DNA of 64,000 nucleotides. Source: Chloroflexia bacterium. GTDB taxonomy: Bacteria; Chloroflexota; Chloroflexia; QHBQ01; JAICKM01. The stretch is taken from contig JBPCPV010000040.1 of assembly GCA_050998805.1 (NCBI GenBank), forward strand, positions 8,248 through 72,247, written 5' to 3'. Below are positions 1 through 64,000 of this stretch, piece by piece. The notes under the pieces are model-generated. The model saw nothing but the letters and a program-made list of their open reading frames with translations. It was not told where the DNA came from and ran no database searches. The first letter of the stretch is position 1. Each line of letters opens with the position of its first letter. Both the position numbers and the translations under genes were made by a program.

Positions 1-1
1 C

Positions 2-1339
2 GCCACCCAGTTCTACTTGCTCTGCGACGCTAAGGGCCTGCTGGTGATCAACGCCGCATACGTCTTCGAGGAGCAGTTCCTCAGAAAATACGCCAAGCGC
101 CGGCCCGGCATTCGGCTGCACCATATCACCGTCACCGGCTCGGATTTCCTGTTCACCCATCTCTCCCGTGAGGAGGCCGCCGACTTCCGCCAACTGGTCA
201 ACGACTTCCAGGCCGTCTTGACCGACTCGCGCAGCCATGCGCGCATCGTCCGCTTTGCCCCCACCGACCTGCCGGCCGTGACGGTGCTGACCGCCGACAG
301 CCGCCTCCGCCGTCAGCTGGAAGACACCCGCCGCTCCGCCACCCTGCCCGACTCGGTGCGCGACCTGGCGGGGCGGCTCGCCGAAGAACGCACCCCGGTG
401 CCGACGGTACTGCACCTGAACGCCGACAACCCGACGATCCGCCAGATGGCGGCCCTCGCCCGCCATCCCCAACCTGACCGCGCGGCCTACGATGCCGCTA
501 TCGGCGCGATCTACAACAACGCGCTGCTGCTCGCCCAGCACCAGGTGACGCCTGAGAACGCCAAGACCCTGTTCAACAGCTTCAGCCGCGTCATCGCCCT
601 GCTGATGGACCCCGCTCACCGGGCCGAAGCACAGCACGAAGCCATCTCACACCCCGCGCCGGAGCCAGACACAGCAGCCCCTAGCCGCCCCGTCACCTGC
701 GCCATCCTCGCTCCTGACTCCGACGATGGCCCCTTTCCATATCGCTCGGTGCTGCTTCCCGCTGTGCGCGCTGCCCTGGAAGGGGCACCCTATTATTGGC
801 GCGTGTTGCCCGCTGCACATCCAGGTACACCGCCTGCCGACCCCGACACGCAGGCATCGGCGGACGACTGTGATCTCTACCTCGCCGATATTTCGGACCG
901 AGACCCTTCCGTGTTGATGCAGCTCGGCTACCTTCGCTGGGCCAGGCCCACCTGCCCCGGCATAGTGCCAGCACGCGCCGGAACCGGCCGCCCACCCCGC
1001 GATCTCGACGGCCTGCTATTCCTCACCTACCCGGCTGCGACCGGAGACGGCGCCGCCGCAGAGATCGCCGAGGAGCTGCGGATCGCGCTCCGGGGACATG
1101 ACGCGCTTGAACGGCTTGCCGAGAAGAGGCCGCATTACCTGTCGCCCCTGGTCCTCCATCAGCAGCTCGATGTGGATGCCCCGGTCGCCGGCCTCCTCGC
1201 GGCGGCATATCCCACGATGGAGAGCTTCGTCGCCGCCGACACCGAGAGCGTGGTGAAGCGTGTGCCCGGCCTCACACGCAGCCTGGCGCGCGGCCTTAAA
1301 GCCGATATAGCCGACCTGCTACAGACGATCCGCGCTTGA
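2..1339 (+). CDS. HSP90/HtpG-family protein, 5'-truncated by the window edge, with C-terminal nucleoside-deoxyribosyltransferase/TIR-like Rossmann domain and HhH-like tail
   Basis: Frame open from position 2. [13 protein letters not shown] resembles the HtpG C-terminal LELNxxHPxI motif. [21 protein letters not shown] resembles the NDT/TIR-like 'D..IAD.S..NPNV..ELG' motif. Confidence 0.6.
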
Positions 1340-1455
1340 CGGATGGCTCGGATCTTGCACATAAACCCCTGGCCCCAGAGTCGGGGCCGTCGGCTTCACG
1401 AACCGGGCGCGCCCACCAGAGCTGGCGCCCAACATCAGCAAAGGACGGTCTAATA

Positions 1456-2073
1456 ATGCCTTTCGAACTTCCACCATTACCCTACAGCTTCGATGCGCTC
1501 GAACCCAACATTGACGCACGCACGATGGAGATCCACCACGACAAGCACCACGCTACTTACGTTACCAACCTCAACAAGGCGCTTGAGGGCCTGCCCGAAC
1601 TCTCTAGCATGAGCGTCGAGCAGCTGATCCAGAACCTCGACAAAGTGCCCGAAGACAAGCGCACCGCCGTCCGCAACAACGGCGGCGGCCACGCCAACCA
1701 CAGCATGTTCTGGCTGATCATGAAGCCGAACGGCGGCGGCGCGCCGACCGGAGCTATTGCCCAAGCGATCAACTCGGCCTTCGGCAGCTTCGACGCCTTC
1801 AAGGAGAAGTTCAACGCCGCCGGTGCGACCCGCTTCGGCTCAGGCTGGGCCTGGCTCACGGCCGGCAAGAATGGCGAACTCAGCGTCACCTCCACCCCGA
1901 ACCAGGACAGCCCTCTCATGGACGGCGCGACCCCGATCCTCGGCTGCGATGTCTGGGAGCACGCCTACTACCTCAAGTACCAAAACAAGCGCCCCGACTA
2001 CATGACCGCCTGGTGGAACACCGTCAATTGGGACGAAGTGAACCGCCGCTACGCACAGGCCGGCGGCGGCTGA
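1456..2073 (+). CDS. sodA: Superoxide dismutase, Mn-type
   Basis: [10 protein letters not shown] start after AAGGAC RBS; [23 protein letters not shown] metal-ligand motifs. Confidence 0.97.
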
Positions 2074-2087
2074 GAGCATGTCGAAAA

Positions 2088-2169
2088 GGGGGCCTATGTG
2101 GGAGCCGGTTTCAAATAGGCTCCCACATAGGCCCTTCTGTAGGAGCCTATTTGAAACCGGCTCCTACAG
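2088..2169. repeat. Pair of inverted GTAG/GTGG-type REP-like hairpins between convergent sodA and pckA; probable bidirectional terminator
   Basis: GGCCTATGTGGGAGCC-loop-GGCTCCCACATAGGCC, then CTGTAGGAGCC-loop-GGCTCCTACAG; the two loops are reverse complements. Confidence 0.75.
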
Positions 2170-3750
2170 CACGTTCTTGACCTCGTCCGTCACCTCGTCG
2201 GTGAATGGGGTGAAGTTCGTGCGGAAGCGTTCCACCAGGTCACGCGCCTGCGCGTCGTATGTGTTGCCGTCCGCCCAGGTGTTGCGGGGGACGAGCACCT
2301 CCGCCGGCACGCCGGGGCAGCTCACCGGTACGTCGAAACCGAAGACCGGGTCGCGCCGCATCTCCACCCCGGCCAGCTCGCCGTTGATGACCGCGTGTAC
2401 GATGGCGCGCGTGTACGCGATGCTCATCCGCTTGCCGGTGCCGTATGCCCCGCCGCTCCAGCCGGTGTTCACCAGCCAGACATCGGTCCCGTGCTTCTCC
2501 ATCCTCTCGCCGAGGAGCTGCGCGTAGACCATCGGCGGCAGCGGCAGGAAGGGTGCGCCGAAGCACGCGCTGAACTCGGCCTGCGGCGCGGTCACTCCCC
2601 GCTCGGTGCCCGCCAGCTTCGCCGTGTAGCCCGACAGGAAGTAGTACATCGCCTGCTGCCGGTTCAGCTTGGCGACCGGCGGCAGCACCCCGAAGGCGTC
2701 AGCCGACAGCATCAGCACGTTGCGCGGGTGGCCGCCCGTGCCGGTCGGCGAAGCGTTCGGGATGTACTCAATCGGGTAGGCCGAGCGGGTGTTCTCGGTC
2801 AGCGATTGGTCGGTTAGGTCGAGCACGCGGCTCACCGGGTCCATCACCACGTTTTCCAACACCGTGCCGAATGCATGGCTCGCGCTCCAGATAGCCGGCT
2901 CTGCGGTCTCCGACAGGTTGATCACCTTCGCGTAGCATCCGCCCTCGAAGTTGAACACGCCCTTGTCGCTCCAGCCGTGCTCGTCGTCGCCGATCAGCAC
3001 ACGGCTTGGGTCCGCGCTCAACGTCGTCTTGCCGGTGCCCGACAGCCCGAAGAAGAGGGCCACGTTTTCCCCGCCGGCGTCGCTGTTCGCCGAGCAGTGC
3101 ATGGCGACCACACCACGCACCGGCAGGTAATAGTTCATCACGGTGAACATGGACTTCTTGATCTCGCCGGCGTAGGCCGTGCCGCCGATCAGGATCAGGT
3201 GCTTGTCAAGGTTCAGCAGGATGAATGTCTCGCTGCGGGTGCCGTCGCGGGCGGGGTCGGCCTTGAAGCCCGGCATATCGATCACCGTAAAGGTCGGCTC
3301 GAAGTTCGCCAGTTCCTCCGGGGTCGGGCGTATGAAGAGGTTGCGCGCGAACAGGTTGGCCCACGCGCTCTCGGTCACCACCCGCACCGCCAGCCGGTAC
3401 TCGGGGTCCGCGCCGACAAAAAGATCCTGCACAAACACATCTTTGCCGGCGATGTAATCAAGCATCCTCTTGTGGATGTCGTCGAACTTCGCCTCGTCGA
3501 ACGGCTGGTTGACCGGCCCCCACCAAACCTTGTCCTGGCTCGACACCTCCTTGACCACGAACTTATCTTTCGGCGAGCGCCCGGTATACTGACCGGTGCT
3601 TACGACGAGCGGCCCGGTGCGTGCCAGGCTGCCTTCGCCCCGGCGGATAGCCTCTTCATAAAGCGCGGCGGCGGGTTCGTTCGTCTGGGCCGAGCGCGCG
3701 TTCTGAATACCCTGGCCCTCCGCCTCTGTGGGGCGGCTAATAGTCTGCAT
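2164..3750 (-). CDS. pckA: Phosphoenolpyruvate carboxykinase (ATP)
   Basis: TGRSPKDK, GLSGTGKTTLS P-loop, LIGDDEHGW and FEGGCYAK motifs. Confidence 0.98.
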   Translation of the reverse strand: MQTISRPTEAEGQGIQNARSAQTNEPAAALYEEAIRRGEGSLARTGPLVVSTGQYTGRSPKDKFVVKEVSSQDKVWWGPVNQPFDEAKFDDIHKRMLDYIAGKDVFVQDLFVGADPEYRLAVRVVTESAWANLFARNLFIRPTPEELANFEPTFTVIDMPGFKADPARDGTRSETFILLNLDKHLILIGGTAYAGEIKKSMFTVMNYYLPVRGVVAMHCSANSDAGGENVALFFGLSGTGKTTLSADPSRVLIGDDEHGWSDKGVFNFEGGCYAKVINLSETAEPAIWSASHAFGTVLENVVMDPVSRVLDLTDQSLTENTRSAYPIEYIPNASPTGTGGHPRNVLMLSADAFGVLPPVAKLNRQQAMYYFLSGYTAKLAGTERGVTAPQAEFSACFGAPFLPLPPMVYAQLLGERMEKHGTDVWLVNTGWSGGAYGTGKRMSIAYTRAIVHAVINGELAGVEMRRDPVFGFDVPVSCPGVPAEVLVPRNTWADGNTYDAQARDLVERFRTNFTPFTDEVTDEVKNVL

Positions 3751-3862
3751 TTCAACCTCCTTGTTGATGCGAGCATGTTAAATGAGCGTTCAGCAGTCGG
3801 CTGCCGGCTTCGGGCCAGCGTCTGCTCAACGCTCTATTATACACCAAATTGGGAGTTTTGCT

Positions 3863-5092
3863 CTACTTCGACGCCTGCTCCAATGTCTGCCGCGCATCCT
3901 TAGCATAGATCATCGAGAAGTTCGGGTTCACCGCGAGCGCCTGCCCCAGCCGTGCCCGCGCTTCTGCGTGGTCCCCGCTGCGGTACGCGATCATGCCTGC
4001 GTGGTAGAAAAACAGCGCGTCCTGCGTGCCCAACCTCAGCGCCAGCTTCTCATATTGCTGCGCCTCTTGCTGCCGGCCCGCCTGCGACAGCGCCCAGGCC
4101 AGCGTATCGGCTGCCTTCACGCTTGGCCGATCCGCATAGGCTATGCGTGCCTGCGCGAGCGCCGCATCCGGCTTGCCGTGATCCGCCTCGAAAAGCGCCA
4201 TCTCCATATCGGTGTTCACCCCGTTCGCCTGGAAGAGCTTCTGCTCCACCCGCACCAGGTCGTACTGCTTCGCGGCCGCTGAGGTCTGCCCTGCCGCCTG
4301 CTCCGTCTCGCCGAGCGCGATCACGAACTCAGGCAGCGGCACGCTGTTGATCGCCTGGTTGTAGAGGCCCACGGCTTCGCTATAGCGGCCCTGCACCGCG
4401 CGCACATGTCCCAGCCCCGCGAGCGCATACCTGTATCCGGGGAACTGCACAAGCGCGTGCTGGTACTCCTGTTCGGCTGACGCGATGTCGCCCTTGTTGA
4501 AATAGAGGTTGCCGAGTTGAACCCGCACCCAGCCGACGTTCTCCGGCGTCGGCGCGCCCGACTCCACAGCCTGCTGCATCAGCTCAATCGCCCCCGAAAT
4601 GTCGCCGTTGAGTTCGCGCACATAAGACGCCCGACTGTATGAGCTTAGGTCGGGCCGCATATCAATCATATCCTGCACAGACTTCGCCGCATCGTCATAC
4701 ATCCCAAGCTCCACCTCGCCGTCAACGATCAGACTCAGGATCGCCGCGCGGTGCGGGTCGAGCACAAATGCCTGTCGGCCCAGCGCCAGCCCGTCCTTGA
4801 ACTGGTGCCTCGATAGCGCGAGCGACCCCTTGCCGATCAGCGCGTCCACGTTCTGGGAGTCAATAGCCAGCGCCTGGTTGAATGCAGTCTCGGCGCGCCC
4901 ATAGTACGTCGGGTCGCCGGTTTCGCGGGCTTTCTGAAGAAAGCCCAGCCCGCTCGTCGTGTAGGTCTTCGCTTCCGACGGGTCATGGAACACACTTACC
5001 GCCCCGAAGAGCCGTCCCCCGAACGTCACAGCCACAGCCACCGCCAGCACGACCAACGCCAGCATCAGCCCCTTGTGTTTCAACAGACTCAT
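3863..5092 (-). CDS. Tetratricopeptide-repeat protein with N-terminal membrane anchor (DUF4331-associated)
   Basis: Hydrophobic N-terminus, TPR-like helical repeats, directly downstream of a DUF4331 gene. Confidence 0.85.
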   Translation of the reverse strand: MSLLKHKGLMLALVVLAVAVAVTFGGRLFGAVSVFHDPSEAKTYTTSGLGFLQKARETGDPTYYGRAETAFNQALAIDSQNVDALIGKGSLALSRHQFKDGLALGRQAFVLDPHRAAILSLIVDGEVELGMYDDAAKSVQDMIDMRPDLSSYSRASYVRELNGDISGAIELMQQAVESGAPTPENVGWVRVQLGNLYFNKGDIASAEQEYQHALVQFPGYRYALAGLGHVRAVQGRYSEAVGLYNQAINSVPLPEFVIALGETEQAAGQTSAAAKQYDLVRVEQKLFQANGVNTDMEMALFEADHGKPDAALAQARIAYADRPSVKAADTLAWALSQAGRQQEAQQYEKLALRLGTQDALFFYHAGMIAYRSGDHAEARARLGQALAVNPNFSMIYAKDARQTLEQASK

Positions 5093-5236
5093 TGCTCCGA
5101 CCCTTTCTCGTATTGCATATTGCGTGCTAGGTGTTACGCACTACGTACTACGTGTTGTGTGTCGCGTGTCGCGTCTGGATATTCTCCCTACGCAACACGT
5201 AACACCCAACATGTAGCACGCACTACGCACTACGTT

Positions 5237-6754
5237 CTACTTCTGGCCGTTCTCGATCGCCAGCGCCTTGCGCTCGGCGCCCGATATAGTGTGGTGTAAC
5301 GGGTCGTAGCCTTGCCACGGGCTGGCGACATACGGGAACGAGGTCAGGAACGGCTTGTCGTTCGTGTTCACCCCGTCGCCCAGCATATCTTGCGGGTTGT
5401 TGTCGGGCAGGCCGAACATAGAGTGCAGGATCGGGCCGTAGCCTTCGCCTACCACCCGCAGTTCGATGTCCACTACATCGTCGGTCAGGCGGCGACCGTT
5501 CGGGAAGCCGTCGAACTGCCCGGCGAGCAGGCCAAGCCGATCCGGGGCCGCCGACGGCGGGATCGTCATGTTCAGTCGCAGCAGGTCGGCCTTCTTGTTG
5601 CCGGTGAAGTTAAGCCCCGGGAAGCCGGTCAGCAGGATAGTCACCAGATCCTGGCGGTTCGTCGTGCGGGCCGGGGTGGTGATCGCCGGGCTGTAGAGGT
5701 AGTTCTCCAGGCCCGCCAGTTCGGGGTTGAGCGCGTTCGACAGGAACTGCTTGTCGCTCGCAGGGGGCTGGCTGTTCCAGAAGTCCTTCTGCCCAACGTG
5801 GGTGACGACTTCGTTGATCAGCGGGTTGGCGAGCCGCGAGATCTGCACGAAGTTGCCCGAGTAGTTCACGGTGCCGTTTGTTCGCAGCACACGCACCGCC
5901 TGGCGGCTCGCGTTGGCGAAGACGCCGATGGTGCCGGTGCTCGATGTTGGAGGCTGGTGGTCCCGCGTCAGGTCGGTCATCGGAACCTGCATGATGATGC
6001 TGTGTACGTTGAAGCCCTTGAGGCCGTCAATGCCCACGGTGTCGGTCAGCGGGATGATGTGGTAGGGGTTGAACGGTCGCAGGCCACCGAGGTCGAAGAT
6101 CGACCCGAGGTCCACGAAGAAGGGATCGTCGCGCTGGCCGGCGAAGAACTTGCGGTTGCCGACCGTGTTGATCGCCTGGGCCGCGAGGGTATCGTAGTTG
6201 GGGGTAGAGCGCGGGCCGATGTTCACCGGCGGCTCCGGGAGGTTCGTGGCGAGTACTTGCGAAGTCCCCCCCTCGATGCGGGTCACCGAGTAGAACTGCT
6301 TGATGTTCCAGTTGGGGCTGCTGATCGAAGTGATCGGGCCTGTGGCGTACAGGAAGGTGTTCGGGTTGCCGATCACCGTGTTGAACCGGAACTGGTAGAC
6401 GATGTCGGCCTGTGCATCGCCGGTGTTGTCGATCCGGAGCTCGTACTGCACATTATCGCCGAAGGCGGCGAAGTTCGGCCCGCCGTTCGGCTCTTCGAGC
6501 GGTATATAGTTAGCGACGATCGTGACCGTGTTCGTCACGTCGGGGCTGACGAATGCGTAGACATCGGTGTTGTCGGCCTGTGGGTCGCCGCTGATGAGCG
6601 GCGCTTCACGGTGGCTCGACGCGGCTGCGGGGTGCGCGGGGCTGCCGACCACCATCAGGGCCAGCGCCGACAACAAGATGCCGATGCTCGCCAGGGTAGT
6701 CGCGATCCCCTTCATGCCCCCGAAGCTGTTATTCAGACGTTGCTTCGTGTTCAT
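5237..6754 (-). CDS. DUF4331 domain secreted protein
   Basis: SSHREAP, GQRDDPFFVDL and FPNGRRLTDDV motifs; signal peptide; ATG 6754 with AGGAG RBS. Confidence 0.9.
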   Translation of the reverse strand: MNTKQRLNNSFGGMKGIATTLASIGILLSALALMVVGSPAHPAAASSHREAPLISGDPQADNTDVYAFVSPDVTNTVTIVANYIPLEEPNGGPNFAAFGDNVQYELRIDNTGDAQADIVYQFRFNTVIGNPNTFLYATGPITSISSPNWNIKQFYSVTRIEGGTSQVLATNLPEPPVNIGPRSTPNYDTLAAQAINTVGNRKFFAGQRDDPFFVDLGSIFDLGGLRPFNPYHIIPLTDTVGIDGLKGFNVHSIIMQVPMTDLTRDHQPPTSSTGTIGVFANASRQAVRVLRTNGTVNYSGNFVQISRLANPLINEVVTHVGQKDFWNSQPPASDKQFLSNALNPELAGLENYLYSPAITTPARTTNRQDLVTILLTGFPGLNFTGNKKADLLRLNMTIPPSAAPDRLGLLAGQFDGFPNGRRLTDDVVDIELRVVGEGYGPILHSMFGLPDNNPQDMLGDGVNTNDKPFLTSFPYVASPWQGYDPLHHTISGAERKALAIENGQK

Positions 6755-6813
6755 CTCGAACTCCTCTGCTCTGGTGTTAGGTTGGTGAATGTCCATCTGC
6801 TCCTTGACTCCGC

Positions 6814-8124
6814 TCATGGCCGTGGCTTCAGCGGTATCGGCGTTGGGGCCGCCGCGCATGGAGTGTTCTGGACGTTCGCCTGGTAGACGATCTTGGAGAT
6901 CTGGCCGCGAGTGGCATTGTTGACCGGCTTGAACGTGCCGTCATTGTATCCCGATACCCAGTCGTAGCAGGCTGCGGTTTCGACGAACTGGTAGAACGGG
7001 TCGCTCGGCGGCACATCGCTGAAGCTCGGCGTCGCCGGGTTGATCGTCCCCACGCCGGCCGCGTTCACGATCATCTTCGTGAGTTGGCCGCGCGTGATGT
7101 AGTTGTATGGTCGGAACGTGCCGTCGCTGTAGCCGCTGAACACATTGAAGAGCTTACCGGCCTCGATGTACTGGTAGAACGGGTTACTCGGCGGCACATC
7201 GCTGTAGCTCGGAGTCGCGGGCGGGGGTAGGAGCGGTACGTTCAGACCCAACACCGCGATCTTAGCCATTTGGCTGCGCGTCGTGAAGTTGTACGGCCTG
7301 AATGTGCCGTCGCTGTAGCCGGAGATCGTCCCCTTGCAGAAGAGATACTGCACCGGCAGGTAGAAGTAGTCGCTCTGATGTACGTCGCTGAAGTTGATCG
7401 GGCATGTCGTCGCCTGCGGGCTGGGAACCAGCGTCGGCAGCGGAACCGTCGTCGGAGTAGCCTCAGGGGCTGCCCCCGGATTAGCCAGACCCCACGAGAG
7501 CAACGTACCGATGTCTTCGGCAGTCGTATCGTTTAATTCGAGGGTCCAGATACCGGCGATCGGTGTGCCGTCGAACGCTGCCAGTGAGCCTAGCGGCTTG
7601 TAGGTGCCGCCGCCCGGCGGGCAGACATCGCCTATCTGGGCTACCGCCCCATCCGATAGGTTGAAGTTGGTGTTGCCGGCGTTCTCCTCGATCCCCCCGC
7701 AGGCCGCGTTGAACAACTGCACGCGCGTTCCAAGGGGGCTGATCAAGTAAACGTTCAGGTCGCCGGGGAAGGTATCCGAGATCGAGACGTTGATGACCTC
7801 GAGGTTCGAGACCACGCCCACGTCTACGATCGTCAGTGTAGATGTAACGGTGCCTGTATCCGGCACCGTCTTAGGCACATCTGTGCTCATGTAGTTGGTC
7901 AGCGGAGCAGCCGCGCGAGGCTGTGCTGCTATGCTGTAGGAATGCGATCCGGCCCTCGTGCTTGCGAAGGCACCGCTTGATGCGAACCCTATCACTGCCA
8001 GCAGGGCCAGCACGGGCAGCAAGATCCACCAGCGGTTCTTTTGCACTAACATATCCAGTCTTCCTCTCTGATATATGGCGACCCTTTCTCTGTATCGTCG
8101 CTTGAACTCTCTATTGTCGAGCAT
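6814..8124 (-). CDS. Secreted protein with proprotein-convertase P-domain and C-terminal S-layer homology (SLH) repeats
   Basis: DLNVYLISPLGTRVQL and GIWTLELNDT (P-domain); three GYSDGTFRP..TRxQ SLH repeats. Start 8124 or 8052. Confidence 0.85.
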   Translation of the reverse strand: MLDNREFKRRYRERVAIYQRGRLDMLVQKNRWWILLPVLALLAVIGFASSGAFASTRAGSHSYSIAAQPRAAAPLTNYMSTDVPKTVPDTGTVTSTLTIVDVGVVSNLEVINVSISDTFPGDLNVYLISPLGTRVQLFNAACGGIEENAGNTNFNLSDGAVAQIGDVCPPGGGTYKPLGSLAAFDGTPIAGIWTLELNDTTAEDIGTLLSWGLANPGAAPEATPTTVPLPTLVPSPQATTCPINFSDVHQSDYFYLPVQYLFCKGTISGYSDGTFRPYNFTTRSQMAKIAVLGLNVPLLPPPATPSYSDVPPSNPFYQYIEAGKLFNVFSGYSDGTFRPYNYITRGQLTKMIVNAAGVGTINPATPSFSDVPPSDPFYQFVETAACYDWVSGYNDGTFKPVNNATRGQISKIVYQANVQNTPCAAAPTPIPLKPRP

Positions 8125-8292
8125 ACCCTCCTTTCCTGAATTAATGCGTACAACTATAGGATGCCCGTACTGTCGGGGGGCATCCGCGACTCCACTATCC
8201 AAAGGGTTTACCCATTGACGCCCCATTCGGATTTCGATTTTCCACCCATCTTACATCCGCATAAGTTGAGTCCCGCTATGAAGGCAAACGAC

Positions 8293-9285
8293 TTACCCCA
8301 ATATCTCGCCCAGCACCCGCAGGTAGTTCCCTCCACGCAGCGCCGCGATGGTCTCGGCGGAATATCCCCGCTCGGCGATGGCGGTATAGAGCCGGGGCAG
8401 GTTCCCCACCTGCTCGAGGCCCGGCGGCAGGCCCTCGCCGATGCCGCCGTAGTCTGTGCCGAGGGCCACATGCTCAGGCCCCGCCACCTCCAGCAGGTGG
8501 TCGTAGTGCGCGACTAGCGTATCGAGCGTGACGGGGGTGCCATGCGGGGCCAGGAAGTCGTTCGCGTAGAACACGCCGATCAGCCCGCCGCTCGCGGCCA
8601 CAGCCCCGATCTGGTCGTCTTCGAGGTTGCGCGGGTTCGGGCAGAGCGCCGCGCACGCTGTGTGGGTCACGATCACCGGCGAGGTGCTAGTCTCCAAGAC
8701 GTTCCAGAGGCCGCGCCTGTTGAGGTGCGCGCCGTCTATCACCATCCGCAGGCTGTTCAGCTCACGCACCAGCGCGAAACCCTCCGGCGTCAGCGCCTCG
8801 CCCGGGTCGCCGAACACGCCGGTCGCGTATGCGTTCGAGCGATTCCAGGTGAGACCGAGCGAGCGCAGCCCCGCCTCGTGCAGCGCGCCCAGGTGTTCCG
8901 GCCCCGCGATGCCCCGCGCGCCTTCGCAGTGGAGCAGCACGCCGAAGGCAGCCTCGCCTCCGGCTGCGGCCGTCGAGCGAAGGTCGGAGGCGTCCAAGAT
9001 CAGGCGATATTCGGGGTTGCCGCCGACCCAGGCCAGATAGCGCGCCATCAACTCGTCCACCTCGTCGGCACAGGCCGCCGGCTCATGTTCATCGAGCATC
9101 TCGCCGACGCCGAAGATCGCCCAGAACGAGGCGTCCACCTCACCGGCCCGCAGGTTCGGCAGGTCGAGTTGCGCCCCCTCCCAGCCCGCGTCGAATGCCG
9201 CCGTCCCGCCATGCGCGGCGGCATAGTAGATCGCGTCTTGGTGGCCGTCCATCGTGAAGGGGTGGGGCATATAGGTTTCTGTCAT
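8293..9285 (-). CDS. Membrane dipeptidase (peptidase M19 family)
   Basis: DGHQD, LHCEG, LTWNRSN, IDGAH, HVALGTDYGG amidohydrolase/M19 motifs. Confidence 0.9.
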   Translation of the reverse strand: MTETYMPHPFTMDGHQDAIYYAAAHGGTAAFDAGWEGAQLDLPNLRAGEVDASFWAIFGVGEMLDEHEPAACADEVDELMARYLAWVGGNPEYRLILDASDLRSTAAAGGEAAFGVLLHCEGARGIAGPEHLGALHEAGLRSLGLTWNRSNAYATGVFGDPGEALTPEGFALVRELNSLRMVIDGAHLNRRGLWNVLETSTSPVIVTHTACAALCPNPRNLEDDQIGAVAASGGLIGVFYANDFLAPHGTPVTLDTLVAHYDHLLEVAGPEHVALGTDYGGIGEGLPPGLEQVGNLPRLYTAIAERGYSAETIAALRGGNYLRVLGEILG

Positions 9286-9995
9286 GGGCGGGAGAGCTCC
9301 TCTTTCAGGCGCAGAAGCGCCTCGGTAACCGTTGTTGGGTTTCGCATCATCTCGAAATGGGTGCCTGGCACCTGGATCATGGGCCAGCCCGCAGCCCTTG
9401 CCTCTGCCGCCGGAGCGTCATACACCGGGCTGAATTGGATGTAGCCGCAAGGAGCGTCGGGCCAGCCGTCGAATACCGGGATAAGCTCCTCGTAGACGGC
9501 AAGCGGCAGAGGCTGTAGCTCCGCGACGAAGCGCCGCCGCAGCGCCGGGTCGAGGATCTCTTCCGCCAGATCCTCATCGGTCCAGGTGGGCAGCAGGCCG
9601 TTCCGGGCCGACCGGCGGAACTCCGCAGCCGCAACCGGGTCATCAAAGAGGTCGAGGCGGCTCTTGCTGTCGCTGGGGAGGCCAGCATCCACGAAGACGT
9701 ATCCGGCGACAGGACGGCGGAGAGCCGCCCGCACCGCGGGGAGCAGCACGCCCGCACCGCTGTGGCCCACCAGCGCCGGCGGTTGGTCGGGGGCTGCGGC
9801 CTCCACCGCCTCGACAACAGCCGCCACATGCTGCCGCCAATATGCCAGTCCGCCCGCTTCGGTTGTCCGCAGGGCGGGCACTATAGCGGTCGCGCCTCGC
9901 CTCCGCAGTTCTTCGGCAGTCGGCTGCCAGGTCAGAGGCCCTACAAAAGGGCTGTGGATCAGGATAAAGGCTGCAATCGGGGGCGTCGTGGTCGT
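9282..9995 (-). CDS. Alpha/beta hydrolase; conserved N-terminus lies upstream of the first canonical start (GTG 9881)
   Basis: GHSGAG nucleophile elbow, YVFVDAGLP, GTHF. The in-frame upstream sequence reads FILIHSPFVGPLTWQPTAEELRRRG with no ATG/GTG/TTG before it. Confidence 0.7.
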   Translation of the reverse strand, partial: TTTTPPIAAFILIHSPFVGPLTWQPTAEELRRRGATAIVPALRTTEAGGLAYWRQHVAAVVEAVEAAAPDQPPALVGHSGAGVLLPAVRAALRRPVAGYVFVDAGLPSDSKSRLDLFDDPVAAAEFRRSARNGLLPTWTDEDLAEEILDPALRRRFVAELQPLPLAVYEELIPVFDGWPDAPCGYIQFSPVYDAPAAEARAAGWPMIQVPGTHFEMMRNPTTVTEALLRLKEELSRP

Positions 9996-9999
9996 GAAG

Positions 10000-10308
10000 C
10001 TAGTCCTGGACTGCCGATACGGCCACCGCCTTCTTGGCCCTCGGCTTCGCGGGCGGCTTTGCGGGCGGCTTTGCGGCCGGTTTAACCGCAGTCTTTATGC
10101 CGGTGCGGCTGCGGGGCGGGGGTTCGGGCGTGCGCGGCGGCAGCGTCATGTTGTTCATGATCCGCTCCTGGATCACTTTGTTCAGCGTCTCTTCGGTGCC
10201 GTCGTCGTAGCGAACATTCAGCGTCGTTGACTTAACGTCAAGCACCGTATATGTTCCCCTGCGGTTAGTGTATTGTTGGCCTTTGACGAACTCAACCGTG
10301 TTGTTCAT
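10000..10308 (-). CDS. Small hypothetical protein with beta-rich N-domain and Lys/Pro/Ala-rich tail
   Basis: ATG after AAAGGG; plausible globular N-terminus and a KPAAKPPAKPPAKP tail. Confidence 0.7.
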   Translation of the reverse strand: MNNTVEFVKGQQYTNRRGTYTVLDVKSTTLNVRYDDGTEETLNKVIQERIMNNMTLPPRTPEPPPRSRTGIKTAVKPAAKPPAKPPAKPRAKKAVAVSAVQD

Positions 10309-10440
10309 GCGGGTGCCGTCCCTTTCCCGTGTACGATCTTATACAATCTCTGTTCCTCTCTAGCATAGCGAGCCGCAATGCCGTCTTGCCCTTCCTGCAT
10401 CCTCATTGTAGCACAAGCCCGGCACATCGGCAACCACCCC

Positions 10441-10474
10441 GACGAGATTCTTCGCTGCGCTCAGAATGACAGTG
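10441..10474. repeat. CGTC/TGTC-type REP-like palindromic element, copy 1
   Basis: GACGAGATTCTTCGCTGCGCTCAGAATGACAGTG, identical at 19387..19420, near-identical at 53040, 53165 and 59097. Confidence 0.85.
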
Positions 10475-10527
10475 GGGCATGATGGCTGACGGCTGATGGC
10501 TGACGGCTGACGGCTGAACGCTCACTA

Positions 10528-10536
10528 TGCTACAAT
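10528..10536 (+). promoter_or_regulatory. Extended -10 promoter (TGcTACAAT), 5 nt before GTG 10542; probable leaderless transcript
   Basis: Sequence CTATGCTACAATAGGGCGTG, with no Shine-Dalgarno. Confidence 0.5.
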
Positions 10537-10541
10537 AGGGC

Positions 10542-12464
10542 GTGCGAAAACAGGGATTGTGGGGCGATTTGCTGCGCGGCCTCCGTTCACCGTGGCTCTA
10601 CGTCTGCCTCGTTGCGGCGCTTGTGGTGTGGGGCCTCGCCTGGCAGACGCCGTCGAGCTATACGCTCGACGTTGGCGGCCGGCAGGACGACGCCTTCGTA
10701 AGCCATTTCTACGACAAGGAGCCTTCCCCCAACAGCCAGCCCCACCCCGACTTCACCTACCGCTGGACCAGGGCCGACAGCTCCCTCGACTGGCCCGGCC
10801 TCGGCCTCGGCAACCTCCCCGTCAGCGTCACCCTGCGCCTCGCCCCCGCTCCCGGAATTGCCTCGCCGGTTGTGACGGCGACAGTGCGCGGTCAAGCCTT
10901 CCCCATCGCCCTCGCGCCCGGCCTGCATGATTACAGCTTCCAGGTCGCCACGTCGGGCTTCTTCGAGACCGACTTCGAGATCCGCCTCCATACCCGCACC
11001 GTCAGCCCCCCCGGCGACGGGCGCGACCTCGGCGTGCTTGTGGACACCGCCACGCTTGCCCCCGCCGGCCCCGCCCCACCCCAGCCGACTGTGGTCCTGC
11101 CGGTGGCCGAGCTTCTGCGCTGGGCCGTGTCCCTCACCCTGCTCTGGCAGCTCGCCCACTGGCTGTCCGGCAGCGCCCGCGTTGCGACGATCCTCTCCGC
11201 GCTCGCCGTCCTCGTCGTCGCGTGGGGCATCCTGGCCGAACGCCCCAATCTCGGCCTCCTCGCTCCCGAAGTCCCCTGGCTCCTCCTCTCAGCCTACCCG
11301 GTCGCCCTCATCGGCTGCGTGGCCGCGACCTACCTCTCCCCCTATAGGGAAAGAAGCCGGGAGGTTAGGTGGACCGCAGCCGCCTTCGCTGCCGCCTACC
11401 TGCTGCGCGTCGGCGGCATGGTCTACCCTCAGTTCCGCACCAGCGACATCGGCCTCCACATCCACAACATTGAAAAGGTGCTGCGCGGAGTCCTCCTCTG
11501 GCAGGGGACTTTGCCGAACGGCGCGCCCTCGCCGTATCCGCCGCTGCCCTACATCGTGCTCGCGCCGTTCTCCGCGCTTCTGCCCGATCTGTCGCTGCTG
11601 CTGCGCGTAGGCGTCGGCCTGCTCGACGCTTCGTGTGTCCTGCCGCTCTTCTACCTCGGCTCCCGGCTGGCGGGTACACGCGCTGGGACGTGGGCGGCGT
11701 GGGTCTATGCGCTCCTGGTCGCGCCCTTCGCGCTTTTCTCGACGGGCGTTTTCTCCAACCTCTTCGGGCAGGCCGTCTTCACTTGGACGCTCGCCGCCTG
11801 GGGCGCGGCGCTGCTCGCACCTCGTGTCTCGCCGCGTCTCTGGGCCGCTCTGACGACCGGCTTTTTCTTGACATTCCTGAGTCACTATGGTATGCTGATT
11901 GCCGCCGTAGCTGTGGCCGGGCTGTTTGTGCTGTTCGCGCTCGTTGCTGGCCCGGCAGATATACGGAAGCGAGCATTAGGAGTGGCAGGGGCGTTGGCGG
12001 TGGCCGGGATCGCCGCGTTTTTGGTCTACTACATCACCGTCGTGGATCTGCTGTTCGCGCCGACCGGAGGCGTAAGCAGCAGCGGCGGGAGGGGCAGCTT
12101 CGATCTGCTCGGCCTGCCCGACCTGCTCCGTAGGCGGCTCGACCCCGACCTCGGCGCGCTTGCGCTACTATTGGCGCTGGCCGGCTGGCTCACCGCCGGA
12201 CGGCACGCTCGCGGTGTGATTCTGTTAACTGCCGCCGCAGCCGTAGCCGCGTTCGGCTTCGCGGGCGTCAGTATGGTTGTCGGCGACAACATCCGGTATG
12301 CGTTACTGCTCGCGCCGTTCGTGGCCCTCGGTGCCGGTCAGCTCCTGGCCCGCATCGCTGGCCGTGGTCGCCCTGGAACCGGCTGGGCAGTAGTCATACT
12401 GGCAATACTCTTCTGGCAGCTGTTGGGCGCGTGGCTGCCGCTCATCTTTACTCGCTATCACTAG
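10542..12464 (+). CDS. Multi-pass membrane protein, GT-C/PMT-like glycosyltransferase fold
   Basis: About 12 TM segments, PYPPLPY loop and an extracytoplasmic beta domain (YRWT...RDLGVLVD). Confidence 0.65.
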   Translation: MRKQGLWGDLLRGLRSPWLYVCLVAALVVWGLAWQTPSSYTLDVGGRQDDAFVSHFYDKEPSPNSQPHPDFTYRWTRADSSLDWPGLGLGNLPVSVTLRLAPAPGIASPVVTATVRGQAFPIALAPGLHDYSFQVATSGFFETDFEIRLHTRTVSPPGDGRDLGVLVDTATLAPAGPAPPQPTVVLPVAELLRWAVSLTLLWQLAHWLSGSARVATILSALAVLVVAWGILAERPNLGLLAPEVPWLLLSAYPVALIGCVAATYLSPYRERSREVRWTAAAFAAAYLLRVGGMVYPQFRTSDIGLHIHNIEKVLRGVLLWQGTLPNGAPSPYPPLPYIVLAPFSALLPDLSLLLRVGVGLLDASCVLPLFYLGSRLAGTRAGTWAAWVYALLVAPFALFSTGVFSNLFGQAVFTWTLAAWGAALLAPRVSPRLWAALTTGFFLTFLSHYGMLIAAVAVAGLFVLFALVAGPADIRKRALGVAGALAVAGIAAFLVYYITVVDLLFAPTGGVSSSGGRGSFDLLGLPDLLRRRLDPDLGALALLLALAGWLTAGRHARGVILLTAAAAVAAFGFAGVSMVVGDNIRYALLLAPFVALGAGQLLARIAGRGRPGTGWAVVILAILFWQLLGAWLPLIFTRYH

Positions 12465-12488
12465 CCGCGATCTGTTGACGACACGCCT

Positions 12489-13301
12489 ATGATGCGCCAT
12501 GACCTATACGAAGACCTCTACGTCAAGGAGCAGGACTACTGGTGGCACGTCGGCAAGCGGGCCATCGTCTACTCCCTCCTCGAAAAGTACCTGCCGTCTG
12601 GAGACAAGTCGGCGAGGCGCGCCCTCGACCTGGGATGCGGCACCGGCCTCAACCTCGACAGCCTCTCCCTCTACGCGCAGCCGATCGGCCTCGACAGCTC
12701 GGCCAAAGCCCTCGAGTTCTGCGCCCGGCGCGGCCACCGGCACCTAGTGCAGGCCTCATCGCTGCCTTTCGCCGACAACTCGTTCGATATAATCACCGCG
12801 CTCGACGTGATCGAACACCTTGACGACGACCTGGCGACGCTCCGCGAACTCTACCGCGTGATGCGCCCCGGCGGCCTGCTGATCATCAGCGTCCCAGCCT
12901 ACCGCGCCCTCTGGAGCTACTGGGACCAGATCCTCGGCCACCGCCGCCGCTATACCACGCGGGGGATGCGCCGGGTGACGCGGGCTGCCGGCTGGCGCGT
13001 CCGCAAAGTCAGCTACAGCAACCTCGCCATACTCCTGCCGACAGTTGGGATGCGCCTCGTCAAGGGCCTCCGCCACCGCCGGCACGAAACAGCGATGCCG
13101 ACCAGCGACAGCCCCGAGCAGATGACCTCCGACGGCCCCGGCACCGACTTCATTGACGTCCCAGGCTGGCTGAACCGCATGATGATCGGCTACTACCACG
13201 GAGAGAGCCGCGCCCTCCGCGAGGTCAACCTGCCGTTCGGCCTCTCGGTCGTCTGCGTCGCCCAGAAGCCAGGCCGCGCCCGCCCCCGCGCAAACAAATG
13301 A
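12489..13301 (+). CDS. Class I SAM-dependent methyltransferase
   Basis: ALDLGCGTG, FDIITALDVIEH, HRRRYT. Confidence 0.9.
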   Translation: MMRHDLYEDLYVKEQDYWWHVGKRAIVYSLLEKYLPSGDKSARRALDLGCGTGLNLDSLSLYAQPIGLDSSAKALEFCARRGHRHLVQASSLPFADNSFDIITALDVIEHLDDDLATLRELYRVMRPGGLLIISVPAYRALWSYWDQILGHRRRYTTRGMRRVTRAAGWRVRKVSYSNLAILLPTVGMRLVKGLRHRRHETAMPTSDSPEQMTSDGPGTDFIDVPGWLNRMMIGYYHGESRALREVNLPFGLSVVCVAQKPGRARPRANK

Positions 13302-14875
13302 CAGCCCGAACCGTCGCCGACCCCGCCGCGCCCCTCCTGAGTGAAGCGGAGGACCAGGCCCGAAGCGACCGGGTAGGGTCGTTTGCGGCATGGGTGGAGC
13401 GACTGGCTCCCAGTCTACTGTTCGCCGCGATGGCGCTGTATGTCGTCGTCTTCTTCGCCGCGTCGTTCTACAAATACGAGCACTTCGGCCAGGGCTACGA
13501 CCAGGTGGACTTCGAGCAAGCGATCTGGAACACGGTGCAGGGCCACCCATTCGAGGACTCCCGCTTCAACTTCACCGACTCGATCTTCGGCTTGGACTGG
13601 ATGCCTCTGCTCGCGGTTTTCGTGCCGTTTTATGCCTTGCTCCCATCGCCACACACCCTGTTTTTCCTCCAGATCCTGGCAGCTGCGGTCGGCGCGTGGC
13701 CGGTCTACCTGCTCGCCCGCGACCGGCTCGGCAGTGCCCGCGCCGGGCTGGTCTTCGGCCTCGCCTGGCTGCTCTACCCCACTGTCGAACATTCGGTGCT
13801 CGACCCGTTCCAGATCCGTATCTTCGCCACGGTGCTGCTGCTCTTTGCGCTGCTCTACTTCGAGCGCAGGCAGCTTTGGCCGTTCCTGCTCTGCTGCGGC
13901 CTCGCCATGCTCGCCCGAACCGATGTCGCGCTCGTCGTGATCATGTTCGGCGTCTACGCCCTCGTCGCGCGCCGTGGCTGGGGCTGGGTCGCCGCGCCCC
14001 TCATCCTCGGCCTCGGCTACTTCCTGCCTGTGATGACTCTCGTGCTCCCCGCGTTCGTCCACCTCCCTGCCGTCAACTGCGTCGGCCCGATCCCCGCCGA
14101 CCAGATCGACCACGTCTGGCCGGGCAGCAGCAACCCGAACCTCGGCTACTACCTCCAATGGGGCTGCACCCCCGGCATGATCGCCGTCAACCTCGTCAAA
14201 GACCCGCTCTACACGCTCGGCTACATGCTCGGCGACCTCCACAAGTGGATATACCTCGCCGACATGCTCGCGCCGCTCGCCTTCCTCTCACTGCTCGCCC
14301 CCGCGCGTCTCCTGCTCGCCCTGCCGATACTCGGCCTCAACCTGATCGCCTGGCGTCCGGCGCAGACCGAGTACAACAACCACTACCAGCTCCTGATCAC
14401 GGTCGGCGTGGTCTACGCGGCGGTCGCCGGTTTCGCGGTGGGGCTGCGCCGCTTCCCGCGCCGCCGAGATATACTGCTCGGCACGCTGCTCCTAGTCGCG
14501 GTCGTCGTCAACCTGCTGCTCCACAACCCGGTGAGCAGCGCCTTCCGCTTCCCGGAGAGTCCGGCGCGGATCGCCGCGGCGAGGGAGCTGATCGCCCAGG
14601 TGCCGCCGGGTGCCCATGTCGCTGCGTCGAGCCGGGTCGCGCCCCATCTGCTGCCGCGCCGCTACATCTATAACTTCCCGCCGGCACCCTACTCGCCCTA
14701 CACCATGAGCGACTTCGGCCCGCTCGACTACATCCTGGTGGACACCAACGCCCAGGAGAATAACTCGAATCTCCTGCCCGACGGCCGGACCGCTCTCCAG
14801 GCCCTCGCCGGCAGCCCGGAGTGGAAGCTGCAACAGGACGAGCAGCACTACCGGCTCTACGTTCGCACCCATTAA
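13298..14875 (+). CDS. DUF2079 family membrane protein (GT-C-like)
   Basis: YDQVDFEQAIWNT, PILGLNLIA...YNNHY, VAASSRVAPHL. Confidence 0.8.
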   Translation: MTARTVADPAAPLLSEAEDQARSDRVGSFAAWVERLAPSLLFAAMALYVVVFFAASFYKYEHFGQGYDQVDFEQAIWNTVQGHPFEDSRFNFTDSIFGLDWMPLLAVFVPFYALLPSPHTLFFLQILAAAVGAWPVYLLARDRLGSARAGLVFGLAWLLYPTVEHSVLDPFQIRIFATVLLLFALLYFERRQLWPFLLCCGLAMLARTDVALVVIMFGVYALVARRGWGWVAAPLILGLGYFLPVMTLVLPAFVHLPAVNCVGPIPADQIDHVWPGSSNPNLGYYLQWGCTPGMIAVNLVKDPLYTLGYMLGDLHKWIYLADMLAPLAFLSLLAPARLLLALPILGLNLIAWRPAQTEYNNHYQLLITVGVVYAAVAGFAVGLRRFPRRRDILLGTLLLVAVVVNLLLHNPVSSAFRFPESPARIAAARELIAQVPPGAHVAASSRVAPHLLPRRYIYNFPPAPYSPYTMSDFGPLDYILVDTNAQENNSNLLPDGRTALQALAGSPEWKLQQDEQHYRLYVRTH

Positions 14876-14891
14876 TTGTCGAGGTGAAACC

Positions 14892-16724
14892 ATGAAAACA
14901 AACCTTATCCTCATATCATGCTTGGCCCTGCTGCTGGTCGCCGTGGGAGAGGGCAGCCGCGCCCAAACCACGACCGGTGTCATCGTCTACGCCGGGGCCG
15001 ACCACAACATCCGGCGGATCGCCGCCGACGGCACGGATAAGCGCCGGCTCACCCAAGACGGCATGTCGGACAGCCCGGCGTGGCTGCCTGGCGGGGGACA
15101 GATCGCCTTCGCGTCGTTGCGGGACGGCAAGACCGTCTCCACGCCGAGCGGCACCGTCCAACTCAGCCAGATATACATCATGGCGTCCGACGGCAGCAGG
15201 CCGACGCGGATCTCCGACGGCACGGGCGACGACCGCTTCCCGGTCGCCACAGCCGACGGCTCCCGGATCCTCTTCCTGCGAACCCACGGCTGGGGTCTGT
15301 TGAAGGGCGCGCCGTCCGTGGTGACTGAAATCGCCGCGATGCGCCTCGACGGTAGCGGCTACCGCGCTTACAGCGTGCAGACACTCAAGACGGGAGAGCG
15401 AATCGACCGCTACCCGGCCCGCATCTCAGCCGACGGCACGAAGGTCGTCTTTATCCGCCAGGAGGCGGCGAACGCCGGGGGCATGATTGAACTGCTCGAT
15501 GTCGCCTCCAGTCAGGCCGCGCCGCTCTCGGTTGACCAGGACGCCAACACCCCGCCCGGCAGCGTGGAGTACCTCTGGCCCCGCTTCGACCCACAGGGCC
15601 GCATCGTTGTGTTTCGCCGCGCCTCCGCGCCCGGCTCGGCTTCCGCGAGCCTGATCAGCCTCGACCTTACCGGCAAGACCGTCGCCACGCTCGCTCGCGG
15701 CCTGATGCCGGAGGCACTGGCAAACGGCTTCGACGTGAACTGGGCCGGCAACACCCTGATCGCGGCCCGCGCCCCGGAACAGCCCGGCGGCCTGCGCCCC
15801 GAAGAAATCTACCTCTACGACCTGGCCGCGGGCCGCGCCGCGCCGCCGCTCACCGACGGCCACGCCCCCGCCTACATCGCCGCAGCAGGCCCCCCGGCAC
15901 CCGTAGGCGGCGCGACGCCCACCCCCGGCAAGCCTCTGATCGACACTCCCGACCCGCTTTTCTACGCCGCGTGGGAGCGGGTTGACCGCCCGGTGCGCGA
16001 GCATATCGCCGCCCGCTCTTGGATCTGGGGGCCGGTCGGTCGCGCGGTCGCCCAGGAGCCGTATGGCGACGGCACGCGGTTGGTGCAGTACTTCGATAAG
16101 GCGCGCATGGAGCTGAACCCCGCCGCTGGCGAGGCGCCCGCCTACGTGACTAACGGCCTGCTGGTGGTAGAGATGCTCAGCGGCCGGGTGCAGGTTGGCC
16201 CCACCCGCTACGAGACGCACGGCCCCGCACCGTTCCCCATCGGCGGCGACGCCGACGCGAACCCCGCCCCCTCCTACGCGGTGCTGGCCCACATCGCCTC
16301 TCTCAACGGAGAGAACAAAGCCGCGCCCGCCCTCCACACCCCGGTCACCACCACCCTCAGCAGCGGCGGCGCTCGCGGCACGATCACCTTCCCCGCGACC
16401 GAGCGGATCGGCTACTTCGCACCCGAGACCGGCCACAACATCCCCGAGGTCTTCTACAACTTCCTGAACCAGACCGGCAAAGTCTATGTCGGCGGCGGCT
16501 ACCACGACGCCCGCGTGCTCGACTGGATCTCCGCCGTCGGCTACCCGATCACCGAGCCGTACTGGACGCGGATGGCGATCGCCGGCAAGGTCCGCAACGT
16601 CATGGTCCAGGCATACCAGCGCCAGATCCTGACCTACATCCCCGATTACGCTCCGCCCTGGAACGTCCAGTTCGGCAACGTCGGCGTGCAGTACTATGCC
16701 TGGCGCTACGGCAGGCTCCCCTAG
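14892..16724 (+). CDS. Secreted TolB/PD40 beta-propeller protein with Chloroflexi-type C-terminal domain
   Basis: Signal peptide; SPAWLPGGGQIAF repeats; VQYFDKARME, ETGHNIP, GYPITEPYW. Confidence 0.8.
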   Translation: MKTNLILISCLALLLVAVGEGSRAQTTTGVIVYAGADHNIRRIAADGTDKRRLTQDGMSDSPAWLPGGGQIAFASLRDGKTVSTPSGTVQLSQIYIMASDGSRPTRISDGTGDDRFPVATADGSRILFLRTHGWGLLKGAPSVVTEIAAMRLDGSGYRAYSVQTLKTGERIDRYPARISADGTKVVFIRQEAANAGGMIELLDVASSQAAPLSVDQDANTPPGSVEYLWPRFDPQGRIVVFRRASAPGSASASLISLDLTGKTVATLARGLMPEALANGFDVNWAGNTLIAARAPEQPGGLRPEEIYLYDLAAGRAAPPLTDGHAPAYIAAAGPPAPVGGATPTPGKPLIDTPDPLFYAAWERVDRPVREHIAARSWIWGPVGRAVAQEPYGDGTRLVQYFDKARMELNPAAGEAPAYVTNGLLVVEMLSGRVQVGPTRYETHGPAPFPIGGDADANPAPSYAVLAHIASLNGENKAAPALHTPVTTTLSSGGARGTITFPATERIGYFAPETGHNIPEVFYNFLNQTGKVYVGGGYHDARVLDWISAVGYPITEPYWTRMAIAGKVRNVMVQAYQRQILTYIPDYAPPWNVQFGNVGVQYYAWRYGRLP

Positions 16725-16728
16725 CGGG

Positions 16729-17589
16729 ATGGAGAGCGATTTGGAGGCCGAGATCGCCGCCGCGATTGAACCGTGGCTGGCGCATATGCGCTGGCGGAAG
16801 GACTTCGCGTCATGGCGGCGGCGGCGGATACGGCAAGAGGACTACCAGGAGGCGAACGTGGCTGCCCTGCTTTCGGTGGTCGGAACCGGCTTCGGCGGCA
16901 AGCGGCTGCTCGATCTCGGCAGCGGCATGGGCGGCTTGTCGGTCGCCCTGGCGCGGGAGGGCGCGCAGGTCGTTGCGCTCGATTACAACACAGCCTACTG
17001 CGCCATCGCCCGGCTGCGCGCCCGCCGCTACGGCCTCACCCTGCCTCTGGTGGTCGGGGCAGGCGAGCACCTGCCCTTCCCTGCCGATAGCTTCGATGCC
17101 GTGATCAACCTCGACGTGCTGGAGCATGTCGCCGACCCTTCCCGCGTCGTCTCCGAGATCGCCCGCGTGCTGCGGCCCGGTGGCAGGTGCCTCACGAGCG
17201 CGCCGAACCGCTTCGCCTTCCGCGACGCCCACTACCACCTGCCCGGAATCAACTGGCTGCCGCGCCGGTTTGCCGAAGCCGTCATCCGGCGCACAGGCCG
17301 CTCGAAGGAAGCTGGCAGCCTGCTCACCGACCGCCAGGCGCTCTCCGCGCTCAACACCTACACCTGGGGTGGGTTCGCGGTCCTCGCCCGCCGGAACGGC
17401 CTACGCGCCGTAGACGAAGTGGAGGAGCGCCTCCGCCACGGTGAGATCCGCCAACTCACCGGCCTGCGCCGCGCCGTGCTCCGACTGGTGAGGCGGCTGG
17501 GGCTGCTGGTGCCGCTCTACTGCGCCTACCGCTTCGGCTGGCAGGGGACGTTCCAGGCGCGGTTCGAGAAGCCCCCGAAGCGCGGCTGA
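16729..17589 (+). CDS. Class I SAM-dependent methyltransferase
   Basis: LLDLGSGMG, LPFPADSFD, VLEHV, RVLRPGG. Confidence 0.88.
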   Translation: MESDLEAEIAAAIEPWLAHMRWRKDFASWRRRRIRQEDYQEANVAALLSVVGTGFGGKRLLDLGSGMGGLSVALAREGAQVVALDYNTAYCAIARLRARRYGLTLPLVVGAGEHLPFPADSFDAVINLDVLEHVADPSRVVSEIARVLRPGGRCLTSAPNRFAFRDAHYHLPGINWLPRRFAEAVIRRTGRSKEAGSLLTDRQALSALNTYTWGGFAVLARRNGLRAVDEVEERLRHGEIRQLTGLRRAVLRLVRRLGLLVPLYCAYRFGWQGTFQARFEKPPKRG

Positions 17590-17608
17590 GGCGGCCACAG
17601 GAACCCGA

Positions 17609-18787
17609 ATGACCCAAGCCTTCTCCTTCACCCTCGAAGCCACAGCGCCCGGCAGCCAGGCACGCGCCGGCCGCCTGCTCACGCCGCACGGGGAATGCCT
17701 CACGCCGCTCTTCATGCCGGTGGGCACCCAGGCGTCGGTCAAGGCGCTCGGGCCGGACGACCTGCGCGAGCTTGGCGCGACCTGCGTGCTCGGCAACACC
17801 TATCACCTCTACCTGCGCCCCGGAGACGAGGTGATCGCGGAGCTGGGCGGCCTCCACAGCTTCATGTCGTGGGACAGGCCGATGCTCACCGACAGCGGCG
17901 GCTACCAGGTCTTCAGCCTCAGCCACAACCGCAGTCTCGACGACGACGGCGTGACCTTCCGCTCCCACCTCGACGGCTCCCTCCACCGCTTCACTCCTGA
18001 GCGTGTGATCCGCCTCGAGGAGCAGATCGGTGCCGACATCATCATGGTCCTCGACGAATGTACGCCCTATCCGAGCGACGAGGCTTACAACCGGCAGGCG
18101 CTTCGCCGCACCCACGCCTGGGCCGCCCGCTGCTGGGCCGCGCATGGCGCTACCGGCCAGGCGCTTTTCGGCATCGTGCAGGGCGGGATGTTCGCGGAAC
18201 TCCGGCGAGAGAGCGCGCTCACCCTCGCCGAACTCGACTTCCCCGGCTACGCAGTCGGCGGCCTCAGCGTCGGCGAGCCGAAGGCGCTGATGCACGCCAT
18301 GCTCGAAGAGACCACGCCTCTCCTCCCCGCCGACAAGCCCCGCTACCTCATGGGCGTCGGCTCGCCGGAAGACCTTTGGGAGTGCGTCGCGCGTGGGATC
18401 GACATGTTCGACTGCGTGCTGCCCACGCGCCTCGCCCGCAACGGCGCGCTCCTCACCCGCGCCGGCCGGATGCCGGTCAAAAGCCCGCGCTTCGCTCGCG
18501 TGGACGGGCCAATCGAGGAAGGCTGCGACTGCTGGACCTGCCGCAACTTCTCCCTTGCCTACGTCCACCACCTCTACCGCACCAAAGAGCTGCTCGCCTA
18601 CCGCCTGAACAGCATACACAACCTCCGTTTCCTGATCCGCCTCACCGACGAGATCCGCCGCAGCATTCTCAACGGCACATTCAGCGAGCAGCGCGCCTCC
18701 TTCCTTGCCGAGTACCAACCAGCTGACCTGGAGAAGGCCCGCGAGCAGCGCGCGCTCTGGCTGACGGCTCACGGCCGCGCCCAGTAA
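17609..18787 (+). CDS. tgt: Queuine tRNA-ribosyltransferase (tRNA-guanine transglycosylase)
   Basis: TPLFMPVGT, TDSGGYQVFSL, GIDMFDCVLPTR and the CxCxxC...H zinc site. Confidence 0.97.
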   Translation: MTQAFSFTLEATAPGSQARAGRLLTPHGECLTPLFMPVGTQASVKALGPDDLRELGATCVLGNTYHLYLRPGDEVIAELGGLHSFMSWDRPMLTDSGGYQVFSLSHNRSLDDDGVTFRSHLDGSLHRFTPERVIRLEEQIGADIIMVLDECTPYPSDEAYNRQALRRTHAWAARCWAAHGATGQALFGIVQGGMFAELRRESALTLAELDFPGYAVGGLSVGEPKALMHAMLEETTPLLPADKPRYLMGVGSPEDLWECVARGIDMFDCVLPTRLARNGALLTRAGRMPVKSPRFARVDGPIEEGCDCWTCRNFSLAYVHHLYRTKELLAYRLNSIHNLRFLIRLTDEIRRSILNGTFSEQRASFLAEYQPADLEKAREQRALWLTAHGRAQ

Positions 18788-19050
18788 GCGGTAGTGCGGT
18801 AGTGCGTAGCAGTGGACGTTGGATACGGCTGTAATGTAAAGGCGGTGAGTGGTAGCGGCCTGCGGCACGATGGGCCTGGCGTGGTTGTCGGTTAGCTGAA
18901 GGATCGATAATCTGCGCCTGAGAATTGGTAATAATTTGGAAACGCGGTTCCAGGCACGGATCGGGCAAAAAGTTATCAGTTCCGTGCCTGGCGCGAGCTG
19001 ATAATTATTGGTTAGTGGTCGGTGGTCGGTGGTGTAGGCGGTAGGCAGAG

Positions 19051-19068
19051 ATACTCCGATCGGAGTAT
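19051..19068. repeat. Perfect 18-bp palindrome ATACTCCGATCGGAGTAT
   Basis: Self reverse-complementary; a half-site ATACTCCGA recurs near 19248. Confidence 0.7.
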
Positions 19069-19386
19069 TTTTGGGAAACGGGACAAAATCGCCCGGCGAG
19101 CGTCGGGGAGCGGGGCCGCGCCACTCCTATTTTAGGCACGGAGTAGGATGTTTTCGGCTCAATATTTTTACCCTCTCACTTTTAATATCCATTTCGGGGG
19201 TCATTTACTGCCAGATTCTGAGGGTTTTGGGGACGTCGGAAGGAAAGATACTCCGAAAGACCTAGACGATTGCGGAGTGCGGAGTGCGGAGCGCGGACGG
19301 GGTATGGGAAGGATCCCCGGGCGGAGCCGTGTCTGTGGGAGAGCGGCTCCGCCCTCGATGCGCTAGCCATCAGCGATCAGCCGTCG

Positions 19387-19420
19387 GACGAGATTCTTCG
19401 CTGCGCTCAGAATGACAGTG
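19387..19420. repeat. CGTC/TGTC-type REP-like element, copy 2
   Basis: Identical to 10441..10474. Confidence 0.85.
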
Positions 19421-19456
19421 GTGGTGGGGACGCACTACGCACTACGCACTACGCTC

Positions 19457-19501
19457 TTGACATCCGCAAGTTTGCGCGTTATAATTTAGCGTGTGCTAAA
19501 T
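19457..19501 (+). promoter_or_regulatory. Consensus sigma70 promoter with a candidate ArsR/SmtB operator immediately downstream
   Basis: TTGACA(19457)-17 nt-TATAAT(19480); inverted repeat ATTTAGC-GTGT-GCTAAAT at 19484..19501. Confidence 0.8.
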
Positions 19502-19525
19502 CGAGCAACTGAAAGGAGTGCTGCT

Positions 19526-20002
19526 ATGGCTAATTTGGGTCCGGGGACGGCGAACGATGGTCCCCTCGCGCGACGGCGCGCGGTCGCGGAGGGGTGCCTC
19601 GTGCCGGGCGCGGACGCGGGGCGGGTGGCGCAGGGCCGTGCCGCCCTCCTCGATGAGGATGCCTACTTCGACCTGGCCGAAACGTTTCGTGTTCTGGGCG
19701 ACTCGACGCGCGCCAAAATCGTTTACAGTCTGCTGCGCCAGGAGCTTTGCACCTGCGACCTCGCGGCCATCGTCGGCAGTTCGGAGTCGTCGGTCTCGCA
19801 GCATTTGCGGGTGCTCCGCCGTCTGCGGCTCGTCAAAAGCCGCCGCGCAGGCAAGTTGGTCTTCTACAGCCTGGACGACGTGCATATCCGGATCTTGCTT
19901 GCGGTCTGCCTGTCCCACGTCCGCGACGATGGACTGCAACATGCCGAAATGGACAAGGTCATCGAGCTGTTCCCGATCCGGGCGGACAAGGAGGTGCGCT
20001 AG
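19526..20002 (+). CDS. ArsR/SmtB family metal-sensing repressor (ZiaR/CadC-like)
   Basis: AAGGAG RBS; wHTH ELCTCDLA...SQHLRVLR; alpha5 site D-x-H...H-x-x-D. Confidence 0.92.
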   Translation: MANLGPGTANDGPLARRRAVAEGCLVPGADAGRVAQGRAALLDEDAYFDLAETFRVLGDSTRAKIVYSLLRQELCTCDLAAIVGSSESSVSQHLRVLRRLRLVKSRRAGKLVFYSLDDVHIRILLAVCLSHVRDDGLQHAEMDKVIELFPIRADKEVR

Positions 20003-20997
20003 TGGCTGATGGACACGATCATGGCATGACAGGGCGCAAGCTCCGCACGGCCTTTGGCCTGACCGCGCTGATCCTGCTGGTCGAACTGGCCGGTGGCCTG
20101 CTGTCGCACTCTTTGGCTCTGCTCTCGGACGCAGGGCATGTGCTGACCGATATTGCGGCGATCGGATTGGCCTGGTACGCGACCGCGCAGGCCGAACGCC
20201 CTGCGGACGCGCGCCGCACCTTTGGCTATCACCGCACCGGTATACTCGCCGCCCTCGCCAACGCCGTCACACTGATCCTGATCGTGATCTTCATAGGCTA
20301 CGAGGCGGTCGGACGCTTCACGCACCCCCAGCCGGTAGAGCCGGGGCTGATGTTTGTTTCGGCCCTGGTCGGCATCGTCGTGAACCTCTACATCGGCTTC
20401 GGGCTGCGCGCCGAGGGCGGTGCCAATCTGAATGTGCGAGCCGCGATGCTGCATGTCTTTGGCGATGTCGTGGCCTCGGTCGGCGTCGTCGTGGCCGGTC
20501 TTGTGATCCTGCTGACCGGCTGGCAGCTAGCCGACCCGTTGATCTCTATCGGGATCGCCGTGCTGATCGCCAAAGGCGCATGGGACATCCTGCGGGAGAC
20601 GACCGACATCCTCATGGAGGCCACACCCCGCGACCTGAACGTGGCCCAACTCGTGCGCGACCTGCTGAAGGTGCCCGGCGTCCACGATGTTCATGACCTG
20701 CATGTCTGGTCTATAGCCGGCGGGCTGCCGGTGCTCTCGGCGCATGTCCAGGTGGGGGATGACCGCCCCCTTAGCGCGTGTGACCCCCTGATGGTGGAAG
20801 TTAACGGTTTGTTGCAGCAGCGTTACCGGATCGCGCACTCGACCTTACAGCTCGAATACGTCTGTTGTGACGCCAACGACCTCTACTGCATCATGCCGGC
20901 AACGATGCGGACGTCTGGCCCCGCTCACGACCACGCCGCCGATGAACGGGACCACAGCCTGCGTGTGACCGAGCCCGGAGGAGGTGATCGTGGCTGA
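20002..20997 (+). CDS. czcD: Cation diffusion facilitator (CzcD/ZitB-like Zn/Co/Cd exporter)
   Basis: GTG overlaps the ArsR stop; SLALLSDAGH, TFGYHR, AAMLHVFGD, HDLHVWS. Confidence 0.9.
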   Translation: MADGHDHGMTGRKLRTAFGLTALILLVELAGGLLSHSLALLSDAGHVLTDIAAIGLAWYATAQAERPADARRTFGYHRTGILAALANAVTLILIVIFIGYEAVGRFTHPQPVEPGLMFVSALVGIVVNLYIGFGLRAEGGANLNVRAAMLHVFGDVVASVGVVVAGLVILLTGWQLADPLISIGIAVLIAKGAWDILRETTDILMEATPRDLNVAQLVRDLLKVPGVHDVHDLHVWSIAGGLPVLSAHVQVGDDRPLSACDPLMVEVNGLLQQRYRIAHSTLQLEYVCCDANDLYCIMPATMRTSGPAHDHAADERDHSLRVTEPGGGDRG

Positions 20998-21667
20998 TCT
21001 CTCGGCTGGAGCAATCGCATCCTCGGGGCGGAGGGCAGCCGTGCAGGCGGGGGTGCGGGTTGAAATCCTGACAGTCCTCTGGATGACGGGGGAAGCGCTA
21101 ATCGCGATCTGGGCTGGACTTGCGGCGCATAGTGTATTACTGACGGCTTTCGGCCTCGACAGCGTGATCGAGTTGGTGACCGGGGGCGTGTTGCTGTGGC
21201 GGTTGACTGTGGAAGCGCGTGGCGGCGGTCTCGAGCGTGTTGAGCGCGCGGAGAATAGGGCGGCTTGGGTGACGGGAACGGCGCTTGTTCTGCTCTGTGT
21301 GTACGTGGTCGTTACCGCAGCCGCCGGTCTCGTTACCCAAACCGCTGCTGAGGGGTCTCCGGTCGGCATCGGGCTGGCGCTTGTGGCGGTGGTCGGCATG
21401 CCGCTGCTGGCACGCCGCAAACGCAACATTGCGGCGACCATCGGCAGCGTGGCCCTGCGCGGGGATGCGGCCTGCTCGCTCACCTGCGCCTACATGGCGG
21501 CCACGTTGCTGCTGGGCTTGGCGCTGAACGCGGCCTTCGGCTGGTGGTGGGCCGATAACCTCGCCGCCTTCGGATTGCTATGGTGGCTAGTGCCCGAGGC
21601 CCGTGAGGCTCTGTCCGGTGCCCGAGCAGGACGAGCCGCATGCGTCTGTGGCGATGATGACTGCTGA
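20990..21667 (+). CDS. Cation transporter, CDF transmembrane-domain-only type, Cys-rich C-terminus
   Basis: SVLLTAFGLDSVIE, ALRGDAACSLTC, ends CVCGDDDC. Confidence 0.8.
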   Translation: MADLSAGAIASSGRRAAVQAGVRVEILTVLWMTGEALIAIWAGLAAHSVLLTAFGLDSVIELVTGGVLLWRLTVEARGGGLERVERAENRAAWVTGTALVLLCVYVVVTAAAGLVTQTAAEGSPVGIGLALVAVVGMPLLARRKRNIAATIGSVALRGDAACSLTCAYMAATLLLGLALNAAFGWWWADNLAAFGLLWWLVPEAREALSGARAGRAACVCGDDDC

Positions 21668-21703
21668 CCTAGCTACCCGCCGCTGGGATATTCTCGCCAG
21701 TAG

Positions 21704-21737
21704 TACTATTGACAATGGTACGGCAAAGGTGTATACT
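21704..21737 (+). promoter_or_regulatory. sigma70 promoter overlapped by a BlaI-type operator
   Basis: TTGACA(21709)-17 nt-TATACT(21732); imperfect 6-5-6 palindrome TACTAT-TGACA-ATGGTA at 21704..21720. Confidence 0.75.
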
Positions 21738-21782
21738 TGTCGGAGAACGCCGAGCGGACATGCCGGCAGAGGGCACTGCACA

Positions 21783-22250
21783 ATGAGCGAGGAAAAAGAA
21801 CTGACCTTGCACCCGGATCGGCAGGGGCTACAGATCGTCCTGGGCGAACTGGAGGCCGCGATCATGGACGTGGTCTGGCGGCAGCCAGACGGTGCCTGGT
21901 GTACCGTCCGTGACGTGTACGAAACCCTTCGCCAGGAACGGAGCATCGCCTACACGACCGTGATGAATACGATGACCCGGTTGGCGAAGAAGGGTGTCCT
22001 CGAAAGCACAACCCGCGATCACGCTTACCTCTACCGACCGCCGCAGAGCCGGGAGGCGTTCATCCAGGGGATCGTCGGCCATGTGCTCGAGCGGATGCTG
22101 GTCCAATTCACCGGCCCCACCGAGGTCGCCCTTGAGGATTATACGGCGCGGCACCCCGGCGGCGGCGAGAAAGTGGCCCGCTTGCTGGACGAGATCAACG
22201 AGCGCCGAGCCGGCGACGCGACGCGCCATGCGGAAAAGGATGCCGGCTGA
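21783..22250 (+). CDS. BlaI/MecI/CopY family transcriptional repressor
   Basis: LGELEAAIMDVVW, AYTTVMNTMTRLAKKG, AYLYRP. Confidence 0.93.
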   Translation: MSEEKELTLHPDRQGLQIVLGELEAAIMDVVWRQPDGAWCTVRDVYETLRQERSIAYTTVMNTMTRLAKKGVLESTTRDHAYLYRPPQSREAFIQGIVGHVLERMLVQFTGPTEVALEDYTARHPGGGEKVARLLDEINERRAGDATRHAEKDAG

Positions 22251-23275
22251 TGCACACTCTGCTGATCCTCTCTGTGGTCGCGCTTGCCGGCACAGGCAGC
22301 CTGGTTTGCCGGCGGCTGCTCCCCCGCGCACGTGGTTGGGACAGCCGGAGGGCGCTCCAGGTGGCGGGGCTGCTGCTACCGGCTGCTCTGCTCGGTCTGC
22401 TGACGGCGGTCGCCGCCGAATTCATCTGCGAGGTTTGCTTTCGCCTCACGCCGCCGACCGACCTGCTGTTGAGTCTCAGTTTCGCCGGTGCGGGTGTTGC
22501 CGGCCTCGTCGGGGCGGTGATCCTCAACTCTCTGAGGCTCATGATGCTCACACGGCACCTCCGGGGGCGCACCTGGAGCGCACCCGCATGGTTGCAGGCC
22601 CAGGTCGCCGAGCAGGCGGACGAGTTGGGGCTGAGGCAGCCGCCACAGGTGCTGGTCGCCGCCGATGCCCGGCCCTGGGCACTGGTGGCTGGCTTCTTTC
22701 CGCAGTACCTTGTCGTGTCGAGTAGGCTGGTCGGACTGCTGGATAACGAGGAACTCGATGCCGTTCTCTGCCACGAGTTGATGCATCTGCGGCGCGGCGA
22801 CCTATGGTGGACCGCGCTGGCCGGTGTGCTGCACGACCTGACCTGGTTCCTGCCGACGACCCGCCGCCTCTACCGTTTGCTGCGCGCAGAGCTGGAACTT
22901 GCCTGTGACGACTACCTAGTGGGCGAGCGGCGGCGGCTTGCCCTTGCGAGCGCCCTCGCGCGCGTCCAGCTAGCGGGGTTGGGGGCGGGGCCGCAGGCGC
23001 GCGGATCTCTGGCGCTGCTGGACTCACCTCTTGACGGCTCGATTGAGGCGCGCCTACGGCGGCTGCTCGATCATTCGGGGCGTGATGTCGCGCCCGGCAC
23101 CCTGACGGCGCTACCGGTCTTCGCGGGTGGGGTGGGGCTGGTGGCGCTGCTACAGGTCGGCGCGAGCCTCTGGGCGATGAACATGCTCGGCTGCAACCTC
23201 GGCCAGGCGGGGACGATGAACATGCTCGGCTGTGACTTGCAACAGTTGAGCGCCATATGCGGGTTAATCCATTAG
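22250..23275 (+). CDS. M56 family (BlaR1/MecR1-like) membrane metallopeptidase sensor
   Basis: Translationally coupled to the repressor (TGATG); HELMH zincin motif; ELACDD; TM segments. Confidence 0.9.
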   Translation: MHTLLILSVVALAGTGSLVCRRLLPRARGWDSRRALQVAGLLLPAALLGLLTAVAAEFICEVCFRLTPPTDLLLSLSFAGAGVAGLVGAVILNSLRLMMLTRHLRGRTWSAPAWLQAQVAEQADELGLRQPPQVLVAADARPWALVAGFFPQYLVVSSRLVGLLDNEELDAVLCHELMHLRRGDLWWTALAGVLHDLTWFLPTTRRLYRLLRAELELACDDYLVGERRRLALASALARVQLAGLGAGPQARGSLALLDSPLDGSIEARLRRLLDHSGRDVAPGTLTALPVFAGGVGLVALLQVGASLWAMNMLGCNLGQAGTMNMLGCDLQQLSAICGLIH

Positions 23276-23287
23276 AGAGGGACCAAC

Positions 23288-24622
23288 GTGATCTGGATAA
23301 TCTATGCCGTCGTCGTGCTCGTGGTGAGCGGCTTCATCGGGATGCACCTCGGGCGGTTCCGGGAGGCGTATACCGAAATGACCGGCATGATGGCCGGCAT
23401 GACGATGGGGATGTTGAACGGGTTCGTCCTCGGCTTCGCGGCGGCGGCGGCCACCGAGCCGAACGGCATGTTCTGGGGCAACCTCTTCGGCATCCTGCTC
23501 GGCCTCTCGCTCGGCTGGTACTTCGGGCGCGCCGGCGGGCTGATGGGCGTCATGGACGGTGCGATGGGCGGCGTCATGGGCGGCTCGATGGGGGCGATGC
23601 TCTCCGTCATGGTCCGCTACATTGATTGGCAACTCACCGCGACCGCCTTGCTGCTGGGAGCGCTCTATATCGCAGGGATGATCGGGCTAGTTGTGCTGAT
23701 CGAGCGAAGCGCGCCCGAACACGCGGCTCTCCACCGGCTCGCCCCGATGTTCACGCGGGCCATCGCGGCCGAAGTGGGGGAAGTCCAGGCAGCCGCGACT
23801 GAGCAGGAACCCGCCCCCCGGCGTATGCTCGACTACTACGCCTTCCTCGGCGTCTTCCCACGGGCGAGCGAAGACGAGATCATAGAAGCCTACTTGCTCA
23901 AGGTGGAGGACGCGGACCCCGCGACGGTCGCACGGGCCGAGCGCGCCCTGGCCGTCCTCAGCGACCGAGAGCAGCGCGCCGACTACGACAAGGCTCTGGC
24001 CGCGAACCGAGCGGCCCTCTCCGGCGTAGACAGACGCCGCGAGAAAGAACCGCCCGCAGGCGGGGGCACCGGGCGCGCAAGTAGCGAAATAACCGTGCGA
24101 CCTACGCGCTCGGCGGCAGGCGCTCCCGGACGCCGAACCGCTGTCCAGGCCCGCCGTCAACAGCCTGCGCCGCGCAGCAACGCCCTCTGGCTCTTGGCGG
24201 TCATCCCGGTACTGGCGGTCATCATCGGCGCGTTCATCTTGAGCAACAACTCGTCGGAATCCGGCTTTACACCGTCAGCCGATGGCGCGCCCGACGCGGC
24301 GCTGCTCGCCCAGGCGGTGACTGCGCCGCTCGGCGTGGACGGAGTGCAGACGCTCGATCTGGTGGTGGACGGCAGCACGATCAGCTACAAGCCGAGCGTG
24401 ATCAAGGTCAAGCAAGGGGTGCCGGTTCGCTTCAATCTGAGCACAGAAGGCCCGGACCCTGGCTGAGGGCGTTTCGTCGGACTCCGAGGTCTCGGAGTAC
24501 ACGGTATCGCCACCCCCGGCCAGGTCACGGCCTTCGACTTCACGCCGAACCAGGCAGGCACGTTCGAGATCAACTGCGGCATGGGCATGATGCGCCCCGG
24601 CACGCTGATCGTCACGCAATAG
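23288..24622 (+). CDS. Putative selenoprotein (444 aa, Sec393): Met-rich membrane domain + degenerate J-domain + TM helix + CupA-like cupredoxin domain
   Basis: In-frame TGA 24464 in GPDPG-U, followed by GRFVGLRGLGVHGIATPGQVTAFDFTPNQAGTFEINCGMGMMRPGTLIVTQ and TAG at 24620-24622. SECIS-like hairpin follows the TGA; the next gene starts 3 nt after the TAG. Confidence 0.85.
24467..24511 (+). promoter_or_regulatory. Candidate bacterial SECIS element
   Basis: Upper stem ACTCCGA/TCGGAGT (24481-24498) with GGTC loop whose first G is 21 nt after the UGA; lower pairing GGCG/CGCC and TCGT/ACGG. Confidence 0.75.
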
Positions 24623-24625
24623 GCC

Positions 24626-25150
24626 ATGAAGCGCACCCTGCTTCTGCTGCTCGCCTGCTTGCCACTCGTCGCCTGCGATACGGACACCGGATCTACGGCG
24701 TCGTCGGGGCAGCAGGCACCCGGCGGGCGGGTCGCTCAGGGCGCGCCCGCGCCGGATTTCAGCGCGCCGGACCTTGACGGGCAGGCGGTTGACCTGCACA
24801 GCCTGCGCGGCAAGCCGGTATGGATCAACTTCTGGGCCACATGGTGCGTGCCCTGCAAGGCCGAAATGCCGCTCATGGAGCAGAAGTACCAGCAGTACCG
24901 CGACAGCGGTCTGGTGATCCTCGGCGTCAACGTGCAGGAGAGCAAGCAGACTATACGCTCCTGGGTTGCCGGCAAGTTCGATTGGCGCTTCCTGCCCGAC
25001 GCGGAAGGCAAGCTGGCGAACCTATACCAGGTCGAGGGCGTGCCGACGCACATCTTCATAGACCGCGCGGGCGTGATCCGCAGCGTCCATGTTGACCAAC
25101 TCTCCGCGCCCGGCATGGACGCCGCGCTAGCGCCGATCCTCGCGCCCTAG
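24626..25150 (+). CDS. TlpA/ResA-like thiol-disulfide oxidoreductase lipoprotein
   Basis: Lipobox LVAC; INFWATWCVPCKAEMP; GVPTHIFID. Confidence 0.92.
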   Translation: MKRTLLLLLACLPLVACDTDTGSTASSGQQAPGGRVAQGAPAPDFSAPDLDGQAVDLHSLRGKPVWINFWATWCVPCKAEMPLMEQKYQQYRDSGLVILGVNVQESKQTIRSWVAGKFDWRFLPDAEGKLANLYQVEGVPTHIFIDRAGVIRSVHVDQLSAPGMDAALAPILAP

Positions 25151-25935
25151 TGGGCTGTCTCGCTCTCCCAGACCAGGCTCGGCCTGTCGCGCCCCGCCAC
25201 GGAGACCGCGCAGTGGGAGATCCCCTCGCGCTCCAACGGGCCGATCACAGCGGCGAGGGCCAGCGCGGGCGTGTTGTTGGTCTCCGAGAGGTGGGCCAGC
25301 CAGACGGTGCGCGGCTTGCCGTCGCGGGCGAGGTCGGCCAGTAGGCGCGCCGTGTCGGCATTGGCGAGGTGGCCGTGCGGCCCCGCGATCCGGCGCTTGA
25401 GCGAGGGCGGGTAGGGTCCGCGCCAGAGCCGGTCGGTGTCGTGGTTCGCCTCGAGCACCAGCAGGTCGGCGGCGGCGAGCGGCTCGGCAAGGGCGGGTGT
25501 CGGTGTGCCGAGGTCGGTGCAGACGCAGACGTGCCTGCCCTCGGCCTCCACCCAGAAGCCGACCGTCTCGCTGGCATCGTGCGACACCGGGAACGTCCGC
25601 ACGCTGATCGCGCCGACCCGGCAGAGACTTCCCGCAGGCAGCAGCACCGTCTCCGGCAGCAGCCCGAACGCTGCGTCTCCGGCCCTGAACGTGCCGGCGT
25701 TGGCTACCACCGGGATGGCGTGCCTGCGCGCCAGCGCACCGGCCCCGCGCAAGTGGTCAATGTGCTCATGGCTCACGAAGATCGCCGAGAGTCTGTCCGG
25801 CGAGATCCCCCGCGCCCACAGATAGCGCATCAGCGCGGGAGCCGGCAGTCCCGCGTCCAGCAGCACGCATGTCGTCCCCGCCTCCAGAAGGAAGGCATTG
25901 CCCGAACTCCCGCTCGCCAGCGCCGTCACCCGCAT
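25147..25935 (-). CDS. MBL-fold metallo-hydrolase (YycJ/WalJ-like)
   Basis: LASGSSGN, SHEHIDH, LEANHD, AHLSETNN. Confidence 0.9.
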   Translation of the reverse strand: MRVTALASGSSGNAFLLEAGTTCVLLDAGLPAPALMRYLWARGISPDRLSAIFVSHEHIDHLRGAGALARRHAIPVVANAGTFRAGDAAFGLLPETVLLPAGSLCRVGAISVRTFPVSHDASETVGFWVEAEGRHVCVCTDLGTPTPALAEPLAAADLLVLEANHDTDRLWRGPYPPSLKRRIAGPHGHLANADTARLLADLARDGKPRTVWLAHLSETNNTPALALAAVIGPLEREGISHCAVSVAGRDRPSLVWESETAH

Positions 25936-26015
25936 CTTTGCCCGCTCCTTCTACGATGATGGAGTAATCATAGGACAAACGTTCGCGTTTGTCAAGGGCA
26001 AGCCACCGCGAATTG

Positions 26016-26024
26016 TGTTATAAT
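26016..26024 (+). promoter_or_regulatory. Extended -10 promoter TGtTATAAT, 6 nt before ATG 26031 (probable leaderless mRNA)
   Basis: Sequence GTGTTATAATCGGAGCATG. Confidence 0.55.
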
Positions 26025-26030
26025 CGGAGC

Positions 26031-26939
26031 ATGAATAGACAAAGCGAACCCCTGACCCTTATGGCCGTCCACGCGCACCCCGACGACGAGGTGGTGTTCA
26101 CCGGAGGGCTGCTGCCGCTCTACCACGACCGCGGCGTGCGGACCGTGCTCGTCTGCTGCACCGGCGGCGAGCAGGGCGAGATCCACGACCCCGACCTCGA
26201 CCCGGAGGCCGACAAGCACCGGCTCGGCGAGATCCGCGCCGGCGAACTGCGCTGCGCGGTCGAGGTGCTGAAGATCGACGCGCTCGAAATGCTCAACTAT
26301 CCCGACTCGGGGATGGAGGGCACCGAGGCCAACGCCGACCCGAACTGCTTCTTCCAGTCGTCGCGCGAGGAGGAGACGGCGCGGCTGGTGAAACTCGTGC
26401 GCCGCTACAAGCCGCAGGTGCTCGTGACCTACAACGAGTACGGCGCATACGGCCATCCCGACCACATCGCCGCCCACCAGATCACGACCGCCGCCTACGA
26501 CGCGGCAGGCGACCCCGACTACCTGCCCGAACTCGGCGCTGCCTGGACCCCGCTCAAGCTCTACTGGACGGCCTGGAACGAGGAGGGCTTCGAGCGCGCA
26601 CAAGAGATGTACAAAGAGCGGGGCCTGCGCTGGCCGTGGGACGAGGATGAGGACGAGGCGAAAGACGCGGAGGCCGAGGCTACCGAGAAGGAGGCAGAGG
26701 AGAAGCCGCCGCCCTACAAACCGCCTCCGATCACCACGCGGATCGACGTGCGGGACTACATGCCGCAGAAATTGGCTGCCTTCGCCTGCCACCGCACCCA
26801 GTTCATGCGCGAGGGGCTGTTCCGCAGCATCCCTGAGGACATCGCGGTTGTCGCCTTCGGAGTGGACGCGCTGACCCTGGTCAAGAGCCGTGTCGAAGCC
26901 CCGCCGACCGAAACCGACCTCTTCACGGGGATCGTCTAG
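26031..26939 (+). CDS. PIG-L family deacetylase (MshB/Mca-like)
   Basis: AVHAHPDDE, GEQGEI, YGHPDHI, HRTQ. Confidence 0.9.
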   Translation: MNRQSEPLTLMAVHAHPDDEVVFTGGLLPLYHDRGVRTVLVCCTGGEQGEIHDPDLDPEADKHRLGEIRAGELRCAVEVLKIDALEMLNYPDSGMEGTEANADPNCFFQSSREEETARLVKLVRRYKPQVLVTYNEYGAYGHPDHIAAHQITTAAYDAAGDPDYLPELGAAWTPLKLYWTAWNEEGFERAQEMYKERGLRWPWDEDEDEAKDAEAEATEKEAEEKPPPYKPPPITTRIDVRDYMPQKLAAFACHRTQFMREGLFRSIPEDIAVVAFGVDALTLVKSRVEAPPTETDLFTGIV

Positions 26940-26966
26940 CCCCGCCCGGTAAGGAGAGCCGCTCCA

Positions 26967-28748
26967 GTGGAAGCACCGCCGAAACGGTGGAAGAAGCGCC
27001 CATCCCTCAAACCCGAACAGCTGGCCGAGATCCAGGCGGCGCTGCCGGGCCGCGCGCTCACGCCGCTGCTGCTCCAGCTGCTGGTGAACCGCGACGTGAT
27101 CCGCCTCGCCGATCTCCACGAAGACCCGGCGGCGGTCGAGGATATGCGCGCCGCAGTGGACGCCTTCATCAACCCCGCCGGCACGGCGCTGCCCAGCCCC
27201 TTCACCATAAGCGGAATGGAGGCTGCGGTCACGAGAACGGCCCGCGCGGTGAAGGGCGGTGAGAAGATCGCGGTTTATGGGGACTACGACGCCGACGGCG
27301 TGACCTCGACCACCCTGCTCACCCAGGCGCTGCGGGCGTGGGGAGCCGAAGTTGTGATCCATGTGCCGCACCGCAAGCGCGACGGCTACGGCGTCAACAA
27401 AGCCGCGCTCGACGGCCTGGCCGACCAGGGTGTGAAGCTGGTGATCACCGTGGACTGTGGCATCGGCAACGCCGACGAGGTGAAGCACGCGCAGGCGCGC
27501 GGCCTCGAAATGATCGTGACCGACCACCATGTCCTGCCCCTGAAGCTGCCGAACACTATCCTGATCAACCCGAAGCAGGGCGGTGAGCGCGACCCGTTCT
27601 ACTGGCTGGCCGGGGTCGGCGTGGCCCACCAGCTTGTGCGCGCCCTTGTCGAGCGGATCGGCAAGCCACCCGCGCTCCGCAACAACGAGCTGCTCGAGTT
27701 AGTCGCAATCGGCACGGTAGCCGACGTGGTGCCGCTGCTCGGCGCGAACCGCAGTCTGGTCGCGCTCGGCATCGAGTGCCTGCGGAAGACGCGCCGTCCG
27801 GGGCTGCTCGCGCTCATGCAGGCCGCGGGAGTGCAGCCGGCATCGGTCACGGCCTACCACATCGGCTTCATCATCGGCCCCCGGATCAACGCAGCCGGGC
27901 GGCTCGACGATGCGAAGGTCGCCTATGACCTGCTGCTGACCGCCGACGCCTCTCAGGCCGGTGAGCTCGCCGCCGGACTCCAGGGGGAGAACGTGCGCCG
28001 CCAGGAACTCACGCGCGAGATAGTGGCGGCGGCGCAGCGGCAGGTGGCCGAGTTAGACCAGGACGAGCCGCTGATCATCTTGCGCGACGCCTCTTGGGAT
28101 GTCGGCGTGGTGGGGCTTGCCGCAGGCCGGCTCTGCGAGGAGTACGGTCGCCCGACCTTCGTGATGGTGGACGAGGGCGAGACCAGCCGGGGCAGCGCCC
28201 GCTCAACGCGACATTTCGACCTCCACAAGATGCTCACCTTCTGCGACGACCTGCTCGGCCACTACGGCGGGCACGCGGCTGCCGCCGGCCTGAGCCTACC
28301 GAACGCCAACTTCGCCGACTTCTGCGAGCGGATGCGGGAACTGGTGGAGAGCGAACTCAGCGACCCGGCGCAACTCTCCGGCGAACTCAATGCGGACTAT
28401 GAGCTGCCACTCGCGGAGGCCACGCTCGAAATCGTGGCCGCGCTCTCCATGCTCGAACCCTGCGGGCATGGGAACTTGCGTCCGATGTTCGTCGCCCGCA
28501 ACCTGCGCGTGCTCGACAGCAAGGCCAACGGCAAAGAGGGCCGCACGCTGGTCCTGACCCTCGCCCCGCCCGACTCCGACGGCCCGCGCGTCCGCGCCTT
28601 CGCCCACGGTATCGCAACCGAGTGGATGCCGAAGTTGGCGTCGAAGCCGAAGGTGGACCTGATGTTCCACCTGAAGCTGAACGAGTGGAACGGCCGACAG
28701 GACGTGGAGCTGGAGATACGGGGGCTGCGGACGGCGAAGGACGGGTGA
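26967..28748 (+). CDS. recJ: Single-stranded-DNA-specific exonuclease RecJ
   Basis: YGDYDADG, ITVDCG, TDHH, PRINAAGR, GGHAAAAG. Confidence 0.96.
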   Translation: MEAPPKRWKKRPSLKPEQLAEIQAALPGRALTPLLLQLLVNRDVIRLADLHEDPAAVEDMRAAVDAFINPAGTALPSPFTISGMEAAVTRTARAVKGGEKIAVYGDYDADGVTSTTLLTQALRAWGAEVVIHVPHRKRDGYGVNKAALDGLADQGVKLVITVDCGIGNADEVKHAQARGLEMIVTDHHVLPLKLPNTILINPKQGGERDPFYWLAGVGVAHQLVRALVERIGKPPALRNNELLELVAIGTVADVVPLLGANRSLVALGIECLRKTRRPGLLALMQAAGVQPASVTAYHIGFIIGPRINAAGRLDDAKVAYDLLLTADASQAGELAAGLQGENVRRQELTREIVAAAQRQVAELDQDEPLIILRDASWDVGVVGLAAGRLCEEYGRPTFVMVDEGETSRGSARSTRHFDLHKMLTFCDDLLGHYGGHAAAAGLSLPNANFADFCERMRELVESELSDPAQLSGELNADYELPLAEATLEIVAALSMLEPCGHGNLRPMFVARNLRVLDSKANGKEGRTLVLTLAPPDSDGPRVRAFAHGIATEWMPKLASKPKVDLMFHLKLNEWNGRQDVELEIRGLRTAKDG

Positions 28749-28758
28749 GGGTGAGACT

Positions 28759-29952
28759 ATGGCCGACAGACTCGCGCTGATCAACGGACAGCTTATTGAC
28801 GGCACCGGGGCGGGGGCGCGGGCGGCTACGGTGCTGCTTGACGGCGCGCAGATCGCTGCTGTGCAGGACGCCACTGTGCCCGTGGAACCAGGAATGCGGT
28901 CTATTGACCTCGGCGGGCGGACGCTGCTGCCGGGGCTGATCAACGCGCACATCCATATCCTGATGGACGACACGTCGGGCGACTCGTTCGCGGCGTTCCG
29001 GCGCGAGCCTCTGGGCGCGGTACTGCTGCACGGGGCGGCGCGGGGGCGACGGATGCTCAATGCGGGCATCACGACCGCGCGCGACCTCGGCGGCTTCGAG
29101 TACCTCGAAATCGCGCTGCGCGACTCGTTCGCTAGAGGCGAGCTTCCCGGCCCGCGCCTGCTCTGCGCCGGCAAGTGCATCACGATGACTGGAGGCCACG
29201 GCTGGCCGGTCGGACGGGAGGCTGACGGCCCCGACGACCTCCGTAAGGCGGTGCGCGAGCAGCTGAAAGCCGGGGCCGATGTGATCAAGCTGATGGCGAC
29301 TGGCGGGGTGCTGACGCCGGGCGTCGAGCCGGGCGCGGCCCAGCTTGACGAAGACGAGCTTCGCGCGGCTGTCGCAGAGGCGCACAAGGCCGGCAAGCGC
29401 GCCGCGAGCCACGCCCAGGGCACCTCCGGCATCAAGAACGCGATCCGGGCGGGCATAGACACAATCGAACACGGCATCTTCCTCGACGACGAGGCGATCT
29501 CCATGATGCTCGACCGGGAGGTGGTTCTTGTGCCGACGCTGGCCGCGCCCTACCAGATCGTGGCGGCGGGCGAGGAGCGCGGCATCCCGGCCTACGCCGT
29601 CGAAAAGTCCCGCCGCGTGACCGAGGCCCACTTCGACTCCTTCGCACGCGCCCACGCCGCCGGTGTGACAATCGCGGCGGGCAACGACGGCGGGACACCG
29701 TTCAACCCCGCCGCCGACCTCGTGACCGAACTCCGCCTCATGGTCGAGCACGGCATGACGCCGCTCGAAGCCCTCCGCACCGCCGCCCAGGGTTCGGCCC
29801 TTGCGCTCGGCCTCGAAGGCACCATCGGTACCGTCGCCCCCGGCAAGCAGGCCGACCTCCTCGTTCTGGACGGCGACCCGCTTGCAGACATCGCGGCCCT
29901 GGGCCGCCCCTGGCTGGTCCTCAAAGCTGGCGAGATAGTGCGTAGTGCGTAA
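28759..29952 (+). CDS. Amidohydrolase (Xaa-Pro dipeptidase-like)
   Basis: PGLINAHIH, IKLMATGG, HAQG, TIEHG, GKQADL. Confidence 0.9.
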   Translation: MADRLALINGQLIDGTGAGARAATVLLDGAQIAAVQDATVPVEPGMRSIDLGGRTLLPGLINAHIHILMDDTSGDSFAAFRREPLGAVLLHGAARGRRMLNAGITTARDLGGFEYLEIALRDSFARGELPGPRLLCAGKCITMTGGHGWPVGREADGPDDLRKAVREQLKAGADVIKLMATGGVLTPGVEPGAAQLDEDELRAAVAEAHKAGKRAASHAQGTSGIKNAIRAGIDTIEHGIFLDDEAISMMLDREVVLVPTLAAPYQIVAAGEERGIPAYAVEKSRRVTEAHFDSFARAHAAGVTIAAGNDGGTPFNPAADLVTELRLMVEHGMTPLEALRTAAQGSALALGLEGTIGTVAPGKQADLLVLDGDPLADIAALGRPWLVLKAGEIVRSA

Positions 29953-30022
29953 TCACCAACCGCCAACTACCAGCCACTAACAACTAACAACTAACCACCA
30001 ACCACTCGTCGAAGGAGCTGAC

Positions 30023-30448
30023 GTGTCCTATTTCCAGAGCAGTGACGAACTCAAGCAGATACTCGGCGGTTTTTTCGAGACCATGCAGACCGACCCCGAC
30101 CTCGGCCCCCGTGTGCGCGCCGCCGAGGTCTTCGTGACGTTCTTCCTGAGCGACCCCGACCTGGAGATCACCGTGGACGGCGTGGACCCCGCCCCCGACG
30201 GCCTCGCCTTCGCGCTCCACTACGGCGCGCCGCCTGCCGTCGCTCCCCTATCCCTCACCCTTTCCGCCGACACCGCGCACGTATTCTGGCAGGGCCGCCT
30301 GAACGTGATGATGGCCCTCGCCCAGCAGCAGATCGCGATAGCAGGCTCTGCGGGCAGAGTGTTCACACTGCTGCCGGTCGTCCAGCCCGCGTTCGAGCGG
30401 TATCGGGCGTACCTGACGGAGATAGGTCGGGCGGACCTGTTGGTGTAG
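30023..30448 (+). CDS. SCP2 sterol/lipid-binding domain protein
   Basis: ADTAHVFWQGRLNVMMALAQQQI resembles SCP2-family proteins. Confidence 0.7.
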   Translation: MSYFQSSDELKQILGGFFETMQTDPDLGPRVRAAEVFVTFFLSDPDLEITVDGVDPAPDGLAFALHYGAPPAVAPLSLTLSADTAHVFWQGRLNVMMALAQQQIAIAGSAGRVFTLLPVVQPAFERYRAYLTEIGRADLLV

Positions 30449-30459
30449 GAGGTAACTTG

Positions 30460-31629
30460 ATGTCACGGTTCCTTTTCGTCACCTGGAGCGGGGGCGGCAA
30501 CCAGCCGCCGGAAATTGGGGCGGCGCAGGAGCTAAGGGAGCGCGGGCACGAGGTGACCTTTGCAGGCTACGAGAGCCAGCGGTCACGCTTCATGGAGCAG
30601 GGCTTTCGGTTCGAGCTTCTGGAGTGGTCAGCGGCGGCGTGGCGCGCGGTGCCGCCAGAGCGCGTGATGGCAGCCCTCGTCGCCGGGGTATGGGCGTGCC
30701 CCGAACACCTGCACGACGTCGCAAATGCTCTCTCCGGCGAGCGGTACGATGCGCTTCTAGTAGACTGCCTGATGTTCGGTGCGCTCGTGGCAGCCGAGAA
30801 CGCCGACCTGCCTGCGGCCTCGCTGGTCCACAGCGCGCCCGGCCTGCTGGTGCCGCCGGGCGCTCCGATGGAGAAACTCCTGCTTGGGCCGGTGAACGGC
30901 GTGCGGGCCGCGAGCGGGCTGGCTGCGGTCACCAGCCTCTGGGAAGCGTGGGCGCGCCTCCCGGCTCTCTGCGCCACTATTCCCGAACTGGACCCGTTGG
31001 CCGCTCAGGCTCCGGCGTCGTTCGATTACGTCGGACCTGTCTTCGAGCGTGTGCCCGCGTCGGGCCGACGCTCTCCCTGGGCACCGGATGATACCCGGCC
31101 GCTGGTGCTGGTCAGCTTCTCGACGGGCACAGCCTGGAACCAGACCTCGCGTATCCAGAGGACACTCGATGCGCTCGCCGGCAGCAGCTGCCGGGTTCTG
31201 GTAACGACCGGGATGGCGGAAGTGGCTGGGCTGACGGTACCGGAGAACGCGGCGCTCGCACCGCATGTGCCGCATGGAGAGGTTCTGCCGGAGGCCGCTG
31301 TGACAGTGACACATGCCGGTCACGGCACGGTGACCGCCTCCCTCGCTCACGGTGTGCCTCTGGTGTGCCTCCCGAACCCTGCCGCAGACCAGCCCGCACT
31401 CGCGGCCCAGGTTGAGGCGCTCGGTGCCGGCCTGGCCCTCGACGGTGAATCGGCCACCGTTGCGGAGATCGCCGGGGCCGTGGAACAGGTTCTGACTGAT
31501 CAGTCATACGCCGACGCCGCACGGCGGCTCGCCCATGTGATCGCCGACACTCCAGGCGGCGCGACGGCCGCCTCCCGGCTGGAGCGGCTCGCCAATGGCG
31601 GCCCTAGCCGACTTCTACGCTCTCCGTGA
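30460..31629 (+). CDS. Glycosyltransferase family 1 (MGT/UDP-glucuronosyltransferase-like)
   Basis: GGGN...P N-terminus; VLVSFST; HAGHGT; ADQP. Confidence 0.88.
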   Translation: MSRFLFVTWSGGGNQPPEIGAAQELRERGHEVTFAGYESQRSRFMEQGFRFELLEWSAAAWRAVPPERVMAALVAGVWACPEHLHDVANALSGERYDALLVDCLMFGALVAAENADLPAASLVHSAPGLLVPPGAPMEKLLLGPVNGVRAASGLAAVTSLWEAWARLPALCATIPELDPLAAQAPASFDYVGPVFERVPASGRRSPWAPDDTRPLVLVSFSTGTAWNQTSRIQRTLDALAGSSCRVLVTTGMAEVAGLTVPENAALAPHVPHGEVLPEAAVTVTHAGHGTVTASLAHGVPLVCLPNPAADQPALAAQVEALGAGLALDGESATVAEIAGAVEQVLTDQSYADAARRLAHVIADTPGGATAASRLERLANGGPSRLLRSP

Positions 31630-31734
31630 GCTTGACGCCGAGGGGAGGCCGTCGCGTGCTCGGCTGGGGGAGATCTGGGGGAGGCTGTCTACGGTCGCAC
31701 GGAGACGCTAATGCGACAGGCACACGAACGGGCT

Positions 31735-31920
31735 TCAGCCTGGGCTATCCAGCATGAACAGGTCGTCCACGGGCATGGACCAGCCGGGGGCGGCAGGCTC
31801 GGCCTCGGCTATGTCGTCGCGCCGATAGAGCGTGGGTTGGGTCGGGTCGGCTGCCCTGTAGACGCGAACAACGTCTTGGGAGAGCAGGTCCACATCCCAT
31901 AATAGGAGTGGGTTGTCCAG
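31735..31920 (-). pseudogene. C-terminal remnant of a Uma2/DUF820 endonuclease gene
   Basis: Manual translation WDVDLLSQDVVRVYRAADPTQPTLYRRDDIAEAEPAAPGWSMPVDDLF; no start codon; abuts the mfd stop. Confidence 0.65.
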
Positions 31921-31921
31921 G

Positions 31922-34900
31922 CTATTCCTCGACCAACTCCTCCAGCACCTCTTCGAGGGTGTTCACCCAGCGTGTGCCGAGCGGCTTGCGCCGAAGCCGC
32001 ACCTGCCTCTGGGTGATACGCACGCCGCTGCCGAGCTTCTTGCCGAGGTCATAATGGAATTGCGGGCCGAGCCTCTGCCGGGCCGCGTCGGGCGTCAGCA
32101 CGATCACGAACTCGTCTTCGAGGGTGTTGATCGCCTCGACCCCCGCGCGCATCGCCAAGCTCTTGAAGCGCACTATCAGCAGCAGGCTTTGCGCCGGCTC
32201 GGGCAGTGGGCCGAAGCGGTCCTCAAGCTCCCGGCGCATGTCGCGCTCGCCGCTCTCGCTGCGGATGCGCGCGAGCCTCTGGTAGAGCCGCAGCCTCTCG
32301 CCGGAGTCGGCCACATAGTCTGCCGGCAGGTAGGCGGTGATCGGCAGGTCGAGGGCGACCGGCGGCGGCTCGACAGGGCGTGGCAGCCCCTTAGCCTCGG
32401 CGACGGCACCCGAAAGCAGCCTCGTGTAGAGGTTGAAGCCAACCAGCCCGACGTTGCCGTGCTGTTCGGGGCCGAGGAGGTTGCCGACGCCGCGTATCTC
32501 CATATCTTTGAGCGCGATGCGGAAGCCCGCGCCGAGTTCGGTCGCCTGCTCTATCGTGTGCAGCCGCTCCTGCGCCACGTCGGTGACTTTGTGCCCCTGC
32601 CGATAGAGGAAGTAGGCGTAGGCGCGCTTGTCGCTGCGGCCCACCCGTCCCCGCAGCTGGTATAGCTGCGCGAGGCCGTAGTTGTTCGCGTTGTCCACGA
32701 TGAGAGTGTTCACGTTCGGGATGTCCAGCCCCGACTCGATGATCGTGGTGCAGATCAGCACGTCGTACTTCTTCTCGATGAAGGCGGTCATCACCTCCTC
32801 GAGCTGGTGCTCCTCCATCTGGCCGTGGCCCACCGCGAAGCGGGCGTCCGGCAAGAGCTTCTGTAGCTCGCGGGCGACGATGCCGATGCTCTGCACGCGG
32901 TTATGTACGAAATAGACCTGGCCGCTTCGCTCCATCTCGCGCTCGATCACCTCGCGCACCAGCGAATCCCGGTAGGCGGTGACGTAGGTCTTGATCGGCA
33001 GGCGCTCTTCGGGCGGGGTCTCGATCACGCTCATGTCGCGGACGCCGACCATCGCCATGTGGAGCGTGCGCGGGATCGGGGTCGCGGTCATGGTGAGCAC
33101 GTCCACCTCGCGCCGGAGCTGCTTCAGCCGCTCCTTGTGCTTCACGCCGAAACGCTGCTCCTCGTCCACGACAACCAGGCCGAGATCCCTGAAATGCACA
33201 TCTTTCTGCAAGAGGCGGTGGGTGCCGATTATGATGTCCACCCGCCCCTCGGCGAGGCCGGCCAGTATACGCTCCTGCTCCTTGCGCGTGCGGAACCGCG
33301 ACAGCATCTCGACCGTCACTGGGAAGGCGGCCATCCGCTCGCTGAACGTCGTGAAGTGCTGTTGGGCGAGGATCGTCGTGGGGACCAGCACAGCGACCTG
33401 CTTGCCGTCGAGCACCGCCTTGAACGCCGCGCGCAGCGCCACCTCGGTCTTGCCGAAGCCAACATCGCCGCAGATCAGCCGGTCCATTGGCCGCCCGTTC
33501 TCCATGTCGGCTTTCACTTCCTCAATGGCCTGCATCTGGTCTGGGGTTTCCAGATAGGGGAACGCGCCCTCGAGTTCCTCCTGCCACTGGCCGTCGGGGC
33601 TGTAGGCATGGCCGGGCGCGGCCTCACGCGCGGCATAGAGCGCGAGCAGTTCTTGCGCCAGCTCGGCGGTCGCCGCCTGCACCTTCTTCTTGGCGCGTGC
33701 CCAGTCGCCGCTGCCGAGCCTGTGGAGGGTGGGCGTGCCGGTGCCGGTGCCGATATACGCCGCCACCCGGTCGGTCTGCTCTATCGGCACGTAGAGCCTG
33801 TCGCCCTCCGCGTAATCCAGCTGCATGTACTCGCGCTCCACCTCGCCCGCGCCCATCTTCACCAGCCCCGCGTAGCGGGCTATCCCATGCTCGATGTGGA
33901 CTACGAAATCGCCCGGCTTAACATCGCGTAGGAACTCCTCGACCGCCGCCGTCCGCCCGCTCCGCACCGCTTTCCGCTGCGGCTGCACCCGCCCGAAGAG
34001 TTCCAGGTCGGTCAGCACGGTTGTCTCGATCAATGCGTCTCCCTGCCAGCCCCCGTCCAGCTGCGCCGCCAGCAGATGCAGCGAACCCGCAACCGGAGGG
34101 TCCAAGATCGGTTCAACCAACCCCGCGAGTGCGGATTGTGGATTGTGGATTGTGGATTGCGCGCCGGCATGTTCAGGCCCCTGTCTCCCGACTTTGCGCT
34201 GCGTCGGGTAGATGTCGGCCTCCTCGAAGAGTTCGCGGAGGCGCTGGACCTGCGGGCTGACGATGACGATCCGCTCGCGGCGGGCGAGAGCGGCGCGCAC
34301 ATCGTCAATCGCCTCGGCGATATTGCCGGAGTAGAGGCGGGGCGAATTGAACTCGGGCGCGGGCAACGACTCGGCGTTCACCGCAGAGGCGGGACCGAGT
34401 AGAAGCCGTGGGTGGGCCTCCAGCGCAGGCGCGAGGTCGTCCCATGTAAGATAGGGGCGGCGCAGCCCCGAGGGAAGCTCGCCCTGGGCCACAAACTCGG
34501 CGTGGAGTTCCTCGGCGTGCCGCTCCATCTCGCCGGCCGCCAGCGCCACGCCCTCCGGCTCGTCGAGCACAATCAGATCACCGGGGTCTAGATAATCGAG
34601 CAGCGACGGCAGGCGGCCAAAATAAGGGGCAAATATGCCCAACCCCTCGCCGTAGTCGCCGATCTCCAGACCATCCAGCTCACGGTCCCACTCCTCGCGC
34701 ACCTCGCTACGCAGAGCCTTCGTGCCGATGCCGCGCAGCGTCGCAGTCACCTCGTGCCGTTTCCAAAGGGGCAGTTCGTAGCACGGCGCGACGGCAACTT
34801 CCTCGGCGGCCAGCGTCGAACGCTGCGTCTCCGGGTCGAAGTAGCGCAGCGACTCGATCTCGTCGCCCCAGAACTCGAGGCGCACCGGCGTCTCGCTGGT

Positions 34901-35509
34901 CGGGGGCCAGATGTCTACGATGCCGCCCCTCCTGCTGAAGCTGCCTGGCGTCTCCACCGTGGCGGCCGGCTCGTAGCCGAGGTCCACCCAATGGGCGAGG
35001 AGGTCGTCCATGCCGACGACATCCCGGCTCCGCAGCCGTCGCGTTGCCCAGCGGAAATCGTCGGGGCCGAGTGTCGGTGCCATCAGGGCGGGCGCTGATG
35101 CGACGATGATCGCGCGCGCGGCCCGATCTCCCCGGGGCGCGCTAAGGGCAGCCAGCACGCCGAGCCGACCGGCCGCGTTCGTCGGGTCATCGGCCATCCG
35201 CTCATAGGGAAGCACATCGGGGGCAGGGAAGCGGCGGACCGTGCCGGGCGCGGCATAGAGTTCGAGGGCGGCGGTGATCTGCCGGGCGCGCTCGGGACGG
35301 CCCACGAGCACCAAGATCCGCCCAGTCGCCTCGCCAAGCCGCGGATCTGCGGCCAACGCCGACAGCAGGTAGGGGTCTGCCGCGTCGAGCGGGTGATCTG
35401 CCGCCACGACCGCAAAGCTCTCACTAGAAAGCGCGCGCGACATAGCCTCCGCCAACCGGCTGTAGGCGGGGTGAGCCTGCAAAATTGGCAGCAAGCCGGA
35501 TAGATTCAT
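31922..35509 (-). CDS. mfd: Transcription-repair coupling factor
   Basis: CarD-like RID domain, GDVGFGKTEV, DEEQ, TATPIP, QLRGRVGR, TRG motif. ATG 35509 lies downstream of a TTGACG-17-TATAAT promoter. Confidence 0.98.
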   Translation of the reverse strand: MNLSGLLPILQAHPAYSRLAEAMSRALSSESFAVVAADHPLDAADPYLLSALAADPRLGEATGRILVLVGRPERARQITAALELYAAPGTVRRFPAPDVLPYERMADDPTNAAGRLGVLAALSAPRGDRAARAIIVASAPALMAPTLGPDDFRWATRRLRSRDVVGMDDLLAHWVDLGYEPAATVETPGSFSRRGGIVDIWPPTSETPVRLEFWGDEIESLRYFDPETQRSTLAAEEVAVAPCYELPLWKRHEVTATLRGIGTKALRSEVREEWDRELDGLEIGDYGEGLGIFAPYFGRLPSLLDYLDPGDLIVLDEPEGVALAAGEMERHAEELHAEFVAQGELPSGLRRPYLTWDDLAPALEAHPRLLLGPASAVNAESLPAPEFNSPRLYSGNIAEAIDDVRAALARRERIVIVSPQVQRLRELFEEADIYPTQRKVGRQGPEHAGAQSTIHNPQSALAGLVEPILDPPVAGSLHLLAAQLDGGWQGDALIETTVLTDLELFGRVQPQRKAVRSGRTAAVEEFLRDVKPGDFVVHIEHGIARYAGLVKMGAGEVEREYMQLDYAEGDRLYVPIEQTDRVAAYIGTGTGTPTLHRLGSGDWARAKKKVQAATAELAQELLALYAAREAAPGHAYSPDGQWQEELEGAFPYLETPDQMQAIEEVKADMENGRPMDRLICGDVGFGKTEVALRAAFKAVLDGKQVAVLVPTTILAQQHFTTFSERMAAFPVTVEMLSRFRTRKEQERILAGLAEGRVDIIIGTHRLLQKDVHFRDLGLVVVDEEQRFGVKHKERLKQLRREVDVLTMTATPIPRTLHMAMVGVRDMSVIETPPEERLPIKTYVTAYRDSLVREVIEREMERSGQVYFVHNRVQSIGIVARELQKLLPDARFAVGHGQMEEHQLEEVMTAFIEKKYDVLICTTIIESGLDIPNVNTLIVDNANNYGLAQLYQLRGRVGRSDKRAYAYFLYRQGHKVTDVAQERLHTIEQATELGAGFRIALKDMEIRGVGNLLGPEQHGNVGLVGFNLYTRLLSGAVAEAKGLPRPVEPPPVALDLPITAYLPADYVADSGERLRLYQRLARIRSESGERDMRRELEDRFGPLPEPAQSLLLIVRFKSLAMRAGVEAINTLEDEFVIVLTPDAARQRLGPQFHYDLGKKLGSGVRITQRQVRLRRKPLGTRWVNTLEEVLEELVEE
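34133..34159. repeat. Heptamer tandem repeat (GGATTGT)x3+GGATTG inside mfd
   Basis: Encodes QSTIHNPQS in the Mfd frame. Confidence 0.85.
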
Positions 35510-35575
35510 ACGCAGCGACATTATACGCGGTGAGGCGATCCCCGTCAAACCGCGTGCCGGGTCTCGGGCCTGCCC

Positions 35576-36409
35576 CTACGAGGCGTTGCCCCGCCGCACG
35601 AAGAAACTCGCCCCCAGCAGGCCGAGCGCGATCAGCCCCAGCACTAGCTCCACCGGCCAGAGCGGGAACCCGGTCGCCTGGTTGCTCGGCAACGCCCGTG
35701 ACTGAGCGGCCGCCGGAATGAGGGGTAGGGCGTCGAATGCCGGCACCGCCGTCGGGCTTCCGCTCGGCTCTAGGCCCCCTGCCACATTCGGTGCTGGATT
35801 TGCGGTAGGCGTCCCCGCAAGCACGGCAGCAAACGCGGCAGTTGGTGCGGCGGCGGGTGCGATGCCGCTCTCGGCTGTGCCTCTGGAGGTGGCCGCCGCC
35901 GGTGTGGCGACCTGTATGACCCCGTCGACAGCCTGAGGATTCGGGGCGTGGATTGCTGCCCCCGGTGCCGCGTTGGCCTGGGGCTGACCGCCAGCCGCAA
36001 GTTGCGGAGCCGTCATCGCCCTGTCAACCCCAGCACCGCTGAAATCCGCCCCCACCAGCAGCAGCATCAGCAAGAAGACGCCCGCCGCGCTCACCCGCAG
36101 CCCCAGCGCCAGGCGCGGCAACCTCGACAAGCGCGGCCCCTGCGCGGCCTGCCGCGCTCGGCCGCTCCCCGCTCCGGCCGCCGCCACCTGATCCACGCTC
36201 AGCTTGAAGGAGCGGGGCGGCGTCGCGGGCGGCAGGCCGCGCAAAAGCTGCTTCGCCACCCGCAGTGTCGCCAGATCAGTCCCGCACATGGAACACTGCC
36301 GCAGATGCTCACGCACAGCATCGCGCTCATTCTCCGGCAGCTCATCGTCGAGGTAAGCCGCCAATTGTTCGGTCACATGTCCGCCCGTCGGGCCTCCGGT
36401 AGTCTTCAT
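35576..36409 (-). CDS. Zinc-binding anti-sigma factor (zf-HC2) with TM segments
   Basis: HxxxCxxC (HLRQCSMC); downstream of the ECF sigma factor. Confidence 0.88.
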   Translation of the reverse strand: MKTTGGPTGGHVTEQLAAYLDDELPENERDAVREHLRQCSMCGTDLATLRVAKQLLRGLPPATPPRSFKLSVDQVAAAGAGSGRARQAAQGPRLSRLPRLALGLRVSAAGVFLLMLLLVGADFSGAGVDRAMTAPQLAAGGQPQANAAPGAAIHAPNPQAVDGVIQVATPAAATSRGTAESGIAPAAAPTAAFAAVLAGTPTANPAPNVAGGLEPSGSPTAVPAFDALPLIPAAAQSRALPSNQATGFPLWPVELVLGLIALGLLGASFFVRRGNAS

Positions 36410-36411
36410 TT

Positions 36412-36497
36412 GCGAGCTTTCAGCTTTCAGCGTTCAGTGGTCAGCTAGTGGTTAGCGGTTAGTGATTACGCACTATGCACTACGCACTACGCACTAC
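36412..36497. repeat. Mixed heptamer tandem repeats (CTTTCAG, GTGGTTA-like, CTACGCA)
   Basis: Visible tandem arrays between the sigma and anti-sigma genes. Confidence 0.75.
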
Positions 36498-37093
36498 GCA
36501 TTATGTTTAGATGACGCCCTTCCTGACTCAATAGTTCCCTTTGCCAAGAGCATGTCGCGCATCTTGAAGCGAGCGCGGCTGATGCGGGATTTCACGGTGC
36601 CGAGCGAACTGCTTGTCACCTCGGCGATCTCCTCGTAGCTGAGGCCCTGGATGTCGGCGAGCACGAGCGCTATACGCTGCTCGTCGGGCAGCTCGAGCAG
36701 CGCCAGCCCGATGTCGCTGCGGAGTTCGGCTTGCAGCGCGCGGTCCTCCGGGTCGCCGGAGCGGTCGTTGCTTGGGAAGTCTGCGGGCGCATCGGGGTTG
36801 TCCATCATCTCGTCGAGCGACTGCGTGGGCCGACGGACATTCCGGCGCAGCTGGTCGTAGCAGGCGTTCGTCGCTATCCGCAGCAGCCACGACTTGAGCG
36901 AGCCGCCCCGGAAGCGGCCAATCGCCTGGTAGGCCGAGAGGAAGGTCTCTTGGGCCGCGTCGGCTGCGGCGTCAGGGTTGCCGAGAATCCGGTAGCAGAG
37001 GTTGTAGACGCGCGCCTCATAAGCGCCGACCAGGTCGTTAAAAGCGCCGAGGCTGCCGCCTTGCGCGGCCCGGATTTGCTGCGACTCGTCCAT
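36494..37093 (-). CDS. ECF RNA polymerase sigma factor (SigW/RpoE-like)
   Basis: AADAAQETF, WLLRIATNAC, LSYEEIA, GTVKSRISRAR. Confidence 0.95.
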   Translation of the reverse strand: MDESQQIRAAQGGSLGAFNDLVGAYEARVYNLCYRILGNPDAAADAAQETFLSAYQAIGRFRGGSLKSWLLRIATNACYDQLRRNVRRPTQSLDEMMDNPDAPADFPSNDRSGDPEDRALQAELRSDIGLALLELPDEQRIALVLADIQGLSYEEIAEVTSSSLGTVKSRISRARFKMRDMLLAKGTIESGRASSKHNA

Positions 37094-37157
37094 TCGCCCC
37101 CTGCTGCGCTTTCGTCCCGCTTGACGCCCCAGGCCGGTTCCGGTATACTCATCTTGC

Positions 37158-37241
37158 GCCGGAGTGGCGGAACGGCAGACGCGCCCGCCTCAAAAGCGGG
37201 TGGGGAGACCCGTGTGGGTTCGAATCCCACCTTCGGCACCA
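37158..37241 (+). tRNA. tRNA-Leu(CAA)
   Basis: Acceptor stem GCCGGAG/CTTCGGC, anticodon arm CCCGC-CTCAAAA-GCGGG, long variable arm, GGTTCGAATCC, encoded CCA; TTGACG-17-TATACT promoter upstream. Confidence 0.96.
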
Positions 37242-37273
37242 CAAGAGGGATTATACCACGATTAGGTGCAACA

Positions 37274-38053
37274 GTGAATAGCCTTGAAGAACCTGAGCAG
37301 GAATCGATTGCTCCTGGTACTGAGGTTCCAAGAAGCGCCGACCTGATAGTCGAATCAGAACGAGCCGGGTCGCCGAGCGCGGCTGTTGACTTATCTGACA
37401 TGTTGAGCCAGATGGGGGCGGCCTACCGATCAAACCCTGTACTAGCAGTCCGTGGGCAAGCGTTCATCAAGTATCTACATCGCTACGTGGGGACTCAACT
37501 CGAAGCGCGCTTGACGAAGTTCGCCGTCCGGCGGGGAATCACGGTCCAGTACGAGGCGACGATTCTCGGCTCTACCAAACCGAAGGATGTAGACGTAGCC
37601 GTCGTCGATCCCGACAATGGACCATTAATCCTCATCGGCGTCCGAAGTCAGATGAGTTCTATCGGCAAGAATGTCCTCACCTACTACGAGGGAATCGTGG
37701 GTGAATGTATCAGCCTCCAAGATCGCTTTCCGATGAGCACCCACGGCTACATCTACCTGCACCCTTTAACCTCGATCAAGCAAGGCAAAGAGAGAGAGGC
37801 TATTGATCACGCAAGATACGCCCGAATGTACGAGGCTGTTACAGGCCGCTCAGGTCCCGCATATAAGACTCTGCGGGGCATCTTTGACCAGTTCGCGTAT
37901 ATGGTGGTTGATTTTGAGGAGAGTCCTCCGGCGTTACACGATGCTTTGGTTCAAGCCGCAGTGCCGGGCCTCGACATGTCTATAAACACGTTTGTTGAAC
38001 GCATCGTCGGGACTTTCAATTCGCGCACACTATTCTGGGAAGTCTTCAAATGA
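37274..38053 (+). CDS. Putative type II restriction endonuclease (PaeR7I/XhoI-like, non-canonical active-site motif)
   Basis: TKPKDVDVAV...LILIGVRSQMSSIGKN; lower GC; convergent with a methylase. Start uncertain. Confidence 0.6.
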   Translation: MNSLEEPEQESIAPGTEVPRSADLIVESERAGSPSAAVDLSDMLSQMGAAYRSNPVLAVRGQAFIKYLHRYVGTQLEARLTKFAVRRGITVQYEATILGSTKPKDVDVAVVDPDNGPLILIGVRSQMSSIGKNVLTYYEGIVGECISLQDRFPMSTHGYIYLHPLTSIKQGKEREAIDHARYARMYEAVTGRSGPAYKTLRGIFDQFAYMVVDFEESPPALHDALVQAAVPGLDMSINTFVERIVGTFNSRTLFWEVFK

Positions 38054-39709
38054 CGAGCGAGCAGACGTCCGCCAGTGAGTCAACACCTCTATACCCTCGT
38101 GAATCAGATCTACCTCGTGTTCTCTAAACCCAAGCTGCCCACTCAGCACACCCAGATCTCCGGCGCGATATGCCTCTTTCGTTCTGCCGAGGCGAAGCAA
38201 GTGATCTATACGGTTGATGTGCTCTTCGTTGACAGCTACGCGCTCAGGGAGCCGGATGTTGCCTGCCTCCTTAGGCACCATTATCATAACCCCGCCGCCT
38301 AGCGCGTGGACCTCGAGCTCGCATTGCAGGAGCGTCAAGGATGTGTACCAACTGGTTGCAATCTCTTCTTTGGTAGTAGCCACACTAAAGCCGCACAGCA
38401 AGCTATTGGAGGCGAAGTATCCAGCGTCATTCACCAACAAGATTGGGCGCTCGCTGAAGACGCTAAGGATAACGTCCGGCACACGGATACCTGGAACCAC
38501 AAACCACGGATTACGGACCCTGCACTTATAGCGGTTGGATACACCGCTCTCCGCGCCCATCGCAATATAGCGCCGTTCGCCATCCGTCAAAGCTGCGGGA
38601 TCGGGAAGGAACAACTTACCTATGGAAGCGGTGCCGAGAGACGATGTCCGCAGTCCCGCACCTTTGAGCATTCGCGTAGACGTCACAGCCGGACGGAGAC
38701 TACGCGAGGGGAGCTTATAGTCGTGTACCTCACTTTCAGTTGGGTGGAAGAACACCTTGTCGGCGGCTATGTATCCGATGTTGAAGGTTACTAACTTCCT
38801 GGCCTGAACAGTGGTGTCTGCTACACGGGTTCTCAACAGGCACCGCAACTCATGTCCGAGCAGCGAGCTGACGAAAACTCTTTCACCACGTAGTAGATCG
38901 TCAATGTCAAGAGTATCATCCAGAGTGGGGCGTGCATTCAGAAGGTCCAGCACCCGCTCGAACGTTTGGTAGCGAACGGCGCTTGTACGAGATCCGTAGT
39001 TGTCGGCTAACAAGATGACAACGTCTTGTAGTAACTCGGGGAAGAGCCTCTCACGGGTTCGCAGAACACGGAGCGACCCAAACTTGTCGCGGAGCGCGCT
39101 CCAAAGAGGCTGTGCGTATCGTACATAAGTGAAGTCGTAGGGGAGGACAAATGCGAGCCGCCCGCCCTCGTCAAGGAAGCGCATCGCGTGGAGCACAAAC
39201 GGCATCCATAGGCTGCCTGCGGGATCCATCGGTTGAGCCATTGCAATTTCGGCGGCTCTGAGTGCGCGTTGTTGCTGATCGTGGAGCAAATGGCGCAAGC
39301 GTACATAAGGGGGATTGCCGATCACTGCTTGAACCTTAAACGGGGAGACGCCGAGGAAATCTTCACACCGTAGATCCCCATTCTCAACCAGATGCTCGTG
39401 AAGTGCTCGTGCGCCCGCTTTCTCGTCAATCTCCACCCCTGTAAGGCGTACCGCGTTGAACTCCCGATGTTCAGCACTCGCCGCGAGGGCGCGCAGGAAG
39501 ATCCCATCTCCAAAGCTTGGCTCGAGCACGTGCTCCCCGTCGTGACGAACAGCCCAGTCGGCCATGTAGTCGGCGACAGACCCGGGAGTATAATAGGCTC
39601 CCCGCAGGCGCTGGGCGGGGCCGTTGGGCAAGTAGAGACCGGCCTCATCGAGAAATATTTCTGCCGTCGTCTGCCATGCAGAGCTAGAAACAGCCGTAGT
39701 TCGTTTCAT
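38030..39709 (-). CDS. N6-adenine DNA methyltransferase (gamma class, TaqI/PaeR7I/Eco57I-like)
   Basis: GAYYTP, VLEPSFGDG, IGNPPY motifs; lower GC than the flanks. Confidence 0.9.
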   Translation of the reverse strand: MKRTTAVSSSAWQTTAEIFLDEAGLYLPNGPAQRLRGAYYTPGSVADYMADWAVRHDGEHVLEPSFGDGIFLRALAASAEHREFNAVRLTGVEIDEKAGARALHEHLVENGDLRCEDFLGVSPFKVQAVIGNPPYVRLRHLLHDQQQRALRAAEIAMAQPMDPAGSLWMPFVLHAMRFLDEGGRLAFVLPYDFTYVRYAQPLWSALRDKFGSLRVLRTRERLFPELLQDVVILLADNYGSRTSAVRYQTFERVLDLLNARPTLDDTLDIDDLLRGERVFVSSLLGHELRCLLRTRVADTTVQARKLVTFNIGYIAADKVFFHPTESEVHDYKLPSRSLRPAVTSTRMLKGAGLRTSSLGTASIGKLFLPDPAALTDGERRYIAMGAESGVSNRYKCRVRNPWFVVPGIRVPDVILSVFSERPILLVNDAGYFASNSLLCGFSVATTKEEIATSWYTSLTLLQCELEVHALGGGVMIMVPKEAGNIRLPERVAVNEEHINRIDHLLRLGRTKEAYRAGDLGVLSGQLGFREHEVDLIHEGIEVLTHWRTSARSSFEDFPE

Positions 39710-40606
39710 CTAATCTCCGTTTGCGGCCACCGCCCCCAGCCGCATATACTTCTCGCGCCGCGCCCGCAGCAGCCCGGAGATACCTGACGGCCCCGCAGCC
39801 TCGTCGTCCAGCGTATCGAGTTCCTCGCGCAAGGCCGCGCCCACGCGCTCCATCAACTGGGGCACGTTGCTCTGCGCGCCGCCCTTAGGCTCCTTGATCA
39901 CGCGGTCCACAATGCCGAAACCGCGCAGATCCTCGGCGCGGATCTTCATCGCGGCGGCGGCCTGGGGTGCCTGCCCGGCGTTGTGCCAGAGTATCGAAGC
40001 CGCAGACTCGGGGCTTGCCACAGAATAGATCGCGTTCTCGAGCATCAGGATGCGGTCGGCCAGCCCGATAGCGAGCGCGCCGCCACTGCCCCCTTCGCCG
40101 ATCACCACGGCGAGGATCGGCACACGCAGCGTCAGCATCGCCAGCAGGTCGTCGGCGATTGCCAGCGCCATGCCGCGCTCTTCGGACTCGAGGCCGGGGC
40201 TTGCACCGGGGGTGTCAATAAAAGTGATCACCGGGAAGCCGAACTTCTCGGCGTGGCGCATCAGCCGCAGCGCCTTGCGGTAGCCTTCGGGCGAAGCCAT
40301 GCCGAAGTTCCGCGCCACGTTCTCCTTGGTGTTCGCGCCCTTCTGGTGTCCGAGGAGCATCACCGTGCGCTCACCGAGCTTCGCCGGCCCGCCGATGATC
40401 GCTGCGTCGTCGCCGTAGAGCCGGTCGCCGTGCATCTCTACGAAGTCGCCGAATACCTGCCGGATATAGTCGAGGGTGTGTGGGCGTTCGGGATGGCGGG
40501 CGAGTTGCACCCGGTCCCATACCTCCTGGGTATGCGTGTCCAGCCCCTTAGCCTTCGAGTCTTGGCCCTTAGCCTTCGCGTCCTGCGGCTTCTTATCCAC
40601 GCTCAC
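39710..40606 (-). CDS. accA: Acetyl-CoA carboxylase carboxyltransferase alpha subunit
   Basis: [36 protein letters not shown]. Confidence 0.97.
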
Positions 40607-41478
40607 GCGGTCGCCGCCTTGCCTGCATCGTAGAGGCGCAGCAGACGGCCGAGCGTCGTCCTCAGTTCGCGCCGGGGCACCACCATATCGATCATCCCGT
40701 GTTGCAGCAAGAACTCGGCAGTCTGGAAGCCCGTCGGCAGTTTCTGGCGGATAGTCTGCTCGATGACCCGCGGCCCCGCGAAGCCGATCACGGCCCCCGG
40801 CTCGGCCATCACCACATCGGCCAGCACCGCGTAGCTCGCGGTAACCCCGCCGAAGCAGGGGTCGGTGAGCAACGAAAAATAGGGCAGCTTCGCCTCCGCC
40901 AACTCGACCAGGGCCGCGCTCGTCTTCGCCATCTGCATCAGCGAAAACATCCCCTCCTGCATCCGCGCCCCGCCCGACGCCGAAGCCGTCAGCAGCGGCG
41001 TGCGGTTCTCTATCGCCGTCTCGACCGCGCGGCAGATTTTCTCGCCGTAGGCAGTGCCCATGCTGCCGCCCATGAAGCTGAAATCCACCACAGCCACGGT
41101 GAGCGGGATGCCGTCGAGCGTGCCCCGGCCGGCGACAACCGCCTCTCGGATGCCGGTCTTCGCCTGTGTCTCCGTCAGTTTCGTCTTATACGCCTCGTCC
41201 TCCGATCTGAAACCCAGCGGGTCGCCCGGCGGGATCTCGCCTGCGACCTCCTTGAAGCTATCGTCGTCGAGCAGCCCTGCGAGCCGTTCGGAGGCGGTCA
41301 GCCGCGCATGGTAGCCGCACTTTTGACAGACCTTCTCCGACTTCTCGAACTCTTTGACATAGATCAGCTCTTTGCATCGCCCGCACTTGACCCACATGTT
41401 GTCGGGCACCTCCTGCTGGCGCGCACGGTCGGCGTCTGACAACGTAAACTTCGGCGGATGGCGTAAGAACTCGCGCAA
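40603..41478 (-). CDS. accD: Acetyl-CoA carboxylase carboxyltransferase beta subunit
   Basis: C4 zinc finger, [26 protein letters not shown]; TTG 41478 has an AGGAGG RBS. Confidence 0.96.
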
Positions 41479-41585
41479 GGTTGGGGCCTCCTGGTTGGCC
41501 GCTAGTGAGCCGACGGTTCCCGCGACCAATGGCGGGCGTTCGGCATAAGCGTGCGTCCATTATACCATGCCGGAACGGGGTTTGC

Positions 41586-41741
41586 CTATCGCCTGTTGTT
41601 GCAGATCACGAGCGCCGCGATTACCCCCGGCACCCAGCCGAGCAGCGTCAGCAGTGTTACGATGAGGATCGAGCCGCAGCCTTTGTCTATCACAGCCAGT
41701 GGTGGGAAGATAATGCAGAGTATCACGCGCAAAATGCCCAT
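41586..41741 (-). CDS. YqaE/Pmp3 family small membrane protein (51 aa, absent from the ORF track)
   Basis: MGILRVILCIIFPPLAVIDKGCGSILIVTLLTLLGWVPGVIAALVICNNRR; AAGGA RBS. Confidence 0.88.
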   Translation of the reverse strand: MGILRVILCIIFPPLAVIDKGCGSILIVTLLTLLGWVPGVIAALVICNNRR

Positions 41742-41913
41742 TGTCGGTGTCCTTTCGAGTGTCCAGCCATCAGCCGTCGGCCATCTCCTCCTATCTACGG
41801 ATTCTGCCTATATAACGTCACAAATCTTCTCGTGGTACGGCGTAAAGGTGCATACAGAACATGCGTTCTATACAAATGAATCCAAATTGCCTCCCAATTG
41901 GCGGTCGAAAGGC

Positions 41914-41990
41914 TTGCATTATGCGGCAAGGGATGCTATAATGTGGACAATGTGGGGGAAAGTGGGGATAAGTGGGGAACTTTGTGGATA
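41914..41990 (+). promoter_or_regulatory. dcw promoter and MraZ-binding GTGG(G) direct repeats
   Basis: TTGCAT-17-TATAAT (41914..41942); GTGG boxes at 41952, 41962, 41972 (10-nt period), plus 41943 and 41984. Confidence 0.8.
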
Positions 41991-42125
41991 AGTCGGCCTT
42001 CGGCAGACAGAATCACTTAGGCCCCAACTACTTGACCAACACGCCTCCCGATGAGTGAATGACGCCAGTTGCCGTCACCAACCGACGTCATTCATTCATT
42101 CTTTTACCGGCTCAGGAAGGCAACG

Positions 42126-42554
42126 ATGTTCCTCGGACGATTCGACCATGTGCTTGACGACAAGGGCCGCCTTGCTATACCCGCGCGCTTCCGCACGGGG
42201 CTGGCCGAGGGCATGGTTATCACTCGCGGCAACGACCGCTGCCTCAACATCTTTCCGGGCACACGCTGGCAGGAGATAGCCGCAAGGCTCGATGCACTGC
42301 CGATGGGCGACCCGAACGCACGCGACCTGCGGCGCGCGGCCTTCGCGGCCGCCGAACCGTTGGAACTTGACCGGCAGGGCCGTGTGGTCGTCTCCGAACG
42401 GCTCCGCAGCTACGCGGGGCTGACAGGGAGTGTGGCCGTAGTCGGCATGAACTCGTACATCGAAGTCTGGGATCTCGCCGCCTGGGAGGCGGTCGAGGAC
42501 CGGGTTGAGGAGCAAGGAGACGCGGCGGCGTCGGCGTTGTCCGGCCAATTCTAG
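42126..42554 (+). CDS. mraZ: Division/cell wall cluster transcriptional regulator MraZ
   Basis: MFLGRFDHVLDDKGRLAIPARFR, LDRQGR. Confidence 0.96.
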   Translation: MFLGRFDHVLDDKGRLAIPARFRTGLAEGMVITRGNDRCLNIFPGTRWQEIAARLDALPMGDPNARDLRRAAFAAAEPLELDRQGRVVVSERLRSYAGLTGSVAVVGMNSYIEVWDLAAWEAVEDRVEEQGDAAASALSGQF

Positions 42555-42560
42555 CCGGAC

Positions 42561-43508
42561 ATGCACCAATCTGTACTTTACCAAGAAACGCTCTCCGCTC
42601 TGTCGGTCATTCCGGGCGGGAGCTACATAGACGGCACGGTCGGTGCCGGGGGTCATGCCGAGGGCATCCTCCAACTCTCCGCACCCGACGGCCGCCTGCT
42701 TGGGCTTGACCAGGATCTAACCGCCCTGGAAATCGCCCGCAACAGGCTAGCGGCTTTCGGTGAGAGGGTGGTGCTGGTCCACGCAAACTTCGCCGCGATG
42801 GGCGAAGTCGCATCCCACAACGGGTTCCTGGCAGCCCACGGGATCTTGCTGGACCTGGGGGTCTCCTCCATGCAACTCGACACAGCCGAGCGGGGTTTCT
42901 CCTTCCAAGCAGACGCCCCCCTCGACATGCGGATGGACCCCTCCTCTGGGCAGCCCACGGCAGCCGACCTTGTCAACCAATTGTCTGAAGGAGACCTGGC
43001 GGATCTGATTTTCCGCTACGGGGAGGAGCGAGCCTCCCGACGTATCGCCCGGCGCATCGCAGCCGAGCGGCAGGTCTCCCCCATCGAAACCACGAGCAGG
43101 CTGGCCGCGATTGTCCTGGCAGCGATCGGAGGCCGGCCTGCGGGGCCTAAAGGCAGGATACACCCAGCGACACGGACCTTCCAGGCGCTACGCATAGCAG
43201 TCAACCACGAACTTGACGTATTGCCGACCGCTTTGGAAGCCGCTCTAGAGGTGTTGAGGCCCGAAGGGCGCCTCGCGGTCATCTCATTCCACTCGTTGGA
43301 AGACCGCATCGTGAAGCAGTTTATGCAACAGGAGATAAAGGGCTGTATCTGTCCGCCCGATCTGCCGGTTTGCCGTTGTGGGCGCGTTCCACGGCTGCGA
43401 GCCGTCACTAAGGGCGCTTTGGAAGCCGAAGAGGCCGAGACTGAGCGCAACCCTCGTGCCCGCAGCGCCCGCCTTCGTGTGGTGGAGCGCCTGCCCGGCG
43501 GGCAATAG
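42561..43508 (+). CDS. rsmH: 16S rRNA m4C1402 methyltransferase
   Basis: [35 protein letters not shown]. Confidence 0.97.
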
Positions 43509-43608
43509 ACTGCGGCATCCGCCGCATTCGCCGGCCGGGTAGATCACGCGGGCACCCGATTCCTGCGGGATCTTTTTAATCGCTGCGCGAATGTGAAGGT
43601 GACATGCC

Positions 43609-44019
43609 ATGGCCCTGCGAATTGCCGTACAGAACTACCCGTCCGAACCCGAAGCCGCGCCGCTCGCCGGGCCGCTCGCTGACGCGCGCGCCCGCGGGGC
43701 GAGGCTCGAATCCTACCTCGCGCTCGACCCCGCGATTCGATTCCTGATCGCGCTCGCCCTCGTCGCCGCCATCTCCCTGCTCTACCTGGTGCAGGCGAGC
43801 AGTGTCACCGAACTGAACTACGATGTCCAGCGCCTCGACGGCGCGCACACCCAGCTGATCCGCGACCGCCAGGATCTCGATCTACAGATCGCCCGCGCAC
43901 AGTCCCTGCCGCAGATCGAGCAGATCGCCCGTGACAAACTGCACATGGTGCCGTTGGGCGATGGTGTTCGCTATCTGCCGCTGCCGCCTGAATCCGGCGC
44001 GCAGCCTACGGGGAGGTGA
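43609..44019 (+). CDS. ftsL: FtsL-like septum formation protein
   Basis: Single TM plus coiled coil, located between rsmH and the PBP gene. Confidence 0.7.
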   Translation: MALRIAVQNYPSEPEAAPLAGPLADARARGARLESYLALDPAIRFLIALALVAAISLLYLVQASSVTELNYDVQRLDGAHTQLIRDRQDLDLQIARAQSLPQIEQIARDKLHMVPLGDGVRYLPLPPESGAQPTGR

Positions 44020-44023
44020 CACA

Positions 44024-45757
44024 ATGCCCCAAGCACAAACGCTTATCCGCGGCTGGCGGATCCGGGCCGTATTAGTCGGCTTCCTGCTCGGCGTGAGCTA
44101 CATCGGCTACCACCTGTTCCAAATCCAGGTGCTCGAGCAGCCCGCCATAGCAGCCCGCGCCGCCGACAACATCACCTGGACCAAGACAATACTGCCGAAC
44201 CGCGGCCTGATCCGCGATGCGCGCGGCTTCCTGCTCGCTGGCGACGCCCTTTCCTCCGACCTCTCTCTCGACAAGTCGCATGTAGGCAGCTCCGACTTGC
44301 ACACTATATCCGACCTGATCGGCCCCGTCCTCGGCGAGGCCCCCGACGATCTTTACCAGCGTTTGCAGGGTTTGACCTTCACCAATGTGCTGCTCGCCCG
44401 CCGCCTCGACGCGGATACCGTTGCCCGTGTGCTGCAACTCCGCGAAACCTGGAAGCTGCTCTACAACACCACTAGTCTAACCCCGGAGCCGCGCCGCGAT
44501 TACCCCAACGGCAACTTCGCCTCCCACCTGCTCGGCTTCACCGACTATGACAACCGGGGCCAGTACGGCGTAGAGCAGTTCTACGACGACATGGTAGCCG
44601 GCCTGCCCGGCTCGGTGGCTGGCGAACACGACCCGAACGGCTACACGCTGCCGATGGAGGATCCCCTCCGCAAGGCCGCTGTGGACGGCGCAGACCTCGA
44701 CCTCACGCTCGACAGCGCCGTGCAGTACATGGCCGAGCGCGAACTCGACAACTCGCTGAAGATCACCGGCGCGGCCAAGGGCATGATCCTGATCATGGAC
44801 CCGCATACCGGCGCGATTATCGCGCTGGCTACTTCGCCGCGCTTCGACCCGAACCATTTCACGCAGGTCACGGACTGGAGCATCTTCAAGGATCCGGCGG
44901 TCACCGACGTATACGAGCCTGGGTCCACCTTCAAGGTCTTGACGATGGCCTCAGCGATCGACGGTGGAGCGGTGACGCCCGACACGACCTTCTACTGCAC
45001 CGGCTCGATCAACGCCTACGGCTGGACGATCCACAACAGCACATCCACCGCCTACGGCATCGAGTCGATGCGCCAGGGTCTCGCGCGCTCGGACAACATC
45101 GCACTCGATTTCGCGGCCACCAGCCTCGGAGAGAAGAAGTTCTACCAGTACATCCAAAACTTCGGCATCGGCAAGCCGACCGGGGTTGACCTCAAAGGCG
45201 AGGTCAACGGCCTGCTCCACCTGCCCGGCGAGGACAGCTACAGCCCGATCAACCTCTACACCAACGCCTTCGGCCAGGGCCTCGCGGTAACGCCGATCCA
45301 GCTTGTCACCGCGATCTCAGCGGTCGCCAACGGCGGCAACCTAATGAAGCCCTATGTCGTCTCCCGCATTTCCCGCAACGGGCAGGTGTTGCAGGAGAAC
45401 AAGCCGACCGTGGTGCGCCGCGTGATCAGCGAGAGCACCTCCCAGCAGGTGCGGGATATGATGGTCTGGGCGGTGGACACGACGACGGCGGGCCATCTGG
45501 CTAAGGTGCCCGGCTACAAGACGGCGACCAAGACAGGCACCGCGCAGATCCCCGGCGCACACGGCTACGACGCGCCCGGCACCATCGCCTCAGTTGTCGG
45601 CTTTGCCCCTGCGGATAACCCGAAGTTCGTGATGCTGATCCGCCTCGACAACCCACAGACCAGCATCTGGGGCGGCGAGACTGCTTCCCCGGCGTTTGGC
45701 CGGTTGGCCACACAGCTTTTTCAGTACTGGAAGATACCGCCCGACGAGCCTAAGTAG
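44024..45757 (+). CDS. ftsI: Class B penicillin-binding protein (FtsI/PBP3-like)
   Basis: EPGSTFK (SxxK), SDN, KTGT motifs. Confidence 0.9.
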   Translation: MPQAQTLIRGWRIRAVLVGFLLGVSYIGYHLFQIQVLEQPAIAARAADNITWTKTILPNRGLIRDARGFLLAGDALSSDLSLDKSHVGSSDLHTISDLIGPVLGEAPDDLYQRLQGLTFTNVLLARRLDADTVARVLQLRETWKLLYNTTSLTPEPRRDYPNGNFASHLLGFTDYDNRGQYGVEQFYDDMVAGLPGSVAGEHDPNGYTLPMEDPLRKAAVDGADLDLTLDSAVQYMAERELDNSLKITGAAKGMILIMDPHTGAIIALATSPRFDPNHFTQVTDWSIFKDPAVTDVYEPGSTFKVLTMASAIDGGAVTPDTTFYCTGSINAYGWTIHNSTSTAYGIESMRQGLARSDNIALDFAATSLGEKKFYQYIQNFGIGKPTGVDLKGEVNGLLHLPGEDSYSPINLYTNAFGQGLAVTPIQLVTAISAVANGGNLMKPYVVSRISRNGQVLQENKPTVVRRVISESTSQQVRDMMVWAVDTTTAGHLAKVPGYKTATKTGTAQIPGAHGYDAPGTIASVVGFAPADNPKFVMLIRLDNPQTSIWGGETASPAFGRLATQLFQYWKIPPDEPK

Positions 45758-45808
45758 GAGACGGGTGTCGGGTGGTAGAACTTGCATGTTGGCTAGGCAA
45801 GGATAGTG

Positions 45809-47203
45809 ATGTACAAGCTCGAAGATATATTGGCAGGCACAGGCGGCACGCCGGCACCCGACTACCCGGGGTCCGGCGCGCTTGTCTTGCGCGACGTGGC
45901 GATCGACTCTCGCAAGGCTGTGCCGGGGTCGCTTTTTGTCGCCCTGCCGGGCAGCGCCGCCGACGGCCACCAGTTCATCGCCGACGCAATCGGCCACGGC
46001 GCGATAGCCGTGCTTGCCCGCTCCGATTGGCAGCCGGCCGCGCCGCTCGGCCCCGACATCGCTGTGGTGCGCGTACCCGACACGCTCAAAGGGCTGCAAT
46101 CTTTGGCGACATGGTGGCGGAGCCGCTTCCCGAACCTCAAGGTGATCGGCATCACCGGCAGCATCGGCAAGACCAGCACGAAGGAGTACACCGCGGCAGT
46201 CCTGGCGACCCACTTCCGGGTCTTCCGCAGCGAGGGCAACTACAACAGCGAGACCGGCCTGCCGTTGAGCGTCCTCGGCCTCTGCCCAGAACACGAGGTC
46301 GCGGTCTTCGAAATGGGCGGCGGCGCATACATGGGCGAACTTAGCCACCTGGCCTCCATAGCCCAGCCGCAGGTCGGCGTGATCACCAACGTAAGCCACT
46401 CCCACCTGGCAAGCATGGGCACGCTCGAAAACCTGGCCGTCCACAAGGCCGAACTCGTGAGGGCACTGCCCGAATCCGGAGTAGCGGTGTTGAACTACGA
46501 CGACGAGCGGGTGCGCGCGATGGCCGCCCAGACGCAGGCGCGGGTGCTGACTTACGGCCTGGACCCGGCGTCTTATATATGGGCCGACGAGATCGAGAGC
46601 GAGGGGATCGGTGGGCTGCAATGCACCCTCCACCACGGCAGTGAGGCCCTCCACTTGCGTTTGCCGCTGCTGGGTCTGCATAGCGTGCATACCGCGCTGC
46701 GGGCGGCGGCGGCCTGCGAGGCCGTCGGCATGAACTGGAAGGACATAATCATCGGCTTGCAGACCGGCGAGGCACAGCAATTGCGCCTGCTCGTCGTGCA
46801 GGGGATCAACGACTTGACGATCATTGACGACAGCTACAACGCGAACCCGGCTTCTACCCTGGCCGCGCTCAACCTGCTGCTCGAAATGCCGAAGCCCCAT
46901 GTCGCGGTGCTCGGAGATATGCTCGAACTCGGCGAGTACGAAGAAGAAGGGCACATCAAAGTCGCGCGTCGGGCCATCGAAGTAGCCGACCAGCTGGTGG
47001 CCGTCGGCAACCTCGGCAGGCTGATAGGCGAGGAGGCGTTGCGCTGCGGCATGGCCCCGGATCATGTCTTCTTCGCGCTGACCAACGACCAAGCGATTGA
47101 CTACCTGCGCCGGCAGGCTGTGCCGGGATCGTTTGTGCTGATCAAAGGCTCTCACGGGATGCGGATGGAAGAGATAGTCGAAGGGTTGCGAGCGCCCACA
47201 TGA
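45809..47203 (+). CDS. murF: UDP-MurNAc-tripeptide D-Ala-D-Ala ligase
   Basis: IDSRK, GITGSIGKTSTKE, IDDSYNANP, LGDMLELG, KGSHGM. Confidence 0.95.
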   Translation: MYKLEDILAGTGGTPAPDYPGSGALVLRDVAIDSRKAVPGSLFVALPGSAADGHQFIADAIGHGAIAVLARSDWQPAAPLGPDIAVVRVPDTLKGLQSLATWWRSRFPNLKVIGITGSIGKTSTKEYTAAVLATHFRVFRSEGNYNSETGLPLSVLGLCPEHEVAVFEMGGGAYMGELSHLASIAQPQVGVITNVSHSHLASMGTLENLAVHKAELVRALPESGVAVLNYDDERVRAMAAQTQARVLTYGLDPASYIWADEIESEGIGGLQCTLHHGSEALHLRLPLLGLHSVHTALRAAAACEAVGMNWKDIIIGLQTGEAQQLRLLVVQGINDLTIIDDSYNANPASTLAALNLLLEMPKPHVAVLGDMLELGEYEEEGHIKVARRAIEVADQLVAVGNLGRLIGEEALRCGMAPDHVFFALTNDQAIDYLRRQAVPGSFVLIKGSHGMRMEEIVEGLRAPT

Positions 47204-48246
47204 TGAGCTTTTTCATCGGCTTGATGTATCAGGTGCGGCCCGACGAGCCGACCGACTTCGGGCGCTATTTCATGATCCGTGCGCTCGCCCTCGGCGGCAT
47301 CGCCTTCGTGATAGGGCTAGTCCTCGGTCGCCCGATTATCACCCAGCTACGCAACCATCGGATCGGCAAGCAGATACGCATTGACGGCCCCCAGTCGCAC
47401 ATGGTGAAGATGGGCACGCCGACGATGGGCGGGATCATCTTCCTACTGACTGTGCTTCTCAGCATCGCGTTCGACGTGCCGGATCATCTCTCGCTGTTAC
47501 TGCCGATCGGCATCATCTTCTCCTGCGGCATACTCGGCGCGGTGGACGACCGCCTGAGCATCATCGGCGGCAAGAAGCGCGAGGGCATGGCCGCCCGCTT
47601 CAAGATGCTCTGGCTGCTGGTGATCGCCTCCATCTCGGCATGGCTGCTCTATTCGCCGCAGCAGGGACTTGGCCTGCATCGAATCTACATCCCGTTCTCC
47701 GGTAGCCTCCACGGCAGCGACATCGGCTTATGGTACATCCCGATAGCGATCATTGTCATCGCCGGCACCGCGAACGCAGTCAACCTCAGCGACGGTCTCG
47801 ACACCCTCGCCGGAGGCATGGCCGCTATGTCCTTCATCTCTTACGGCATAATCGCCTACCTGCAACGTCAGTTCCAGGTGCTGGACCTCTGCTTCGCCGT
47901 CGTCGGCGCGTTGCTGGCGTTTCTCTGGTACAACGCCCACCCCGCGCAGATCTTCATGGGCGACACCGGCTCGATCACGCTCGGCGCGCTCCTCGCGGTC
48001 TGCGCGTTTATGACCGGCCAGTGGCTCGTGCTGCCGGTGGTCGGCATGGTCTTCGTCGCCGTCTCGGCCTCGGTGATGCTACAGGTGCTCTATTTCAAGA
48101 TGACCGGCGGTCGGCGCCTCTTCAAGATGGCCCCCTTGCAGCACCATTTTGAGCTGCTCGGCTGGTCCGAAACCCAGGTCGCCATGCGTTTCTGGCTTAT
48201 AAGTATGCTGGGCGGTATGCTGGGCGTCGCCCTAGCCCTCTCCTGA
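47200..48246 (+). CDS. mraY: Phospho-N-acetylmuramoyl-pentapeptide transferase
   Basis: GTPTMGG, AVNLSDGLD, FMGDTGS, MAPLQHHFE. Confidence 0.97.
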   Translation: MMSFFIGLMYQVRPDEPTDFGRYFMIRALALGGIAFVIGLVLGRPIITQLRNHRIGKQIRIDGPQSHMVKMGTPTMGGIIFLLTVLLSIAFDVPDHLSLLLPIGIIFSCGILGAVDDRLSIIGGKKREGMAARFKMLWLLVIASISAWLLYSPQQGLGLHRIYIPFSGSLHGSDIGLWYIPIAIIVIAGTANAVNLSDGLDTLAGGMAAMSFISYGIIAYLQRQFQVLDLCFAVVGALLAFLWYNAHPAQIFMGDTGSITLGALLAVCAFMTGQWLVLPVVGMVFVAVSASVMLQVLYFKMTGGRRLFKMAPLQHHFELLGWSETQVAMRFWLISMLGGMLGVALALS

Positions 48247-48310
48247 CGAGTTTTGAGGTTTGAGTTTTGAGTTATGAATGTTAACCACTGACCACTGACC
48301 ACTGACCACT
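48247..48310. repeat. Heptamer tandem repeats (GAGTTTT, CCACTGA) between mraY and murD
   Basis: Visible arrays; GAGTTTTGAGTTATGAA recurs at the murC 3' end. Confidence 0.8.
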
Positions 48311-49720
48311 ATGCTGGACCTGCATGACAAGCGAATACTCGTTCTCGGCCTCGGTGTACACGGCGGCGGGCTTGGGGTGGCGCGCTTCATGGTGGAGCGG
48401 GGCGCACAGGTGCTCGTGACCGATATGAAAGATGCCTCGGCCCTGGGGGAGAGCCTGAGCGCGCTCGCGGGGCTGCCTATCGGCTACACGCTCGGCGAGC
48501 ACCGGCGGGCAGATTTCGAGTGGGCTGACATGATAGTGCGGAACCCGGCTGTGCCCCGCGAGTCGCCCTGGCTTGAGCTCGCGCGGCGGCTCGGCAAGCC
48601 GGTGGTCATGGAGTTGGGTCTGTTCGCCGCCCTCTGCTCTGGCCCGATCATCGGCATCACCGGCACGAAAGGCAAGACGACTACCGCGACCTGGACTTGG
48701 GAGATGGTCCGCCGCGCCTACCCAGATACCGTGCTGGCCGGCAACTTGCGTGTGTCGGCTCTGGAGCAGCTGCCGCGCATCGGGCCAAAGACCCGCGTAG
48801 TGCTCGAGATGTCGAGTTGGCAGCTGGAGGGCACCGACGAAACCGGCTGGTCGCCGCCGCTCGCCGCGATCACCAACCTTTCGCCCGACCACCTGAACCG
48901 CTACCGCGACATGGACGATTATGCGGAGGCGAAGTTCGCCGCCATTCGCCACCAGGCCGCCACCGACACCGCCGTGCTCAACGCCGACGACCCGCGCGTG
49001 AGCGCCTTCGCCGAGCGCGCGCCGGGCCGCGTCCTCTGGTTCGGCTGGCAGGGGATGGGATATAAAGGCCAGGGCGCGGGAGTCTTTTGGGAGGGCGATA
49101 GCCTCGTCTGGTATCCGAGAGAGGATGAGGGCATCGTGCTGGTTTCGGTAAAAGAGCTACGGGTGCCGGGGACGCACAACCGGCTGAACGGATGCTGCGC
49201 GGCGCAACTCGCGCTGGCTGCCGGTGTGCCGGTGGACGATGTGCGGGACGGGCTGCGCGCCTTCCGGGGTGTGGCCGACCGGCTCGAGCGGACAGCAACC
49301 GTGGACGGGGTGGAGTTCTACAACGACACGACCGCGACTGCGCCTGCGGCCACCCTGGCCGCGCTCGACGCGCTCCCCAACCCCCTGATCCTGATCGCCG
49401 GAGGGGCCGATAAGCGGTTGGACTTCAGCGAATTGGCACCAATCGTCGCGGCGCGTTGCCGTGGCGTGGTGCTGCTCGAAGGTACGGCGACGCCTGCGCT
49501 GACGGGCGCGCTCACAGATGCCGGGGCCTCCATACTCGGCCGCGAGGACGATTTTGAGAGCGCGGTGAGGCTGGCGTTCGCCTCGGCAGAGCCGGGAGAC
49601 GCCGTGTTGCTCTCCCCGGCGTGCGCGTCCTTCGGTATGTTCGCCAACGAGTTCGACCGTGGAGCGCAGTTCCGCCATATCGTTGAAAAGCTCGCTGAAG
49701 AAAAGAGAGGTGCCGCATGA
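48311..49720 (+). CDS. murD: UDP-MurNAc-L-Ala D-glutamate ligase
   Basis: GITGTKGKTTT, EMSSWQL, NLSPDHL, LIAGGADK, LSPACAS. Confidence 0.96.
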   Translation: MLDLHDKRILVLGLGVHGGGLGVARFMVERGAQVLVTDMKDASALGESLSALAGLPIGYTLGEHRRADFEWADMIVRNPAVPRESPWLELARRLGKPVVMELGLFAALCSGPIIGITGTKGKTTTATWTWEMVRRAYPDTVLAGNLRVSALEQLPRIGPKTRVVLEMSSWQLEGTDETGWSPPLAAITNLSPDHLNRYRDMDDYAEAKFAAIRHQAATDTAVLNADDPRVSAFAERAPGRVLWFGWQGMGYKGQGAGVFWEGDSLVWYPREDEGIVLVSVKELRVPGTHNRLNGCCAAQLALAAGVPVDDVRDGLRAFRGVADRLERTATVDGVEFYNDTTATAPAATLAALDALPNPLILIAGGADKRLDFSELAPIVAARCRGVVLLEGTATPALTGALTDAGASILGREDDFESAVRLAFASAEPGDAVLLSPACASFGMFANEFDRGAQFRHIVEKLAEEKRGAA

Positions 49721-51003
49721 GCGCACTATCTCGTGACCGGGGGGCGGCGCGTGGAGGCGCGGCCAACCGCCTGCTCGCCTTCGACACAAACCTCCGCCGC
49801 CGTCCCGATTACTGGATACTCGCCGCCGTAATCGGCCTCTGCCTGATCGGCCTGGTCATGGTCTATTCGGCGTCTTATGCCGCCGTGCTGTCGGACCCCA
49901 AGCTGGCCTCGAACCCCGCTGCCTTCGCTCTGAGGCATCTCCAGAGCCTCCTCCTCGGCTGCGTTTTCTTGGTGATTTTCACCGTGGTGCCGTACCCCTT
50001 CTGGCGGCGGATCTCGGTGCCCGCGATGGCCTTCACTTTGCTGCTGCTCGCCTTCGTGCTCTTCGCTCCGGCCTCTCTCAGCCCAGACCTGAACGGCGCG
50101 CACAGGTGGCTTGCGCTCGGCATCTCGTTTCAGCCGAGCGAACTCTGCAAGCTGGTGCTTGTGCTCTACCTGGCTGACTGGCTCTCGCAGAAGGGCCGGC
50201 GCGTCCGCAACCTGACATACGGGCTTATCCCTTTCGGCATCGTGATGGGCGTCGTCGCCTTCCTGGTCATACGCGAGCCCGACATGGGCACGACGATTGT
50301 GCTGCTCGTGATCGGCGTGACCATCTTCTTCATCGCCGGCGCGCACCTGATCCACTTCCTGGCAAGCATGGTAATGGGCGGGAGCGTCTTCGTACTGCTG
50401 GTTTTCGCCGAGTCCTACCGGGGCAGCCGCGTGACCGCCTTCCTCCACCCCGAGCTTGACCCCACCGGCGTCGGCTACCACATCATTCAGTCGCAGATGG
50501 CGCTCGGCTCCGGCGGCATCTTCGGACAGGGGCTGGGAGCGGGCCGCCAGAAGTTCGGCTGGCTGCCCGAGCAGTTCACCGACACGATCTTCTCGGTGAT
50601 AGGCCAGGAGTGGGGGTTTTTGGGCGCGCTCGTGCTGCTCGCGCTTTTCGCGCTCTTCATTTTCCGGGGCACACGCACCGCCTTGCGCGCCCGTGACAGC
50701 TACGGCACCCTCATTGCCGTCGGCATCACGGCCTGGATCGGCGTGCAGGCCCTGATCAACATCGGCTCGGTCAGCAGCGCGATCCCCTTCACCGGGGTGA
50801 CGCTGCCCTTCGTGAGCTTCGGCGGCTCCTCGCTGGCGGTAACAATGGCCGCCGTGGGGCTGCTGCTCAACATCTCGCGCTACTCGATAACCCCGCGCAG
50901 CGCACCGCCACAGCCCCCGCGCCGCCGTCGGTTCACCCCGCTCGCACGCCTCCGCCGCGCTCGGCCCCGCCCGACAGAGATTGAGGAGGCAGGCGTATGG
51001 TGA
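49717..51003 (+). CDS. ftsW: Cell division SEDS protein FtsW
   Basis: RWL, FQPSE, EPDMG, LPEQFTD, GVTLPFVSFGGSS. Confidence 0.95.
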   Translation: MSALSRDRGAARGGAANRLLAFDTNLRRRPDYWILAAVIGLCLIGLVMVYSASYAAVLSDPKLASNPAAFALRHLQSLLLGCVFLVIFTVVPYPFWRRISVPAMAFTLLLLAFVLFAPASLSPDLNGAHRWLALGISFQPSELCKLVLVLYLADWLSQKGRRVRNLTYGLIPFGIVMGVVAFLVIREPDMGTTIVLLVIGVTIFFIAGAHLIHFLASMVMGGSVFVLLVFAESYRGSRVTAFLHPELDPTGVGYHIIQSQMALGSGGIFGQGLGAGRQKFGWLPEQFTDTIFSVIGQEWGFLGALVLLALFALFIFRGTRTALRARDSYGTLIAVGITAWIGVQALINIGSVSSAIPFTGVTLPFVSFGGSSLAVTMAAVGLLLNISRYSITPRSAPPQPPRRRRFTPLARLRRARPRPTEIEEAGVW

Positions 51004-51629
51004 TCAATCTCGATTGGTTGTTGGTCGAAGCCGCCTTCGTCGTCGCAACCGCGCTCCTCGGATTCATCATCGGCTGGAAGTATATGGCGATCTGGACCGT
51101 CGGCGTATTCCTTTCGACGCTCGTCGCCGCGAAGATCGGCCCGAAACTCGAGCTGCTCCTGAACAAGCTGATAGCCGTGATCGCCCAGTTCCTCGGCATC
51201 GCCTTGAACGGAAACGAAAACGCGCTCAAAGCGCCGTCCGTCGGCATCCCCGATAACATACTGCCCCTGGCGACGGCCGGCTTCTTCCTGTTCCTGGTGC
51301 TCTTCTCCTACTGGGTAGCCCGCAAGCTCGGCAACAACGTGGACGTTGGCATAGTCGGCAAGATCGTCGGCACGGTTTTCGGAGCACTCGGCGCGATCCT
51401 TGCCCTCAGCGAAATCTCGAGTTACTACCAGCAGTACGTAGCCAAAAGCGGGCGCGATCCGCTATCCGGTGCCATCAACCTCTCGGTGCCGAGCCTGGTC
51501 ATTGATGTCGGTGGGCCGTCGGGCGCGACGAATTGGTCCAGTCTCGGCACACTGGCGATAGCTCTCTTCTTGTTGCTGCTGGTTGTCTACACAATCTGGC
51601 GCGTAGTCCGTAACGTCATCTTCCACTGA
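50997..51629 (+). CDS. Membrane protein of unknown function (CvpA-like) in the usual murG position
   Basis: Five to six TM segments; coupled to ftsW. Confidence 0.65.
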   Translation: MVINLDWLLVEAAFVVATALLGFIIGWKYMAIWTVGVFLSTLVAAKIGPKLELLLNKLIAVIAQFLGIALNGNENALKAPSVGIPDNILPLATAGFFLFLVLFSYWVARKLGNNVDVGIVGKIVGTVFGALGAILALSEISSYYQQYVAKSGRDPLSGAINLSVPSLVIDVGGPSGATNWSSLGTLAIALFLLLLVVYTIWRVVRNVIFH

Positions 51630-51634
51630 TCACT

Positions 51635-53035
51635 ATGGAACACTTGCACTTCATCGGAATAGGCGGGGCGGGCATGAGCGTGCTGGCGCACGCTATGCTC
51701 GACCGCGGCGCCGCCGTCAGCGGCTCAGATCGCAGCGACTCTGTCGCCCTCGACGGCCTGCGCGAGCGCGGCGTGTCGGTCACGGTTGGGCACAGAGCCG
51801 ACAACCCTGACTTGGCGGCAGCCGACAGGGTTGTCGTCACTGGCGCGGTGCCGGAGGACAACCCCGAGCTGGCCGCAGCCCGCGCGTCCGGCAAGTCGAT
51901 CCAGAAGCGCGCCGCCCTCCTCGGCGAGCTGATGGACTCGCGCACCGGCGTTGCCGTGGCCGGCACCCACGGCAAGACTACCACGACGGCGATGGTCGCC
52001 TGGATTTTGCGCGAAGCCGTGCGCGACCCTGCCTTTCTGGTCGGCGGTGTCCTCAGCGACCTCGGCACCGGCGGACACTGGGGCGGTGGATCCGAACTCG
52101 TCGCGGAGGCCGACGAGTACGATGGCTCGTTCTGGGAGCTGCGGCCCCAGGTCGCCGTGATCACGAACATCGAAGCCGACCATCTTGACTATTACGCCGA
52201 CCTCGACGCGATACGCGCCTCCTTCCGGCGCTTCGCCGACAACCTCCAGCCCGGCGGTACGCTGCTGCTCTGCGGCGACGATCCCGGCGCGCACGGCCTC
52301 TATGCCGATTTGGGAGTTGATTGGCAGGCCGGTGTGGAGCCGGGCCGCAAGGCACTGCTTTACGGCACGGCACCGGGCTGCGATTGGCGGGCCGCCTCGG
52401 AGCGCCTGAATGAGGCTGGGGGCAGCGACTTCCTGGCCGTCTGTGGGGATCTGCCTCCGGCATCGGTCCGCCTGCTTCTCCCCGGCAGGCACAACGTACT
52501 GAACGCGCTCGCCGCCATCGGCGCGACACAGGCGCTCGGCGTAGAGCCTGGAGAGGCAGCCGCCGCGCTCGGCGGCTTCCACGGCACCTGGCGTCGCTTC
52601 CACGTCAAGGGCACGACCGCCTGCGGAGTGCTGGTCGTGGACGATTACGCCCACCACCCGACCGAGGTCGCGGCGACCCTCGCCGCAGCCCGCCGTCACC
52701 TGCCGGGCCGCCGCCTGGTCGTCGTCCACCAACCGCACACCTACAGCCGCACCCGCAGCTTCCTGGACGGCTTCGCCGCCGCCCTCTCCGATGCGGACGT
52801 AGCGATCATCTGCGCGATCTACCCGGCCCGCGAAACCGACACCCTCGGCGTCAGCGCGGAGCAGCTAGTGGCCCGCATCGAGGAGCTAGCGCCTGGGAGA
52901 GCGCACTATGCATCGGATCTGGAGGCCGCAGCCAAAATGGTGTGGCATCTGCTCCAACCGAACGACGTGCTGCTCACGCTCGGCGCGGGCGATGTCTGGC
53001 GCGTCGGAGACGCAGTTTTGAGTTTTGAGTTATGA
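51635..53035 (+). CDS. murC: UDP-N-acetylmuramate L-alanine ligase
   Basis: HFIGIGGAGMS, GTHGKTTT, EADE, DDYAHHPTE, QPH.YSRT. Confidence 0.97.
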   Translation: MEHLHFIGIGGAGMSVLAHAMLDRGAAVSGSDRSDSVALDGLRERGVSVTVGHRADNPDLAAADRVVVTGAVPEDNPELAAARASGKSIQKRAALLGELMDSRTGVAVAGTHGKTTTTAMVAWILREAVRDPAFLVGGVLSDLGTGGHWGGGSELVAEADEYDGSFWELRPQVAVITNIEADHLDYYADLDAIRASFRRFADNLQPGGTLLLCGDDPGAHGLYADLGVDWQAGVEPGRKALLYGTAPGCDWRAASERLNEAGGSDFLAVCGDLPPASVRLLLPGRHNVLNALAAIGATQALGVEPGEAAAALGGFHGTWRRFHVKGTTACGVLVVDDYAHHPTEVAATLAAARRHLPGRRLVVVHQPHTYSRTRSFLDGFAAALSDADVAIICAIYPARETDTLGVSAEQLVARIEELAPGRAHYASDLEAAAKMVWHLLQPNDVLLTLGAGDVWRVGDAVLSFEL

Positions 53036-53039
53036 AAGG

Positions 53040-53189
53040 CACTGTCATTCTGAGCGAAGCGAAGAATCTCGTCTAAGGCGCGTGGGGAGGGAAGATGCCG
53101 GCCACGAATGGTGTCACGAATACACGAATGGTGTGGGGCGACCGGAGGAGGCCGCTTCTAACCAGAGATTCTTCGCTGCGCTCAGAATG
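53040..53189. repeat. Inverted pair of CGTC/TGTC REP-like elements with about 90-bp spacer at the murC/murB junction
   Basis: CACTGTCATTCTGAGCGAAGCGAAGAATCTCGTC (53040-53073) and GAGATTCTTCGCTGCGCTCAGAATG (53165-53189); spacer contains CACGAAT repeats also seen at 62666-62695. Confidence 0.8.
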
Positions 53190-54134
53190 CCAGGGGTGTT
53201 GAAGGAGGCCGAGCCGTTGAGCAAACACACGTCGTTGCGTATCGGCGGTCCGGCGGACTACTTCTTAACAACTAAATCGGTCGCGGAGCTGACGGCGGCG
53301 GTGAAGGAGGCGCGGGAGACCGGGCTGCCTTATCTCGTCATCGGCAACGGCACGAACCTGCTGGCGCTCGACGGGGGAGTGCGCGGGCTGGTCATACACA
53401 ACCGTGCATCGGGGACAGGGCGCGTTGTGCTTGGCGCTGACGGACGGCCACTGCCGCCGGAGCGCGATGCCGAGGGGCGAGAGGCGCTCTGGTGGGCCGA
53501 CGGCGGCGTACTCTGGACGCAGCTGGCGCGGCAGACGGTGGCCGAGGGCTGGATCGGGGCCGAGTGGGGCAACAGCATCCCCGGCTCGGTCGGCGCGGGA
53601 GTGGTCAGCAACGCCGGAGCGCACGGCGGCGATATGGCCTCGAACCTTCGCCGCGTATGGCTGCTGGACGCGGCGGGCGAGGTAATCGAATGGCCGGTGG
53701 AGCGCCTCGACCTCGGCTACCGGACCAGCGTCTTCAAGGCGCACGGCGTCTACGCACGGCGGTCCATGTCGCCGCCGGAGGTCGTGTTACGGGTAGAGAT
53801 GCTGCTCTGTCGGGGCACACGAGAGGAAGGCGAACGACGTATGCGCGAGTACCTGGCGCACAGGCAACAGACGCAGCCGCAGGGCAAGAGCGCCGGATCG
53901 ACATTCAAGAACCCGCCCGGCGACTCGGCGGGCAGGCTGATCGAGCTAGTCGGGCTGAAAGGCTACCGGCACGGCGGGGCGGAGTTCTCACCCCGCCACG
54001 CGAACTTTATGATGAACACCGGCGGGGCGACCGCCGCCGACGTGCTCTACCTGCTGGAACTCGCCAGCACCCGCGTACTAGAGCAGACCGGCATAGAGCT
54101 AGAGACCGAGATAGAGATAGTGGGCGAGCTATGA
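53187..54134 (+). CDS. murB: UDP-N-acetylenolpyruvoylglucosamine reductase (ORF is open from 53025 through the REP pair)
   Basis: HTSLRIGGPAD, GNGTN, IPGSVG..NAGA, SAGSTFKNP, HANF, LETEI. Confidence 0.93.
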   Translation: MPGVLKEAEPLSKHTSLRIGGPADYFLTTKSVAELTAAVKEARETGLPYLVIGNGTNLLALDGGVRGLVIHNRASGTGRVVLGADGRPLPPERDAEGREALWWADGGVLWTQLARQTVAEGWIGAEWGNSIPGSVGAGVVSNAGAHGGDMASNLRRVWLLDAAGEVIEWPVERLDLGYRTSVFKAHGVYARRSMSPPEVVLRVEMLLCRGTREEGERRMREYLAHRQQTQPQGKSAGSTFKNPPGDSAGRLIELVGLKGYRHGGAEFSPRHANFMMNTGGATAADVLYLLELASTRVLEQTGIELETEIEIVGEL

Positions 54135-55291
54135 ACCGAGATAAGATACAACCGAATAAAGAACCTCGCCGCATCCGCGTGGCCGTGCTGTTTGGCGGGC
54201 AGTCGGAGGAACACGCCGTGTCGTTGGCGTCTGCGACGTCGGTGATGCGCGCGCTCGACCAGGCGAACTACGAGGTCGTGCCGGTCGGCATCACCCGTGA
54301 GGGGCGGTGGCTGGCGGGGGGCGACCCCCTGCGCCGGCTCAGGGGCGGCGAGGCGAGCGAGAGCCTGCGGGAAGACGACAGCCCCGAGGAACACGCGCTT
54401 GCCGTCGGCAGTGCGGGACCGGCCGGCCTCGGTGCCGTAGTAGCCGCAGGCCAGTCGCTCGGCTCGGTTGATGTCGTCTTCCCGGTGCTGCACGGGCCGC
54501 ACGGCGAGGACGGCACGATCCAGGGTATGCTGGAACTCGCGGGCATCCCATACGTCGGCTCCGGGGTGCTCGGCTCGGCGTTGAGCATGGACAAGATCGC
54601 AGCGAAAGCGGTCTTCGAGGGCTACGGCCTGCCGGTCGGCCCCTACATGGCCTGCACTCGCGTCGCGTGGGAGCGCGATCCCGCCGGGGTGCAGGCAAAG
54701 GCCGAGGACGCGCTCGGCTACCCGATGTTCGCCAAACCGTCCAACATGGGGTCGAGCGTCGGCATCAGCAAGATCCACGGGCCGCTTGAGTTCGCCCACG
54801 CGATCGACGCCGCCGCACTATACGACCGCCGCATTCTGCTCGAGGCCGGCCTCGACGCCCGCGAGATCGAGTGCTCAGTCCTCGGCAACGACGACCCGAT
54901 TGCCTCCGTCTGCGGCGAGGTCGTGCCGCGTCGCGAGTTCTATGACTTTCGCGCCAAGTACCTCGACACCGGCTCGGAGCTTATCATCCCCGCAGAGCTA
55001 CCGGCGAAGACGAGCGAGCGGGTGCGCTCGTTCGCGGTCGCTGCCTTCAAGGCGGTGGACGCGGCAGGGATGGCCCGCGTTGATTTCTTCGTCCGCCGCT
55101 CGGATGGCGAGGTTTTCCTTAACGAGATCAACACCATCCCGGGCTTCACTTCGATCAGCATGTACCCGAAGCTCTGGGAGGCGAGCGGCCTGCCGTATGC
55201 CGAACTCGTGGCACGGCTCGTGGAACTCGCGCTGGAGCGCAGTTACGGCCGCGCGTCAGGGACCGTGGATCAGAGGTCAGTGAGCAGATGA
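54131..55291 (+). CDS. ddl: D-alanine-D-alanine ligase
   Basis: GGQSEEHAVS, LHGPHGEDG, KPSNMGSSVG, NEINTIPG. Confidence 0.97.
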   Translation: MNRDKIQPNKEPRRIRVAVLFGGQSEEHAVSLASATSVMRALDQANYEVVPVGITREGRWLAGGDPLRRLRGGEASESLREDDSPEEHALAVGSAGPAGLGAVVAAGQSLGSVDVVFPVLHGPHGEDGTIQGMLELAGIPYVGSGVLGSALSMDKIAAKAVFEGYGLPVGPYMACTRVAWERDPAGVQAKAEDALGYPMFAKPSNMGSSVGISKIHGPLEFAHAIDAAALYDRRILLEAGLDAREIECSVLGNDDPIASVCGEVVPRREFYDFRAKYLDTGSELIIPAELPAKTSERVRSFAVAAFKAVDAAGMARVDFFVRRSDGEVFLNEINTIPGFTSISMYPKLWEASGLPYAELVARLVELALERSYGRASGTVDQRSVSR

Positions 55292-56217
55292 GTATGGACG
55301 ACAAAATTAAGCCCATATCGAGCGCGGTAAAGGCGAAGCCTGCCGTTGCCCCTGTGCCCGTGCCTGCACCCCGCCCCAGGCGCAAGAAGGCCGCGCCTCC
55401 TCCTCCGACGGCGCGGCAGGCGTTGCGCGCGTTAGGAGACGAGATACGTGCGTCACGGGCGCGGGCGCGCGCCACCCAGAGGGTCGGCTGGGGCCTGTTC
55501 CGCGACGATGTGCGCCGTGGGCGGATCATTGACCTGGCTGGGCTGGCCCTACTGGTCGCCGTCGCCGTCTCCATTGCCGCCTCGCCCGATTACCAGGTGC
55601 AGCAAGTAACCGTCGTCAACGCGAAGGCGATAACCAGCGAGCAGGCCGCCCGCATAACCGGGATAATCGGCACAAACATCTTTATGGTGGACCCCGCGCA
55701 GGTCGCCACGCGGCTGCGGCAATCGCCATTCGTCAAAGGCGCAACGGTCGAGACCGCGCTTCCCGGTCAAGTGATTATCCGCGTGGACGAGCGGAGGCCG
55801 AACGTGGTCTGGGTACTGGCCGACAACACCCCCTACCTGATCAGCGACGACGGCGTCATCGTCAGCCAGGCGAGCACGTTGCAGGGCTATGTCGTCGTCT
55901 ACGACCGCGACACCCAGCCCGGCAAGCTCCGCTTGGGCGACCCCCTGGAGCGGCAGGACGTGATTGACGTGGCCCAGCAGCTCTACATGAGGCTGCCGAG
56001 CGCGACCGGGCTGCACATCAACCGCATGGAGTATCAGGTGGCCGGCGGCGTCACCGTGGTCACCGACGACGGGCGACGTGTCCGCTTCGGCGACGGCGAA
56101 CTCCTCGACAGCAAGATCCGCGTGACCACCGCCCTGGTCAAGAACATGGCCGATACGAACGCGCCCTGGCACACGCTGGATGTTCGTGCGCCGGATCGGG
56201 TGGCAGTTATGCCGTAA
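55288..56217 (+). CDS. ftsQ: Cell division protein FtsQ/DivIB
   Basis: Basic N-terminus, TM helix, POTRA domain; position in the cluster. Confidence 0.85.
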   Translation: MSMDDKIKPISSAVKAKPAVAPVPVPAPRPRRKKAAPPPPTARQALRALGDEIRASRARARATQRVGWGLFRDDVRRGRIIDLAGLALLVAVAVSIAASPDYQVQQVTVVNAKAITSEQAARITGIIGTNIFMVDPAQVATRLRQSPFVKGATVETALPGQVIIRVDERRPNVVWVLADNTPYLISDDGVIVSQASTLQGYVVVYDRDTQPGKLRLGDPLERQDVIDVAQQLYMRLPSATGLHINRMEYQVAGGVTVVTDDGRRVRFGDGELLDSKIRVTTALVKNMADTNAPWHTLDVRAPDRVAVMP

Positions 56218-56287
56218 AGCAGTATACTGGTTATCATGGGAATCGGGCGTGATTTTGCTACAGTGGACAGTGGAAGGAATGTGAGCT

Positions 56288-57700
56288 ATGCCTAAGAACC
56301 AAGAACGGATTGTCGTCGGCCTCGATGCCGGCACCACTAAAATCTGCACAGTCGTTGGCGAGGTAGGGCGCGGCCCCGAAATCAACATACTCGGGGTCGG
56401 CGTCGCTCCATCTGAGGGCTTGATCAAGGGTATGGTGGTTGACATACCCCAGGCAGTGCGCTCGATCTCGCTCTCAATCGAGAGGGCCGAGCGGCTCTCA
56501 GGCTGCAAGATCGGCTCGGCCTACGTCGGCGTCGCCGGCAACCACATCTCCTCGCTCAACAGCCGTGGCGTGGTCGCCGTGTCGCGCTCAGACAAGGTGA
56601 TCACCGCCGACGATGTGGGCCGCGCCGTGGACGCTGCGCGCGCGGTCGCCATCCCTGAGCAGCGCGAGGTGCTGCACGTCATCCCGCGCTCCTATACGGT
56701 GGACGGCCACGAGGGCGTGCGCGACCCCATCGGCATGGCCGGCTTCCGGCTCGAAGTCGAGACCCACATCGTCACAGGGGCCGCCGCCGCGATGCAGAAT
56801 CTCGTCCGGTGTGTGCAGCGCACCGGCATCGAGGTAGACGACCTGGTGCTCCAATCCCTCGCCTCCGCCGAGGCGGTGCTGACCCCACCCGAACAGAACC
56901 TCGGGGTGGTCCTCGTTGACATCGGCGGCGGCACCACCGACATCGCGATCTACATCGAGGGAAGCATCTGGCACACGGTCGTCCTGCCGGTCGGCGGCAA
57001 CCACCTGACGAACGACTTGAGCATCGTGCTCAAGGTGCCGCATGACGCAGCTGAACGGCTCAAACTCTCGCAGGGCTGCGTCGCGCCGCCCAACCGCTTG
57101 CGCGAACTCTACGGCTCTCGCAGCCGCGCCTCTCGCCCGTCCACGCCGGTCGCAGAGGGGCAACCGGAGGAGGGTGGGCGGCAACCCAACCCTGTGCAGA
57201 CCGAGCTTCTGCGTATACTCGACGATGCCGCGCCCGAGACGGACGACTATGACGACGAGCTGATCGAGGTCGAGACGTTCGAGGCCGGGCGCAGCGTGCG
57301 GATTTCGCGCAACCTCGTGACCCGCATACTCGAGGCCCGTGTCGAGCAGATCTGCGAGATGGTGGCCGCCGAGATCAAGAGGAGCGGCTACGACGGCCTG
57401 CTGCCTGCCGGAGTCGTGCTCACAGGCGGTACGGCCAAGCTGCCCGGCATCGCCGAACACGCGAGCCGCGAACTCAAGATGCCGGTGCGTATCAGCGTGC
57501 CGCAAGGAATGACCGGGCTGACCGAGACGCTAGACAGCCCGGCGTATGCCGCCGGCGTCGGCCTCTCCCTCTGGGCCGTCCGCCACGCCGGCGCGAGCGG
57601 GCACAACTCACCCTATCCCTTGTCGTCGGCCCACTCCGGCACCGGCGACAACCCGTTGTTGGGCCGTGTTCGAGGCTTTTTGCGCGAGTTTCTGCCTTAA
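56288..57700 (+). CDS. ftsA: Cell division protein FtsA
   Basis: GLDAGTTK, DIGGGTT, GVVLTGG, C-terminal amphipathic helix (RVRGFLREFLP). Confidence 0.96.
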   Translation: MPKNQERIVVGLDAGTTKICTVVGEVGRGPEINILGVGVAPSEGLIKGMVVDIPQAVRSISLSIERAERLSGCKIGSAYVGVAGNHISSLNSRGVVAVSRSDKVITADDVGRAVDAARAVAIPEQREVLHVIPRSYTVDGHEGVRDPIGMAGFRLEVETHIVTGAAAAMQNLVRCVQRTGIEVDDLVLQSLASAEAVLTPPEQNLGVVLVDIGGGTTDIAIYIEGSIWHTVVLPVGGNHLTNDLSIVLKVPHDAAERLKLSQGCVAPPNRLRELYGSRSRASRPSTPVAEGQPEEGGRQPNPVQTELLRILDDAAPETDDYDDELIEVETFEAGRSVRISRNLVTRILEARVEQICEMVAAEIKRSGYDGLLPAGVVLTGGTAKLPGIAEHASRELKMPVRISVPQGMTGLTETLDSPAYAAGVGLSLWAVRHAGASGHNSPYPLSSAHSGTGDNPLLGRVRGFLREFLP

Positions 57701-57790
57701 CGTTCTGCCGTAACATTCTATCGGTTATCGAGTTTTGTAGCTTGTGTGACGCAACCCGAAACTCACTAGGAAAGCACAGGGAGTATCGCA

Positions 57791-59038
57791 ATGTTTGATC
57801 GTAGGAACCAGCCGCCTCCGACGGGGCCGATTGCGGGCTACGGACCCGTTGGAGATGTCGAGAACTTCGCGCAGATCAAGGTGATCGGTGTAGGTGGCGG
57901 CGGCTCCAACGCCGTCAACCGCATGATCCACGCCGATGTGAAAGGCGTCGAGTTCATCACGGTGAACACTGACGCACAAGCTCTGTTGCACGCCGAAGCC
58001 GCCAGCCGCATCAGGATCGGCGACAAGCTGACTAAGGGCCTCGGCTCCGGCGGCAACCCCGTCATCGGAGCTAAGGCCGCCGAAGAGAGCAGCGATGAAC
58101 TCTTCGAGGCGCTTCGAGGCGCAGACATGGTGTTCATCACCGCCGGCCTCGGCGGCGGCACAGGCACCGGCGCGGCCCCTGTGATCGCCCAGATCGCCCG
58201 TGAGGTCGGCGCGCTCACTGTCGGCGTCGTCACCCGCCCCTTCGCCTTCGAGGGCAGCCGCCGCCGCCAGGCTGCTGATGAGGGCTACGACCTCCTCAAG
58301 CAGCATGTGGATACCCTGATCACGATCCCCAACGACCGCCTCCTCCAGGTGGCCGACAAGAAGACCTCGATGCTCGACGCCTTCCGCATGGCCGACGACG
58401 TGCTCCGGCAAGGCATCCAGGGCATCTCCGACCTGATCACCGAACACGGCATGATCAACCTCGACTTCGCCGACGTGAAGTCGATCATGAGCGACGCCGG
58501 CTCGGCCCTGATGGCGATCGGGCGCGGCACCGGCGACAACCGCTGCGTTGACGCCGCCCGCATGGCAATCGAAAGCCCGCTCCTCGAGATCAGCATTGAC
58601 GGCGCGAAGGGCGTGCTCTTCAACATCACCGGCGGGGAAGACCTCGGCATCCTCGAAGTCTACGAGGCGGCGGAGATCATCCAGCAGGCCGCCGATCCCG
58701 AGGCCAACATCATCTTCGGCGCGGTGATCGACCCGCAGCTCGGCAAGGACGTGAAGCTCACGCTGATCGCCACCGGCTTCGACAGCGTGCGCTCGCGCCC
58801 GCCCCAGATAGCGCGCCCCCAGGCGCAGCCGAACCCCTACCAACAGCCCCAGTACCAGCAGCCGCAGCAGTTCTCGATGCCCCAGCCCCGGCCCGCCCAG
58901 CAGCAGCCGCAGCCACAGCCGCAGCAGCAACCCCAGCCCCAACCCCAGCCGGTCCAGCGTCCCGCCGCCCGCCCCGCGCAGCCCCAACAGCAGGACGACC
59001 TCGACATCCCTCCCTTCCTGCGCTATCGCCAACGGTAG
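57791..59038 (+). CDS. ftsZ: Cell division protein FtsZ
   Basis: GGGTGTG tubulin signature; C-terminal [10 protein letters not shown]; Gln/Pro-rich linker. Confidence 0.99.
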
Positions 59039-59051
59039 CTGGCTCCGGCAC

Positions 59052-59091
59052 AAGAAACAGCCTGTCTCCCTAGCGGGGCAGGCTGTTTCTT
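59052..59091. terminator. Bidirectional intrinsic terminator after ftsZ
   Basis: AAGAAACAGCCTGTC-loop-GGCAGGCTGTTTCTT. Confidence 0.85.
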
Positions 59092-59096
59092 TGGAG

Positions 59097-59127
59097 CACT
59101 GTCATTCTGAGCACAGCGAAGAATCTC
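59097..59127. repeat. CGTC/TGTC REP-like element, copy 5
   Basis: CACTGTCATTCTGAGCACAGCGAAGAATCTC. Confidence 0.8.
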
Positions 59128-59905
59128 AGGCCGAGTCGTCTCCCGGCATCTCATAGGTCTGCACCCGGTCCAGAGTGTACTCGATCAGCTCCAGCGTTTC
59201 GTCCACATCCTCCGCGACCGCCCGTTCGATGAGCGGTGCCCACCGTTCGCCGAGCGCCCCCTGCGCCCAGCGCGCGGCCTCCGGCTTCGAGACGATGGTG
59301 CCGAACTCGAGCGTATACAGCATCCGACAGATCGTGAGGACAATGTAGCCTCGATAGCCCTCGTGGCGCAGCACAACGGAATCGCCGCGCTTCGGCACCA
59401 GCCACCCACCGACCATCTCCACCACCGCCCGCCGTAGATCGTCGGGAGCGACAGGGTCAATCCACTCGTGGATAACAGGTCCGGCAAGCGCGATCCCGTG
59501 CTCGCGGAGGAGGTGGAGTTGAATAACCGCCGCACTGTCGTGCGAATCCACGCGCAGCCGCTCGCCCCGCTTGATGCTTGGATACCGGGCCTGAGTGCGG
59601 TCGTACCGGCGCAGAGCCGCCTGCGGAATGTAGGAGCCTTCCAGCTCCGCGCCCCACGGCGAGATCGTGGCCGAGAGACGCTCATGCATCGCATACAGCG
59701 CGGCAACAAGCTCGTCGGGTAGCTCGGTGTCGGTGACGACGGCGAAATCAATGTCGCTCCGGTGGGGCGTGAAATCACCGAGAGCCAGGGAGCCGTATAG
59801 GTACATGCCGAGAAAGTGCGGTCCCAGAATGGCTTGCACGCTCACAAGCAGCTCGTGCAGCACGGCGTTGACATCGGGGTATGCTGTCGGATCGGATGCA
59901 GGCAC
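59126..59905 (-). CDS. Nucleotidyltransferase with DUF4111 C-terminus (aminoglycoside adenylyltransferase AadA-like)
   Basis: YLYGSLALGDF...SDIDF, ELEGSY, LTICRMLYT, IVSK; GTG 59905 overlaps the infA TAG. Confidence 0.82.
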   Translation of the reverse strand: MPASDPTAYPDVNAVLHELLVSVQAILGPHFLGMYLYGSLALGDFTPHRSDIDFAVVTDTELPDELVAALYAMHERLSATISPWGAELEGSYIPQAALRRYDRTQARYPSIKRGERLRVDSHDSAAVIQLHLLREHGIALAGPVIHEWIDPVAPDDLRRAVVEMVGGWLVPKRGDSVVLRHEGYRGYIVLTICRMLYTLEFGTIVSKPEAARWAQGALGERWAPLIERAVAEDVDETLELIEYTLDRVQTYEMPGDDSA

Positions 59906-60210
59906 TACCGATAACGGAACGTGATGCGCCCTTTGGTCAAGTCGTAGGGGGATAGCTCGACGGTCACGCGGTCGCCGGGCGTGATGCGGATAAAGTTCAT
60001 ACGCATCTTGCCCGAGATGTGGCCGAGCACTTTGTGCCCTCCTTCGAGTTCGACAGTGAACATGGCGTTCGGCAGGCACTCGAGCACCTTGCCCTCGACG
60101 GCGATCACGTCGCCGGTGGGTGGCTTAGGCCCGCGGGGCACCGCGGGGTTAGCGTTTGCCGGGGGTGTCGACGGTTTCTTGTATGCGTTAAAGCGCGGTT
60201 TCTTCGGCAA
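59905..60210 (-). CDS. infA: Translation initiation factor IF-1 with Pro/Lys-rich N-terminal extension
   Basis: [14 protein letters not shown]...[36 protein letters not shown]; TTG start with AAGGAG RBS. Confidence 0.95.
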
Positions 60211-60285
60211 AGACGACTTTCTCCTTTTCTATGAATGGAGCCAGGAGTATACCTCCTGGCTCCGACCCCTCAGTGCAGTGTTCGG

Positions 60286-60672
60286 TTAGTAGCGGCTACC
60301 GCCACGACCACCGCCGCCGCCGCCGCCGCGCGAACCGCCGCCCATCTGGGAGAAGCAGTCCGAGCAGTAGACCGGTCGGTCGCCGCTGGGAACGAAGGGG
60401 ACTTCGGCGTCGCGACCGCAGTTGGAGCAGGTCACGGTGGTCATCTGGCGCTCGCGCCGACCCCCGTAGCCGCCGCCGCTGCCGTAGCTATCACCGTAGC
60501 CGCCCCCGCCCCCGCTGTAGTCCGAACTGTTGCGCGCGGCCTTTTTGGTCGCGCGGCAGGACGGGCAGCGGGTCGGCTGGGTGTAGCCCTTGCTGTTGTA
60601 AAAATCTTGCTCACCTTCCGTGAAGGTGAAGGTCTGGCCGCAATCGCGGCACGTCAGAGACATATCCGGCAT
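60286..60672 (-). CDS. Zinc-ribbon / CxxC-x17-CxxC domain protein with Gly-rich linkers
   Basis: CRDCG..F.F...EQ.FY...PTRCPSC; CSNCG..AEVPF.P...RPVYCSDC. Confidence 0.92.
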   Translation of the reverse strand: MPDMSLTCRDCGQTFTFTEGEQDFYNSKGYTQPTRCPSCRATKKAARNSSDYSGGGGGYGDSYGSGGGYGGRRERQMTTVTCSNCGRDAEVPFVPSGDRPVYCSDCFSQMGGGSRGGGGGGGRGGSRY

Positions 60673-60836
60673 CTGTTTAAGGAACTCCTATTTTGTACGT
60701 GCGAATGTTTGCTAATGAGTCGACATTGGAGAAGGCTCTGCGAGGATACCGGAGCTACCGTCTCTGCCCGTATGTCTGAGGGAACCCACAGGGGAGATTT
60801 TGCGCGACCGCATCACTGCCGACTTCAACCATGTAT

Positions 60837-60907
60837 ATTATACAACATCTTTCGGAATAAAGCAAGCCCCGTACAAGTTTGACATGCGCTGCCCGTGATG
60901 GTATAAT
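60837..60907. promoter_or_regulatory. Divergent sigma70 promoters: zinc-ribbon/infA unit (minus) and tRNA-Gln (plus)
   Basis: Minus: TTGCTT(60865)-17-TATAAT(60842). Plus: TTGACA(60879)-17-TATAAT(60902). Confidence 0.8.
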
Positions 60908-60919
60908 CAGGTCATCTAA

Positions 60920-60993
60920 TGGGGTGTCGTCTAACGGTAGGACAGCTGACTCTGGATCAGTAAGTTGAGGTTCGAATCCTTGCACCCCAGCCA
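60920..60993 (+). tRNA. tRNA-Gln(CTG)
   Basis: Acceptor TGGGGTG/CACCCCA, anticodon loop CT-CTG-GA, GGTTCGAATCC, encoded CCA. Confidence 0.96.
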
Positions 60994-62647
60994 ACCTAAA
61001 ACAAACACCCAGAACACCCTCTTTTACGGCGACAACCTGCCTATCTTGCGCGATCACATCCCCGATGCAAGCGTCGATCTGGTCTACCTCGATCCGCCAT
61101 TCAACAGCAGCCGCAACTACAATGTCCTATTTAAGGATGAGAGCGGCCACGCCAGCGAAGCCCAGCTCACCGCTTTCGAGGACACCTGGCACTGGGATCG
61201 CTCCGCCGAAGCCACATTTCAGAGCCTTGTAACGGATGCCGCGCCCCATGTCAGCGAGATGATTGCCGCGCTCCGCCGGTTTGTAGGCCCGAATCAGATG
61301 ATGGCCTACCTGGTTATGATGGCCGCCCGCCTGGTAGAGTTACACCGGGTGCTGAAGCCGACGGGCAGCCTCTACTTGCACTGCGATCCGACCTCTAGCC
61401 ATTACTTGAAAATCATTCTGGACACTATCTTCGGGTCAGACCAGTTCCGCAACGAGATCCTTTGGAAGCGTACCAGCGCCCACAGTGACACCGTGCAGGG
61501 AGTCGTGCTGCACATGGGCCGCATACACGACGTTATTCTGTTCTACACGAAATCCAATGCGGCGCGGCGCAACGAACTGTATCAACCCTATAGTCAGGGG
61601 TACTCGGACGGCTTCTATCGCTTCCAAGACGGCGATGGGCGGCGGTACACGCTTGATAACATAAGCGGCCCCGGCGGAGCGGCCAAAGGCAACCCACAGT
61701 ACGAGTTTCTCGGCGTAACGCGCTTCTGGCGCTATAGCAAAGCGCGGATGCAAGAACTTTATGAGCAGGGACGGATCATTCAGACGCGGCCAGGAACAGT
61801 ACCACGGTATAAACGCTATCTCGATGAGATGCCGGGCGTGCCCTTGCAAGACGTTTGGGATGACATTATGCCCATCGGCTCCCAGGCCACTGAACGCCTC
61901 GGCTACCCCACTCAAAAGCCACTGGCGTTGTTAGAACGCATAATCCAGACGAGCAGCAACCCCGGCGACGTGGTGCTCGACCCCTTCGCCGGGTGTGGCA
62001 CCGCCGTCATCGCCGCGCAGAAGCTGGGCCGCCGCTGGATCGGCATAGACATCACCCACTTGGCAATCGCCCTGCTAAAGTACCGGCTCAAAGATACGTT
62101 CGGCGAGCAAGCGCAGTACCAGGTGATCGGCGAGCCGCAGGACCTGGCCGGTGCCCGCGAGCTGGCCTCCGGCAGGGATCGCTACCAATTCCAGTGGTGG
62201 GCGCTCTCCCTGGTAGAAGCCAAGCCGTTGGGCGGCGAAGCCGGCAGCAGGCAGGGCAAGAAGGGCAGCGACCGTGGGATTGACGGTGTGATTACCTTCA
62301 TGGAAGAATCCGGCACGCCGGGCCGCGTGCTTGTGCAAGTCAAGAGCGGCCACGTCAAGAGCGGCGACATCCGGGATCTCGTCGGCACAGTGGAGCGCGA
62401 AAAGGCGGCGATCGGCGTCTTTATCACGCTGGAGGAGCCGTCGCGCGACATGCGGACCGAGGCGGCGAGCGCCGGTGCCTTCCACTCCCCCGCCTGGAAC
62501 CGCGACTACCCGCGCATCCAGATCCTCACAATCGGCCAACTCCTGGCCGGCGCCGAGATCAAGATGCCGGCCCAGCACGGCACCTTTAAGCGTGCGCCGC
62601 GCGCGCAACAGCCGGAGGCAGAGCAACCCACCCTCGACCTGCAATAG
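60965..62647 (+). CDS. Beta-class N4/N6 DNA methyltransferase fused to an Mrr-like restriction endonuclease domain; start codon uncertain
   Basis: YGDNL, YLDPPF, YPTQKP, LDPFAGCGT; C-terminal DRGIDG...VQVKSG. The only canonical start (TTG 60965) is inside the tRNA. Confidence 0.85.
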   Translation: MRFESLHPSQPKTNTQNTLFYGDNLPILRDHIPDASVDLVYLDPPFNSSRNYNVLFKDESGHASEAQLTAFEDTWHWDRSAEATFQSLVTDAAPHVSEMIAALRRFVGPNQMMAYLVMMAARLVELHRVLKPTGSLYLHCDPTSSHYLKIILDTIFGSDQFRNEILWKRTSAHSDTVQGVVLHMGRIHDVILFYTKSNAARRNELYQPYSQGYSDGFYRFQDGDGRRYTLDNISGPGGAAKGNPQYEFLGVTRFWRYSKARMQELYEQGRIIQTRPGTVPRYKRYLDEMPGVPLQDVWDDIMPIGSQATERLGYPTQKPLALLERIIQTSSNPGDVVLDPFAGCGTAVIAAQKLGRRWIGIDITHLAIALLKYRLKDTFGEQAQYQVIGEPQDLAGARELASGRDRYQFQWWALSLVEAKPLGGEAGSRQGKKGSDRGIDGVITFMEESGTPGRVLVQVKSGHVKSGDIRDLVGTVEREKAAIGVFITLEEPSRDMRTEAASAGAFHSPAWNRDYPRIQILTIGQLLAGAEIKMPAQHGTFKRAPRAQQPEAEQPTLDLQ

Positions 62648-62759
62648 GCGCTCGGGAGAGGCCGTCCACGAATACGGGCCACGAATACACGAATGAGACG
62701 GGCAATCGTCGGCGATATGGGGACGGGTGCCGCCGAGACGGCGGCGGTACGGGGACGGG

Positions 62760-63426
62760 AGGCGCGGAGGGATTGCAGAAAATGGCTGCGAGATAGCCGT
62801 CCGCGCATCGGGCGGCGGTGCCTACACGACCCTCTCGCCCAGCCAAGCCCTCACCCCCACGCCTTACGCTCTGTTCGCCCTCAAAACGCAGGGCTACGCG
62901 AACGTAGTGGTGGTAGCCAAAGGGGGTGGCGACTACACCTCGGTACAGGCAGCCCTCAACTCCATCACGGCGAACAGCAGCAACCGCTATCTGGTCTACC
63001 TTCTATCTCTACATCATGCGCCTGTACAATCGGGGGTTGGTGAACGGCTACTACGACCATGCCCATTGCGCGGCCACCGGCTCGCCATGCTTCCTGCCGA
63101 ACAACCCGGTAACCCGGGGGCAGGCAGCCAAGATCGTGTCCAACGGGCGAGGTTACAACGAACCCGCGCCAGCCACGCCCACCTTCGAGGACGTGCCGAC
63201 CACCGACCCGTTCTACGTATACGTCGAGCGGCTGTCGCTCCACGGGGTGATCAGCGGGTACGAGTGCGGCGTTGTGCCGCCGATAATCAACCCCTGCACC
63301 GGGCTGGCAGAAACCTGCGATGCCCTGGGCAGGCCATACTACCGCCCCTGCGCGACACTGACGAGAGGGCAGGCGGCTAAACTAGTCGCCAACTCCTTCT
63401 TCCCGGAGTGTCACGGCCTGCGCTAG
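62760..63426 (+). pseudogene. Chimeric remnant: fragment of a secreted beta-helix/pectinesterase-like protein joined out of frame to an SLH-type C-terminus
   Basis: YTTLSP.QALTPTPYAL and VVVVAKGGGDYTSVQAALNSI in one frame; FYLYIMRLYNRG...VTRGQAAKIV in another; junction near 63000. Confidence 0.65.
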
Positions 63427-63524
63427 CCGCCGGCAGGCTTGAAAACCGCGACATTTGGCCCATTGCGTCTTGGCGCTGCCCATGCTATACTTAGCTCGAC
63501 TTTGTCGAGTATGAGGAGGTTTCT

Positions 63525-63935
63525 ATGAGCCCAAAAAAGGGATTAACGGACGAGGAACGAGGCGCGATGAAGGAGCGCCTCAAAGAGCTGAAGGCGCACG
63601 AGGCGGACGGGGAAAGCGCCGTGCTCGCCAAGATCGCCGAGATGCAGGAACCGGACCGCGCCATGGGTGAGCGGCTCCATGCTATCATCAAAGCCGCCGC
63701 GCCAGTCCTCTCGCCGAAACTCTGGTACGGGATGCCCGCGTATGCCAAGGACGGCAAGATCGTCTGCTTCTTCCAATGCGCGCAGAAGTTCAAAACGAGG
63801 TACGCGACGCTCGGCTTCAACGACAAGGCGAACCTCGACGAAGGCGGCCTGTGGCCGGTCGCCTTCGCGCTGAAGGAGTTGACCGCCGCCGAAGAGGAAA
63901 GGATCGGCGCGCTCGTGAAGAAAGCGGTGAGCTGA
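63525..63935 (+). CDS. DUF1801/YdhG-like protein
   Basis: AGGAGG RBS; [21 protein letters not shown]...RYATLGF. Confidence 0.88.
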
Positions 63936-64000
63936 GGGCGCGCCGTCTGCATAGGCAAAATAGTCGTGAAGGCAATCAGCCGGATAAAGCGCGGAAAGCC

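Follow-up and report, generated by a model that had tools for sequence, protein, structure and literature searches.

A UGA codon probably decoded as selenocysteine in the CupA-like domain of a membrane protein from soil Chloroflexia

Results

The locus

The window analysed here is a stretch of 64,000 nucleotides of a Chloroflexia bacterium (assembly GCA_050998805.1, contig JBPCPV010000040.1, positions 8,248 to 72,247), and all coordinates refer to it. A four-gene cluster on the plus strand contains a gene with an in-frame TGA. The features are as follows.

21783..22250 (+), BlaI/CopY-family repressor, the first gene of the cluster, with its start taken at ATG 21783
22250..23275 (+), BlaR1-like M56 membrane metalloprotease (HELMH) without a penicillin-binding domain, whose C-terminal tail carries two MNMLGC motifs
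23288..24622 (+), complete candidate selenoprotein gene, 444 codons plus the TAG stop
23288..23767 (+), N-terminal five-helix Met/Gly-rich membrane domain (residues 1-160)
23831..23989 (+), degenerate J-like domain (residues 182-234) without an HPD motif, followed by an Arg-rich linker that is predicted to be cytoplasmic
24188..24259 (+), sixth transmembrane helix (about residues 301-324), predicted to anchor the cupredoxin domain on the outer face of the membrane
24290..24619 (+), CupA-like cupredoxin domain (residues 335-444), which spans the UGA
24464..24466 (+), in-frame UGA, codon 393
24481..24498 (+), SECIS-like hairpin, a 7-bp stem (24481-24487 paired with 24492-24498) with a GGUC loop (24488-24491)
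24575..24589 (+), C430-G-M432-G-M434
24626..25150 (+), ResA/TlpA-like thiol-disulfide oxidoreductase, a lipoprotein (lipobox LVAC) with a WCVPC motif

The ORF starts at GTG 23288 and stops at TGA 24464-24466. The same frame continues for 51 sense codons to TAG 24620-24622, and the next gene starts at ATG 24626, 3 nt after the TAG. The read-through product is 444 aa, with U393, C430, M432 and M434, and ends ...FEINCGMGMMRPGTLIVTQ. Gene callers truncate the gene at 24466. The database copy (P0006) is 392 aa, and four further database proteins (P0026-P0029) also end at the TGA. The N-terminus aligns with that of the homologues. The hairpin has the stem strands ACTCCGA and TCGGAGT and the loop GGTC. 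Its first loop G is nt 25 counted from the U of the UGA, which leaves 21 nt between the UGA and that G. Everything that a sequence-only reading had described here, i.e., the mid-domain stop, the open frame beyond it and the hairpin, is present in the sequence.

The TGA is genuine and conserved

A sequencing error had been named beforehand as an alternative, so we compared the region with independent read-derived contigs. Logan contigs of runs from three different studies (a soil, a run labelled 'organism A' and a sediment) cover 24300-24700 with zero differences. Thus, the TGA is not an assembly error. Nor is TGA reassigned, since it is an ordinary stop for 19 of the other 49 genes called in the window.

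The same reading had predicted that homologues would show Cys or TGA at position 393, and this is what we find. Nineteen further loci from Chloroflexia or Chloroflexota carry TGA at the same codon. The 20 TGA loci have 18 distinct domain sequences and include 10 species-representative MAGs labelled Chloroflexia or Chloroflexota. In each, the frame continues through the rest of the domain. In 36 other loci and 25 database proteins the position is Cys. It is one of only ten invariant columns (Cys/Sec) in an alignment of 46 sequences, in which the columns of C430, M432 and M434 are also invariant.

The sequence downstream of the UGA is under coding constraint. Beyond the hairpin, differences among the TGA forms fall 824:522:2056 on codon positions 1:2:3. 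This bears on the possibility that the TGA is a true stop, either in a nonsense pseudogene or in a naturally truncated 392-residue protein with the downstream frame as a remnant. Such a reading agrees with the gene calls and with the normal use of TGA as a stop elsewhere in the window. However, the same TGA with an intact downstream frame recurs in 20 loci that differ mainly at third codon positions, truncation would cut the cupredoxin fold in half and remove three of the four invariant ligands, and the next gene starts directly after the extended frame. We therefore consider a true stop very unlikely. There is no evidence for translation, and the only transcript-level hint is one 253-nt contig, 97.6% identical, in a run labelled RNA-Seq. 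Several other TGA-terminated genes in the window have long open extensions; these were not pursued, because open off-frames are common at 65% GC and the longest extension overlaps the next gene.

The hairpin behaves like a bacterial SECIS element

The hairpin had been proposed as a SECIS, and its behaviour across homologues is as predicted. It recurs at the identical offset in all 20 TGA-bearing loci. All TGA forms pair at least 6 of 7 stem positions at nt 18-35, with a GGUC loop, the exception being locus L005, which has a 6-bp stem and the loop CGGGCU. Among 14 of these loci, 99% of stem cells are paired and three pairs show compensatory changes (A-U for G-C at the base; GC to AU in four sequences). 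None of 500 shuffles reaches the observed values. Third-position entropy falls to 0.37 bits in five of the six stem codons (codons 5-8 and 10; codon 9 has 0.99) and is 1.1-1.95 in the flanking codons. Synonymous sites are frozen only inside the hairpin, which is selected as RNA. Cys forms encode the same LRGLG peptide with CUG CGC GGG CUG GGC and have no hairpin. The association between TGA and the hairpin may rest on as few as one evolutionary origin of the Sec form. A phylogenetic test had only one well-supported independent contrast, too few for significance, so the association is not statistically independent evidence.

The small apical loop containing G, just 3' of the UGA, is the form described for bacterial SECIS elements (PMC1088965). 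The E. coli fdhF SECIS also lies inside the coding sequence directly 3' of its UGA and has the same GGUC tetraloop, at nt 22-25 against nt 25-28 here, a shift of exactly one codon. The stem here is a perfect 7 bp without the bulged U of fdhF, and is more stable (-10.3 against -4.2 kcal/mol for the minihelix). No Rfam SECIS model matches at either the gathering or the permissive threshold, which gave only noise, though those models cover only a few families. Binding by SelB was not examined.

Genes for the selenocysteine machinery were sought in the window and in related loci only, and selA, selB, selC and selD were not searched for in the whole genome. A tblastn search with E. coli SelA, SelB and SelD against the window and 55 loci (0.5 Mb) returned only two weak GTPase-domain hits, in candidate-phyla-radiation loci. 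ARAGORN found no tRNA-Sec in the window or in loci L001-L021.

The domain is CupA-like in fold and site

Pfam Cupredoxin_1 (PF13473) matches residues 366-442, across the TGA, at 39.7 bits against a cutoff of 27. In the PDB, the best sequence hit is CupA, the membrane-anchored Cu(I) chaperone of Streptococcus pneumoniae (phmmer E 1e-8), followed by the N-terminal cupredoxin metal-binding domain of S. pneumoniae CopA. The AF2 model of the domain has a pLDDT of 95.6. Foldseek ranks CupA first (PDB 4f2e; TM 0.86, rmsd 1.7 A, 33% identity) and the CopA domain second (PDB 4f2f; TM 0.85). The sequence-only reading had placed GPDPG-U at the CupA DPSPC cysteine. HMMER gives this alignment and pairs NCGMGMM with ACGMNMM of CupA, so that U393, C430, M432 and M434 align with C74, C111, M113 and M115. 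In CupA (also PDB 2mry), Cys74/Cys111 form site 1 and Cys74/Met113/Met115 form site 2 (PMC5646241). The CopA domain has the same C...CxMxM motif, with Cys at the position, but is cytoplasmic and part of a P1B-ATPase, whereas here the ATPase is a separate gene, seen in relatives only.

Unlike CupA, which faces the cytoplasm, the domain is predicted to face outward. It follows the hydropathy segment 293-324. The preceding cytoplasmic stretch (residues 182-300) holds 20 K/R, and the 25 residues after the helix hold none. These hydropathy and positive-inside assignments, made without a topology predictor or experiment, and an extracytoplasmic lipoprotein as partner do not settle whether the domain is a cytoplasm-facing chaperone that hands Cu(I) to CopA. 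We therefore regard it as a homologous domain and do not class the protein as a CupA orthologue.

The rest of the protein also differs from CupA. In the N-terminal five-helix domain, H20 and 11 Met are invariant. Its AF2 model has a mean pLDDT of 88, no Pfam family was found, and Foldseek found nothing significant in the PDB (best E-value 1.6). The J-like domain scores 23.5 bits with Pfam DnaJ, below the cutoff of 27.8, and NCBIfam DnaJ hits lie far below their cutoffs. The sequence reads ...KVEDADPATV... where HPD would lie. Thus, it is J-like only and is not a J-domain by these criteria.

Genomic context

The product of 24626-25150 matches Pfam AhpC-TSA/Redoxin and NCBIfam ResA (E 3e-33). 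The redoxin gene lies downstream of both Sec and Cys forms in about 20 loci. The BlaI and M56 genes are conserved upstream of Sec forms. They match Pfam Penicillinase_R, with a weak NCBIfam CopY_TcrY hit, and Pfam Peptidase_M56/M48, respectively. CupA also lies in a locus with a BlaI/CopY-family repressor, but the repressor here lacks the Cys motif of CopY and is paired with an M56 protease.

Copper genes are found beside Sec forms. Locus L016 reads CsoR, CopA (two HMA domains), CopZ, then a gene for the Met-rich membrane domain, the selenoprotein gene and the redoxin. A second CopZ lies beside L017. Heavy-metal-type P-type ATPases lie beside L001, L007 and L013, and two CDF genes lie upstream in the window. 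This context is the only support for Cu(I) binding, which was not assayed.

Discussion

We suggest, with high confidence, that gene 23288-24622 encodes one 444-residue membrane selenoprotein, in which UGA 24464-24466 is decoded as Sec393 through a bacterial-type SECIS, the hairpin that starts 15 nt after the codon, presumably bound by SelB carrying Sec-tRNA(Sec). The interpretation offered in the sequence-only reading, selenocysteine at the copper-ligand position of a CupA-like cupredoxin, is supported. Our analysis establishes the conserved UGA with Cys at the same position in homologues, the coding constraint beyond it, a structured and co-varying hairpin found only in UGA forms, the CupA-type fold and ligand set, and synteny with the redoxin and with copper-resistance genes. 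Selenium incorporation itself, for which no labelling or mass spectrometry data were examined, is inferred, as are copper as the metal, the outward orientation and the role of the redoxin, which rest on homology, hydropathy and synteny only.

Read-through without selenocysteine is an alternative, with a near-cognate tRNA inserting Trp, Cys or Arg, or some other recoding, and the hairpin as a general stimulator. The lack of an Rfam match and the restricted search for sel genes leave room for it. However, the position is otherwise invariant Cys, which is the classic Sec/Cys pair pattern, the loop is that of bacterial SECIS elements and is the very GGUC of fdhF, and a metal-ligand position would not tolerate Trp or Arg. 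We regard this alternative as improbable.

In our model, Sec393 occupies the position of CupA Cys74, the residue shared by the bis-thiolate high-affinity site and the Met-rich low-affinity site of the binuclear Cu(I) cluster, and C430, M432 and M434 supply the other ligands. The domain is most likely a Cu(I)-binding, and possibly Cu(II)-reducing, module in which a selenolate replaces the bridging thiolate. That Sec is a direct Cu(I) ligand, which had been proposed with a redox centre as the other option, is an inference from homology. The domain would be tethered through the sixth helix to the cytoplasmic J-like domain and the five-helix domain. The ResA/TlpA-like lipoprotein is the likely reductant that keeps or restores the Sec393/Cys430 pair in the reduced, metal-binding state. 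The system of ScoI and TlpA in Bradyrhizobium offers an analogy. There, a membrane-tethered, outward-facing copper site with Cys ligands needs a dedicated thiol-disulfide reductase, although ScoI has a thioredoxin fold. Engineered Cys112Sec azurin is a chemical precedent for a selenolate that ligates copper in a cupredoxin fold. Neither is a natural selenoprotein.

It is also possible, though less likely, that Sec is incorporated but is not mainly a static Cu(I) ligand. The Sec393/Cys430 pair could be a selenenylsulfide redox centre, i.e., a cupric reductase or a thiol-selenol oxidoreductase cycled by the ResA-like partner. The site could handle another thiophilic metal such as Ag(I) or Hg(II), or the protein could be a sensor or co-regulator of the BlaI/M56 pair rather than a chaperone. 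CupA itself reduces Cu(II) through C74 and C111 in vitro and its reductant is unknown (PMC5646241; PMC7558416), a dedicated extracytoplasmic oxidoreductase is the conserved neighbour, Sec forms sit behind BlaI/M56 regulators, and most known selenoproteins are redox enzymes (PMC13188914). Against this, the full CupA ligand set, including both Met residues of the low-affinity site, is invariant, which argues for metal binding, and several Sec-form loci carry CsoR, CopA and CopZ. Redox and ligand roles do not exclude each other.

Sec in metal-handling proteins is already known from prediction. The 2026 selenoproteome review (PMC13188914) lists a heavy-metal P-type ATPase with UxxC, CopZ-family 2Fe-2S proteins, the SO_0444 Cu/Zn efflux transporter and a MerT-like protein. 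In each, Sec replaces a metal-binding Cys in a copper or heavy-metal homeostasis protein, and all were found by the same Sec/Cys-pair plus SECIS logic. Those proteins have other folds (HMA, BFD-like, permease). The table and text of the review contain no entry for cupredoxin, PF13473 or CupA. This agrees with three earlier papers, with NCBIfam, in which no selenoprotein model hits this protein, and with the earlier suggestion that cupredoxin-fold copper chaperones are not among the listed families. A literature search on selenocysteine, copper and Chloroflexota found nothing. The family adds a cupredoxin fold to the prokaryotic selenoproteins, and a Sec family to Chloroflexia, a group with few documented selenoproteins. 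Current pipelines cut the gene at the UGA in every copy found (P0006, P0026-P0029) and so lose the metal site, and the family needs a selenoprotein rule.

Natural Sec-metal bonds are established for Mo/W and Ni enzymes, and a selenolate in a Cu(I) trafficking site would be a new natural Se-metal pairing. Natural Sec/Cys pairs are available for direct comparison of affinity, redox behaviour and resistance to oxidation. The ResA-like neighbour is a candidate for the unknown reductant that CupA-type sites need (PMC5646241), and the deeply conserved Met-rich five-helix domain is an uncharacterised membrane module that may conduct Cu(I). A further reading is more tentative, and we consider it somewhat less likely than not. 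This would be the first natural copper-selenium protein site, with a selenolate bridging the two Cu(I) ions of a CupA-type cluster on the outer face of the membrane, cycled through a selenenylsulfide by the dedicated lipoprotein. Copper tolerance of a widespread group of soil Chloroflexia would then depend on selenium supply. The Sec forms would be the inducible, resistance-locus versions, found behind BlaI/M56 or CsoR-CopA-CopZ, and the Cys forms the housekeeping versions, found beside Lon.

We also considered whether loss of the cytoplasmic CCPPPRR motif goes with Sec. This was rejected, since loci L014 and L019 have both, and L013-type loci carry the motif on a separate gene.

The in-frame UGA and the downstream reading frame

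The features of the probable selenoprotein gene are as follows.
23288, GTG start codon of the ORF
24464-24466, in-frame TGA, codon 393 (U393 when TGA is read as U)
24481-24487 and 24492-24498, the two arms of the stem ACUCCGA/UCGGAGU, which encloses a GGUC loop and starts 15 nt after the UGA
24620-24622, TAG stop codon, reached after 51 further codons, giving a product of 444 residues
24626, ATG start codon of the next gene

The sequence-only reading had described a frame that stays open beyond the TGA and a hairpin behind it, and this observation holds exactly as it was made. Logan contigs from runs of three separate studies cover 24300-24700 without a single difference, and therefore the TGA is not an assembly or sequencing error. 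TGA also ends 19 of the other 49 genes that we called in the window, so the codon is not reassigned genome-wide. In addition, a 253-nt contig from a soil run labelled RNA-Seq (X16) covers 24347-24599, which includes the UGA and the hairpin. Of its six differences, five are listed, four at third codon positions and one Thr to Ser, and none lies in the UGA or the stem. Though DNA carry-over cannot be excluded, this suggests that a close relative transcribes the region.

Pfam Cupredoxin_1 matches residues 366-442, straight across the UGA and above its gathering score. A protein search with residues 300-444 returned 25 full-length homologues, all of which have Cys in the motif DPG-C-GR at the aligned position, together with four called proteins, plus the window's own, that end exactly at ...DPG. 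The DNA of those four (loci L001-L004) has TGA there, followed by an open frame that encodes the rest of the domain. Scans of the species-representative genomes and of JGI metagenomes added further loci. In total, 20 loci carry TGA, with 18 distinct domain sequences, and where a record title names an organism it is Chloroflexia or Chloroflexota. Another 36 loci carry TGC or TGT, and these include archaeal, candidate-phyla-radiation and Bacillota relatives. Thus, the expectation stated beforehand, that homologues should show Cys or TGA at position 393, was borne out. Among the TGA forms, the nucleotide differences downstream of the hairpin fall 824:522:2056 on codon positions 1:2:3, a pattern that is the signature of a translated sequence under purifying selection.

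The hairpin as a probable recoding signal

All 20 TGA forms can pair at least 6 of the 7 stem positions at nt 18-35 after the U of UGA. Nineteen of them have a GGUC loop, while locus L005 has a 6-bp stem of different sequence and a CGGGCU loop. On the alignment of 14 forms, 99% of stem cells are paired, and three pairs show changes on both sides: the window's A-U against G-C at the stem base, G-U against C-G in L005, and GC to AU in four sequences. None of 500 column shuffles reaches the observed pairing or covariation, and sliding the 3' arm by 1-3 columns destroys the pairing.

The stem codes for the peptide L-R/Q-G-L-G, which the Cys forms also have, and this gives a direct control. Cys forms write it as CUG CGC GGG CUG GGC or similar and pair only 1-6 positions, mostly 2-4. 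In TGA forms, the third-codon-position entropy is 0.37 bits in five of the six stem codons (5-8 and 10; codon 9 is 0.99), compared with 1.1-1.95 bits in the flanking codons, and in Cys forms the same six codons give 0.95-1.8 bits. Selection therefore acts on the RNA, and only where there is a UGA. On the domain tree the Sec forms are clustered and a single origin is not excluded, so the co-occurrence of TGA and hairpin is not a set of independent events. The argument rests instead on covariation and synonymous-site constraint within the Sec forms.

The SECIS of E. coli fdhF, read from K-12 DNA, has the same GGUC apical loop. It begins at nt 22, against nt 25 here, which is exactly one codon further. 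This fits the published description of bacterial SECIS elements as stem-loops directly after the UGA with a small apical loop containing G (PMC1088965). No Rfam model matches the hairpin.

Presence of the Sec machinery had been set beforehand as a condition for the reading. No tRNA-Sec and no homologue of SelA or SelD lies in the window or in 0.5 Mb of related loci, and the only SelB hits there were two weak GTPase-domain matches in candidate-phyla-radiation loci. The remainder of the genome was not searched for these genes. This absence says little, since they need not be linked to their target. ARAGORN does call a 104-nt "tRNA-Ala(cgc)" at 12170-12273, inside the ORF 10542-12464, but Rfam does not support it at gathering threshold and it is probably a false call. 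A "tRNA-Leu" at 8937-9019 of locus L016, inside the selenoprotein gene on the opposite strand, looks equally spurious.

Predicted fold and metal ligands of the C-terminal domain

The C-terminal 110 residues give a confident model (pLDDT 95.6). Its best structural matches in the PDB are the S. pneumoniae Cu(I) chaperone CupA (4f2e; TM 0.86, rmsd 1.7 A) and the cupredoxin metal-binding domain of CopA (4f2f). CupA is also the best sequence match, and HMMER aligns GPDPG-U-GR with KDPSP-C-LD and NCGMGMM with ACGMNMM. In CupA, one Cu(I) is held by C74 and C111, and the other by C74, M113 and M115. The two cysteines also reduce Cu(II) in vitro, and their own reductant is unknown (PMC5646241, PMC7558416). 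Counting along the chain shows that U393 is C74, C430 is C111, M432 is M113 and M434 is M115, and these four columns are invariant in 46 diverse sequences. Sec thus stands at the ligand shared by both copper sites.

Domain organization and predicted topology

The protein differs from CupA in having six hydrophobic segments. Five N-terminal helices (23288-23767) form a separate predicted domain (model pLDDT 88), which is the most conserved part of the protein, at 68-81% identity among Chloroflexia. H20, eleven Met and many Gly are invariant, with H20 and the Met residues in the motifs TEMTGMMxGMTxGM and GxMGxMxGxMxGxMxGxMGxM. This domain has no Pfam family and no significant structural match in the PDB, and it also occurs in archaeal homologues (L022:705-1142, L041:4001-4420 and L042:4001-4258). 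It may be a Cu(I)-conducting module. After it come a J-like domain that lacks HPD and scores below the Pfam threshold, an Arg-rich linker and a sixth helix.

By the positive-inside rule, the linker is predicted to be cytoplasmic and the cupredoxin domain to lie outside. Consistent with this, the next gene encodes a lipoprotein of the ResA/TlpA/DsbE class with a WCVPC motif, and that gene follows the cupredoxin gene in about 20 loci, for both Sec and Cys forms. We infer that it reduces the Sec393/Cys430 pair.

In one Sec subgroup (L013, L016-L018, L037-L039) the gene is split and the J-like domain is duplicated. In L013, the two genes lie at 7935-8822 and 8677-9654, and the same layout occurs in L016, L017, L018, L037 and L038. 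Gene A carries the Met-rich TM domain, a J-like domain and an ECCPPPRR tail, while gene B carries a J-like domain, a TM helix and the Sec-cupredoxin domain. The J-like domains may mediate assembly of the two halves. A related motif, D/E-CC-PPP-R/K-R, is conserved in the cytoplasmic linker of most Cys forms (columns of about 405-415 of our alignment A1; L006, L008, L009, L011, L015, L034 and L035). The window's protein and most Sec forms lack it, but L014 and L019 have both the motif and Sec, so there is no strict link between its loss and Sec.

Interpretation and relation to catalogued selenoproteins

We suggest that the UGA at 24464 is very probably a selenocysteine codon with its SECIS, and that the protein is a multidomain membrane protein whose CupA-like copper site, predicted to face outward, uses Sec as the bridging ligand. 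The interpretation given in the sequence-only reading, a selenocysteine at the copper-ligand position of a CupA-like cupredoxin, is therefore supported. Our data establish the conservation, the covariation, the fold and ligands, and the synteny, whereas selenium incorporation, copper binding, the orientation and the partnership with the redoxin are inferences from them.

The most recent catalogue of prokaryotic selenoprotein families has no entry for cupredoxin, plastocyanin, CupA or PF13473 (PMC13188914, 2026). It does list predicted Sec forms of other metal-handling proteins, i.e., a P-type ATPase with UxxC, CopZ-family 2Fe-2S proteins and the SO_0444 transporter. The family is not mentioned in the 2022 review, the GOS paper or the deep-Sep paper either, a full-text search for selenoprotein together with cupredoxin found nothing relevant, and NCBIfam has no model for it. 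Though the recoding mechanism is the standard one, the family and the chemistry it implies are new.

Genomic context

In the window, the gene is third in a tight four-gene cluster of a BlaI/CopY-family repressor, an M56 protease, the selenoprotein and the redoxin. The BlaI/M56 pair precedes the Sec forms L001-L003, L005, L007, L012-L014, L017, L037 and L038. Other Sec forms lie in classical copper loci. L016 reads CsoR, CopA with two HMA domains, CopZ, then the system. A second CopZ lies beside L017, and heavy-metal-type P-type ATPases lie beside L001, L007 and L013. In contrast, the Cys forms examined sit directly behind a Lon protease gene (L006:4791-7850, L008:520-3516 and L010:3339-6251, compared with 21783-23275 in the window). 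Copper is therefore the best-supported metal, and the Sec forms look like the resistance-locus versions. This arrangement suggests inducible and constitutive versions of the same module.

Two overlapping cation-diffusion-facilitator (CDF) metal-efflux genes, at 19747-20997 and 20984-21667, lie directly upstream of the cluster, and the second is short (227 aa) and ends in CVCGDDDC. The BlaR1-like M56 protease has no penicillin-binding sensor domain. Its C-terminus (23170-23275) is a tail with two MNMLGC motifs (LWAMNMLGCNLGQAGTMNMLGCDLQQLSAICG), which could be a thiophilic-metal sensor. Upstream of the BlaI-like gene, within 21700-21740, a TTGACA-17 nt-TATACT promoter-like site lies at 21710-21738 and overlaps an imperfect palindrome, GTACTATTGACAATGGTAC, which is a likely operator of the TACA/TGTA class.
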